A stretch of 63,103 nt of DNA, filler included, from Polymyxa betae A26-41 (lineage: Eukaryota > Protista > Endomyxa: Phytomyxea): the NCBI GenBank assembly GCA_003693705.1. It is 4 parts of 4 records of this genome, joined end to end, with 100 filler letters (N's around TTAATTAATTAA, not from the genome) between each part and the next. Parts side by side here need not be neighbours in the genome. Positions count along the whole stretch, not along the records: positions 57,988 to 63,103 come from RBZT01000507.1; 3 more parts are not named here. One strand, written 5' to 3'. Shown here one piece after another: positions 1 to 63,103 of this stretch. The translations under genes and the position numbers were made by a program. Numbering within the stretch: position 1 is the stretch's first letter; the number at the start of each line of letters is the position of its first letter. The notes under the pieces were generated by a model. It was given only the letters and a program-made list of their open reading frames with translations. It searched no databases and had not been told where the DNA came from.

Positions 1-1947
1 GCCACTTGGTTTTGTTGGCCATCAGTTCAATCGTTCAGAGCTTAATTGGGCTATCATTGATAAAGAAGCTTTTGCAATTGTAGATACATTGCGAAAATTG
101 GCATATTTGTTACATATGCCACGACCTTTTAAGTTATACTCTGATCATCGTAATCTGATCATGATGTACAATCCGCAGAAGTGCTCCAAACAGTCGTGTG
201 AGCGATTGATTAGATGGGGACTTGAACTTCGTCAGTTCACTTTTACGATTCACCATATAGCCGGTGAAGAAAATGTTTGGGCAGACTTGCTCTCACGATG
301 GGGTGCTGTTAACGAAAAAGCTCTCACCCAATTCGGTCTCAGGGCAATAACAGTTATTCCTGCAAGTCATGTCTGTAATTCCTCTCCAGTTGACGATCCT
401 ATGGCAAAATTTAGGGTTCAACCACCGGCGCCTGAGAAATTTGTCTGGCCAGACATCTCGGAAATTGCGAATGAACAAAGTGCTCATATGACTAATTGTA
501 AATTGTCTATGAATGATGATAACTTGTTCATTGATGAACGCAAACGTGTGGTGATTCCAGTAGAGAGCAGGGAGCTCTGTGTCCGTCTGTGTGTGATTGC
601 TCATGCAGGACTGAATAGTGGCCATATTGGATATAACGCTGCATTGAAATTACTGCAGCACTGGGTCCATTGGAAAGGAATGGAGGCTGATTTGAAAAAT
701 GTGTGTAACTCTTGTTTACATTGCCTCCCGACAAGAAGTGGATTTAAAAAGCCCTGACCCCTAGGTGAGGCTTGTCATGGGACTCGACCTAATCAAGTTA
801 TCCACTTTGATTATCTGTATATAATGTCAAGAGCAAAAGGCTCTTATCACGATTTTGAATGGATATTCATTATGAGCGACGATCTTTCGGGCCTTGTAAA
901 ACTGACTCCAGCAGTTGTGCCTGATACCATGACAACTGTAGATGCATTGTTAGAGTGGCGATCACTCTTTGGAACAACAGAATTATATGTATCTGATCAG
1001 GCATCTTACTTTGTCTCAGAAACCATGCAGCAGTTTCCTCGCAGATGCAACACGAAACAGCATTGGACAACCGCCTATGTCCATTACTCTAATGGCACAG
1101 TAGAAGCGATTTGTAAGCAAGTGCTTGCATTGATCAGAGCTCTCATTTCTGAGCTACGGTGGAACAAAGAAGATTGGCCATGGTTGGTCAAATTATTGAG
1201 CATACGCTTAATCATCGGCCCCAGCGACGATTGTTGTGGAATGCACCGGTGACTGTAATGACAGGATTACCTGCTGATAATCCATTGAATGTTGTTTTCC
1301 ATAATCCACGTAACGAAACGGGTACACTGACAACGTTGTCAGCAGAGAGGATTCAGAGTCATGTTGAAAGACTCCAACAAGCCTTGGATTCAATGCATAA
1401 ATCGGTTTTGAAGGCGACTAAACTTGAACGCGAAGTTCATCGTCTCAGCGATAAACGTGTTCGACAGAGAGCAAACTTTGGTCTAGGAGACTTTGTGCTA
1501 GTCGGAGTTGTGGATCGCCATCCCAACCAAAAGCTGTACTTAAAATGGCGAGGGCCATACAGAATTGTTGAGCTGGTAAACGGTTATGTTTTCATAGTGG
1601 AAAACATAATTACACAGGAGAGACAGCAGGTTCATGGTGACCGTCTCTGCTTTTATTGTGATTCTAAGTTGAATGTCACTGAAGAGCTAAAAACTCAGTT
1701 TGCATTTGATAATGCCAGATTTGAGATTAAAGCGATTTTGGATGTTCGCCAAAATTCTCAATCTGGAGAGCTAGAGTTGCTCATTCACTGGAAAGGATTC
1801 AGTGATCTTGAAAATTCATGGGAACCTATAGATATTATCGTGACGGATGCGCCGTCGATGGTTCGAAGGTTCTATCGTGCACATCTTCATCATCCACTTG
1901 CAGAACGTCTGCAATTGGTAATCAAGAGTGCGGGCCTGAAGGTGTAA
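1..1947 (+). mobile_element. Ty3/Gypsy chromovirus-type LTR retrotransposon, 3' part of pol (RNase H - integrase Zn finger - integrase core - chromodomain), disrupted
   Basis: ORFs 89-757, 824-1252 and 1159-1947 carry RNase H motifs (KEAFAIV, SDHRNL, NVWADLLSR), the integrase HHCC motif (H..GH...C..C), the core (YVSDQASYF, SNGTVE), a GPY motif (KWRGPY) and a chromodomain (LLIHWKGFSDLENSWEP). Premature stop at 755-757; frameshift near 1195. Confidence 0.93.
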
Positions 1948-2067
1948 GTGACTTGGAGCAGACCTTTTCCCATAACTTGCCACTTATGGTTTTTTACTGG
2001 TGCTCGGTCCCCTTCAAAATGTGTTCAAGTCTCACTACAGCCGCCTTAGTTTTCTTTGAAAACTTTT

Positions 2068-2260
2068 GGGAGGAGGAAGTGTGTAGTGCAGTAATAATTG
2101 CGAACACTTATTGCGCCCTACTGTAACTGTTATGTGACATGTTATGTTACATGAAGTCTTGGAAGGTCCCATAACGAGAATTTGCATTCCTTTTTCTATA
2201 TAAGGAGCACTAAAGCCGTGGCAATAAACAGATTACTTTTTCCATATTATTTCTTATTTG
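2068..2260 (+). repeat. Polypurine tract and start of the 3' LTR of the Gypsy element
   Basis: GGGAGGAGGAAG (2068-2079) is followed by TGTGTAGTGCA..., with TATATAA and AATAAA downstream. The LTR end is not determined; it may resume after the Harbinger insertion at about 4588-4742. Confidence 0.6.
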
Positions 2261-2396
2261 GTTGAATCTCCGATTCAAGCCACAGAGTTAGCTCATTTCA
2301 GAGCCACAAACCCTAATAAATATCTCCAGCTGTAACGATTCCCTAGCCTCGACCAAATCCAAGGTAGTCATTTACTCATAAACCAAATTAGCTCCA

Positions 2397-3242
2397 ATGG
2401 ATGCATGCAATCTTGCTAATGAAAGCACTGAAGTCGTCGTATTGGACTCTGGACTTGCTGGAACTTTTTTCCAACAGGCAAACGATTTCCAAGGAAACAG
2501 TTCAGCTGCGGCGATGATATCCTCCTGCTACAAGCCTGTAACCACAGCGCCCCGTGGGAGTCGCCTCGTGGCAACGTTATGGCTGTGTGGAAATCAAGTG
2601 CGTCTACATTGGCAGCAACGGACGCTTTCGGCGTTGAAAAGGATGGACCGGCATGCAAAACCCGGTTTGAAAGAATTCTTGGTTTATTTCAAGAAAAAAA
2701 CAAAGAGGCTCTAAGAAAGTCAGGAACAGATGAGGAATTTGTTCAAAGGGACGTTCTACTGGCCGATATCGAAGAGCGGATGCGCGACTTCAAAGAGGAC
2801 CCAGCAAGAAAGTCAAAGATTGAACAGGATAAGATCAAAGGACTGGAATCGTCAGGACTAATCCTGCGACGCAATGCAATGGGACAATGCGACAGCACCG
2901 ATGAAGAATCGTCTAATAACAGTAACTCAGATTCTGATGAAGAGAATGCGCAGTCGTTGATCTCTAAAAAAAAACATGCGTGCTGCTGGTAAAAAGACAC
3001 CAGTATCAACCAAATCAAGACGAAAACGCAAACTCACCAGCAAAGACAAGCTGGATGGTTTGCTGTCAGCAATTAAGGACGGCATCAGCCAGAAGTCAGA
3101 AACCGAACAGAATAAGATGGCTTTGATGGAGCGCCGGCTAGCGTTTGAAGAAAAGCAGGCAGCTCGACGTGATGAGGAATCGCAACGTCGCGATTCTCAG
3201 TTCCAGTTGTTACTGGAACGTTTATTGGGACGTGACTTATAA
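2397..3242 (+). pseudogene. Myb/SANT-like partner protein of a PIF/Harbinger transposon (frameshifted)
   Basis: Overlapping ORFs 2397/2579/2976 give APWES-RGNVMAVWK...ACKTRFERIL...RKSGTDEEF plus a coiled-coil tail. Convergent with a DDE_Tnp_4-type transposase, the canonical Harbinger layout. Confidence 0.72.
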
Positions 3243-3318
3243 ATAATTAATAATAGTCAGAGAAATCTGCTAACCAACCACAAACCATCAAATTGGTTTA
3301 ATAAATTTTTGTAAATTA

Positions 3319-4464
3319 CTAATCAAGATTAAGGTATTGGCTCAAACTTGGTGGAGGGGTTTCGAAATACATGCTAATCTGATTGCCCTGTGGCTGTAGG
3401 CAGCAATGACAGTTTGTCAATAATGTCCTTAGCAACTGGAATTTGGCGCACTTTCTGACGCTTGTCAAATTGCAAGGACGACCATAAATTTTTCAAACGT
3501 CCAAAACTCCACTCAACGCTCTCACGAACTGAGCTCATGGCAGAGTTAAATGATGCCTCGGGTGATCCAGGCTCAGCCATCATAAATGGACAGCATATGT
3601 AGTCCGAACAGCTATAGGCAGGATCTCCATAGATTAGCTTGCCGTCGAAAATTTCGGAAGGATGACTCCGTAACTTCGGGACAATGCCACTCATCGCTAA
3701 CAGCGTCGAATCATGCCGTCTGCCCTCGATGGGACCGAACATACTGATTATGATGCCATCGGGGTGGTGATACCCTGCCAGTTTAAACAGTGTCGGCGAG
3801 TGTGCCCACTGAAAACTGATCGCTGGAGATTTTCATAAGGTCCTGAATATCGTCTCGCTGAAGGCCGTGCGATATTCTGCTTGGTACCGTCTATGAAAGC
3901 CCAGCAACTGTGGAGTGGAGCGCCCTGCCTGAAAATGGCATTGCAGTACTCATCAATCCTTTGCGTCGCTAAATACTCATTGAAGAATAGGAGATCGCGA
4001 TGCGTTTCGTATGAAATGTTGACGGTAGCATCGATGACTCTTGAACATGCCCAGGGAGACCTACCGAACTCGTTTGCGACAGTAAACAGACGGCTAGGCT
4101 CCGCCAGACGGCGGCATACCAATGCTAAAGATTCTAATGCAGGGACAGCGTCCTGTGCGCTAGTAATAATGACGTTCGGCAACCGCAGAGCGACTGTCAA
4201 CTGCCGAAGTTCTGGAATAGTGAACCTGAACATGTGCCTAGCGGTAACATCGTCTAAATCTTCGTTGAAATAGTTTCTGTAGTTAATCATAGTTGGATTA
4301 CGATGACGTAATCGCAAGTAGCCGTGCTGCAAAATGTAGTTCATGATGTCGAGGAACTCGGATATATCGGAACCGGTAGCAGCGAATATTGAGATAATAA
4401 ATAGGATTGCCTCCTTTTCCGACATCGCGGGCAACATGAAATCGTACGAGGATAGAGGTACCAA
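3319..4464 (-). pseudogene. PIF/Harbinger (DDE_Tnp_4 / HARBI1-like) transposase, frameshifted
   Basis: Motifs WAFIDGT, GRRHDS, IYGDPAY and FNSAMSSVRESVEWSFGRLKNLW are spread over ORFs 3748-4464 and 3374-3742; a tail NQISMYFETPPPSL..YL ends at 3319. Confidence 0.92.
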
Positions 4465-4899
4465 TAGCGAAACTGAAACTCAAAGCCATCCAGTCACCGA
4501 ATTCTCGTTTTATTACCGTGTTTCAGTCATTGTGACGGGGTGAAAACTCAAACTCAAATTTGAAACAAGTCGTTCCGAATTGTCTCTATTATTATTCTTC
4601 TTCTTGTTTTGTTCTACTCAAAAGACTCTTCTCGTCTAGACTTTCTAGCGTTTACGGAAGTCTTCTCAAAACATAATACACAATCTTATATAAGATCATA
4701 TACAAAATCATCATGCTGTACTGCCCAACATAGCACTTTACAGCCTAAACTTTATCTCTCAGATACAGCTGGGTTTATACTATATGGTTGCAGTGCATTT
4801 ACTGAGTAATTCGTTCAAAGATGAAGGGACATACTGCACTGAATTTGGTATCAAACAGTTCCTGTTGTGAAAGAGTATCACAATAAGAGCACATTCTTT

Positions 4900-5604
4900 G
4901 CCAGCCTTGATATCTCCAATTGATGTCGCTAAACATCTTCGTAATTTTTTTGAATCAACCATCGCAATTGAATCGATTCATGACCTCATCCCAAAAATTT
5001 TCACGTTTGAGTAGGTATACTTGAGTCTTATAATCGAATTCATCCAAACTGGCATCAAATTGGTCGAAATTAGTAGCAGAGACCCTATCGCCTTACATAG
5101 GATTCCATGTAAAATCTTCCTCTTGTACAGCCCAAAAGATTACTTTCCAACACAGATCAAGATCGAATCTATAATGAATCGCCATCTTCAACATAGGAAA
5201 ACTCGGCTCCAAATCTCGCTCTGCTTCTCTGCAGAATCTCTCGAAATTTGCACATAAATACCGATCACTTAATCGCAGAACCCGTTCTATCGTGGCTTGG
5301 TCGTACTGGCGCTTTTCATATGGATAGGCCCACGTCAGAATTGACTCGGCGATTGGTCATGGATCACGACCGGGGCAGTATTCCCACCGGTATCCGGTCG
5401 ATTTTCATTCCACACGGATCCGCTCTTGAACATATTCTGGAAGAACTTCGAGGACATTGATAAGATGATTTTATGAACGCGGAATTGTAGGACAGGTTCG
5501 ATATCATCCGGAGCATGAACTTCTATGATCACATCACCATCTTCATACCAATGTGACCTATTCGGTAGTGCTGCGTCAACTGATGTAACACCATCAGCTG
5601 ACAT
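4900..5604 (-). pseudogene. Divergent BTB/POZ-domain gene, disrupted
   Basis: WYEDGDVIIEV...FRVHKIILSMSSKFFQNMF (ORF 5335-5604). Other frames continue with SDRYLC...MAIHYRFDLDLCWKVIFWAV, an intron donor, and LDEFDYKTQVYLL, all aligning with the + strand paralogs. Internal stops present. Confidence 0.75.
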
Positions 5605-6365
5605 GGAGGTATCATTAACCTTATGATACGTTCATGGATCTCGGACCAGGATCACACAGATGGCGCTATATTCATTCATGTTTTTTAGGACCCGGATTTG
5701 ATAGAGCTCTTCCATCGGGACGATCAACGACTTCCAGGCACGGGATCTCAATGTATCTTTATGCTGCGAACTCACTCTGATCATTATGAGTGCATGGAGC
5801 TTGCTGAGCTGTGCTCAAACGTTGCCATGAACTTAGAGCCCACTAGGGAGCTATTGGACCTGGGTTTATATTATGGGTTTGGTGTATCATGAGAGGCAAA
5901 CCCTTACCCAAACGCAAAACCCTAAAACCCTAAGAATGAATATTTCTGATTATCATATTTGCTGCAATACAGAGTGTGTTTGAATCCGCTCATCTTTTGT
6001 TCTTGTCTGTCTCCTAATCCGTGTTCCGACACATTGTCGTAGACAGAATTTCCGCCCAAAACCCTTTAGGCTTGCTGGGGCTGTTGTCCTCCCTCCTGAC
6101 TGTTGTGGATCTACAAAAAACACAAACCCTAGTCCCTAGAATTGCAATAGAGGCGGCCTCGGCAATGCTGTCTATGAATAGTTTTAAAGGAATTATTCTG
6201 CCAGCAACTCGGGTGCAAAATTGCAGATAAAATTTGGGGAATATTCAGGCATTTCTGTTAGTTCTGGCTGTTGCATTATTCAATGATTTCAGTGGTAATG
6301 GGAGATCGAAATCGCTGAATTTGAGCTCCGAGAAGGCCCATTGTCATCTCATATTTTACCAACAA

Positions 6366-7253
6366 ATGTCGAGTCCAGAATCTGATCATGGAGATTCTGT
6401 GACAAAACAGAGACCTTATTGGAACGAAGACGGCGATGTGATTATCGAGATCTGCCCTTCAGATGATTCCGAGTCCGCTGAAAGATTTCGACTTCATAAA
6501 GCCATCCTGTCAGTTTGTTCCGAATTCTTCCATAATATGTTCAAAGATGGAGCGAGCTGGGCAGAGAACGCCGCTCAGGATGCGAAAGGGCGTTTAGATA
6601 GTCCAGATGAAGTTCGGATTCAAGATGAATATCCGAGCAGGTTCCGATTATTGGTGGACTGGACGTACCCATTTCAAGGACGGGATCTCGATGTTTCGAA
6701 ATGCGCCAAACTCATATATTTGAGTGATCGTTATATCTGCAAAGATCTCGCTATGCTCTGCTCTAATCTTGCCATGAATATAGAGCCCAGTATGGATCTA
6801 CTTCACCTGGCCTTACATTATCAGTTCGACATCAACCTATGCAGGAAATTGATTTTCTGGGCTATAAAGCAGCCAGATTTCATCTTCTGGGACAGGTATT
6901 ATTCTTAAACAATGTTTTGGTGTAAGTTCGCTCTATACCTGGACATTGACGTTGAATTCTGCAGGCTTCTCGAATTTGATTCTGAAACGCAGAATTATCT
7001 GATACGGCTGGGTGCTGTTTGGTATTTGCTTCCAAAGCAGGAATCATCCAGCACTTATTGTAAATCTTGTTTAAAAAATCTGGAACAGGCAGTAGTAAAC
7101 GGTCAATGGGATAGTTCGTCCTATAGTTGCATCTATCACTATGATTCTCGTGAAATTATGTCCAAATTACGCAATCTCTGTCCATTCAACTTCGAGAGAA
7201 TATCCCCACGTCAATCTGCACCAGTCCATCCGGCCCTGTCCAATCCATCATGA
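6366..7253 (+). CDS. BTB/POZ-domain protein, copy A (2 exons, intron 6896-6964)
   Basis: DGDVIIEI...FRLHKAILSVCSEFFHNMF BTB signature. Splicing GACAG|GTATT...CTGCAG|GCTT joins ...WDR to LLEFDSETQNYL...; exon 2 has a CxxC...C..H...C motif. Confidence 0.85.
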
Positions 7254-8509
7254 TATCTATCGGGAACCAACAACGCTGACTCGGAATCAAGCATTCAAAG
7301 TCCGTGTTTTGTAATGGTTTTCTTACAGAAAATGACCACTCAACTTTGGAGTCTGCCATAGACAATCAAAGCAATAGATTTTATTCATAAACGCACTTGA
7401 TGGTCGACATTGTGGACTCTGAATTCCTCAAGATCATTGATTTTGACGTTAATCGGCCTTACAATTGCGCAATCAATGGAGAAGTTGACCTTAGACAATG
7501 TAATTTCGTCGATTATTGTTGTATGTATGATGGAGAATCTCATGCTCTAATCTGCAAGAAATTCCGAGTCCGAGCAACAGTATCGTCCGACCCCATATTC
7601 CAGCATGCATACTCTTCGGAGATTCATTTCAGCTGTATGTAGTACAGATGAATGCCGTACTAACAGTTGACCATCATGTCCAGATATCTCATCTGTATGA
7701 TGAAGGAGATGTGATCGTGTCAGTTACAGTTGAGCAGTGATACAGAGGTCTGTCCCTGTGCTCCGGCTACATTCGGGAACTTTGCCGAGCGACCGCCTCT
7801 GACGTTACTGCGATCAAAGTTTTCATTGGGTTTATGCTACACCCCAGGAACCCAAACGCGCTTCTGTTTTCGTTCACACAGAAAGCTAACGTTACACTCT
7901 ATTGTATACAATCGAGGCTGAAAGTTTGACTGCTGTCCGATATAACTGTGATTATGATGGCGTCGAAACAGATCATCATTCTAAGGGTCAATCTGGATAT
8001 TTAGGAGAGAGATACTCATGAGAATTGCCCATTCCGAATCTCTCGGATTTCTCAATCAACATTTCTTCAATACATAAAGGTTCTTCTCTTTCGATCAAAA
8101 CAGTGCATTGTTGCTGACGGAATTTCCGCCCAAAACCCTAACAGCTTGATGAGACTGTTTCCCTCCTGACTGTTGTGGACCTACTCAAAACACAAACCCT
8201 AGTACCTAGAATTGCAATAAAGGCGGCCTCAGCAATCGATGAATTGTTTTTAGAGGAGTTATTCTGCAGCAACTCGGTTGCAAAATCACCGATAAAATTT
8301 GGGGGAATTTTCAGGCATTTCTGGCTGTAGCAAAAGGGCCTGGGCAGCGCACGTGATCAAGGGCCTGATCGACGGCACGAGATCGATGATGTAACGTGAC
8401 ATTTCGTCACGTGATCATGTCTGGGTCAGAAGAATCTTCACACTGTGCCAATTGGAGATCGAAATCGCTGAATTTGAGCTCCGGATGGTCATCTCATATT
8501 AGCCAACAA

Positions 8510-9399
8510 ATGTCGATTTCAGAATCTGATCATGGAGATTCTGTGACAAAACAGAGACCTTATTGGAACGAAGACGGCGATGTGATTATCGAGATCTGCC
8601 CTTCAGATGATTCCGAGTCCGCTGAAAGATTTCGACTTCATAAAGCCATCCTGTCAGTTTGTTCCGAATTCTTCCATAATATGTTCAAAGATGGAGCGAG
8701 CTGGGCAGAGAACGCCGCTCAGGATGCGAAAGGGCGTTTTGATATTCCAGCTGAAGTTCGGATTCAAGATGAATATCCGAGCAGGTTCCGATTATTGGTG
8801 GACTGGGCGTACCCATTTCAAGGACGGGATATCGATGATTCGAAATGCGTCAAACTCATGTATTTGAGTGATCGTTATATCTGCAAAGATCTCGCTATGC
8901 TCTGCTCTAATCTTGCCATGAATATAGAGCCCAGTATGGATCTACTTGACTTGGCGTTACGATATCGTTTCGACATCAATCTATGCAGGAAATGGATCTT
9001 CTGGGCTATAAAGCAGCCAGATTTCATCTTCTGCGATAGGTATTATTGTTATGTTTTCGTATAACGTTAGTTCTAGATTCCGACATTGACTCTGAATTCT
9101 GCAGGCTGCTCGAATTTGAGACTGAATCGCAGAATTATCTGTTACGTCTGGGTGCTGTTTGGTATTTACTTCCAAAGCTGGGATTAACCAACACTTTTTG
9201 TCAAGGTTGTATAGATTTTCTGGAGCAGGGTATAGTGAACGATAATTGGGACAGAGCTGATCAGTTGTATATTTGCAATTCTCACTATGATTCTCTTGGA
9301 ATTGTGCCAAAATTACGCAAGCTCTGTCCATTCAACTTCGAGCGAATATCCCCACGTCAATCTGCAACTGTCTATCAGGCCCTGTCCGACACACCATGA
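8510..9399 (+). CDS. BTB/POZ-domain protein, copy B (intron 9040-9104)
   Basis: Exon 1 is near-identical to copy A; same intron position; exon 2 is open to the stop at 9399. Confidence 0.85.
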
Positions 9400-10165
9400 T
9401 AGCAATCGGGGAACCAGAGACGCTGACTCGGCATCAAGCATTCAAGGTCCATATGTTTGGAATGGTTTCTTTACAGTAAATAACCAATAAACTTTGGGGT
9501 CTGCCATAAACAATTAAAGCATTATTTATATGTTTCTTCATAAAACCTCCGACTTCATGCAATGCTGATTATATGGGTCATGCGAAACTTGATGGTCGAC
9601 AATGTGGACGTTTTAGTTCATCAAGTTTATTGAAGTTGTCGATTGTTCAATGGAATTCAGACTCTGAACAATATGCTTTCTTGCCTTTATCGTCCGACCT
9701 CATATTCCAACATACTCTTATACTCTTCAGAGATTCAGATCAGCTGCCTGTAGTAAAGAGGAATGGATTGGATTGGATTTATCTAGATGTTACACCCATA
9801 TAATGGATAACACAGAAATTACGCCTTCTTGGACAGGGTGACCTTGATGGGACTCAGTCACTGAGGCGCCTGACCATGTCGAAATGCAGTTCAACCATCA
9901 GGGGAGCTTGCTCACAGCTTGCGTTTCGCCCAAATTCAGGCAACCTTTTATGAAGGTTTTGCCAATGTCCAACGGCCTCTAAGAGCACTTGTGGAAGTTA
10001 GTATAGACCCCCCAATGTGAATGCGTCTAGCTACAGTAAATTCTCCTAATAGTCGAGGGCAGAAAATGTCCTGAAAATTGCGCGCAGCCCTAAGCAACAA
10101 CCGAGAAAGGGTTTCTGTCTGTCGACGGATGCGCAGCCTTCCATCCTTCGACGGACAGAATTGTT

Positions 10166-10619
10166 GGTATGGTGCCCACTATCTTAAACCGCCAACTTTT
10201 GATAGAGAGGAAAGCTCAGCCCGATAAAATCCTCAATGAGATTCACAATGGGGTAAATACAGCATATTTTGTCAGATCGCATCAATCCGAGCTCAAAAAT
10301 ACTACGATTTCTTTGTGAAAATAAATACTCATGAAGTTATCGCTGTTTTTCGAGATATGGGAACGGAAATTTTTGGACTAGCCCTATCGCGCAGTGAGCG
10401 CACAAAATACTTTAACGGGCTTTTTTATTTGCGCAGTCAGAAAAGTAATACTCCGTCTGCTCCGTTGCTAGAATCCTTATATTTTATCCTTTTCGCCTCC
10501 GAAAAACGCAAAAATCTTGGGCATTTTGAGCCAAATTCCGAAAAACTGCGTACGGACTTTTGGATTCTGAATTGGACTTTACATCAAAGTTGGCGGTTTA
10601 AGACAGTGGGCACCATACC
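10166..10619. mobile_element. MITE / non-autonomous DNA transposon with about 38-bp TIRs
   Basis: Left end GGTATGGTGCCCACTATCTTAAACCGCCAACTTTTGAT versus right end ATCAAAGTTGGCGGTTTAAGACAGTGGGCACCATACC (reverse complements with one mismatch and one indel); non-coding interior. Confidence 0.8.
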
Positions 10620-11214
10620 GTAGGTTCGATATCATCCATGTGGATGTTTATTCAGCGTTCAAGGTTTCATGGCGTTTATGTTACACGTTAGGAGACCAAA
10701 CGCTTTTCTGCTGTTTTCGTTACACAGAATGCTAACGTTACAACGTTCAAAGTTCTCATTGGGTTTTGTTACACGCCAGGAACAAAAACGCGCTTCTGTT
10801 TTCGTTACATATACGGCTAACGTTACAATCGGGATAGCATATATAGCCCCACATGTATGTGACTGCAGTGTTGACCTGTGCTGTGTAGTGTAATGCGCTG
10901 TGAACAGGAATACGGTTAGTCAAAAACCGGAAGATCCTTCCGCCGATGAGAGACAAAGTATCATCCGATCATGCGTGACCTCGAGGCCTGTACGCACCCC
11001 GGTACCGAGACAACGTTATTAAGGTGAATTTCCTGGACAGCTTTGAATCATCTCGAATATTTCCGGAAAGTCAAAACTAGCATCCAATTTTTGTGCGAGT
11101 CTGCGCAGTTTTCCAGACGCGCGCGTCTAGAAAAATTTTCCGGCCAATGTCTGCTATTTCCAAGAAAGATCCGCGATCCGTGACGAAATTAGGGCTCTCC
11201 AAACAGAGGATCTG

Positions 11215-11575
11215 TATATTCCAAGAGATCTGAAGGAAATGAAACACTGTGAACAGAAATCCGAATGGGAGAAAGCTTCATTCGAAGAGCTGGAAGGACT
11301 AAAAAACATGGGTGTTTTCGATACTGTAAAACGAGAAGACGTTCATAGAAAAGTCCTGTTATTTACAATCGCTAATGGAGGAATTCCAAATCTGAAAGCC
11401 TATTGTGACGCAAGATACGGACAAGATGACTGTGCGAATTCACGTACCGGTTACTTAATAGATTTCGGTGTTTATGATCCCATTACCTGGTCATCACATT
11501 AACCAGTTATTGGTGCGTTGTCTCCTGCGGAGCGGAATACGAAGCGGTACCAGAATGCGTGACGGACTTAATGTG
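11215..11575 (+). mobile_element. Ty1/Copia RT-start fused to an RNase H remnant (internally deleted)
   Basis: EWEKASFEELEGLKNMGVF is followed almost directly by LKAYCDARYGQD...SRTGYL...PITWSS and ALSPAE. Confidence 0.7.
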
Positions 11576-11943
11576 ATCAGGATCGCTGTGATGGGATATT
11601 TGGCCCGAGACAGCGAAACGTCGCCATGAGGTGAGTGGCGTGAGCTCAGCCTTGTAGACTTGTCAGCGTTCACCCTATCTCAAGGTCTACAATCGATAGA
11701 CACGTTACAAAGATAGAAAGAGTGCTCAATAAATAGGGTTGCTAAAGGTTTCGACAGGGAAAAATGAACTCTCCTAGTCTTCACAGTTATAACTGCGGAT
11801 GAGAGGGCCAACAGCCACGGCGCCGCCCAAATCCGACTGATTCGCTATAGCGACACAAGTGACAGTGTAAGATGAGTCGGCCACCAACACACGCTGAATT
11901 TGAGCACCGAGAAGGATCATTGTCATCTCTTACTCTGTCACAG

Positions 11944-12838
11944 ATGTCGAGTCAAGAATCTGATCATGGAGATTCTGTGAGAAAACAGAGACCCTATTGG
12001 AACGAGGACGGAGATGTTATTATCGAGATCTGCCCTTCAGATGATTCCGAGTCCGCTGAAAGATTTCGACTTCATAAAGCCATCCTGTCAATTTGTTCCG
12101 AATTCTTCCATAATATGTTCAAAGATGGAGCGAGCTGGGCAGAGAACGCCGCTCAGGATGCGAAAGGGCGTTTTGATATTCCAGCTGAAGTTCGGATTCA
12201 AAACGAATATCCGAGCAGGTTCCGATTATTGGTGGACTGGACGTACCCATTTCAAGGACGGGATATCGATGATTCGAAATGCGCCAAACTCATGTATTTG
12301 AGTGATCGTTATATCTGCAAAGATCTCGCTATGCTCTGCTCTAATCTTGCCATGAATATAGAGCCCAGTATGGATCTACTTCACCTGGCCTTACATTATC
12401 AGTTCGACATCAACCTATGCAAGAAATTGATCTTCTGGGCTATAAAGCAGCCAGATTTCATCTTCTGGGACAGGTAATATTGTTGTAATATGGTTTCGTG
12501 AAAAGTCCGTTCTAGATCTGGACAATGACGCTGAATTTTGCAGGCTGCTCGAATTTGAGAGTGAAGCGCAGAATTATCTGTTACGACTGGGTGCTGTTTG
12601 GTGTTTGGTTCCAAAGCTGGGGGAATCCAGCACTTATTGTAAAGCTTGTCTAGATTCTATGGAACAGCGTATAGTGAACGGTAATTGGGTCAGAACTCAT
12701 CAGTCCTATATTTGCAGCTCTCACTATGATTCTCTTGGAATCTTGCCAAAATTACGCAAGCTCTGTCCATTCAACTTCGAGCGAATATCCCCAAGTCAAT
12801 CTGCAACTGTGCATCCGATCCTGTCCAACCCATCTTGA
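11944..12838 (+). CDS. BTB/POZ-domain protein, copy C (intron 12474-12543)
   Basis: Exon 1 is near-identical to copies A and B; CAG|GTAAT...TTTTGCAG|GCTG splicing keeps the frame to the stop at 12838. Confidence 0.85.
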
Positions 12839-13284
12839 TAGCAATCGGGGAACCCAACGACGCTGACACGACATCATGCATTCAATGTCCGTATGTTTGA
12901 ATTAATTGCATTTTACAGTAAAAACCACTAAATTTCGGGGGGCCTGTGATAGACAATCGCAGCAGTAGACTGTATTCATAGAACCAACGATGTAATGCTG
13001 ATTATGGAGGCGGGAGAAACTTGAAGGTCGACACTATTGACTTTTTAGTGGAATTTATCAAGACAATTGATGTTGGAGTCAATCGGTTTTACAATTGAGC
13101 AATCAATGGAGAATTTGACGATTGATTAATATGAAATTTTTCGTGTTCTATCATCTGCCAGTAATTCAGACATCGAACAACATTCTGTCTTGCCTTTATC
13201 GTCCGACCTCATATTCCAACATACTCTTCGGAGATTCATTTCAGCTGTATGTAGTACAGATGGATGCGTACTAACAGTGAAAAT

Positions 13285-13510
13285 CATGTCCAGATACATC
13301 ATCTGTATGATGAATGAGACGTGATCGTGCCATTAAAGATGAGCAGTGATACAGAGGGGACTGGTCCCCAGTTCCACGTTCATCGCGTCATTCTGTCACT
13401 GTTCTCCGGATACTTTCGGGAACTTTGCCGAGAGACAGCTTCTGATACAGTCCTGATCTGTAACGACGATCCGGATACGTTTCAGATACTGCCTGACTGG
13501 ATCTGGATTG
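13285..13510 (+). pseudogene. Second-type BTB gene fragment (related remnants at about 7675-7795 and 5698-5892)
   Basis: DVIVPLKMSSDTEGTGPQFHVHRVILSLFSGYFRELC...DDPDTFQILPDWI is a BTB start. The DNA is repeated downstream of copy A. Confidence 0.6.
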
Positions 13511-13701
13511 GAGTGGCTCTCCTACTGATCAAAATTCGGAGGCCTACACCCTTGAGAGGAAAAAGCGAATTTCAGCCCAACAGAGGGCTTAGAGACCTAT
13601 CAATGAAGGGCAGCCACCTGTTGGCCCAACTCTACAGGGAGTTTACCCAAACATTGACTCGATCTCATGCTGGTCTCCCAGCTTCTATCATACGCTGTAT
13701 A

Positions 13702-13920
13702 CTATATTGGGCATCCATGTTTGTATGCTCTCTGTAACATCTGTCTCATGAGTTTGGGTTGTTGCCATAGGGCTGTATTAAAGTTAGTTATCCTCTGGGA
13801 ACTATATTTGGGCATATGGCGTGATAATGCTGTCTCGAAATATGAACATTTCAGGAGGAGATGCTCCAGTGTCTCATTATACTGATTACAATATCGACAA
13901 CACATGGTCGTAATGTCCAC
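13702..13920 (-). mobile_element. Non-LTR retrotransposon C-terminal zinc finger (zf-RVT-like) fragment
   Basis: CRYCNQYNETLEHLLLKC matches the C-x2-C-x(n)-E-x3-H-x4-C pattern at LINE ORF2 ends. Confidence 0.65.
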
Positions 13921-14862
13921 CTATATCATCATTATATCCAGTGTTGGCATCACTTCCGAAGAATCTACCAGAAGAGACATCATGGCAGTCAGCGCCTCAC
14001 ATTAGCAAGAACGCGCCAACAACGCAAATAGTAGGAATGGTGATAATGCAGAATATCGCGGATTTCAAAGCCAAAACAGACAGCAATGATAGACAAGAAA
14101 CGATTCATAACAAGAATGACGAAGATATCGATGCTCGCTACTATCAATGTCCGAACAGTTCTTAGGCAAAAAACGGAAGAAGAGACAATCTGCAATGGTC
14201 GTGCGCGCCTATTAACGTCATAGGTGGATCAGTACGGGCTAAAGTTGGGGTCGAATGTTAACTATAATCCAAAGTCACACACTGATAGGTTTAGATCTGC
14301 ATGAGACCCAGCTAAGCTGTCTTAACTGAAATAGCAGAGAACCCTGTTGTCAAAACAGCGTTCGGAAACGGTTTTAAGGCGTCGGGTTATCAATAAAACC
14401 AAATCAGGCGGGATCGTTGATCAATGAGGGTCTCCTGTAAAACCCGAACTCATCATCCCGATTTCAGACACGCGCGCTCGAAGGCACGCGTTGTCAATGG
14501 ATGCCACCAATGATACGATTTTGCTGCCTTGACGGTTCAGCTCGGTCAGGGTCTGGGTACTGGATGATGGTATCGACGGCGGTCTCGACTGTTCTAGGGT
14601 TTAGGGTTTGCTGTTGCACCTCCCTGTGTCCCGGTTGGTGAACATAATGTAAGTCCAGTACGACATTGAACACGAGACCGACGCGCTGATGGCATCGAAT
14701 TTCTTGAATTAGTCCGGCTCTTATTATGTACGACCCTGCTAGGCGTACGACTAGTCGTAGAGATAACTGCGCGTACGACTAGTCGTACACGCACTATTTG
14801 TGCGACCCCCTGACTCCCTCTGTGTTTCCTATAGAGGGGTTCCCAAATCGTTTCATCGTCGA

Positions 14863-14962
14863 NNNNNNNNNNNNNNNNNNNNNNNNNNNNNNNNNNNNNN
14901 NNNNNNTTAATTAATTAANNNNNNNNNNNNNNNNNNNNNNNNNNNNNNNNNNNNNNNNNNNN
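14863..14962. other. Assembly gap with TTAATTAATTAA linker
   Basis: N-run / 12-mer / N-run, identical at all three gaps. Confidence 0.97.
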
Positions 14963-16619
14963 CAAGTGGGTTGTCAGCCGGAAGCCCGGTCATGACTGTG
15001 ATTGGGGCACGGCCCCCCAGTCGTCGCTGTGGACGATGGTTCAATCTTAGCTCGGATATTAAGCATTTCAATAAATTTATAATTTGACAATTGACAATTT
15101 CGATTGTATCATTTGAGTAGTGAGCATAAGCTGTAACGAGATGTTGCTCAGCTCCTAATTTTTGACTCAAACGTTTCATTGTCCCAGAGACGAAGTATGA
15201 TGCCTGGTCAGAAACTAATATCTTAGGGCGTCCGAAAAGGGCTCGCCATTCTAGTAAAGCATCTACAGTGACAGAAGTCGTTGATACAATCACCGGTTTA
15301 AGTAGAACCAGTCCTGAGAAGTCATCTCGGATAACAAAGATCCATTGGTAATTTAATCTATTCTTTAATCTTGGACCTAAATATAGGTAATCAAAATGTA
15401 AAACCTCGTTAGGTTTCAAACCATGACATGCTGCTCCCAAAGGGCGAGGAATACGAAAGCCTCTTTTCGTTGGAAGACAGTGAAGGCATGAGGAACAGAC
15501 TCGATTGATATCTTGTTCCATTCCGACCCAATACACCCAACTTTTTAATAAAGATAATGCATTTTTATAAGCTAAATGACCACAATGACAACCTGCATGT
15601 GCTATAACACAGAGGCGTCGAATAAGGTCAGTACTTTGGCAAGGAATGACTACTCGTTGATGTGATTCAACCATGAGTCCATCTGAATTCCTAGCGAATT
15701 TGCTATTGGAAAATGGAGACGTTGCTCACGACTAATTTCAGATGTGTCTGGCCAGACTAAATTTTTACAAGGCTGAACCCGAATAGCCGAATCTATTAGT
15801 TGGGTCGGATCAGTTGAAGAAGAATCGGATGACTGTAATAGGGCTCGAACGTTAACATTGGGGCTGTCGCTAGTCATCCCGGCACCCCATCTAGATAATA
15901 AATCAGCCCAGTGATTTTCTTCACCAGGGATGTGATGAATTATATAAATAAAATCACGAAGTTCTATACCCCAACGAATTAATCGTTCGGCTGATTGTTT
16001 GTACATTTCACAGGGTTGTACATAGCGATAAGATTCCTGTGATCTGTATAGAGATGAAACGGATTTGGCATATGTAAAAGATAAGTCAACTTTTTCAAAG
16101 TATCTTTAATTGCATATGCTTCTTTATCAATAACAGCCCAGTTCAGCTCCGAACCATTAAACCGATGACCGACAAAGCCAAGCGGTTGATGTCTTTGCAT
16201 TGATACTTATTTATTGATATCTTCTGTAGGAATCTGAGTGACGACACCTGAGCTTGCATAATAGCTCGCGTCACAAAATACACACTGAATCATTTCCTCC
16301 TTGGGATAGGCTAGTTCTACAGCATGAGAAATTGCCTTTTTTAAATTATTAAATGCAGAAGTATGCACATCATTTCAGCCAAATCGCTGTAAGCTAATAC
16401 GACTTGCTGCTCTTTTAGTTCGACGTGGTCGTAACTTCATAGCGTCTTCCAGAATATCTTGAAGACAAACTACTATTTTACTATAATCAGGGATAGAACG
16501 ACTCATCCACTGAGATGCCATTAAAATCTGCTGTAGTTCGTTGGCACGTGATGGGCTAGGCATGTTAGTTAAAGCTTCAATTCGAGCTGAATCGTGACGT
16601 ACCCTGGTATGACTAAATA
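14963..16619 (-). mobile_element. Second Gypsy-type pol fragment (RT end, RNase H, integrase), same lineage as 1-1947
   Basis: QPLGFVGHRFNGSELNWAVIDKEAYAI, ENHWADLLSRWG, RLCVIAHAG..GH and LVSDQASYF; several frameshifts; cut by the Copia LTR at 16620. Confidence 0.9.
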
Positions 16620-19445
16620 TGAAAGAAGCTACAAGTCGGAGTGCTCAATGTAGGCTAGTTAACAGAGTGAATTGTATATTAGGTAACATAGGACAGATCA
16701 TGTAGGACACGAGTCCGGTGCAAGGATCTAGTACACGGCACGGGACTGGAATGTTGCATCATGGTCACGTGACCGTGACGCCTGCTCCAACACCCTCCTC
16801 AGGCGGAACTTCCATCATCCGCTTGCGAAGAAGTTGAAAACGTGCAGGTTCGAGCGGCTTAGTCATCAAGTCCGCGAGATTTTCGTCTGTACGGCAGTAC
16901 TGCAAGTTGATAACTCCGGAGCGCCGACAGCCCCACACTCTCCATCGAGATGCGTCTGGTATTTGTCCTGAGAAAGCTTCCTCTGGTGACTTTCCCTCAT
17001 GTTGCGTTCCGTCGAGTGCTGTTGTCGGGGACTCATTTCTGAGAACGTTTGCAGCTGCAATGGCTTCTGCCCAAAATTCTCGTGGATGAGCTGCGTGAAA
17101 TCTCATCGCTTCCGCCTTCTCCAATATCGTCTTATTGAACCTCTCTGCCACACCCATTTGTTCTGGATTGTAGGCTATCGAAGATTCGTGTAAGAATTCG
17201 TTTTCGAGGCAGAACCGGTCTAAAGCCCTGTTAAAGAACTCTGTCCCATTGTCCGTTCTCCAGGTGCGTATTAGTTCGATTTTGTTTGAGGACCTTGTTC
17301 GAAACGCCTGGCGCTCGAAATTTTTCACAATTTCCTGAACATCCGATTTATACTTGAAGAAATAAACCCAACTTTTGGTGGAGTAGTCATGAATGAATGA
17401 TATCATATACCTATTGCCTCCGATTGATGGAACTGGGAATGGTCCCATAACGTCGCTACAAACAATCTGTAAGCGTTCCTGGGCACGATGTACTCTTGCC
17501 TTGAATGATGTTCTAGTCATCTTGGACTGGATGCATCCCTCGCACGCATTTCCAGGGCGGCTTGAGGGGTCGGTTGCGAAATCGAGTCCCACCGTAGAGC
17601 CTTTTGCCTTCCTCAGAAGCCTGTCGCACATGTGACCCGATCGTAGGTGAGCTAGTTGGTGGCTAATGACTTGGTTGACAGCGGACATGTCTTTAGTTTT
17701 GTGGAGTTTCTTTGATTGCTGGAGTATGTAAAGATTGTTCGCGTTCTTTTCGACTCGATGGATGACCTCGTAGGTCCAAGAAGTAGCATGAGTCTCCAGT
17801 AAACAGGATGATAGACCCATTGTCGTGCTTTGCCCTACAGACAGCAGATTGTGGTTCATGTTTGGAACGTGCTGTACGTCTTGCAAACTGATTGTGGCAT
17901 GTCCTAACGTGATTGGTTTTGAGTGGCCAATTCCCAGTATGTCAATTTGGCGGCCATCTGCAACTGCAATGGATTGGTTGCGGTCTTTTTTTCGGTAATG
18001 GCAGAAGCGGTCTTTCGAGTTTCCGATGTGTAATGAAGTTCCAGAGTCTATGATCCAAGGGTTGTCATCAAAATCTCCTGAAACAGATTCCGATTTCATT
18101 GAACTCGCAGAAAAAGCCTTAATGTTTTCGCTGTCTTTAGTAATAAATTTCTCACGCCATTGTTTTGGTGCTTTGGAAGGATCGTTGAACCAGCACTTGT
18201 CTTGTTGTGGTTAGATGGCCTGTTATTACTCTTACAGGATAGACAGATTGACTGTCGGGACTCTAGTTTCTGACGAAGCGCTGCATTTGCCATCTCTAGG
18301 TTCTTAATTGTTTGCGACAGATTAGCAGTAGGATTTCCGGAATGTTAGGCCTGAAGGTTCAGTTCTTTGTTCAGAAGCATCCTGGTTACTTCGGCTGTAG
18401 TCAGTTCCTTGGATGAGTGACTATCTAAGGCTGTAGATACCCCGTCATACTCTTCGGGTAGGCCGGCCAGTATAAATGCTGCAATGATTTTGTCCGGTAG
18501 GGTGACGTCAGATGCTCCGGCAATATCTCTAGCTGCGTCTTGAATCTTTGCTACGTAGGTTTGAATGTTGTCATTTCCCAATTGGGTTCTTGAGAGGATC
18601 TTGACAGCTGCGACCGTCGCGGCCGACGATGTGCGATCGTACTGGTTCGAGAGGCGCTTCCATAGGTCGTGTGATGAAGTCGCTTTGTCGGCTCCAATCA
18701 GTGCCTGGACTTCGCTGCTGAGGTACGCCATTATCTTGGCTCTTGCTTTTATATCCAAACGGCTGTTGACTGTCGTACTTTTCTCATTGAAAGACGGTGG
18801 AGTGGGATCGAGGGTCCTCTTCGATGCGTCTAATCCGATGACCAGATCTAGGCCTTGTCGACCAGCATGTTGATCATTCGGGAACTCCATTCTCTGAAGT
18901 TGGACCCGGTGAAGACGGGCATGCCTTCACGCTCGCTACTCATCCCGAGGATGGGACTCTTAATCTGTGACGACGAGAGGCTGGATAGAAGAGTGATTCT
19001 GTATTAGGATAAATGCGTCACGGACTTTGTAGTGTTTTGGTTGTACTATAGTCGAGTAGTTGGTTTATAACAACAGAATACGACGGTCTACTCTTCCATC
19101 ATATCGACCTGATTCTGATTCATGATCACGTACTCGCTGTTGGTGAAAATCAGACTGTTTTCCAGGTTCTCCATATCCTGTGGAGGTTCGCTTTCCAGGT
19201 GGAACTTTTGCCTCGCCTTTTCAGCGTAATAAACTGCAGGAATCCAGAAGAATACGTGAGTTCCTGAGGTTAAAAAGCAGATAAAGTATAGCAGCAGTTA
19301 TGGCTTTCATGGCGAATAGCGGCGATCTAAGCGTCCAAGCGCGGCGGGCCTGTAGTATGACACGAGTCCGGTGCAAGGATCTAGTACACGGCACGGGACT
19401 GGAATGTTGCATCATGGTCAAGTGACCGTGACGCCTGCTCCAACA
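16620..19445 (-). mobile_element. Ty1/Copia LTR retrotransposon with RT deleted; 5' LTR about 19445-18966, 3' LTR about 16792-16620
   Basis: Gag (MSSEREGMPVFTGSNFREW, frameshifted; LAGLPEEY), zinc-knuckle remnant, protease WIIDSGTSLH, integrase (SDVMGP, RTDNGTEF, QMGVAERFN), then a direct jump to the RNase H end (NLADLMTKPL). PPT GAGGAGGG precedes TGTTGGAGC; about 87 bp are shared between 16706-16792 and 19359-19445. Confidence 0.9.
18951..18965 (-). promoter_or_regulatory. Primer-binding site complementary to the anticodon arm of tRNA-Lys(CUU)
   Basis: The + strand ATGGGACTCTTAATC matches the D-arm/anticodon segment of typical eukaryotic tRNA-Lys(CTT), recalled from memory. It lies immediately inside the LTR end (..TCACA) and just before the gag ATG. 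Confidence 0.65.
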
Positions 19446-19449
19446 ATTC

Positions 19450-20046
19450 GTACACCAGATAATAAAGAATGGCGATTATTGAGCAGGTTTCGAATGGTGC
19501 CCCGGGATCTAAGCAAGTTAAGACCATCAGCATCGTCGAAATAAAAAGAAACGCCGAACCGATGATGAGCAAGATCCAGGCCATGATTTTGAGCCCGATC
19601 AATCATTGATAGGGAGTAAGACCATAAAACTTGACCAACATTAAGATTTTCTCCTTCATCAGTCTGACGACTTCATCGACCGCAACGGAAAAGAAATAGT
19701 TTTGGTGGTGTTATCACACGTTTGTCATACCTCAATAAAATTCAAGGTATCAGAAAGTGGTAACGAGCTGATCGTCACATTTGAAGATAAATTTTCCTCT
19801 GCTGCGTCATATATCGATCCCAAAATCACAACTGTTGATGATCTCATCAATGATCCTGAGAGCAAGCTTTTGAATGTCATGTTTGGTGAAGCTCAGAAAT
19901 CTATGACTTACATTATACAGCTGGGTATGACGGTTGCAACTAACCCTGTCATGCGAGCAATTAAGTGGCCCAATGGAGAGTCTGTTCGAGCCGTAATGTT
20001 ACTCACAGTTCGAAACGATGAAGCTGATTCAATGGAATCACTGTGA
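19450..20046 (+). CDS. 3' exons of an unknown gene, truncated 5' by the Copia insertion
   Basis: GTAAG...CATCAG intron (about 19616-19662) followed by an open exon SDDFIDRNGKEIVLVVLSHV...SMESL*; no recognisable motif. Confidence 0.35.
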
Positions 20047-20559
20047 TTTGAAATGTGTATGTAGTTGCAATATAAGTGTAATACATTTTGCAATGTTACT
20101 GTGTAATGTAAATTTCACTTTTCCAGCGACACCCATGGTACTTTACCTCACCTTCCTGGTAAAGAACGATCGAGCTTACCGTGGCTGGCTGCTCCATTGG
20201 ACTATTGATAAATTGCGGCATAAAAGTCTCATTGGTAGCGTCGCATATCAGCAAGATGCAGGAAGAAAGCATCTTGTGCATGACGACGAGTTTGACGAGT
20301 CAATCACACGATGAAGTCCGGGTTCGCGTATTGAGCAGATATCAGTGACAGAGTCTCCGCTGATTCTGCCGTTTTGTAGAACAGAACTCTGAAGGTAGAC
20401 GAAATAGGCGATTATGTTTCTAGCTTGTTAGCAGCAAGTTCGGTGACAACAGCAATACAAGCGTTTATGTAAATAACAGCATTTCAAAGATGCAAAAAAA
20501 ACTTAGCTACTGACAGTGTTATCAGATTGTGTGATGATTAGTTGATTTCTGGCATTTCA

Positions 20560-23110
20560 GTCGTCATTTGACATAGAGCTGGACATTGTTCTGACAGTCC
20601 AGAACAACATTTCTGTCGGAATTGATCGTGGTCGATTTGATCTCCGAAAGTCTTGATAAATAACTCCACATCGTTATTACAATGATATTGAAGGCAGTTC
20701 TATATGGGATTCACAATATCAGTTATAAAAGCGAGTAAACCGGGGGAACATTTCAACTTTTGTTGCTGAACTTTATCAGACAGGACTCGAATACAGTGAA
20801 GAAAAGACCTTTGAGAGATACTCAAAATCCAATAAAACCATTCAGAGTTATATCATACTGTTTGAAAACCTTTGATTTGATATCTAAGTATAAACAATCA
20901 TAGAGATTGTCGTGAACAGAATCTCGAACAGTTTGGATACCACCAAGGCCATTGTCTCTGCAATGTGCTTTTCAAATCCACATAGTGAACCTTCATTGAA
21001 GTTGCTGGAACATTTGTGATGAAATTTGGAATGTGGAAAAGGGCTTCCCCATCGAGATTGAAAAGTTTTCAGATCTTTCTTGCAGCAGATAGTGAGACAG
21101 CATAAAATCGGGATACAAAGAGTCTCCCAGCTACATCCAATATTAGTCCATCCGTTCTCGCGAGCCCATACAAATTTCTTGAATAAGCGGCAAATTAGAA
21201 TGAGCTCCTGCAAAGTATTCGTAGCTTGAGAAATTTCACTGGTTTCTGTCAGCTGATGCTCGACACCATTAACAATGATAATCAACGATTTGCTGGAGCC
21301 AGGAAAAGCTTCATATTGAGATACGAAAGAAGGCGGGTCTGTGATGAACGCGCGTTCTTCGGCTTCAGGCTGTTTGTTCTACAAAAAATTTGAGAAGCAC
21401 AAAGAAGAGCGAATCCGAAACCTACCAGAAAGAAGAATCCGAAACCTACCAGAAAGAAGCAGAGGCTGTCGTAGTCCGTGATCTCGTCTATATCGAAGTT
21501 CAGTACCCTCTGCCAATGTTGTTTTCGTTTTCGGCCTGTTCCACAGCGCCGCAGTCGGCGGCGTTTCCGGGATAGAGCAACATTCGTATCAATTTCTCTA
21601 GATGTAACAGGACGCTTTACAGAAAGCAGAGGTTTTAGAGGAATCGAATCTGGGTCTGATCATATCCGCATTTATCTCCGGAGCATCTCATACTGAATCA
21701 AGATTGTAAAAACGGATTCCCCCAACGGGACTGGAACAACTCGATGTCTTTAGAGCAGCAATGTATGAGACAGTGTAATACTGGAACACAGACAGCATGC
21801 CTCCAGTCCGCCATAGATCGATAGCTTTTCAAAAAATCGCGACGAACGGTTCGGATTGCGGTTAGTTTCCGATGCAGACTGGCTATTAATATGAGCTTTT
21901 GTAATGTGGTCTTAGATAGAGCGATCTCCGTGATTTCATGTATGATAATATTGGTGCCATTCAGATCCACTGTTAATGGCTTCTTGACCCTCTTAGAATA
22001 ATCCACTCTACAACCGAACGATTGCTGAGAGAGAGCTTGCTCTTCTTTGTCATTCGGCTCCTTGTCCTGAGAACCATTTATTACAGCAGCCTTCTTCTGA
22101 TAGAATTTGTTTTTACCAGAAACTGACATATAGTCTGTAATATCAGCAACATTATGATTCAGAAGAAAGTCCAGATTCGATCGCGGAAATGATTTCGTTA
22201 ATTGTTGCTCTTCAGTGGTTGATGTGTGAATAGAAGCCCCTAATGACAGATCTTCATTGCAGAAATCCTGACAAGAAATCTCAATCACGAAATGGGCAAC
22301 GAGCTGCATCACATCATACAGAGGAAAACGTTTCATATGGCTCCTAGACAGAGTATTTAGCCTGAGATATTCGCAGGACACAGCCCATCTTACAGTCAAA
22401 TCGAAATCGTGAGGGAAAGAGCTTCGTCTTTCAACGCCGATCTGGTCCAGGAAATTCCGGACCTGATTGGGATGGAAAAGAGGCTGATTATCGGAATCCT
22501 GAGCTGGTCGGATATCAATGCCGCTCAATAACTATCCCTTTCCCATTAATGACGAATCGACGGCTTATACAAATCGAGCGAGCTTACCTCGGCTGGCTGC
22601 TCCATCGGACTGTGGATAAATTGCCCCATAAAGATCTCATTGGTAGCGTCGCATATCAGCGGTATGGCGAGGAAGATGCAGGAAGAAGCATCCCGTTCAT
22701 GACGACGAGTTTGACGGCTCGATCACTCGATGAAATCCGAGGCGGCGTATTGCGCAAATATCTGTTAGAGACTGGTTCCAGTAGAGAGAAAATCGGTGAA
22801 AATCCCGAAGTAGATTTTGTATGGGAGAAATAGTTCCGTAAAACTGCGAGATAGTCCGATTGACCTGGTAGGTACCAGATCTATATTTTATACGCCGTTA
22901 CACGGAACAAATCCCTGAAAGTGATGTAATTGATGAGGTCGCTAAACAGGCTGCTGATATCGGCGACGAACCATTCACAGCAGAATTGCGAATCTTGCTG
23001 TAGGAAGGGCTTCAAGCTTCCAGATTTGAACACGAAGAAGTTACTGAAACTTTTGGTATGCACACGATAGGCTGTCTAACATTCCATCATTGAAACAGGA
23101 AATCTGCAAC
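20560..23110 (-). pseudogene. Multi-exon gene ending in three tandem copies of the Crypton-derived Cys/His domain (degraded)
   Basis: Repeats: VCVPVLHCLIHCCSKDIELFQSRWGNPFLQS*FSMRCSGDKC (about 21990-21660); LCIPILCCLTICCKKDLKTFQSRWGSPFPHSKFHHKC...LCG (about 21290-20975); IVNPI*NCLQYHCNNDVELFIKTFGD...KCC...C (about 20850-20570). Introns and premature stops; the 5' end may extend to about 24550. Confidence 0.7.
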
Positions 23111-24964
23111 AAGCTGCCGACGGGATATCTGATGGACACAAACAGGTCGAGGGCATAGGGGCGGTCCTGGCTTAATGCTGTACAATCCATAGATACCGAT
23201 GGTATTTCATCTGTTTTCGAGCGAGTTGCGACTGATGCGATTATTTGTGTCCACTTGTTTTACATTGGTTATATTCTTGTATTCCATAATCGCTTTTTGT
23301 GGTGATTGATTAAATTGTGCTAAACAGCTTGTTCATCATATATTAACTAATTATCATCCAAGTAGTCTGATATTCGAGTTTCGAAAAATGCTTGGGATTT
23401 TAAGTCCCTGTCATGATGGAGCAGTTTTGTTTGGTGAGCATGGAGGCCGAGAGATAGTTAACGAGGACAATGGGAACCCTAGAAGCCCATAGCACGCGAA
23501 AGGAGAGATTGCTTAGGACGTGGTTACAGAGAGCATTTTCAATGTGGAGCGAAAGCAGCTTGCATACAGTTGAAGATTTCGTTTTGTATTGAGCAATGCC
23601 GAAAGAGGGAGGATGAGACCCTCAATCGAGTTCCAAAAATCGCTAATAGTGAAATCCTTAGTTTACCGATAACCGGTCGCAGGTAGTAAAAGGCGACTTG
23701 CGAATGCCGGTTAGCGACAAAAAGATACCGAACCAAAAGTTAACACTGACCCTCTAGTAGTGGAATCGCTCAGTACCTCAATTATGGGACCTTTTGCTCT
23801 ATAACCTCACGCACTCATAAAAATTGCGTTTATGTTCGGGACACAATTTTTGGCATACGCACAAGTTTAGTCAGTTTGTTTATTTAGAGCCTGGTTGAAG
23901 TGCGTGTCGTCTACTTTTTGCTTTTCTACTCTTTCAGTCGAGAATAAGCAAATAAAAATAGATAAATTGTGGAAATAAGTCCTTATTTCGCGGACCTAAC
24001 TCTAATATGTGCCAATATCACGATCTTTAGACCTTAGATCCAGCTTTCGAAAACAGAAGGTTTCGTTTATTCCGATTGGCAGAATATACTTGCTCCCAAG
24101 TTTCTTTAGGGAACGAGTTTTGCTCACTCTTAACTTTTTCGGTCTTCACCCATCGGCTAGGATCATTGTAGATTGACGACAGCCAACAGCAGCCTGGACA
24201 ATGGAAGCGTCCTCCTCCGAATCCGTTGATGCATATCATCTACAACTCATGATAGTCTATAAATACCTTGAAATCGCCGAAACTCTATTCATTGGACCCC
24301 ATTATCTGACCTGAATTGAATCCAAACAACCGCTTCTCATGTATTCAGGATTGAACAGCGAGCGGAACACTTCAACGTTGTCTGACATTTCATTCGAAAA
24401 ACGGTTACCTGAACGGCATCATCATTTTACGTTAGAGGAGAGCGAGCCAGTTCCCGATCCTCCGAGATCGCCTGAAGCCCACCTTTTTGCACTAGGAGGG
24501 CGGAATAGTCGCCGTTGCAGCCGCCGCGGGATCCGGGGTGGAAAGATCCCGATGGCGACTGATCAATGATCCACTTATTGGAAGGTTCCAACCCGATACA
24601 TTCAATACAATTATAATTCCATTATATCACTCTTTGATTACCCTTCATTATCGCGTCCAGCCTCTATCGAAGAATCATATTATCGTACAAACCGAAAATC
24701 ATAACGGATTTTTCCGATGCAGCAAGTCCGAGCCCATCATGATTGCCGCGCAGTTCTTCATTTTGGTAGATCGTGCAGGTCTGTCGAATCAGGAACCACC
24801 ATCAGCAAGAGATCAATACCGGACATCATATCCTATATAGAACGGAACAGCTGTAGGGCTCATATCTCTGGCTTAAGCAAGAGCCGACCCGAGTATAAGC
24901 TGGCACGCGACATCTGGTTCAGACGCAGCACTGCAGCTTCGTTACATCGATTACACGTTACGCG

Positions 24965-25603
24965 ATGTCCCGTTTATACGTTCTCGGACTAGATAACGAC
25001 AAGTACTACGTGGGCAAGTCCGACGATGTTGACGCCCGAGTCCGTAGCCATATGGAAGGGCGCGGATCTGCCTGGACCGCCCGGTATCGTCCGCACTCTC
25101 TCATGGAGATCCGCCCTGTCCGTGGGCCCTTCGACGAAGACAACCTCGTCAAGGAGTACATGCGCCAGTACGGCGTCGATCAGGTGCGCGGCGGGTCGTA
25201 CAGCACCATCGAACTCGACCTGACTGCCCGCGTCGCCCTGCAACGAGAATTCCGCACCGCCGCTAACGCCTGTTTTCAATGCGGCCAGCTTGGCCATTGG
25301 GCCGGTGATTGTCACGCTCAGAGGCGGCAGGTTCCGGATCCCGGGCCAGCACGACCCCGACCTGCTGCTGCTGCTGCTGTTGTCGGGCCGGCGGCGTCCC
25401 GGACGGTGGACGTTGGGGTTGGTGGCTGCGACCAGGACCGGTGCTATAGTTGCGGTCATTTGGGGCATTGGGCCGCCCAGTGCGACCAGGAGTCCGGCCC
25501 GGACTCCGACTCCGACGGCGACTGCTGCTATCGATGCGGACGTGCTGGCCACTGGGCCAACCAATGCTATGCGCGGTATCATGTAAACGGATCGCGACTG
25601 TAA
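24965..25603 (+). CDS. GIY-YIG nuclease domain plus three CCHC zinc knuckles
   Basis: LYVLGLDNDKYYVGKSDDVDARVRSH..G.GSAWT...E...VRGGSY, then CFQCGQLGHWAGDC, CYSCGHLGHWAAQC and CYRCGRAGHWANQC. Intact, GC-rich, single exon. Confidence 0.9.
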   Translation: MSRLYVLGLDNDKYYVGKSDDVDARVRSHMEGRGSAWTARYRPHSLMEIRPVRGPFDEDNLVKEYMRQYGVDQVRGGSYSTIELDLTARVALQREFRTAANACFQCGQLGHWAGDCHAQRRQVPDPGPARPRPAAAAAVVGPAASRTVDVGVGGCDQDRCYSCGHLGHWAAQCDQESGPDSDSDGDCCYRCGRAGHWANQCYARYHVNGSRL

Positions 25604-26990
25604 CCTCGGACTCCGTCCATGTTGCTCTGGTCGTATACTGGACCATGGAGTTCAGAGACGTGGTCGGACGTCATTCAAGTTTGAATTACTGACTGAGACA
25701 GAGCTGATTAATAATTACAGTCAAGTCGGTCTCTATCAGCTATGAAGCGATTTGTGGCTTTCTGTTAATCTGATTCATCATTGTGTATGTTTAATACATT
25801 GCAGCCCCGGAATTTTCTCAGGTCTGTTTGATGTCATGAAGGGACATAACTCGCAGATCATCATGATTTTTGAGATCCGAAGCAGCAGAGTCAGCTGCGG
25901 ACCAAGATCGGTAGCCAGCAGGAATTCCGATGTTTCCAGCCCAATCCGAAGTCTCCTCTTCAGCTACTCAACATTTTGGCTGTTTTTTGGAACGTGTTTT
26001 TATCATGAAACGGAACTGCTTGATGCTGTTCGCCAGAGCGAATGGAATCACGATCATATAACCAATCAGATTGTATCAATCCTTATGGCTTCACCGCTAT
26101 TTTGAATATTGTTGTACAGAGCAGTGATAGTTGATATGATGTCGCTGTATATCCATCATTCATTTTATCATTCTCAAGAATTGCCTTGTAGCGATAATGA
26201 AATTTTCGGGGCCTTTTTGCGGCTGTAATGCCGACAATATGATCGTGTTATGCATCAAACTATTGGCGGATCTCGTCCGCTATTCCCATGTAGTGCTCGT
26301 GCTCCTGATTCAACATTATTATGCAAGATAACAAGCCAAACGCCATCCTCAGCGGCTTGCTTGTATGAATATTGAATAGTGGATCGGGAGAAGAGTCGCT
26401 ATCGCAGATGCTGCTGCTGCTAGTTTCCTGACGCCACCGCTTTCGACGTCAACACATTGGAGGGCAACCAGGACCAGTCTGGGCCCAGGACTAATTGGCC
26501 GAAGTTTTGTGCTCCGAATGGCTACAGGATCCTACCTATTATAATCACGAATTCCGCCACAAATGAAGAATTGGTGTCCACGGCCACCTGGTTCCATTCC
26601 TTGTTGAAAACCCATTACATATGACCGAATTTAGCAGCATTAAGCGACACCAAATACAGTCTTTCTATAACTCGAAGAAACAGCAAAAAGTCAAACCACT
26701 GAATTGATACTATGTCGAATAGTCGTCAGAAGCAGCAATGAAACTGTTTCAAGAGGATTTTGTCATCATGGGATTATGCCTGACGAGCATCAAACTGGGA
26801 GAATAATGACCCTGCAGCCTGACACACCTTCAGGTATGCCCGGTGGCCGTCGTACCGGCCCAACGAATTCGATCACAGCGCAGCAATGCTTCTAGACTAC
26901 CAACATTGAGAATGGAGTTAATCATCACGTCCCAGTTTTGATCTGTTCAAAAGCCAGAAAGGGTCCGAGCCTCTACATGACAGTATCATT

Positions 26991-28062
26991 GAACGACCCT
27001 GCTGCGTGTGCGACCCCTCGCACAAATAAGCCCGTGTGCGACTGTATGTCGCACAACCCTTATCTGTGCACTCTCAACCTCTCTCTTACGATCTATACAG
27101 TAGTAGCGCCTACAGATGCTCTCAGGTCTGGGCAAACTTCTCCGGCTGGGCCGTTGTAATTCCCATGTTTCAGGCACCACTCTCGGCTGCTCTGCTTCTT
27201 CTTCGCCTACGCCCACAGCGCCATTGGAATGCGAGCGTCCATGTCCACCCCGAAAGCCCACCGACAATGGAGATCAATCTATGCATAATATCCACGAAGA
27301 AGTCGAAGACGATTATACGCCGATAATTAACGATAAAGAAGGCGAATTGCAATGGAATGGAAGCAGAATTATCCAAACTTTTTGTGAAGTCGAGTCCATG
27401 ACAATCGGCCGAGTATTTGAATCCTTAAATGAGCCTCGCCAGCACTGCGTATCTTTTGCTAAGTGCCCTCTGAAACAGAAAGGCACTCAGAAATTGAGAA
27501 ACGTTACTTTCCTTTGCTTTCGTAACGGTTTTCATGAGAAAGATTCAATGGTTCCAGGAGAGTTTCAGCGTTCGAAAAAGTCTTTGAATGCCTCGACGTC
27601 TGAAATAGCGAAAAAATCGGGGTGTACGAGATATTCAATGAACAAGACCATGAGGTGTTCAACGAAGCCGAGTTGGAAGCCCTACCTCAAAATCGATTTA
27701 TTTCTGAAGATGTAGAGAAAAAGATGTTTGAGTTAAATGAGCATGGGGTCTTGACCTGCTCCCAGATTATGGTGTTATTTGAACGGGAACACTTTCCGGA
27801 AACGATATGTCAGCCGAGCAGAGCTGCAACAAAATCAGCATTAGCGGAAGAAGGGGAAGACATCCCTGACCCAAAAGGGTAACATGTCCAAGTATCGTAA
27901 GATTCCGCCGAATACGATTTCATATAAAAACAGATTAACTGTTTGATTGTATTGAATGTATTATCGATAGTATCGAAAGGGTCGCACAGATAAGGGTTGT
28001 GCGACATACAGTCGCACACGGGCTTATTTGTGAGAGGGGTCGCACATGTATCAGGGTCGATC
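26991..28062 (+). mobile_element. Mutator-like (MULE) deletion derivative with about 80-bp TIRs
   Basis: GAACGACCCTG..TGTGCGACCCCTC.CACAAATAAGCCCGTGTGCGACTGTATGTCGCACAACCCTTATCTGTGC recurs inverted at about 27984-28062. The interior has a FAR1-like remnant (VTFLCFRNG...RSKKSL). No target-site duplication seen. Confidence 0.78.
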
Positions 28063-29801
28063 ATTAATATCAGGGCGATCTATTCGTTGGGTTCTGTTTG
28101 GGCTGATGCGACCCTTTAGACCATAATATCATCCTTTTCTCGAGTTCAATAGCCTCAAGAGCCAATCCATCATGAATGCAGGCCGTCAATCCAGCTCTAA
28201 AAACCGGACGTCCAGGCGTGAATTCGGTGGCATTTAATAGACCGTTAGCGTAAACGGTTTCGTTCGCATTGATCTGAGCCGTATTGAGCACAGCCATGTA
28301 TGATCTATTCAAACAGCGCAGGAAATGGTGGTAAATCCAGAAAACAGTTTTGAAGGCTATTGACCAGAATATATTTCTCTTAGACACAGATTGATATCTA
28401 GATATAATAGACAGATCTGTAGATCGCCATCGACGATCCAGCTACAACGACCTTCATGAAGCATTCGACTTCATGCAGTACAGATTCTAAGCCAGAACTC
28501 TCAATTGCAGGGCTTGTTCAATACCGGAATTGAACGAACCGTGTTCAACCAGTTGCCTTTGCAGATCTATCCCGTGCCTATGTTGAAATCTGTGAGAGAT
28601 TTTGACACTGCCAGGGCTGAATAGATATGTTTTGTCCACCATACAGATGGAAGGCGGTGTCTTCTGAACAACAAGCACTGATTTCAACCTGATCGCTGTA
28701 TGAACGCGGACAAAGAGAGGGCTTATCTTTGTTTTTGATGCGGAAGGCGCGATTGAGCCGGAATCCATCGTCTTCATCCACTCAAGCATGCACAGACCTG
28801 CGTAAAATCAGCTGATATCATAAAGAAGCGCAAGGTTTTTTTCTCAAACAATCTCGAAACCAGAGCCATAACAGTGAGAACAACTTCATATACTCAGCTG
28901 GAGCTTCACAAAAATTGTCGCTTTGCGAAGTTCGTTCTGCTGCGACTTTCCGATAAAAATGCCCTTTTCGGCAATTGGAATGCTCATCTCCAACACAGCC
29001 CTATTTTTCATCTGAATGTTGGCAAGATGCCGATAAAACAGCAAGCGATGGCTGGGCTTTGTCCGCATCGATGATATTGAGCGCCAGACGATAGACATAT
29101 AAAGTTGGTGAAACAGATTCACATTTAGTGGTGGGAGGGGCAGCGAGACAAACCTGCAATCCCGGACCGCTACCATCCGAATGTTATGATAGATTTACCT
29201 CGTTCAGCTAGTCTGGTTCGTGACGATGAAGCCATCAAGGAGACCAGCTGGCATTGGTTACTTGATGGTGGCGGCGTATTCGCCGCGTTTCTCAATCCTG
29301 CAATATGGTGACAATCGAGATTCCCTCGTTGCGAGATTCGACGAAACACAATTCCATTGTCGCTATGAATCTTTGAAAAATCGTATTCTGTCAACCGTTT
29401 ATAAACACGAATTTAACAAGAGGGCTATCAGGACAATTAGGGAAGTTATCTGGTCAAACTGGTGGTAACAAATCCGATTTTATTATGAACCCAAGAAACA
29501 GAACATTGCTCGATATCGACGCCGAGGAAGTCGTGAATCCACGCAGCCGGTGGTCGCGTTCGTACTGGACCCGACTGGAAGTCGCGAGTTCCCCCAGTCA
29601 GTGTCGAAGTACGCCTCAGCAATAGCAAGCGTTATGCGGTTGTTGATGCTCTCGATGTATTAACAATATCAACAAAGAGAAACAGGCCGATGAAATGAAT
29701 TTAAAGTTTGTGTTGATGGCCAAAATAACTGGCTGATGAATTCAGCAGCCATAATCGTATGAAAACTTCTCGTCGATCTTTATTCCATTTCGATTTCCGT
29801 T

Positions 29802-30853
29802 TCAGGGAAACATGTAGTACAAAGCACCACGAACGCCCTTAATGATGTTGCCCACCTTGGGCTGGGCCGAAGGGACTGCATTCCCTTGGACAACAGTTCC
29901 TTGACCCGCTGTCGTTCCAGGGGCCGTTACGGTCGTTGTTGGGGTGGCGGTGGTCGTTCCTGGGGTCGCGACGGTCGTTGCTGGAGTAGCCGATGTCGTT
30001 GTTGGGGCGGCAGAATTCTTGCCTTGAGCTGATGTTGTTCCTGCAACTGTCTCGGTTACTTTCGCAGTTGCTGTTGCTGGTATAACAGGGGGAGCGCCTT
30101 TCGTGATTGGCTCGGGCGCTACAATCAGGTCAACTACAAACTTGCCGAATCCACCCCCGGGAAGTCCGCGCTTCGCTTGTGTGATACAGATCCCGGCAAC
30201 TTGTGCTTTCTCTCCTGCCATAATACCATCTCTCTGTATATCCCAGGTGATAGGTGCTGATTGGCTTTTGATCGTGGAGTTACGCTGTAACGCCGTCCGG
30301 TGGACGATCGTCTGGCCAATGTCACCGTTACAGCCGTACGGATACGGAATCATGTTCAGACCGGGATTAACGATACGTCCGATCTGCTGAAGAGTCCCGT
30401 TTCTATCCTGCTTTTGAACCCAAACGATAAGACCAACTGCGCAGGGGTTAGAGGGTTTAAGGTTCTAGGGTTATTCACCTAGGGTTGTGGAATTATCTAT
30501 TGCTTTAACTACGAAGGTTTTCTGCCCATGTTTGTCCACAACGCCAGGAACAGTGCCAATGTTACATAAATCCTGAGCCATGGTATACGGAGGCACATTA
30601 AGATTGTGGTACTGGGCCACGGTCATGGTTGCTTCGGACATCCTATCAAAGGCCGAATTCCGGTCGTGTTCTTGTTACCGTTTCTCTTGGTAAGGAAGGG
30701 CAGGACTCCGGCTAAGGATTGAGGTCCACCTTTAGCTTGGACTTTCAGATCGCAGAGATACGACGGCAGCAAAGTCCCATTCGTGAAGCCTGATGCAGAG
30801 CCCATTAAGAGCAGGGCGAAGCAGGTGATCATCTCGGCTTTTCCGGTCGTCAT
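29802..30853 (-). CDS. Secreted protein (Reeler-like fold suspected) with Thr/Pro-rich tail; about 3 exons
   Basis: Signal peptide (ITCFALLLMGSASG|FTNGTLLPSYLC); middle exon TVAQYHNL...DLCNI; 42-nt intron 30478-30437; then VGLIVWVQ...IGRI...PYGC...TIVH and T-rich repeats. The first junction is either an intron with a weak acceptor or a frameshift. Confidence 0.65.
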
Positions 30854-32567
30854 GTTAATATGATGATTACAAAATGCTCTGGTTCAAGCAGTCGTGATTG
30901 CTTTATTGACGGGGTTGTTCTGGATCCTGGTCAGCAATCATCTCGAATCGTGCATTACATCGCGTCACGATCCTGGTTGTTCTGGAGCCCTTCGGCAATA
31001 ACACGCGGTTAATTCCCTCAAAAAAGCGAACTCGTTTCTCGGAAAATAACACAATCGGGCCATTTTAATAAAGCCATAAACAGAGTTGGCGATGGTTGAA
31101 ATATTACAAAGTCTGAACTTGTATCATTCATTAGATAGTTAGATCATTTAACACGGCTGCTATTCAGAATCTGCAAGGTTTCATTTTTGCTCATTGTTGA
31201 CTGGGTAGGCCCTTGATGATCTCACCCGTCTAGGAACCTTTTACTATCTAATGCTGACCTTCTTCGAGGATGTTCTGGACTTCTCTTCCGTCATCACGAC
31301 ATCTGAGTGCGTTGTCGGTAAACATCATCAGCTTTGTCTATGGCACCGATATCATTCTCTATGACAATACCCGAGAAAATTCACTGCAACGGTCAGATTA
31401 GCCTGCCAAGGCTCCAGGCTGACCCTAACCCTAACAGGATACACACTTGAGTGGGGATCAATACAGGTTCCTAAATCATGACTTGTTATCATGTCAACAT
31501 CTTGGTGCTGTGGACAATAAAATGGACGGTCGTATGGATTCGATGCTGGGCAAAGTCGAAAGGCCAAGCGATGCGGTGAGGCGGAATCTGTGACACTGTC
31601 TTATAGCCCTGTTCTCTGGAAATATGATGGTGTCTCCCCCGGCATGTATTGATATACTGCAGGTTTATGTGCGGCTGAAAGCAGCTCGTAGCGTGCGGGT
31701 GGTTCAAGGGATTATACTGCCATGAATACGTGTGGCTGGGGACATATTACTCGACTGTTGTATTAACATAAACGTAACACAAAGTATATGGATTGTCACA
31801 CGTCCTATGGAATGCGACAGGGTCTAACATATGCTGTCATTCTTGTGATGTGTTTTCTCACTATTTACATTAATTGGGAATCTGCGGTTGCTTTCGGAAT
31901 AGTTCTAGCCACAACCAATGATTCGATTCGATTGATGATTGTTTCCATGTGAACATAATCATCTGGGCCACCTTTGAATCACTTCGTATCAACTTAAGCA
32001 GAGTTGTACACAAATGATGACTGTGATTTGAATGATTTGAAATTATCGATTACATTCAGCAGATGGAATGGAAGCCTGAGAAATCGTTAGAATCTCCAAC
32101 GAATATATTGGTAATTGTTTTACCACAATCTGCTAACGAGAATCCATATTCGATCAAACCAAATCCGGGATCATCATCAAACAGACTTCTTTTCGTTTCA
32201 AACCGAGAAATCAACCGAGATTTTCCATTTAGGAAGCCGCTAACTAAAAGAAAGTCTAGATGCAGCTAAGACCTGAAGGCCGCCTTCATTCAAATCTGTA
32301 AATTTATTATTGTCGATAATTTTTTCTTAACTTTTGCCCATTAACTGATTAACGGTTAACCAGTGTGTCTGTGATGTTCGATTTCCAAGAGGTCGTAGAC
32401 AGAGGTCGCAACGCAGAGCGCAGCGCAGCCATCATGAAACTGCGCCAGTGATTACGTGAAGAAGCTGAAATATTGCGAAGCGCAGCCCTTCACCAAGAAA
32501 AGGTCCCATAATGTTAATTGTCATTGGCTTATGTATATAGGGAGGAGGTTTGACTCATATATTTCTC

Positions 32568-32763
32568 ATACTTACCTTGAAGGTGCCCAGTGGTAAGGCC
32601 ACATAACGGTCGATCATTAAGGATCGTGGGCTATCGTGGAGCGGCCCAACTGCACGCGTTGTGATATACGCAGGGTGTCTGTGAAGCGATATGGCTTCAG
32701 CACAAGCTGGGGTCGACTTCATAATTTATGAGTCGCGGGGACCAGAGTTCGCTCTATCCTCGG
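32568..32763 (+). ncRNA. U1: U1 spliceosomal snRNA (elongated)
   Basis: 5' ATACTTACCT; loop-I-like GATCATTAAG; loop-II-like ACTGCAC; Sm site AATTTATG; terminal hairpin with GAG-TTCG-CTC; TATATA about 34 nt upstream. Confidence 0.9.
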
Positions 32764-32873
32764 CCACCAAATAATCAAAGCGAAATTTCGCTCTCATGAG
32801 TTTTTTGTAAAGAGGCTTTAGAGCAAGGGAACCGTGCGCAACTATCATTATCACCACATATTAAATTTTATAA

Positions 32874-33175
32874 GAGCCTGTTCCAAGTGAAAAAATGCGG
32901 AAAATTAATGAGCAACCCTCCAATAAGATTTGCGCTCTATTTTTAGCATCGCATTTATTGAAAATGAGCTCCGCAACCTGATTTTCAATTAAATGTGATG
33001 GCAATTCCTAGAAACATCGCAGCGGTTGGCGCCACGCAGTTCGCAGAACTCACGATCTCATTTATTACCTCATTTAAATACAGTCATTTTCAGCATTTTT
33101 CGGATGTCATACCTGGACCGCATTTCTTTTTAAATACCGCATTTTTTATCGCATATTTTCACTTGAAACAGGCTC
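32874..33175. mobile_element. Tourist-type (PIF/Harbinger) MITE with TAA target-site duplication
   Basis: TAA|GAGCCTGTTCCAAGTGAAAA ... TTTTCACTTGAAACAGGCTC|TAA. Confidence 0.88.
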
Positions 33176-34079
33176 TAAATTTAAAGGTTTGTGCGGGGTT
33201 CTCGACCGTATCACAGAGTCTTCAAAGCTGAATGGATCTAGACGGTGGCTTTCCTATCTGAAAATGAAAGCAACAACGACAGCGACAGCCCCGTCGACCT
33301 ACTGCTGCTTATGTTTGATGAGTCTGGCAGTGAAGAGACTCTCGATGAAGAAATTTGCTGTCAACCTGGTCGGAAAAGATCGTAAAGGGGAGCTATAATC
33401 TTCGCTTGACGAGAAATCTCTTGACACCAGGTTGTTTGCCCTTTTTACGAGCCGCGACATCGACGACATCGGTCGGCTACATATAATGCTACCACCGACT
33501 ATCAAATTTGATACGCAGTAAGATTCATTAAATTTTCATGCGTGAGATACTTTTTGATGGTTCCCGGTGAAAGACGAAATCACTTAATTTATCATTACTT
33601 TAATGATAGTGTTAAAGATAAATGCGCTCGGTGCACATGCTCTCAAACTATTGTTTGTACTTAAATGTGTCGAATCCGCAGAATTCATCGATATTCTTAA
33701 ACCGACATTGACTAGCTAGTCCATTAACATTTCAGCAGCTCCAAACACAGAACGAGAAACAGAAGACGCAGCCTGTCATGCAAACACATATTATGTTGTG
33801 AGAACACGAACATGATGGCAATCGTTATTGGGAATTTTAAAATACAGACATGCGGAAGTACATTGTAGCTATTTTGAAATCAGTCTGATCCAACAGGATC
33901 TATTAGCAGAAGGATGAAAACCAGTTTGTGAAATATCACTCGGTTAAAGACCAGCAAGCCATGGATAGAGAAATAATTTCAATCTACATTTGATAAAGGA
34001 ACTTAATGATGAGTGCTGTTGTTGGCAGTGTTTGGAGATAGAGCTGCCAACTGATCATTCAGTTTTGAGCATTCATTCG

Positions 34080-34430
34080 CTAGGAGTTGCTGTTCTTGAA
34101 GATGGTCTCCAAAAATCGCAATAAAAATGTCAACATCATTATTACAATGATGTTGTCTTGAAGATGGTCTCCAAAAATCGCAATAAAAATGTCAACGTCA
34201 TTATTACAATGATGTTGAAGGCAGTTCAATATTGGATGGACAATGTCATTGAAATATTCCAGTAGATCTTTAGAACAATTCAACTTCATCAACTGAGCTC
34301 GTTCTCGAAGGGCCCGAATGCAGACCAGAAATGTTCTCTGTAGCATTCGAATTTAGATAAACTTATTGACAAAAATCATCAACTTACCATCTGGAATCCT
34401 GTAACTTGATATCTAAGATGGCAATCAAAA
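34080..34430 (-). pseudogene. Paralog of the terminal Crypton-derived domain repeat, broken by a 62-bp tandem duplication
   Basis: QRTFLVCIRALRERAQLMKLNCSKDLLEYFNDIVHPILNCLQHHCNNDVDIFIAIFGD aligns with QRSFLHCIRVLSDKVQQQKLKCSPGLLAFITDIVNPI*NCLQYHCNNDVELFIKTFGD at about 20.7 kb. Duplication 34094-34155 / 34156-34217. Confidence 0.75.
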
Positions 34431-34679
34431 ACGTTGGACAAATCTGGAATGAAAATGAAATTGCGTGGACCAACATCGAGTCCAATTGATTGGTCAAAGC
34501 CGCATAGCGACCGGTCGAACGTTTTGTCCACTAGTGGATAGAGGCCGCGCTGTCCCCTAGTGGACACCCTCGTCACAGCTATCCACTAGTGGACAGCGCG
34601 GCCTCAATCCACAATTCTTTGTATGGGATCTGCTCGCTGTCTTGAATAAGTGGTCAATTCAGCGTTTCTGTGCCTGGCA

Positions 34680-34779
34680 NNNNNNNNNNNNNNNNNNNNN
34701 NNNNNNNNNNNNNNNNNNNNNNNTTAATTAATTAANNNNNNNNNNNNNNNNNNNNNNNNNNNNNNNNNNNNNNNNNNNN
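34680..34779. other. Assembly gap with linker
   Basis: N-run with TTAATTAATTAA. Confidence 0.97.
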
Positions 34780-35883
34780 TTCTGAGCTATAGCTGACAGA
34801 TTTCTAGTGAGCAATAACATATTAACGATTGGACCGATGAAATATGAATCACAATAACATGATTGTCGATGGCTTTTACATCGCTACTAGCGAAAACATC
34901 GCTGCCGAGTGTTTGTCCCTCTTTGATTGGTCAGCGCTAATAGACCGATTCGAGATATCAATAGCATTTACACCCGCTGATTCATCGGATCATTGCATTC
35001 CAACAGCTTTCTAAGTCATTCAATGACTTCACCGCATTCCAGTTTCCAATTTAAACCACTCTCCCGTCTAACAAAGAGATCATCTTGGTAGCTGTTTTTA
35101 TGTAGCACCGTCAACCACATTTCAATGTTCTGTAGTCAAATATTTTTGTCGAATTTTTTTTGTTAATACCCAGCGACGGCATAAGTATCAGCCATTCTGG
35201 TTCGATTTAAGTGACTATAGCTATTTGTAGGGAAATCTAGAATCGTAATCTGAAATTTGCAGGCGTTTGATGGTGAAAAACAATTCAAAAATCGATTCTT
35301 CTGAAGCAAAACTGCTATTTGAAAATGCAGAAAACACTTCGACCTGGACAAGTTGTGGGACGACTGAATTATTCGCTCTCAGGAATAGAATTATTGCGTT
35401 TTGTGAATTTTCGGCCGGTCCGAATGTACTTTCTGTAAAGAATGATAGAAAATATCTGCTGAATGGAGCAATGCCACATAAAACGTTTCCTCAGTCAAGA
35501 ACCTTGTTTCATCACAAGCTGATATGTCAACTGAGGCTTACCTAAATGGAATACCTGGCTTTACGTTTCTATAGAGCACTGTCACGGTTTAGATAGCCAT
35601 GAATTAGACTTGTCCATAGATATCAGTTCGCAAGATTTTCGGTGGAAAGACGAACGACATTCCCGTAAATTAAAAAATAGTGCTTAAGCACACCGCCGCC
35701 ATTCCCAATGATCATGAGGGAATGATACAAAAGCGGCTTTCAGATCGTTCATACAGGAGTGATCTATGGCTCTTTGCCATCAATCCGATAGAAACTTGTG
35801 GCGACTTCGGATCGGCCTTTAATATCGGAAAAACATTCCCGATCAGAGGGCAGAATTCCTCGACTATCGCGGTGACAGCGACC

Positions 35884-36302
35884 ATGACGCCGATTCGGGC
35901 TCAGGACCCAGCAGCGAATGATCACGTTACCAACAACGTGGTCATGGACAATGTTCTGGTGCAGCCGTCCCGCAGCAATGCCGAGGTGGGTGGGGCAAAG
36001 CAACGTTACACAGGTCCGCGGGGTCACGCTAAGCAGTAACATATAGACGGGGCGGCTGTCCGTCACCCTTGTGCTGGTCATATTCGCGCCCTCGTTCCTC
36101 ATCGCGGGCATCGTGATCTTCGCCGTGGGCCTGCACGTCTCCGGCTCGAATTGGGTCCTGATCATGTAGGTGAGGTAACACGTTTAATGGGCTCTGCGAC
36201 TGACTTGATGTTAGGGCTGGAGTGATTACGTTCCTGCAAGGGATCGGATATTACATTATCGCATTCTATGGAATGCCCAATTACCAAGGAGAGAAACGCT
36301 GA
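35884..36302 (+). CDS. Small two-transmembrane protein (3 exons), missed by the ORF track
   Basis: MTPIRAQD...SNAE | intron GTGGGT..ATAG | TGRLSVTLVLVIFAPSFLIAGIVIFAVGLHVSGSNWVLI | intron GTAGGT..TTAG | MAGVITFLQGIGYYIIAFYGMPNYQGEKR*. Confidence 0.6.
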
Positions 36303-36823
36303 ATAAAAATCTCTGGATTATGAAGAGAACTTGATGTATTTTGTGATTCTTTCCGTTTGTAAATTGAAATCTCGGAAACTGCCTCTCACTTGTCAGTCCG
36401 TCACTCCATTGTCCACAGGGCGACAAAGCCATACTCCTGCGTCTCAGGATTTGCTAGAAAAGGTCTGTTAGAGTGGTAACGTAACGATCATTCGTTACTC
36501 GGGTAACAGATATCCATGACAGACAGCATCTGTATCGCATCGTCGCTCATGAAGACGTTGATTTTGAAATGTGGTAAATACAGCAGTATGTCCATCTGAA
36601 ATCGTAGACGACCTTGTAAGCTAAAACTACGATTGGAATAGAATGATCGCCACAAATAATTTTACAATTTAATTAATAAAATTAATAAAAAGTTAAGTAC
36701 AAAATCTAACAAGAGGAAGATGGGGATTGAATCAACAAGGACATTGTGTGATTGTATTGAACAGATTGAAATACAGTGGTAGATAGAGAGAGAGGGGAGA
36801 GAGTGAGAGAGCGGCCTTTTCCA

Positions 36824-38275
36824 TCACTTTTTGGGTGCGGAACGTTTGTTACTCGTGGGGCGTGCAGTTCCAGTAGTCTCCAGGACACGTTTCAGCGACG
36901 GGCGTGCTGGTCCACGCGTCGGCGCCGCCGTACCGGTCCGGGCGGCGTCTGCCACGCGCGTGCTGCTGCTGGATCGCGCCATCGTCGACCCGCGCAACGG
37001 CGTCGCACTGGCCCGCGGCGCCGCCCCCCCCGTCCCGCTGCCTCGGGCGCTCATGGAGCGGCGTAGTTCGCCGGCGCCGGGCTGCGCGGTGGTTCGAGCG
37101 GTGCTGCTGGACGCCTCGGCCTTGCGCTTCTTGACCAGCGTATGGTCGAGGTCGACGGAAGCGCGCTGCGCCCGCGACCTGACGACCGGGGCGGCCTTGT
37201 TGACGTTCGAAGCGGATTGAATGCGCGCCAATCGTGACTCGATATCGATCTGTTGCTGCTTAACGGCGGCATCGATCTCGTAAACTTTCGATTGAAGTTC
37301 TTCGAGCTTCAAACCAATCAACGACTGCGGGTGCCACTCTGCGAATCGGAATCCTTCATAGTCAGCATCGACCTCCATATCCACTAAATTATTTGAAGAT
37401 CCGCTAGTAGTAATAGTCTGGAGGGTTTGGTACGAGTCCGAGAATGAAACGGCGCGCTGATGACTGCCGACCGAGTCCGTAAATGAAACCGTACGCTGAT
37501 GACGCGGCGTACTGGACTCGGCCTTCTGGATCCAGTCCGTGATCGTGTTGTGGCATGGTACACAATCCGGATCTTCAAGGAAGAAGATGGCGGCGGTGTG
37601 ATGGGGTGCTGGGGCGGGGGCGGCCTCCGGCTTGGCGACCGGCTCGGCGACCTCGGTTGCTTCCGCAGATTTGGGCGATTCTTCACTGAAGAGATCACGA
37701 GGCACCAAATCCAACATGAACTCGTCCATGTCTAATGTAGCTGACGGGAACGGCCTAATAAATAATATTAAGCAAAAGATTGACGGAAAAGTCAACATGA
37801 ATATGCAGTCAGCATTGTTTGAAACTTTTGATAAAACAATTACGTAAACAAAAGTTTAGAGCGAAGTGGAAAGAAAAAAGTCAAAAATTTCGTACTGCTC
37901 TTCGATGAGATCCTTCATGGCGAACAGATCAGAGACAGTAGCTCGAAGTTCTTCATTCTTAGCGGAGTCGACGACCTTCTCAGGCTCCGGAGCACTGATT
38001 TTAGAATCGGGTTGGGGATGGGACTGAGGTTCCGGACTTCGTTCGAGATTCAGATCGAAGCGGAACACGTCGTCGGCGTCCTGGAAGATTCCGTCGCCGA
38101 ACTCGGGCTCGGTCCAGTCGCCGATGCTGAAGGATGGAGAAGCGGGCTGCGGTAACTCGCCATCATCGGACCAAGCGGAGATGCTGCGAACCGGGGAGCC
38201 GGACTCCAACAGGGTGGCGATGGCTGTGGCCATGGATAGGATCACAGGAAGGAACATGGACGTTTGGGGTTGCAT
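36824..38275 (-). CDS. Hypothetical low-complexity / coiled-coil protein, multi-exon
   Basis: Two long GC-rich ORFs (37856-38539 and 36824-37798) are separated by an AT-rich intron-like segment; coiled coil LEELQSKVYEIDAAVKQQQ and a basic S/T/R-rich tail. Confidence 0.65.
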
Positions 38276-38916
38276 GACGAAAGCAGAATGGAGCCACGGA
38301 GTCCGCGTCGTCCAGCCCTGATGGCCTTTACGGGTCAAGGCCGCGCAGTCATTGTTGGGTGATTGAAGTTGACCGGAACCTGGCCCCAACCACGCCTTTG
38401 ATAGAATCTTCGATCGATTGTCAGAGAAGTTCCGTACGCAGTTATGGGTGTGCGCGACTGTGTGGAATAAGTTGCTCCAGTCAGAGGTCAAGATTTCTTT
38501 CAGACCTTTCAGCGACCAGGAGATCAATAAGTGGCTCAATTCGGGGGTCTTTTCCGATCTGACATCGATTCTTGCGATTGGTTTCGTGGAATATTGGAGA
38601 TTGATATCATGAATTGATACTTTGGGTCAAAGCTGTCAGAAGAAACGAATTTCATTTCAAGCTCGTCGCTGTATGGCCCGATTGTTCATTCCTGGCAAGC
38701 GGTGCATGGAATGGCCATGTTTGTTGATTGTCGAAATGCTTGGATAGGTACGTTCAGACGGATACCTGTCCTTAGCAACTGCAGGGGAATACAGGGGATA
38801 AACAGTCGAATTAGAAAATCTCAATAATCCTACCGATAGGAGTTACAGCTGATCGTGGATTTTTTGAGATTTGAGAACCTTGAGACAGGCTCAACGAACG
38901 AAAAATCCAAAAAGAA

Positions 38917-38998
38917 AGCCGTCGACGAGATTTGAACTCGCGCGGGTAGAACCCAGTAGATTTCGAATCTACCACCTTGACCACTCGGTCACAACGGC
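38917..38998 (-). tRNA. tRNA-Ser(CGA)
   Basis: GCCGTTG acceptor stem pairs with CGACGGC; anticodon arm GTAGA-TTCGAAA-TCTAC; long variable arm; GTTCAAATC T-loop; oligo-T terminator follows. Confidence 0.93.
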
Positions 38999-41900
38999 AC
39001 TTTTTGAAGACCTTTGAATATAGAGAAATCAATTCTCTGAATCAAGCGATTTTGGACAAGAATGACGGTCTAGAGTGATTGTTATTTCCATGTGAAAGCC
39101 AACCTGAATGATTGGACTTGATAGGACGTAATCTATCTAAAAGGTTATGAATGTCCCAGACAGACTATATAATCTGTCTATATCAGTATATAAATATGGA
39201 TTATTCAAATCATTTGGTGGTGCCAGTACAGAAATGCGAAATATTTCACCCGGCAATCTTAATGGCGCATTACGATAAATCCATCGAGCAATAACCGATG
39301 CCAGATTCTAGCAACCTTAAACTCTACCAAACCTAAGCTCAATTCATCGAGATCACAAAGCCAGTTTTAGGCTCTGCATCAAGATCAAGGCTGAAATATC
39401 CAGTCTAATCAGATTATACTCGAAATATGGACTATTCAACGAAACTGATTGTACAGGCGTTCGTACAGAAATGCAGATGATGATCTGCTTATTGTCCATA
39501 AGCTAGTCTAATCATAACAGCCCAGGTTTTATAGTTTGCTCTCGACAATGATTGTTCTATGAGACAACTCTGAAATTTCTGTCAAGGTCGAAAGTTTTTC
39601 AGCGCCAGAATCCATCCAAAAATGGAAGAGCTCCTCTAAAAACGTTCTCGTTCCTGATATTAACGATATGAGACTGAACTGTCGATTTCCTAATCAAATA
39701 GAGGATATTGAAATCTGGCAACAGATTCCAGTATATTTGAGACAATAATGCCACGGCTTCCTGTCATTTGGCCCAAAAATGGCCTACGCTCTGTGCAGCG
39801 CAAAATTCATGTTTGGAATATAATAGAGATGGGAAAATGGCCTAAAAGAGCCTGCCAAAACCCTAATACCCTAACTTGAAGCCAGTTTCAGTCCAAGCAT
39901 GAGTTGACTCAATTCCAATATGGATGTTAAAGAGATGGGATTTGTTTCTAGCAGAGAAATCTCACTCTGGTGTCTGTAAGGTGGAGGTCGAAGGGATGGA
40001 CTCTATCAGGAGTAGGTTCCAGAGTATAAGTAACATTACTGGGCTCAAGACTGAACGCAGCCAAGCACTCAGATCGGGTCAATATCAGAAAGAGAATCGC
40101 TGGGCCAACCATTTCCAAGCAAAAGCGAGTCTGACTCCGGCGTTGCGAATCTCGGCTTTTAAGAATCTGCGCCCAGTTTCGCAACAAGTTGTTTGTTGAT
40201 TCTGATTTATGACCGGAGATGGCGACTGACGGAGTGCGAGCTGAAAACAGCGCGACGTTGTCCGGATATTGATGTGAGATGTGTTACAGGTTTGAATAGG
40301 TTTGATGCGAAATGTGATTGTAATGTTACATACAGAAATCGATTCCCTTCCTGCTAATAGGTTCCTAATTACATCCGGAATTATTTTTTTTTGCAAAATT
40401 TCATTTCGCATTCGTCGCTGTATGTGAGAGCGAAGATTACAGAGGGGACGATGGGGTGAACGAGGGCGTGGACGACGGTGATCTCCAGCTGGCCGCCCCC
40501 AGATCGATCAGTAGAAGGATGCCATCCGGGCGAAAACGCGTCCTTGACCGCAATCTGACTTTATTGATTGAGTTATATTGAATATCCATCCTGATTCTGC
40601 ATCATCTTTGATATCGAATCTGGTCTTAATCGACCTCATAAACATTACAATCTGATTTGCCTGAACAGTCTCTTTTATTTCGTGTTGGTTTTTTATGATT
40701 ATTATGCATTATCTACAGATGACAAAATCCCGGCAATTTTGAAGGCAATGAAATCCAAAACTCTACTGATCCAAACGGAGCTCGGATTGATCGAGAACAC
40801 AAAGCCAGCTTTAAGCTCTGTATCAAGATTATGGCTGCAATTCTGCCTAGATCGGTAGATGTTTATTGAGCTACTTGACTACGCAGAAAAATGAGCCAAT
40901 ATAAAAGTGGTTTTGGTATCCGGAAACAAGACTGGGTCCTTGGGTACTCGACCGTATACCATCGTTTTACAGTCTCAATCGAAATCAACAACTGCTGACG
41001 CATAATGTGAATATCCGTGCAAAAATCACAAAGTGCGCATAGAAAAACTCGATTTTCTCACAAAATTGTCTGATTTTTACTGTAACAGGAATATTTGTCT
41101 AATCAAGTTCACTGATGTAACAGCCCTTCGACATCACCTTTTCGCTACAAAGGGATATTTGATATCAGTGTATTTAGATCTGCGCGATAGGTCGTCAAAT
41201 GAAGCTCTCCAGAGTCGCTCCTGTGTCTCCTGTTTCTTACATCAAATTCTATCAGCAATGTAGGGCGCTGATTTCTTCTGTGATTACAGAGAAAGAGAGA
41301 GATTCCGCATTCAATGTGAATAAATCTCACCAGAAAGCAAACAGATTGTGATCTTTTCGACACCAAATCAAAAGGTGCCAGAAATGTTTCGTCAAACTTT
41401 CCAGACAGTGGATCCTGTTATGGGGAACAAATTTTGATCCGTTTCCCGGGCAGATCTCAGTCACAATGTAAATCAGAATGGAAAATTGAGATGAATGAAC
41501 TATCTCGGACCTCAGGACCTGATTCATAGACTGATCGGTAGTAAAAGCTTAGATAGGCATTCATCTCCGAAACATTCTTTATAGAGAATTTAACGCCAGA
41601 AGTGATTCCCCCCAGACTCTTTGAAATCTGCGGAGATCTTTCTGATAGCATTCCATGAAACATTGCAATACAGGACGACACACAGCATATATTCAATTAC
41701 GTATTGAGCGATTTGCATTGAACAAAGGCCAATCGGAGGCCCAAACCAATTTCCGATACAAAATCGCAATCAGAATCAGGTTTTGTAATGGGCTATGAGC
41801 TAAGTCGACTTCTACATCATTCTGATTTCGAATATCTCAGCGATTTCTATGATATAAAACTTGATAAGGAAACATTACATTGATAGATTCCTGAATTTGA

Positions 41901-42238
41901 GGTGAATCAGTTGTATGATGTAATAAAGATGTTGATAACGATCCACTATCAGATACAGCATATCACGAAATTCATTCTCATTGAATATCTGAATACTATA
42001 CATCAATATCACAGCAATATAATCATTTCATACATTAAAATTACATCCAGATTAAATGAGAAATCAAAGAGATTTTTGAAAAGGGAAAATTCGAGTAAGT
42101 TTATAATATAAATCACAGAAAATCGGTTCCTATAGTGAATGTTGAAAAAAATTGCGACTTTGATTCTGTCAAAGCCAAAAGCTGTAAAAAAGAATCACGC
42201 AGATTTGTCTCTATGAATTTCAATTCGAGATCGTCCTG

Positions 42239-42574
42239 ATGCGATCATGGTCGTTTCCGTTGGCCCTCTTCAGTATGGGCTCGATCGTGGTCCTCCTCTC
42301 GGGTCTCACGAACGTCGCCCTGATCTGGATGTGGTCTACCGGACAGCGATCTCTGACCCTGTACGTCGTCTGGGCCTTCATCGACGCCATCTTCATGTTC
42401 GGAATGGGCTGCTGCTGTGCCGTCCTGACACGTGGCGAACCCGCCCGCGTGGTCATGCCGCCCCCCGACCTCGGCAGCCGTCGCACGTCCCGTAACGTCC
42501 TTCCCCTTCAGATGGAAGCCCTGGATAAGTTCCCGCGGTATACAAGCTATGACTCGCAGGTCTCCGAGCGATAG
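42239..42574 (+). CDS. Small membrane protein with two hydrophobic helices and a CCC motif
   Basis: GC-rich 111-aa ORF: ...SIVVLLSGLTNVALIWMW...YVVWAFIDAIFMFGMGCCCAVL. Confidence 0.55.
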   Translation: MRSWSFPLALFSMGSIVVLLSGLTNVALIWMWSTGQRSLTLYVVWAFIDAIFMFGMGCCCAVLTRGEPARVVMPPPDLGSRRTSRNVLPLQMEALDKFPRYTSYDSQVSER

Positions 42575-44217
42575 TCTGGCGCTGGGCCAGCACGGGCCTC
42601 GGGCGCTTCGTTCTGTCTTTTGCCACATTCTGCATGCTCTTGAATACAACCTCTTGCCGAGGGTTTCTAGGGTTAGGGCTTGTTGCGTGTAAAAATCGAA
42701 GTGCAAAGCTGGACAATTTCACAAAAATGATTTTTTGTTTTTTTGTTTTCTGTGTCTGGCCAGTACGTTTTCCAACAATAAACGGGCGAACAGTTTGAGA
42801 TTTTTTATCGAATTGTGATAAAGTGATGCAAGATGGGCCTATTTCAGATTCAGAGAAGCAGCATTGTATTTTGCTGGGATTTTTGACCAGATATTCGAAT
42901 TTCTGGTCATGATAACGTTTGGGTCTTCTTAGAACAAATTCTGCTTTGATGTTCAGAACTTCAAGCTGCGATTCCCAAGCTTGGACGATGAAACGGGAAT
43001 GATTTAGGATACGTTTCGGAGAAGACGTTTAACAAGAGACTTCTAATTGGTGTTATGATGGATTTTCCATCATTAACAAAAGGGCAATTTACCTGGAAAG
43101 TTTCATAGACCTGCCAATCGCATTCTGCCTCTAACTGCTTGAAAACAAAACTTTGTCGCAAACAATCCTAACCCTAACCTCTGCATCCAAATCACCGGTC
43201 TCTGCGACAACATATGACGCGGAGAGAAGCTTTTCGCTGAATCACAATGAAACGCACACAGGAGACTTAACATAGTTGGATTTTCCTCTCATTAAGTAGC
43301 TCAATGAGCGCCAGAAATCCCCGAAATCCTGGTGATTGAAAGCAGCAATCCAATTGGATCTGGATCAAGGCTTCCGTTATTGCAAGGTTTTGGAATCCAC
43401 CCGTAATGAGATTAAAGAGCACAGAGCGCCATCAAATTCCATGAACTGGAAAGCCTCCGTGGTCCGACCGACTTTTGTATCTGATTTCAGAGCTTTTTGT
43501 ATTCAGAGCTTACGCTCTCTGTAAAGAGAAATTGGTGAAGAGAGAGGTTGGCGACATTCCAATCTGACCAATTTTCATATTAAACTCGCACATAGAGCAG
43601 GCCGGCATATACAGGACAGTTTGGGCTGGATTTTAATGCTAAAGAAGAGATTGTAAGGCAGCCGTTAATACAGATTCTTTAATTGTTGTTACACATATCG
43701 TGTTGGATTAAGTCGGACATGACGATTTCAGAAAGCTCTCAGCGATCGGACTCGAACTCCCAACGATCAAGAATTCTTTCGTATTGGTGGCAAAATTGCC
43801 CAAATTCGTTAGCGTAACATTAACAACTGTGATTTAATTCTGAGATGTTACATGCAATTCATGCTCATTATGCCCCTTCTGCCATTGAACTATATCGTGT
43901 GTTGATCGATTCTAAAGGAATAGTTACTAACGACTTCAAGAACCCTGGCAGTCTATGTCTAGATACAGAATAATGCCGGAATCAGATCACTATTGAGCTC
44001 ATATCAACTTGTGCAACAATCTGCCATCCAGAGCTACAAACTACCAAACGGGAAAACCCTAAACCCTAACTTAATGAATCAAGAAACAACCTGATCGGGG
44101 TACACAGAGAACCAACACTTCCTGACCGTAACAAAATCCGAGAGTTCATTATTTTCACAAAAATACACTGAATTACTGTATCCAAGACACTGAGGGGCCA
44201 GTACGACCCCCGTCCCT

Positions 44218-46343
44218 CTACTGCTGCTGACGGTGCCACTGACGAACAGTGTCGGCCAGCATGGTGGGCGTCGTGGACAGGATCGCCGACCCGAGCTGGG
44301 TCCAGTACGCCAGCCAGGCCCAGGGCGGGAGCCAGGCCGGCCGCGGACACCGTACGCAGTCCATGGGCCGGGCCACCTCCATCGCCTGTAGGATCGCATG
44401 CGCCGTGCCCGTCAGACCGCCGTCACGCAGACTGCGGGAAACGTCCAGAGCCCGGGAGCGGTATTGGTCAAACTCGCGGAAAAACTGGTCAATGACGGAG
44501 GCCGCGTCCTGGACGAATTTCCCGAACGGGACCATGGGCGGTCCGAGCCCGAGCCGATACAGTCGATCGGCCCAGAATCTCTGATCCATTAGTAGTGTGC
44601 CCGTGACCAGGACAGGAATACCGGCCCGCAGAACCTCCGCCGTCGTACCCAGACCACCGTGGACGATGGCCGCGTTAACGCGCTTGAACAATCGACCGAA
44701 CGGGACACTGCGGACATGAAGGAGACGTCGTTGGCGGATTAAATCACGGAGTTCCTCACGGTCCGAGGCGGACGGATCTCCTCCCACCAATACGATACGA
44801 GGTTTAGTGACGGACTGCGTGGCAATCGACCAAACGAGACGGCTTAATTTGACGGCATTGACAGGCATACTGGAGAACGAGATCGAGATCACCGGACCCG
44901 GAAGACCGGAGTCCGTGAACTCCACGATGTCCGCGTCTGACTCCGGCTCCGGCAGATAGATAAACCCGGACATGACGATACTCGACGGCCAGTCCGCAGG
45001 TCGCTGTCCGAACGCGCACTCATCCATGGGGACCACGATGGGTGCGGCCTCCTGAGCCAGTAAGTAGTCATACGGGTCGGAGCGGGTCCCGCGCAGGCCG
45101 CGCCTCCGTCGCAGCCTGTTGAGTTCGTCACCAGCAAAGACGCCACGCAGAGCCCGAACCAACTTGAAGTCGACGTTGTCCGCGTCCTGGCCCGGCAGGC
45201 AGACGATGGGCCGGTACGTCCGCGACGGGATGCCGGCCGCCTGTAACAGGACGGCGATGGCCGGGACCCGTAACGACTCGGAGATCAGGGCGGCCATCGA
45301 GATCATCGTGAGGCCGTACAGGACGGCGTCCGGGCCAGTACGCCGCACGAGGTCGTACATAACCGGTTCGGAGTCGAAATATTCGACCTCGCAGAGAGCC
45401 ATACAGGCGGCCTGTATACGAGCGGATGGATGCGCGAGGACCGATTGGGCGAACGGCTCGGCCATCTTCGCGGCGGTATCACCACCAGAGGGACAGAAAT
45501 CGAGACGGCCGTGACGGACATCGCTGCGGTCTTCGATGAACGATTGGAAGTAGGATTCCGTACAGATGGTTATGTGATAGTTGTGATGTTCGGCGAGATG
45601 ACGACTCAACGCTAAGAATGGCTGAACATCACCTCGCGTCCCTCGTGTTAATATCACCAATTCTTTAACGAACAATGAACTTTCTCCTATTAACAATAAT
45701 CTCAATACATTCATCTCGTCATGGAAAACAACGAATTCCACATTAATGATCAATGAAAAGAATCAGAACAAAACAACAAAAATTAGAAACTGAGTTTTCG
45801 GAGCCAGAGGAAAAAGAAACCTTTAAAAATGAGAAGAAAAAATGAGAAAAAAGATAAAAAAATTGAGAAAAGTTTGAGAAAATTTTGAGAGTGGGTCACT
45901 CTGTCGAGACCTTTTGGTATCGTGAACGTAACGTGAGTAGGGCGATGATCGGGTCCCATCAGAATCCGTTTCGATTCATCCTCCAGGTAGAACGAATCCG
46001 TCTGACGAAGGCGTCGGGTCGGGATTCGCAGCGACGCCGACCTCGGATCACAGGCGGAGCACGACAGCGCCGCCGCCGGCGCGATCAGCTCGACCCGGAC
46101 GTACTGGCCCCGCAGGAACGGCTGCAGATCGACGTCGGCTGCCAGCGTTGATCGCGGCTCGAATCGATGACACCACGGAGTCACGTCCTCGGCCTGAATC
46201 GAGACGGTGAGCGGCGTTTGGCGCCATGCAGGCGGCAGATGCGAGATGGTGAGGAGGGCGGCGTCGATGCTGGCCGCCGCCAGCAGCAGACCGACGACCA
46301 GCGTCGCAGTGATCCAGGACGAGGTCAAGGTCGTCGCCGCCAT
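44218..46343 (-). CDS. Sterol 3-beta-glucosyltransferase-like GT-B glycosyltransferase with an N-terminal hydrophobic exon
   Basis: ILTRGTRGDVQPFLALSRHL at the N-terminus and AAIVHGGLGTTAEVLRAGIP...DQRFWADR (UDP-sugar site). Upstream ORF 45783-46343 has a signal/TM segment and is separated by a T-rich intron-like tract; the joining is inferred. Confidence 0.85.
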
Positions 46344-49195
46344 TCAGTCGGCGTCCCGCGAAAACGTCCACAAAGTCGCGCGGCCTTCTGCGCGAAACTG
46401 GTCCAAGTGGCGGCGGCCGCCGTGGCGCGGCCACCCCCCAGCCCTGATGTGACAGAAACTTCGGATTGAGCTGCCAAGCTGGCTTGATTACAGTTGCCAT
46501 TGATTGATTGGGGTTAAGGGTTAGGGCTTCTCTATTGCGAATGACAATTATAAGGAACCGGACCAGTTAGTTCATTGCGATGAAAATTTCCAGTTTATGA
46601 AGCTGATATTGAACATTACTGGGTGGAGGTTTCGCCTATTGAAAGCGTACCTTGATCCGGGTCATACTGTTCAATAATTCACGGATATCGATGTTTGCGG
46701 TTTTATTTTTGACCGCTCTCATGGCAACGTCACACCAACGGTTTTAAAACTGTTTGCAAACTGGAACTTTCTGAAAAACGAAGTAGGTGGCGACCTTGAT
46801 TTCTTGTCACAAATCGTTATTATTATCCATAGGCCGCTAACACACCGACACACTGCAATACAGTGTGTGAGCGACAATGTGACCGAAAGCGAAATGATCG
46901 CATTTCGGATTTGTAACGTAACATTCGCACAATAAAGCAAACTCACCCGTTCCCAGCCAGCTGCAGCCTCAAATATAGTAGAGGTAGCTGAACCACAGAA
47001 GCTATTTGGCAGATGCAGGAAGTAGCCTTTCAGAATTCTATTAAAAGAGATGTCACAATATTGTGGTGAAATAAGGTCTGCCCAATATCATTTATTTTTT
47101 GTGAAAGAGGTGAAATTCAAGATCTCGTTGCAAGCATAAGATAATCGCTCCGTCAGATCCATGAACGAACATCCAGCTGGAACATTCGCGGGTCCATCAG
47201 GGAGCATTCATTCGAAGATTTCGAAAACAAAAAACAAATAGAAACTTTAATTAGAAACTCCAAAAATCAGAAATTTTGTTTAGTTCATTAACAGCAGCTG
47301 TCGCCATAAAACCATCTTGTTAGGTCAGAATCGATCTGTCTCCATCACACGCGTCCTGCCTGTTTAAATCCATGAATCGCCTTTCCAGGCGAGACACCAT
47401 GATTTGCGAAAACCCTAAACCCTACTTAAAACGTTGCCAGTCTTTGTTCGACCCCGTCAGGTGCTCCAAGAGCAGCTCTGCCTCTAACCGTATTGACGTC
47501 GATTTACTGTATGAACATTTTCTGCTTGCGGCAATCGATACCTGACTGGGTTCTGTCCGTCTCAGGCATGTTTGGTGTACAGTACGACCTGAGTGTGCTG
47601 CTGTTATTCATGGCCTCCCTATAAGGCTTCCTTTTACAGATAGGGATACTCATGACATAATCTGCGATAAGGTTTAGGGTTTTATGGAGCCGCGTCTCCA
47701 CAAATAGAGACATTTGAAAATCAGCTTCCGGAAGAGCCAGTACCACCCGACTGGATGAATTTTCGAAATCCGCCTTTGGTTGTCGCGGAGCAGCCAATGT
47801 CTTCGACCTTCTCCGGAGAAACGTTGCATGATGCTGTGCTAAGCTCCAGAATCCAGTCTTGTAGAAAATGTTCCGATTTGGCACAATTTTGAGGATTTTA
47901 AAGAGTTTCTGTCTAAGCAGAAAACGAGAATTTTGATTTTCTGAGAATCTTGTGCAACTAAATCTGCTCATGAGAGCGACAAGATGTTGGCTGATGCTGG
48001 AGGCTCTCAGATTGATCTGGCAGAATCAAATCGCAGCCAGACGGCCCTCGATGTTCTCTTCATTTGCGGTGAGCGTCATTGTCAAGCTACAAGGCGTCAC
48101 GATTCGATTTTTTATATCCGAGCTCGAGAGCCTATGACCATAAGCGTCCGCAGAGCAGAGTCCGCCTCGGACGGCGGCGAAGGTCGAAGATGTTCATAGA
48201 AGCCGGCTGGAGCTAGGAGGCTCCAGCGCCTCAGAAAACTCTGTCCGAAACGAATTGGCTGCAGGGATGTCACAGCTCTGGATTGTTGTCATGCATTATT
48301 TGGGGCCAGCGTGTCCGTCCCCATTCCCTCTCGTTATGCATATTCGATAGTCTGATTGTTACCAGTGAAACCCACCCGTAGTCAGCTAAGACCGATGAAA
48401 TGGATCTCGAATTACGATACTTGAAATTATGCAGACGAACCAACGCGATTCATCGTTCATGCTTCTTCACGCAGCCGTCGGCTGCTGTAAGTCGCCGCAC
48501 TGGATCAGTTACCGATACTGTTGTAAACTACTCTCTATTATATGCGATGGTATCTGCAGCAATCTGGCTCCCAGTAACTGTGAGCCCATTTTCCACTGTT
48601 TTGGAAAGAAAACTGCTGATGATTTTTCCAAATTGTTTTTAAGCTCCCATAGTTAGTGCACCGATTTTGTCCAAGAACGTATCGCCAATAGAACTTGGGC
48701 GATTTCGATCTTGATGTCGTATTGGTATCAGACTCGAACGAATGGATCCCTCCTTAGATATTATGCTCCTATAAAAGCTGCTTATCAAGGTATGGCTAAG
48801 AAGTACAGAACTAACAGAATCCACTACAAGATAATTCCGCTTTTTCCATCAAATCGCTTTATCGCAACCCTAAATCCATAATCGACGCCTTCTGATATAA
48901 ATGTCACTTTACTACAAGAGCACGGCCTCGGCAGCTTCTAACGCCATGCAGATAAAGAGCGTCGCTTACAGCTTGAAGCCAATTTAACAGAAGAGACGCA
49001 GCCTCTGCAAAAGCACCCGTTGGGTAACGATTGGAAATTGCGCAGTTTGCAAAAAAGCTGCGACGACCAGAATTGCGCGACTCGCGCAGTTTGTTTTTTG
49101 CTTTAATTTGCGAAAAAACTGCGTGGTCAATCACGCATCGGATCGGAGCCGATCCCGAGAGGCAATCGATCTCCTCTCCGTGCTTGAATCGCGTC

Positions 49196-50343
49196 ATGGC
49201 CTCCGTGTCGGACCCTGCTAGAGGGTCGCCGCCCGACCCACGAAAGCGTCCCGAGATCGGCCCGGCGCTGACGACTCCAAGATCGTATTACGAGATCGTG
49301 CGCTTTTGCGAGAGCCTCGATACGCAGGAGTATTTCGAATCGTTGAAGATCACGAAGCTGAAGGTGAGGGTTGGGACGAGGTCGCTTGATGTGAGCCCTC
49401 TGCGACTGATGTTCGATAAGACCATCGTGGATGTCTCAGGGCTGCGTTATATGTATGCAGCCGAGACTACACGCGACGTCCTCATCTTCGCGATCAGCGC
49501 CCATCTCAGGCTGAGACACATTCCGCGAGATTTGCGCTTTCGCATCAAGGAACTGCAATATTTATTAGATTTTGATGTCATTCCAGCTATTCGATGTTTT
49601 AAAGGTATGTTTTGAGGTTTTTAGACCACATTTTCTGCAGAAGCTTTTTAGACTATTTCTAAAACATTCTCTGCAGACGCTTTTTTGACCATTTCTAAAG
49701 CATTCTCTGCTTTTTGCAGCTTTGGAAATATTTATTCAAAATCCTCGTCACTATGTCAACAACATTTCCTGTTTTCCACGTTACAAATTTTAATCTAAAT
49801 GTAACATTATGGAAATCTGAATTTTTGTCAGACCATTGTGGCGGCGATCTTGACAAGTTTATTGGAAAATGGGGCGATCCCTTCCAGATCCATCGATTCT
49901 TGAAGACCAGCTGTCGAATGGGATCTCTTTGTAATCAGACCCCAATACCCCGGGACCCCAGAACATTGGACTCATTACCCCCGGACCCCAGCACATTGCT
50001 CCGATTCGCCTGGAACGCTCACGGACAGGTTTCCTGGCCGAATCTGCACATGCTCGTCCGCTATGGCACGAAAAGGAAGATCCAGATCCTCCAGATTCTG
50101 CTGCAGAAATGGGGCCAGTATCCCCGGCGGACGCTCGATGCGCGTCTCTACGACCTGTTGGAAGATGCGCGGGCGGTTCTGCGATGCTTTCAAGATCATC
50201 ATGATTGCGATTATGGAGTGTTTATTACCACCTGGGGATCGTCTCTCGCTTATTCGCATTTCTCCAATAGGCATTGTCCGGGTCCGCACGCTGACGGCTC
50301 CTCAGCGATCTGTGGCGCTCTACGCGCCAGGAAATTCCAATAA
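49196..50343 (+). CDS. Intact two-exon gene with two copies of the Crypton-derived Cys/His domain (intron 49605-49831)
   Basis: Splicing AAAG|GTATGT...TGTCAG|AC gives DVIPAIRCFKDHCGGDLDKFIGKWGDPFQIHRFLKTSCRMGSLC; second repeat AVLRCFQDHHDCDYGVFITTWGSSLAYSHFSNRHCPG...C; basic RKRP near the N-terminus; no stops. Confidence 0.78.
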
Positions 50344-51124
50344 ACATATATTCAGGATAAACATTTATTCAGTCACGCCTGATATTGTGTGTTTTTTGTC
50401 TGTATTTCGCATTCTGCTTTCTCTTGACAGCTGCTTTGATGGATCAGACGAGGCAATCCCTAAGCCCTAACCATTTTTATATTGCGCCCAGCCAATCTGT
50501 TTAGATCAAAGATAGACTCTGTGCCATTGTGGTATTACCTTGATTGAGATATTGATTCCACGATTTTATTTCGAGGCGGGAGTATAATCCGTGTCGGATT
50601 TCTGGCAGAAGCGATGGAGGCCTGCTGCTATCATTTTGACTAGATTCCGCGGATCTCTGCAGCTTGATCAAGAATCACAGAGCTGTGATCAAGGCCCTCA
50701 ACTAGAGCATCAGCTGTATTTGATTCCTGAGTAACTTCTCTTTTAAAATCCTGAATAGCTATTTGTATAAATTTTGAATAAAGTTGACAGTTGCAATATC
50801 TTGGATATGGATGGATTTTGAAGGAGAAAAAGGCGTCATGAGGTGCCGCACCTGATGAATAGCCAGTATAGAGAGCGATTTTCAAAACAAATTTTGATAA
50901 AAACGGTTTTGCAATGAAGGAGTTCAAGTTTTGTAAGGTCTTTGGCAGAGAAGAAAGTACGTAAACGGATCTAAGTAGATAGTTGTGCTGGGCGATTTCG
51001 GGACTTTGTAATAAAATAACCGTAAACCCTAAAACCCTACCGAGATCTCTCTCTCTAGCTGAATGAAAGGCTTCAATGTAAATATGAAAATGAAACGACA
51101 TTGGCCAAGTCTTTGCGGCGATTC

Positions 51125-52120
51125 AAACCCTAACCCTAACCTGCTGGAAACGAACATTGTATGATGTGAGAGCAGTGGGAATATCTGACACATCTTACTC
51201 AGCTGTCTCCTGCTGGGCGTTTATAATCCATTGTTAAACTCAGGTTTAAAATATCTGAGGTTCAACTTGCCGGCAGACAAGGCCGCTGTGTTGACAGAAT
51301 CCGTTTTGAAAGCCAAATCTATCATTTCCACGCAGAAATTCCGCGAAACTGAAAGGTCTCCTCCACTTTCGGATCCCGAACCGTCATTCCAACAGCCGTA
51401 ACTAAAACCTTGACGCTCGTTTCCATACTGGCCCTGTCCGTAACGGTCAGCGTAGCAGCAACAGCCCCTGGTCTTTGTAGGTTTCGTTCTACAGGCGGGT
51501 TAAAACCCTATGCAGAGACATCATCTGTGGAGATGATGCAGACTGCAGATGTTGATCTCGAATCTCGAGTTTAACCTGCTGAAAACCCTTCAAGAATCTG
51601 CATTCGATCTGACTATGAATGAATCGGGTCTAGATAGGACCCGTCATAATATCAATGATGTTGATATGAAGATTTTGAACTCCCAACCTGCAATTGAAGA
51701 GATTGGATGAATGATGGAATATCTTACAAAGAGGGCGGCGTCAGCGATCCCGTGCTATACATTGAAGATGAAGTAGAATCTGATGCTGAGTCTTCCCGTC
51801 TTCCTGAAGGTATAAAACCGATACAGTCCAGGTTTATGAACATTTTAAAGCGTGTTCAGAATGGAATTATTTCAATACGGAAGTTTCGAATCACATAGAA
51901 TGTATTGAAGATCATTGTGCAGGTAACTTTGACAAATTCACAGCTTTTCGGATTCCGGATTTAAAAGTGGCCGGACCCAAATGGGCTGCAATGCGTAGAG
52001 ATAGAATGACAGGGAAAACTTCATCGGCACCAGGATATTATGTTACTAGGGTTTAGGGGTTGTATCAACTCGGCAGGCTTTTAATTTTGTTGCCGTCGTG
52101 ATGTTTCTTGTATTCGAATA
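51125..52120 (+). pseudogene. Degraded duplicate of the 53583-54810 unit
   Basis: Colinear DNA similarity including the upstream AAACCCTAACCCTAA. ATG changed to TTG, frameshifts, second domain deleted; retains VYEHFK...NHIECIEDHCAGNFDKF. Confidence 0.75.
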
Positions 52121-52689
52121 TCCCTTCAAAATCCAATAAGAATTTCCTGGAATCAGGCAGCGGAAGATTCGGATGTGACAAAAGCTTACAGAATTCACAA
52201 ACTGTGCTGACTTAGCTGAATATGATGATCATGACTGAGGCAGGTTGCGCCGCCATCTTTGTCATTGTGTTCCACAATCCGCCCTCTCTATAACGACACT
52301 TTTTATAACGACAGCTCCATAGAAGCCCGATAATGCTACAGTCCTCCCTCTCTATAACAACGACACTCTTTATAAGGAAAGCTCCATTCTTTATAAGGAA
52401 AGCTCCATAGGAGCCCGATATGTTACTTTTACGGATATTGTTCGATAGATTCTCTTCAACGACATCAATAACTTGGCGGCGCGGCCCCATGTCTGTCAGA
52501 TGAGATTTTTATGGGGCTCTTTGATTCTCATCTCGATCCTTAACAATATAACCTTGACGTTCTTCCATCGCCTCGTCACCCTTAGACTAGCCAGTTGGGA
52601 GGGTTACCATTGCGTCTGGCGCTCAGACCCCTTTATCACATGGTCCCTACTCCTTCGACAAAGAGAGAGTCGTTCGGGATAGCCGGGAA

Positions 52690-52930
52690 ACAGCTGATGG
52701 CCGAGTATACAATGATAATATTACAGAGAAAAAAGACTAGAATCGCAGAGCTGGTTTCTGAAAGATTGGGTTATCAGGTCTGCCACTCGACTATTTCTGG
52801 CTTTGTAAGAGACCTTACGAAGTACAAGAATCGTGAACATTCACTTGGTTTGAAAAATTGTGAGCAAAATAACGTTATCGACGACAAACTGAAGCGCATG
52901 GAAAGTTTGTTTCAGCACTTTTCGGGATAA
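52690..52930 (+). mobile_element. Possible pogo/CENP-B-type HTH fragment
   Basis: IAELVSERLGYQVCHSTISGFV resembles a CENP-B/psq-type helix-turn-helix; no catalytic domain found. Confidence 0.3.
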
Positions 52931-53869
52931 CCTCCCAGAACTGCTAGAAGAACTTCTTGAAGTTTGTGAAGCATTAAGTTTGTATATATTCGAGAAAGAA
53001 TTACACCTTAAAAAACGATTGTGATCAATAGCTGCTGCGAGTCAATACATTCAAATGGCCTATAGCCCGTTAGGAACCTCATAGACTCTTAACGGCGATG
53101 TCATTAGAAAGAAGACCCCAACTGTGTAGAGAAGGATGACAGTATACAGAATTGGGGCCTGTTACATGAAACATTATCAGTGCTCGCAATCATACTGTCG
53201 TTACAAAGAGGGCCGCTATAATTTGAGAAGGAGCTCTGTATCGTAATGCATAGTTGGTGGGCCCCGTGCTGGACCGCAGCCATTCGTATCGTCAGTCAGT
53301 CGAAACGGAATATGAACGGTTGTGTCCTGCTTCACAGGCGCAGCTTCCACCCAATTCGTTGCATTGTTTCTCATTCTTTGTTGCAGAAGATGTTTGCGAC
53401 TGAGCGGAAGCGTTCTCAGTGTGTTACGAATCATCTCTCTGTACATGGACGGGCCAGTATGACTCACGACAGTTCTGTCCCCGCATGATATCGTGCAGCT
53501 TTCGAATATTCGACAATGAAAAGCTTCTCAAGATGAAGAGAGGAATCTCTTCAATGAATGAATAACTTTTTCTACACTGGAGAAACCCTAACCCTAACCT
53601 GCATGAAATGAACGTTGTATGCTGTGAGAGAATATCTGACGCATCTTACTCAGCTGTCTCCTGCTGGGCATTTATAATCCATTGTTAAGCTCAGCTTTAA
53701 AATTTCTGGGATTCAATTGTAGGCAGAAAAAGGCTAACTGAATCCGTTTTCGAAGCCATTAATGATTAGTCATTTCCACGCAGAAATTTCGCGGAAATCT
53801 AAACGGACCCGTCGGGTTTCGCTTCACTTCGGATCCCGAACCGACATTCCAACAGCCGTAACAAAAACC

Positions 53870-54722
53870 ATGAGGGTCGTGTCCATACTGGCCCTGTCCG
53901 TAACGGTAGCAGCAGCAGCGCCTGGTCTTTGTAGGTTTCGTTCTACAGGCGGGTTAAAACCCTATGCAGAGTCATCATCTGTGGAGATGATGCAGACTGC
54001 AGATGTTGATCTCGAGTTGAACCTGCTGAAAATCCTTCAAGAATCTGCATTCGGTCTGAATACGAATGGGATGGAGATAGATAGGACCATTCATAATATC
54101 AATGATGTTGTTATGAGGATTTTGAACTCCCATTATGCAATTGAAGAGGTTCGGATAAATGATGGAACATTTTACAAAGAGGGCGGCGCCAACATTGAAA
54201 ATAGCATTGAATCAGATTCTGAATCTTCCCGTCTTCATGAAGGTATAAAACTGATACAATCCGGCTTATGATCATGTTAAAGAGTGTTCAGAATGGAAGA
54301 AATTCAATGCGGAAGTTTCAAACTACGTCGAGCTTATTGAAGCTCATTGTGCACGTAATTTTCGAAAATTCAAAGATGCTGTTCGGAATCCGGATTTTGA
54401 AGTGACCAAACGTAAGCTCTATCTCCTAAACATTGATGAGCACAAGATCAGGCTGATTGGTGAACTTCACGAACATTTCAAGCAATATAACAGAAAGCAC
54501 CACAGCAGGGCGTTAGAGTGTGTGAAGCTCTCGTTATCTGCTATGCTGCGATGTTATAAGAATCATTGTGACAAGAATGTGGCCATGTTCGCAGAGATTC
54601 ACAAGACCTTGCCTTTAAAGAGCTTCCAAAGGCATTGCTGTAATGGAAGCACCGTTTGTCGCAAAAGGGCAGCAATGCAGAGATATCGAAAGACAGGGAG
54701 AACGTCATCTGCACCAAAATAA
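53870..54722 (+). pseudogene. Signal-peptide gene with two Crypton-derived domain repeats (one 1-nt frameshift near 54263)
   Basis: MRVVSILALSVTVAAAAP...; removing one base gives GIKLIQSAYDHVK...VELIEAHCARNFRKF...HKIRLIGELHEHF...AMLRCYKNHCDKNVAMF...FQRHCCNGSTVC in one frame. Confidence 0.68.
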
Positions 54723-55207
54723 ACTTCTGTTACTAGGGTTTAGGGTTTGGATCAACTCTACAGGGTTTCAAAGTTGTTGCGGTCGTGATGTTTCCTATAT
54801 TCGTAGTTTAGTATAGCGGCAGACGGGATTGAAGGGCTGCGGCAGATTGAATGTGACGAGCACGATGGCGACGGAATAGCAACGAGCTCTGAGTCCGATG
54901 AGATCCCGAGTCCGAAATAATCACCCGACGTGTGTCTCAGTCCCATTAGGGTTTTGACCCTGTCAAGATCCGAATTAGACGAGTTCGAAGAATCATTTTT
55001 GAAGAGATTGACCTTTGTTTTCCGGCTCTGACACATTTAGGCGACTTTTCCGCGAGTTTCTGTCAAAAACGACCCGCTGAATTGATGGATCGAGAGCCTG
55101 AATTTGTCAATATGGAGAACGGAGATTGGAGTGATCTTTGAAACTTTATAATTTGGATGCGCTTTCAGCTTTGGCGGACAAAACACTGATTTGTATCGGT
55201 CAAAGAT

Positions 55208-56669
55208 TGTTAAATCCACGACAACAATTGAGAGTGTGTTTATATAGGAGATATTAATGATGTCCTGAGGCTCCGCAGCGATGACTTGCAGGAGGGCTGC
55301 TCCTATCTCATTCAGATCTTGTAACGAAATAGTCCGTAACCACTCCTGACTTGTGTATCGCTCAACACGCCTCCCCAAGATGGAGTGGTACTACATTACG
55401 ATCTTGATACCCATGTTTTCTCGACACCATTCGAACTTTTTACGATCAATTGGTTTCGTCAATGAGTCTGCGATCATCCGTTTCGTAGAGCAGTTTTTCA
55501 GTCAAATAGTTCCGTCGTCAATTTTGAATCTGGTATAGTGATATTTCACAGCTATATGCTTTGTTCGAACATCGGTTCTCCAGTTCTTTGCTACTGTTTG
55601 ACTTCCTTGGTTATCACCATTAATCTCAATAGGTCCGATCGTTTTGTTTTGATAAATCTCCGATATGAGACGTTTTAGGGAAGTCGCTTCTTGTGACGCA
55701 CGGCACTGAGAAATATAATCCGATTCTAAAGATGAAAGAGCGACATCATTCTTCTGTAGCCTGCTTGACCAGGACACTGTAGCGTCTGCCATTTTAAATA
55801 AGAAAGCACTCGTACTTCGATGATATCCAGGCTCGCCAGCAAAATCAGCGTCTTGCCAAGCTTCTATCATGGAACCTTGCTCTGGATTTCGTCAATACTC
55901 TAATCCATACGTTGCAGTTCCTTTGAGGTACTTTAATACTCGTTGGGCTGCATGCCAATGCTGTTTTCCTGGGTTACTGACAAATCTACCGAGGACGCCA
56001 ACGTGATACGCGATTTCAGGGCGGGTTTTTGTCAGCAATATACCGTAGAGCGCCAACCAGTTGAGCATACGGAACAGATTTCATTTGAAGCTTGTCGTCC
56101 TCAGAAACTGGACACATTGCTTTGCTCAAGTGCATGCCTGGCTGATGTGGCGTATCCACCGCATTACAATTTTCCATTTTAAATCGTTTGAGAATCTCTT
56201 GGAAGAAGGTCTCTTGATCAAGCCGTATACTTCCGCTTGCTACATTACGCCTCACGAGAACTCCAAGAATTTGAGTTGGATTTTCCCCTAAATCTTCAAT
56301 ACCAAACTCTTTGTCCAAACTATTAACAATTTGATTAGCTTCTTCTCGATCCTCTTCGTGATAGGCGAATGTCTGATCATCCACATGTAACGATAAGAGA
56401 AGAATCCGACCTGACGTTGCTTGCTTATAATAGAGACAAGGATCTGCCTCTGAACGCGTGAAATGCAGAGAATTTACCAGAAATCGGTTCAGCTTCTTGT
56501 TAAAAATATGTCCTGCCTGTTTCAAGCCATAAAGGCCTTTCATTAAGTGACAAACATGATCAGCCAATGCAGATTCTTCGAAACCGGGCGGCTGCAACAT
56601 ATATACTTCAGCATCTATGTCACCCTTCAAAAATGCCCCAATAATATCAGCTTGTCGTATTCTATATCC
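55208..56669 (-). mobile_element. Ty1/Copia RT-RNase H with 3' LTR (55367-55208), cut by Crypton-like copy 1
   Basis: QADIIGAFLKG, LMKGLYGLKQAG, LHVDD, QDADFAG, DNQG, TKHIAVKYH and ADSLTKP motifs; PPT GGGGAGGCG followed by a TGTTGA...TTAACA LTR. Confidence 0.92.
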
Positions 56670-57803
56670 TTGATTATTTTCAACAATCTCGTCAACGCGA
56701 AAAGTATACGGCAAAAATGATAGGTTCCACCACCTTTCCACCACGTTCCACCAGTTCCACCACCGCAATCCCGAGAGTGCGTGGGGATGCCACGCAGGAG
56801 GCTGCGCCCGCGTCTGTGTCTCGTAGGCGCGAAATTGACATGCCGTTCAAAATGGAATCAATGCGTCGCAAGCGAGGTCGCACTACCAGACTTGTGATTA
56901 CCGAGGCCATGCAGGAGAAAGCCCAAGAAGTCGAAAAATTGCTGCAAATCATGCAATTGGTGCATGGAGGGCGGCGCTCGTTGACTGGCAGTCGCGTTTT
57001 GAAAGATCTGAGCAAAGCCCAATACTCGTGTCATTTCAAATCGCTTCAAGATTTTTTAATTATTATATGTGATTGGCAATCGTTAATCATGCTATCCGAG
57101 GATGCACCAGAAGTATTCTGCCCTTTAATTAGTGCGGATTCCATTTGCTCATTCATCAAATGGAAAACAGAACCTGCAGGAGAGCCCATAACATCACGAT
57201 CCGGTAACCGCCTTTTAAATTGTTTTACTAACTGTGAGATCCTAGCAAGCTGCTCCTGGAAAGCTCCTATTAATTTAACCCAGTTCTGCTCCGCAATTGC
57301 ATGCCTTCACCAGCAGCGCAATCAAACCGGAGCGTATGAAGAACCATGCAGTAACTGTTGGGATTCTTTCCGACGTGATGAGAAGATAGGTTGCCTTCAT
57401 CATCTTGGAAAGCCTCGTCTCTTCACGCAAGGTAATGTCTGCCTGTCTTTACAGGTTGTGGACTGTGTAAAACAGGGGCGAGCAGATCGTGAAGGGTACC
57501 GCGCTCAAGGAGACTCACATTTGTCTCCTGATGAACTGATGAGATTGCGAAAGCATTTATTGTCAGAAAATACATTAGATGGGTGGCAAGAATATGTGCA
57601 TATTCTATTTGACATTAAGCTCTTCCTACGAGACTGAGAAGCTGCCGAATTCGGGATCGGCGAGTGCCGATTCATACGAGAATTGACTACTTTTGACATT
57701 GAAGGCGTATGGTAGCTGTTCGTGTGAAAGGAAATTCGGACAGAGAGCTAGTCACATTATGCATTTGGAGAGATGACGATATTCCTGAACTGTGCCTTCT
57801 ACG
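56670..57803 (+). mobile_element. Tyrosine-recombinase (Crypton-like) transposon, copy 1, 3'-truncated
   Basis: Highly similar to about 60015-61159; same left end and four TTCCACCA repeats; premature TGA at 57635-57637. Confidence 0.88.
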
Positions 57804-57887
57804 TGTGTCGTTTGTCTTCTACGTGAACAAAGGCTTTACAATTGAGAGCACAATTGAATTCTGGTTTATTTGCAAGGATTCCAGGCC

Positions 57888-57987
57888 NNNNNNNNNNNNN
57901 NNNNNNNNNNNNNNNNNNNNNNNNNNNNNNNTTAATTAATTAANNNNNNNNNNNNNNNNNNNNNNNNNNNNNNNNNNNNNNNNNNNN
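57888..57987. other. Assembly gap with linker
   Basis: N-run with TTAATTAATTAA. Confidence 0.97.
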
Positions 57988-60014
57988 CTATCACAGACTC
58001 GTTTATTACTACGTAGTGAAGTGCTCTAAGGGGTAGACTGACCAGCGCGCAAAGTCCCAGGTAAGCAAAAAGGACTTGAACCCATCGTCGAAGAAGCGCC
58101 CGCGATCGGAGTCGACTGATGCGGAAAAGGGCAAGAATGTGACCTGTTGTCAATACCATGAGGTCGGACATCCTCGACGTCTTTGTCCGCAGTTGAATAA
58201 AAAATTCAAGAAAGTTTCGGATTATACATTGGTCTGTGCTATGAACTTAAATACTGATCGAACTATTCTAGTTCAGATTGGATCAGGAATGACAGCTCCA
58301 GCAATCTTGTATAGCGGTGCTAATCAGGTTTCTCTTATTCCTAAGCGAGTGCTTAATGAAGTGATCAAGTCTGAACTTGATGACTTGAAACTTTGGATCA
58401 GCCGATTTTGATTAAATTGGGAGACAATATACGCACTGTAGAGGTTTTGAGACTGCGACTTTGGATATCAAGATCCTTACTCACGCTGGACGAGTACAAG
58501 TTTCGGATCGTCGATTCTTAATCTGGGATGTGCCAGGAGATGCAATCATTTATAGGTAGTGACATCTTGAAGTCTTTAGGTATTAACCCTTATAATGCTG
58601 TAAATGACTTGGCATGTGTAAGGCAGAAACAGCAGGATTAAAGAATAGTTTAGAGCCTGTACTTAATAATCAGAGATTGAGGTTATCCAAAACGATATTG
58701 ATAAAGCTATTAAAAGAGCAAGTCATTCTGGTTTAGATAAACACTGAATTTCTAAGTTAAAACATTACTCTAAGTACAGTGATGTATTTAGGCAGATTTT
58801 CCAGGAAACTTACTCCATTTTAAACAAGTCTTAAGCCGTGTGGTGATCTGGTTAGCGCAGCCCACCTACGCTACTTTCTACCGTACGCAATTAATACAGA
58901 CTCATTCTATTTTATTGTCTCCATCTGTGATCGACTGTCTCGTACCTCAGATCGGCACAGCCAAATGCTAAACCATACAAACGCAAACTTAGGAAATATA
59001 GCCAGGAACAAAGTCAATTTTTTTAGAATTTTCGGATGACTTAGTTGCCAATGGTTTGATTTATGAGAATCTCATTTCTGAGTGGGCTTCACCTGTGTTG
59101 GTGATTAAAAAAGGAGGTGGTCACCGGATGTTGATTTACGTGCAGTAAACACCATGTCTGAGAGTACAGTATGACCAATGCCCTTCTTGAGTCCATTGTT
59201 ACTCATTTGGCAGATTCTAAATATTGGTTCAAGTAGATGCTTTTAAGGGTTTTTGGCTTATGCCGTTAGCAGAAGAATGTCAAGAGATGTTCTCTTTTAT
59301 GACAGATAGAGCGGTTTTTACTTCAAGGAGCTTTGAATTCAGCTATTCAATTTCAATCCCAGGATGCATGAAGTATTCAAGGAATTGATATTTAACAAGC
59401 TAATTATTGGATTGATGATTTGCTTGGACATTCTGTGACTATAGAGCAGTGGTTTTTGTCATTTTAGAAAGTTTTTTACAGTTGGCTTCACAGTTCAATA
59501 TTAAATTCCATATTGAAAAGTGTGGGTTCTTTTCCACTGAAGTCAAGCACTGTGGTAGAATATTTTCTATTAGTGGAGTGTCTCTTGAGTCATGACCCAG
59601 CACGAATTAAAGCTTGATAGAGATACCTCAGCCAAAAACAGCAAGTGACTTACAGCAGTTTCTTATGTCAGCTCAATGGATGAGTAGGAGTATCCCAGAT
59701 TTTGCCACTTACAAAATATGGTTCGAGTCCTTTGCATGCGTTGGTTTTTGAGGAAATTAAGGCTGCAATTGCTCATCAATGTGAAACTGTCATATCTAAA
59801 AAGATGGTTTAGTGCGTGTACAGTGTACACTGATGCTAATGAAAGCAATAGTTCTGCAGTAGCTACGCAGATACCGCTATCGGATTTAGATAAACCCGTA
59901 GCGCAACAAAGACATGAGCCGTTGGGATTTTGTGGACATAAATTCTCAGGCGCTCAATTGGATTGGCAAATGTTGAGAAGGAAGGATTCGCAGTAGTTGA
60001 TGCTTTGAATAAGC
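57988..60014 (+). mobile_element. Third Gypsy-type element (gag knuckle, protease, RT, RNase H start), heavily decayed, cut by Crypton-like copy 2
   Basis: CCQYHEVGHPRRLCP, AILYSGA (decayed LDSGA), WASPV, DAFKGFW, WIDDL, HEPLGFCGHKFSGAQLDW and EKEGFAVVDAL. Confidence 0.85.
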
Positions 60015-62384
60015 TTGATTATTTTCAACAATCTGGTCAACGCGAAAAGTATACGGCAAAAATGATAGGTTCCACCACCTTTCCACCACGTTCCACCAGT
60101 TCCACCACCGCAATCCCGAAAGTGCGTGTGGATGCCACGCTGGAGGCTGCGCCCGCGTCTGTGTCTCGTAGGCGCGAAATTGACATGCCGTTCAAAATGG
60201 AATCAATGCGTCGCAAGCGAAGGTCGCGCTACCAGACTTGTGATTACCGAGGCCATGCAGGAGAAAGCCAAAGAAGAAGTCGAAAAATTGCTGCAAATCA
60301 TGCAATTGGTGCATGGAGGGCGGCGCTCGTTGACTGGCAGTCGCGTTTTGAAAGATCTGAGCAAAGCCCAATACTCGTGTCATTTCAAATCGCTTCAAGA
60401 TTTTTTAATTATTATAGGTGATTGGCAATCGTTAATCATGCTATCCGAGGATGCACCAGAAGGATTCTGCCCTTCAATTAGTGCGGATTCCATTTGCTCA
60501 TTCATCAAATTGAAAACAGAACCTGCAGGAGAGCCCATAGCATCACGATCCGGTAACCGCCTTTTAAATTGTTTTACTAACTGTGAGATCCTAGCAAGCT
60601 GCTCCTGGAAAGCTCCTATTAATTTAACCCAGTTCTGCTCCGCAATTGCATGCCTTCACCAGCAGCGCAATCAAACCGGAGCGTATGAAGAACCATGCAG
60701 TAACTGTTGGGATTCTTTCCGACGTGATGAGAAGATAGGTTGCCTTCATCATCGTGGAAAGCCTCGTCTCTTCACGCAAGGTAATGTCTGCCTGTCTTTA
60801 CAGGTTGTGGACTGTGTAAAAAAGGGGCGAGCAGATCGTGAAGGGTACCGCGCTCAAGGAGACTCCCCATTGTCTCCTGATGAGCTGATGAGATTGCGAA
60901 AGCATTTATTGTCAGAAAATACATTAGATGGGTGGCAAGAATATGTGCATATTCTATTTGACATTAAGCTCTTCCTACGAGACGGAGAAGCAGCCGAATT
61001 CGGGATCGGCGAATGCCGATTCATACGAGAATTGACTACTTTTGACATTGAAGGCGTGGCATCTATGGTAGCTGTTCGTGTGAAAGGAAAATCGGACAAA
61101 GAACCAGTCACATTATGCATTTGGAGAGATGACGATATTCCTGAACTCTGCCTTCTACGCCACCTTCTCGCATATGTTCATCTAGGGTTAAAAGTGACTG
61201 GCCGCCATGGACCCTGGGGTACACATTCATTACGAAAAACTGCATACCTACTAGCATCTTGGTGTGGAGCCAGTGATTTGGAACTGATGGCGTCCGCAAG
61301 ACATAAATCTCATGACGTCAGTCTAAGATACAAGAAGGATTCACTTACGTTGCTGGAGATAGCCAAGAACAACGGGTAAATTTTTTGCAAAATGCTTATG
61401 TGAGAGTTGATGGTTGATTCAATTTTCGTAGCAATCAGTTAATGATATCGCAACCAACTTGGCGACCAATATTCGTTGAGCACCTACAACTAGCTGTTTC
61501 GCTAAACATCAACTCGGGATCTGTTGATAAGCCGATTGAAAGGCTGGCTTCTGATTTTGTGAGAGATATGACTCGTAAGAATGTTATCACCCAAAGTCAA
61601 ACAAATAATGCCGTTGCATTGGAAAATGCAATTTTACGTCACGTTGTTTTCAGGGACGATCGCTGCAGAGCTCACAAGTCTGATCTCTCAGATAGTTTGT
61701 CCAGATTTGCGTCAAAAACTGCAGTGTGTGGTTGGGCGAACTATTTCAGCCGCGCATGGTTCGGACATTGTAGAGAACGACACAACAGAGAGTGCCCCGG
61801 CCCCGGCAATTTCTGAGCATCAACCAGAAGTCGTGAACAGTAAGAATAAGGCGAACTATATTTATATCATAATTTATTTAGCACTATGATAAGCAGGATC
61901 GCCCGGAGAAGAGAATGCGCCGTGAAGGAGAGTTCGACGTTCAGGAAAGAGAACTGATCGTGAAATGTACCAACGGAAAAGAAAAGTTGAAACTGATCGA
62001 ATCGGCATACGGTAAAATCATCCGCATTCGTTCTGATGGTGATAACGAGTGCTCGCTTTCTAGTTTACTCACAGACAAATGCCGCCAGTTTTGGATTCGA
62101 TCAGTTCAGCCGATCATGTCTTGTTTTCAAAACCATTGTGGTGCTTCACATGATGAATTTTTGCGAAGGTAAAACATTCAAAATGGAAGGGCTCGCATTG
62201 TAAGACAGACGCTATCGATTCATGTTCATTCTCGCCAGCTGCCAATAATGAATCAACAGATTGATGTCTATCACTTTTAAGAACGATTAATCTACGCGCA
62301 GATTGCGCAGGTCTAAATTTTCACGCATTTTTTCTTTCCACCACGTTCCACCACACTATCACAACAGATAATGAAAAAAATCAA
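60015..62384 (+). mobile_element. Tyrosine-recombinase (Crypton-like) transposon, copy 2, both ends apparently present
   Basis: Contains the YR gene; no RT. Imperfect TIR TTGATTATTTTCA...TGAAAAAAATCAA. The 20-bp direct repeat CTTTCCACCACGTTCCACCA lies at 60079-60098 and 62334-62353. Confidence 0.8.
60185..62264 (+). pseudogene. Multi-exon tyrosine recombinase with a C-terminal Cys/His domain
   Basis: Catalytic set R (LFLRDGE), K (VKGKSD), HxxR (THSLRKT), H (ARH), Y (LRYKK). Probable introns at about 61376-61431 and 61840-61896. Last exon KRMRREG...EKLKLIESAYGK...VQPIMSCFQNHCGASHDEFLRR / HSKWKGSHCKTDAIDSC. Frameshifts near 60220, 61635 and 62172. Confidence 0.85.
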
Positions 62385-63103
62385 TTCAAAGGCACGCGAC
62401 GTCGCGTACGACGTGGCGTTAGGGTTTTAGGGTTTGTTGTGCTTGGCACGAAATTACCCCCTTCTAAATAAGAACTAGAGGGAGATGAAGTGGAAGTGCT
62501 GTTACAGTAGGCGGTGATCACTGTCTGATCGCCGAAATGTGGGTCGCCAGAAACTTGTGCTGGTTTAAGTTGACCAGTTCCGCCATCCTTTTTTAATGCG
62601 ACCAACAACGTCGTAGGAATGGCTGGGTTGAGTTCCGGAGCCTGAAAATAACTAGAGCTGGAAGATAATGGATGAGGAGGGACGCAATCGTCCTGGTCAA
62701 AAAGTGCGGGAGGTTCGTCCGGATGGACATCCCTGACAGCTGAGGGTTTGAACGGAGCCATGAGGCCCGCCACGGAGATTCCGATAGCCTTCTGGAGGTC
62801 GCGCCCGATGACTGCGATGATGCCGGCAGGAGGCTAACCAACGTCGAATTTGAAGTGAAATTGTAGCTCGCCGAAAGTAACAGGAATTATAGCGCAACCT
62901 GGTCTGCATTTCGAGAAATGACTGTAATACAGCACTCTACCGACAAAAAAGATTTACGGCCAACTTTCTTACTGCAGCATAAAACACGGATTCATTCTCA
63001 ACCGAATACGCTCCTCTGCTCATTACCTCTGCCGTCTCTTACCAATTAAATGTCGATATGGGACAAGAGAATCGGAACAATTTGATAGTATTTCACGGTC
63101 ACG

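Follow-up and report, generated by a model that had tools for sequence, protein, structure and literature searches.

Inspection of the window, the whole stretch of 63,103 nucleotides analysed here, locates near its right-hand end an element of about 2.35 kb which, judged from its sequence, is a defective CryptonS-like Crypton, a DNA transposon with a tyrosine recombinase (YR). The features of the element and of its flanks are collected in Table 1. On the left it borders on a decayed retrotransposon pol, also the target of its insertion, which recurs on numerous contigs and is deeply covered in the read runs; the Pfam matches within it, RVT_1 (59221–59385) and RT_RNaseH (59688–59993), are weak (both E 0.1) and stand in the expected order. 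The right flank contains a short palindrome (62396–62407) and a telomere-like TTAGGGTTTTAGGGTTT (62419–62435), separate contigs begin in it at 62422 and 62440, and loose contig ends lie at 62415 and 62451. Since the retrotransposon does not resume in this flank, the window copy cannot be read as a simple, clean insertion.

Table 1. Features of the Crypton copy and its surroundings, with positions counted along the window
Feature	Position	Strand	Basis
Decayed pol of a multi-copy LTR retrotransposon, with many stops (RT and RNase H, preceded by a zinc-knuckle-like gag end)	57988..60015	+	Pfam order, copies
Crypton copy	60016..62373	+	Bounds from other copies and positional homology with relatives; YR homologues
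Left junction (T)GATTATTT, common to the retrotransposon target and the Crypton left tip	60016..60024	+	Other copies
Left array, four TTCCACCA boxes	60070, 60081, 60091, 60100 (60070..60107)	+	Exact matches
Exon 1: Cre-like core-binding domain at the N-terminus, carrying a CCCH zinc motif, then catalytic domain	60183..61375	+	
Intron 1, 56 nt, GT..AG	61376..61431	+	Missing from X9 record 28; L001 has an intron at the same place
Exon 2: first conserved helical module past the catalytic domain	61432..61839	+	Family conservation
Intron 2, about 57 nt, GT..AG	61840..61896	+	Left out of X9 record 28; no intron at this place in L001
Exon 3: conserved C-terminal module (LT..AR.F...P...C...H...F...C)	61897..62172	+	Family conservation
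Right pair, two TTCCACCA boxes in the orientation of the left array	62336, 62346 (62336..62353)	+	Exact matches
13-nt spacer ending CAACA, from last box to terminal repeat	62354..62366	+	Comparison with relatives
Right terminal repeat position, GATAATG	62367..62373	+	X9 record 28 diverges after 62373
Right flank, does not continue the retrotransposon	62374..63103	.	Partly repeated itself

Four lesions disrupt the recombinase gene of the window copy: an in-frame deletion of 96 nt, a premature stop and two frameshifts. A 1-nt insertion lies in exon 1 at about 60220, where other copies are one base shorter, and the deletion falls in the same exon at 61186–61190, where other copies carry 101 letters instead. 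Comparison with the relative L001 by tblastn gives a frame change and a 32-aa gap in exon 1, and a frameshift in exon 2 near 61643–61656 (frame 3 to frame 1); L001 also reads through the stop of exon 3 (62170–62172). A further contig, X9 record 28, is 95–99% like the window and lacks both introns, which is consistent with expression. Despite the broken ORF the R-K-HxxR-H-Y motifs are legible, and 12 relatives show little or no variation at the catalytic residues R276, K309, H395, R398, H421 and Y430 (numbered as in P0006). Homologues of the YR ORF number 17, with a top identity of 67%, and a profile search yielded 2650 cluster representatives, mostly of 650–800 aa. The Pfam matches, to Phage_integrase (E 0.0012) and to NDC10_II, are weak; the N-terminal part of a structure model is similar to the N-terminal domain of Cre. 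An earlier note on this DNA had proposed a eukaryotic YR transposon, which the homologues and the catalytic set bear out, the element being of Crypton type.

Within the Cryptons, the CryptonS group is described as having a conserved C-terminal region, 5–6-bp terminal repeats and no terminal inverted repeats (TIRs) (PMC3212892). No Pfam match to GCR1_C was found in the present family, and the conserved C-terminal region without this domain points to the CryptonS group; the nearest Atlas protein clusters, from diatoms (Bacillariophyta) and oomycetes (Oomycota), are indirect leads in the same direction. No reverse transcriptase, DDE transposase, LTRs or TIRs are apparent in the element, which suits a Crypton. 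The intact relatives measure 2.3–3.2 kb and have one ORF each, the recombinase; this single YR ORF, which lacks GCR1_C and is conserved in its C-terminal region, is shared with the CryptonS elements of oomycetes and of the diatom Phaeodactylum, as are the absence of TIRs and LTRs, terminal direct repeats of 5–7 bp and a low copy number (PMC3212892). Two differences are to be noted. None of the five defined terminal repeats in the window and its relatives has the terminus TATGG, the repeats being GATTATT-like, ATCTTT (L126), TGTGTAT (L005) and CGGTA (L130/L131, with two different right flanks); TATGG is stated for the majority of CryptonS and is not strictly defining (PMC3212892). Furthermore, whereas CryptonS elements are those of stramenopiles, one relative here lies in Plasmodiophora, a member of the Rhizaria, the organisms with relatives that could be named being Cylindrotheca closterium and Plasmodiophora brassicae (on a chromosome).

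The ends of the element follow from other copies. Empty retrotransposon copies (X1, X2 and X8) match the window through 60024 and then continue in frame, RNase H-like, and in a Crypton copy elsewhere (X8 record 20) the match begins at 60016, preceded by 45 unlike letters. The stretch common to both is a candidate crossover core and would include the left terminal repeat GATTATT (60017–60023), which is also present at the equivalent position in L001. At the right end, other Crypton copies diverge from the window at 62368 (X8 record 22) and 62373 (X9 record 28). The GATAATG found there is an imperfect counterpart of the left repeat (5/7 identical), and L002 has GAGTATT in its place. In a short X9 contig a variant right end is followed by the flank of the window from 62375 onward; given this contig and the positions at which flank contigs end (62415 and 62451), some copies may conceivably have a longer right end.

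Divergence at these points means that, in the inverted ends previously proposed, 11 bases of the 20-base right arm (62374–62384) are flank, and that the right end formerly placed at 62384 lies about 11 bp too far out. The reading in question takes 60015–60035 and 62365–62384 as true TIRs serving as inverted core sites, accompanied by arm sites, with a C-terminal Cys/His domain binding TTCCACCA. The two strings are present as the note wrote them and align with each other at a score of 12, which only 2 of 2000 shuffles reach when narrow windows are set on the boundaries; moreover, ATCA occurs at +7 to +10 from the boundary in two independent right flanks (the window and X9 record 28), which could reflect a preferred target half-site. 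On the other hand, the score is ordinary in wider windows of 180 x 300 nt around the ORF, where 93 of 500 shuffles attain it and an unrelated pair from inside the same windows scores 12 as well; the first ten bases of the left arm (60015–60024) are also present in the empty retrotransposon copies and are therefore target sequence; and visual inspection of L126, L005, L130 and L002, the ends of which are fixed by repeats or by differing flanks, revealed no inverted ends. Core sites would moreover require alike spacers of 10–11 nt in direct orientation, and the spacers differ. With the right arm mostly flank and the relatives ending in direct repeats of 5–7 bp, the inverted ends of the window are probably not real, and we regard the model built on them as improbable. 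Inverted matches at the junctions themselves, CAGAT/ATCTG in the window and CAAT/ATTG in L128, are of 4–5 nt and too short to judge. A hybrid att site (GAT, 10–11 nt, ATC) at each end was tried as well and rejected, the spacers being unlike in direct orientation and the second half-site being missing from the empty retrotransposon target.

The unrelated flanks and the imperfect repeat of the window copy have a possible precedent in CryptonF-1_cRei, an active Crypton of Chlamydomonas whose terminal motif recombines with a near-identical target (CACCG versus CAYCG; PMC9977147). Active Cryptons cause rearrangements, and CryptonF-1_cRei mediates inversions and translocations (PMC9977147); rearrangement of this type, together with near-identical targets, would explain both observations. 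It differs from the window family in that it belongs to CryptonF, with GCR1_C, and has no reported subterminal arrays (PMC9977147), and in that its activity is established whereas the present family is known from sequence.

Between its ends and the coding region the window copy carries short direct repeats. The piece at 60015–62384 contains exactly six TTCCACCA boxes, all on the plus strand, against a mean of 0.12–0.13 and never six in shuffles of the same piece. Their starts are 11, 10 and 9 nt apart in the left array and 10 nt apart in the right pair, and a perfect 20-nt direct repeat connects the two clusters (60079–60098 and 62334–62353). Six boxes, the 20-nt repeat and arrays of one orientation at both ends, about one helical turn apart, had all been announced in the earlier note, and all three hold. 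An upstream ATG at 60061 would place the left boxes within the ORF. In a separate screen, metagenome contigs with two TTCCACCA boxes 1–3 nt apart were recovered at 120 loci, two of them gut-metagenome contigs; none of these encodes the recombinase or resembles the element, so they are chance matches.

The same layout recurs in seven lineages, including the element on the Plasmodiophora brassicae chromosome, whose proteins are 26–67% identical. Left arrays consist of 3–5 boxes spaced mostly 9–12 bp apart; where the ends are fixed, in four lineages, their distance to the left terminal repeat is 38–61 bp. The right end was seen in six lineages, and five of these have a right pair in the same orientation, 9–10 bp apart (pairs equivalent to that of the window are found in L002, L005, L126, L130 and L134), which in every case compared sits 12–14 bp ahead of the right terminal repeat; the intervening spacer conserves this length of 12–14 nt and an A-rich end. 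The box counts exceed those expected in L001 (5+1 versus 0.24, with a left array of five), L005 (5 versus 0.44) and L126 (8+1 versus 0.61), and arrays are also found in L130, L133 and L134. Only a left cluster, of three copies of ACGCACC, was found for P0005 (L003/L004), with no right pair, and no arrays were found in the Cylindrotheca contig L129, which begins just 57 nt ahead of the ORF. The box sequence itself varies with the lineage: TTCCACCA, TTCAACCA, TGCACC(C/A), CTACGCC, TGCACT and GCAACCA. Slippage is a known source of short tandem-like repeats, and the boxes might in principle be a functionless, microsatellite-like product of it, or of chance; six exact copies where 0.13 are expected, and seven lineages in which unlike box sequences agree in number, spacing, orientation and distance to the end, make this scarcely credible. 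A single layout with lineage-specific box sequences fits sites for an element-encoded protein, and the boxes look like a previously undescribed set of putative protein-binding sites. Phased subterminal box arrays are unmentioned in the description of CryptonS (PMC3212892), and a literature search on subterminal features of Cryptons found no paper on them.

According to the accepted Crypton model the element would leave as a circle, with a short direct repeat rather than an inverted repeat at each end. Junctions of right end to left end, the check recommended for the window element, were found for one relative and, in four read runs, not for the family of the window. The contig L128 reproduces the 2588-bp element L126, a relative at only 32% identity to the window, as an exact circular permutation with 0 mismatches; it has a 30-nt head-to-tail overlap and a single ATCTTT where the right end meets the left end. 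It could also come from a tandem array. In such a circle the right pair and the left array would flank the crossover, 64–86 bp apart and with the right pair upstream. Circular DNA also brings to mind iterons, which are typically direct repeats one helical turn apart, and the boxes could be replication or partition sites of this kind that maintain an episomal circle, as L128 indicates a circular form. The elements of 2.3–3.2 kb, however, encode no replication or partition protein, the recombinase being their single ORF, and iterons are not known to be divided into a left array and a right pair about a junction; we hold this explanation to be very improbable.

A further alternative is transcription control, the left array acting as a promoter or enhancer bound by a host factor or by an autoregulating element protein, and the right pair completing the array only in the circular or tandem form. 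Every lineage has its left array no more than about 250 bp ahead of the ORF start, or overlapping it, and the circle places the right pair upstream of the left array, an arrangement similar to that of the junction promoters of certain bacterial insertion sequences. Yet the fixed distance of 12–14 nt ties the right pair to the recombination site and not to the gene, and boxes that vary among lineages are more readily explained by a binder encoded in the element than by a conserved host factor. As an account of the boxes, transcription control is thus unlikely, and it is not mutually exclusive with a role in recombination.

We consider that the boxes of this defective CryptonS-like Crypton are probably accessory arm-type sites for its own protein, a role suggested by the architecture and by the box sequences that vary with the lineage. 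Bound to them, the element-encoded protein would wrap the junction, or both ends, into a defined complex, which would assist in end selection and give recombination its direction. An obvious candidate for the box binder is the conserved C-terminal extension of the recombinase, of about 240 aa, helical and modelled with a pLDDT of 86.5, whose motif is conserved in 89 family members. Folded as a whole, this region gave no fold match above background (best Foldseek E 2.1, VIA Z 4.6); a homologue search with the 85-aa ORF of the last exon was empty, as was a sequence search against solved structures.

This arrangement recalls the integrases of lambda and Tn916, whose arm-binding domain is small, N-terminal and built of beta-sheet. 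As with lambda Int and Tn916 Int (DR2 repeats), direct-repeat sites in unequal numbers lie on both sides of the circle junction, a likeness of sequence pattern only, and the recombinase has a domain beyond the core-binding and catalytic ones. The differences are that the additional region is here C-terminal, helical and without a fold match, that the host is eukaryotic, and that no sites for bending proteins are known here; no small N-terminal domain of the lambda type is present in the model, which starts after residues 1–39. The analogy with heterobivalent integrases is a reasonable hypothesis. In its full form, with the family as a eukaryotic heterobivalent integrase and the C-terminal region as a new sequence-specific DNA-binding domain that would read the lineage-specific boxes and bridge them to the core in an intasome-like complex, it is possible though rather doubtful; if true, intasome-like assembly on the circle junction would determine both which ends are used and which way the reaction runs. 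Multiple short transposase-binding motifs inside both ends, in unequal numbers, also aid end recognition in Ac/Ds, En/Spm and the P element. Those elements, however, have a DDE transposase, TIRs and target-site duplications where the present family has a tyrosine recombinase, and they differ from it in that here all boxes have the same orientation at both ends.

No class of eukaryotic DNA transposons is less well understood than the Cryptons; their ends are hard to find, and in the literature they are said to lack structural features other than a repeat of 4–6 bp. What is new here is a conserved and countable box layout at Crypton ends: 3–5 boxes on the left and two boxes 12–14 bp before the right repeat may serve as a signature for annotating ends and for finding non-autonomous copies. 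The layout is also an indication that a eukaryotic tyrosine recombinase may be controlled through accessory sites, a mode of control so far mainly known from the integrases of phages and conjugative transposons. Provided that the boxes are indeed bound, their lineage-specific sequences suggest naturally orthogonal pairs of recombinase and site. The L126/L128 element, intact and with fully defined ends, is suited to experiments.

The element under study encodes a tyrosine recombinase (YR) with 17 homologues, the closest of which (P0001) is 67% identical and one of which occurs in the diatom Cylindrotheca closterium. At E ≤ 0.001 a profile built from 12 relatives retrieved 2650 cluster representatives, 739 of which still reach E ≤ 1e-30; most are 650–800 residues long and span the whole profile. 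Alignment of the relatives shows conservation of the catalytic residues R, K, HxxR, H and Y; their N-terminal half also keeps a CCCH zinc motif. The earlier note's description of a eukaryotic YR transposon is supported. Phage_integrase and NDC10_II are the sole Pfam matches to the YR, both sub-threshold; the N-terminal 196 residues (predicted model, pLDDT 97) bear a weak likeness to the N-terminal domain of Cre (probability 0.5–0.7). The closest Atlas clusters comprise diatom and oomycete proteins, followed by the NDC10/GCR1_C, DUF3435 and DUF3504 groups, representing the other Crypton and Starship lineages. The element belongs to an already known transposon class and fits the CryptonS group, whose members lack a GCR1_C domain and share a conserved C-terminal region as well as short direct repeats at their termini (PMC3212892). 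The C-terminal region, approximately 240 residues in two helical modules with a conserved C...H...C pattern, is confidently predicted (pLDDT 86.5) and has no significant match among solved structures (top Foldseek E 2.1, top VIA Z 4.6, the second module being searched only within the whole region). It is a candidate for the box-binding role that the earlier note gave to the C-terminal Cys/His domain. A C-x2-C...C-x2-H motif in the Cre-like N-terminal domain, invariant in all family members (residues 182–200 of the relative P0006, equivalent to window 60697–60753), is probably a zinc-binding insertion; we know of no such insertion in ordinary tyrosine recombinases.

Judged against L001, a contig of the same lineage, and read-derived copies, the window copy is defective. 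It carries one extra base at ~60220 that shifts the frame, a second frameshift at ~61643–61656, a stop at 62170 where L001 is open, and a 96-nt in-frame deletion (other copies have 101 letters in place of 61186–61190) that costs the YR 32 residues between the β-hairpin lysine and HxxR. A contig from read run X9, 95–99% identical to the window, lacks precisely 61376–61431 and ~61840–61896, both of them GT..AG introns, which suggests transcription and splicing of the family; as the X9 library type is not on record, this contig may instead be an intron-less DNA copy. In L002, also of the window's lineage, the recombinase gene of a decayed Crypton is interrupted by an insertion of ~1 kb (4421–5410) bounded by ~110-bp direct repeats (near 4427 and 5170), and Copia-type pol genes lie further downstream.

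The left flank is a retrotransposon with weak Pfam matches in the expected order (RVT_1, 59221–59385, and RT_RNaseH, 59688–59993, each E 0.1) and very high depth among read-derived contigs. Since its other copies agree with the window as far as 60024 and continue in frame beyond it, and a Crypton copy at another site matches only from 60016, preceded by 45 unlike letters, the left junction on this comparison is 60016–60024, (T)GATTATTT, common to target and element. Two other Crypton copies break off at 62368 and 62373, and 62374–62384 is therefore flank. The comparison covers contigs of four read runs and part of their loose ends. The earlier note had placed inverted ends at 60015–60035 and 62365–62384; these strings exist, but more than half of the right one lies outside the element, whose right end is thus not at 62384, and no inverted ends are found in relatives with firmly defined ends. 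The inverted match between the two strings is ordinary in wide windows, where 93 of 500 shuffles reached its score; only windows set on the boundaries make it unusual (2 of 2000). Some copies may have a longer right end, as the same flank, from 62375 onward, follows a variant right end in a short X9 contig, and contigs of the flank stop at 62415 and 62451; these contig ends, with the breaks in read-run contigs between 62373 and 62440, indicate that the flank itself is partly repeated. It contains a GC-rich palindrome (GCGACGTCGC core, 62396–62407) and telomere-like TTAGGGTTTTAGGGTTT (62419–62435).

At homologous end positions, the left 7-mer is GATTATT in both the window element and L001, and the right one reads GAGTATT in L002 and GATAATG in the window element. 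The window terminal repeat is thus imperfect (5/7), and the right flank is not the retrotransposon's continuation. In Chlamydomonas, the targets with which active Cryptons recombine are near-identical rather than always identical, and the elements give rise to inversions and translocations (PMC9977147); either process could lie behind both features. The terminal repeats of relatives are TGTGTAT at both ends of L005, CGGTA in the P0004 element, found with two different right flanks, and ATCTTT at either side of the integrated P0006 element in Logan contigs L126 and L127. A third Logan contig, L128, comes from a different run and carries those intact 2588 bp in exact circular permutation (1–2618 against L126:68–2655, 0 mismatches), with a 30-nt head-to-tail overlap and a single ATCTTT linking right end to left end. 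This is the junction expected of an excised circle, of the kind the earlier note had proposed to look for, although the same contig could be assembled from a tandem array. For experimental work, L126 and L128 provide an intact element whose ends are already defined. Near-palindromic target sequences surround and overlap the left terminal repeat at window 60006–60024 (AATAAGCTT(G)ATT), L126:55–67 (AAGATATCTT) and L005:88–102 (ACAATTGT), and could reflect a target site bound by a dimer.

The six TTCCACCA boxes of the window, far more than chance would give (0.13 expected), together with their positions, spacing and perfect 20-nt direct repeat, were confirmed as first described, and comparable arrays are found across lineages (see table).

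Features of the window and box arrays in related elements
Element or contig	Position	Strand	Left boxes	Right boxes	Remarks
Decayed LTR-retrotransposon pol	57988–~60015	+			multi-copy; riddled with stops
Crypton-type element, window	~60016–62373	+	TTCCACCA ×4	×2	YR encoded by ORF 60126–61379 plus two more exons
L001, window's lineage			×5 plus one inverted		contig stops short of right end
L002, window's lineage			truncated	×2, 10 bp apart	
L005			TTCAACCA-like ×4	×2	
L126			TGCACC(C/A) ×5	×2	
L130–L132			CTACNNC ×5	×2	
L133			TGCACT ×4		box pair 76 bp ahead of left array
L003			ACGCACC ×3	none found	
L134, Plasmodiophora brassicae chromosome			(G/T)CAACCA ×5	×2, 10 bp apart	

Box orientation is uniform within each element, spacings are mostly 9–12 bp on the left and always 9–10 bp in the right pair, and the last right box precedes the terminal repeat by 12–14 nt in all six cases, in most with an A-rich CAAYAGA-like end. 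In four lineages the ends are fixed, and there the left array begins 38–61 bp inward of the left repeat; in a circle the two sets would flank the crossover 64–86 bp apart. The lineages that share this layout have proteins only 26–67% identical and box sequences particular to each, as would be expected if the boxes bound a protein encoded by the element. Established here are a YR element, short terminal repeats, a circular-or-tandem junction in one relative, and phased, conserved box arrays flanking that junction; the arrays are putative accessory (arm-type) sites, where the recombinase, once bound, would set up the junction or the two ends to recombine. A serious alternative, which could coexist with the arm-site role, is that the arrays act in transcription of the recombinase gene. 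Kojima and Jurka mention terminal direct repeats alone for Cryptons (PMC3212892); subterminal arrays were not found in the papers on Cryptons that could be consulted, and a literature search directed at them returned none that was relevant. Scanning metagenomes by the box pattern yielded nothing productive.

In L133 (249–375), the TGCACT pair (249, 259) lies 76 bp upstream of the four-box array (335–368), which agrees with the 64–86 bp that a circle or tandem junction would give, and the boxes fall within a palindrome (AGTGCACT). An inverted box follows the left array in L001:441–448 (TGGTGGAC) and L126:176–182, with only a degenerate version (GTGTGGATG) at window ~60131–60139. L134 shares the inter-box sequence CCACGTTC with the window's right pair and has, at the expected terminal-repeat places (2832–2844 and 5258–5270), a ~13-nt imperfect direct repeat, GGCAAA(A)TAA(A/G)GCG, whose left copy lies just 6 nt ahead of the first box, whereas this distance is 38–61 nt in other lineages.
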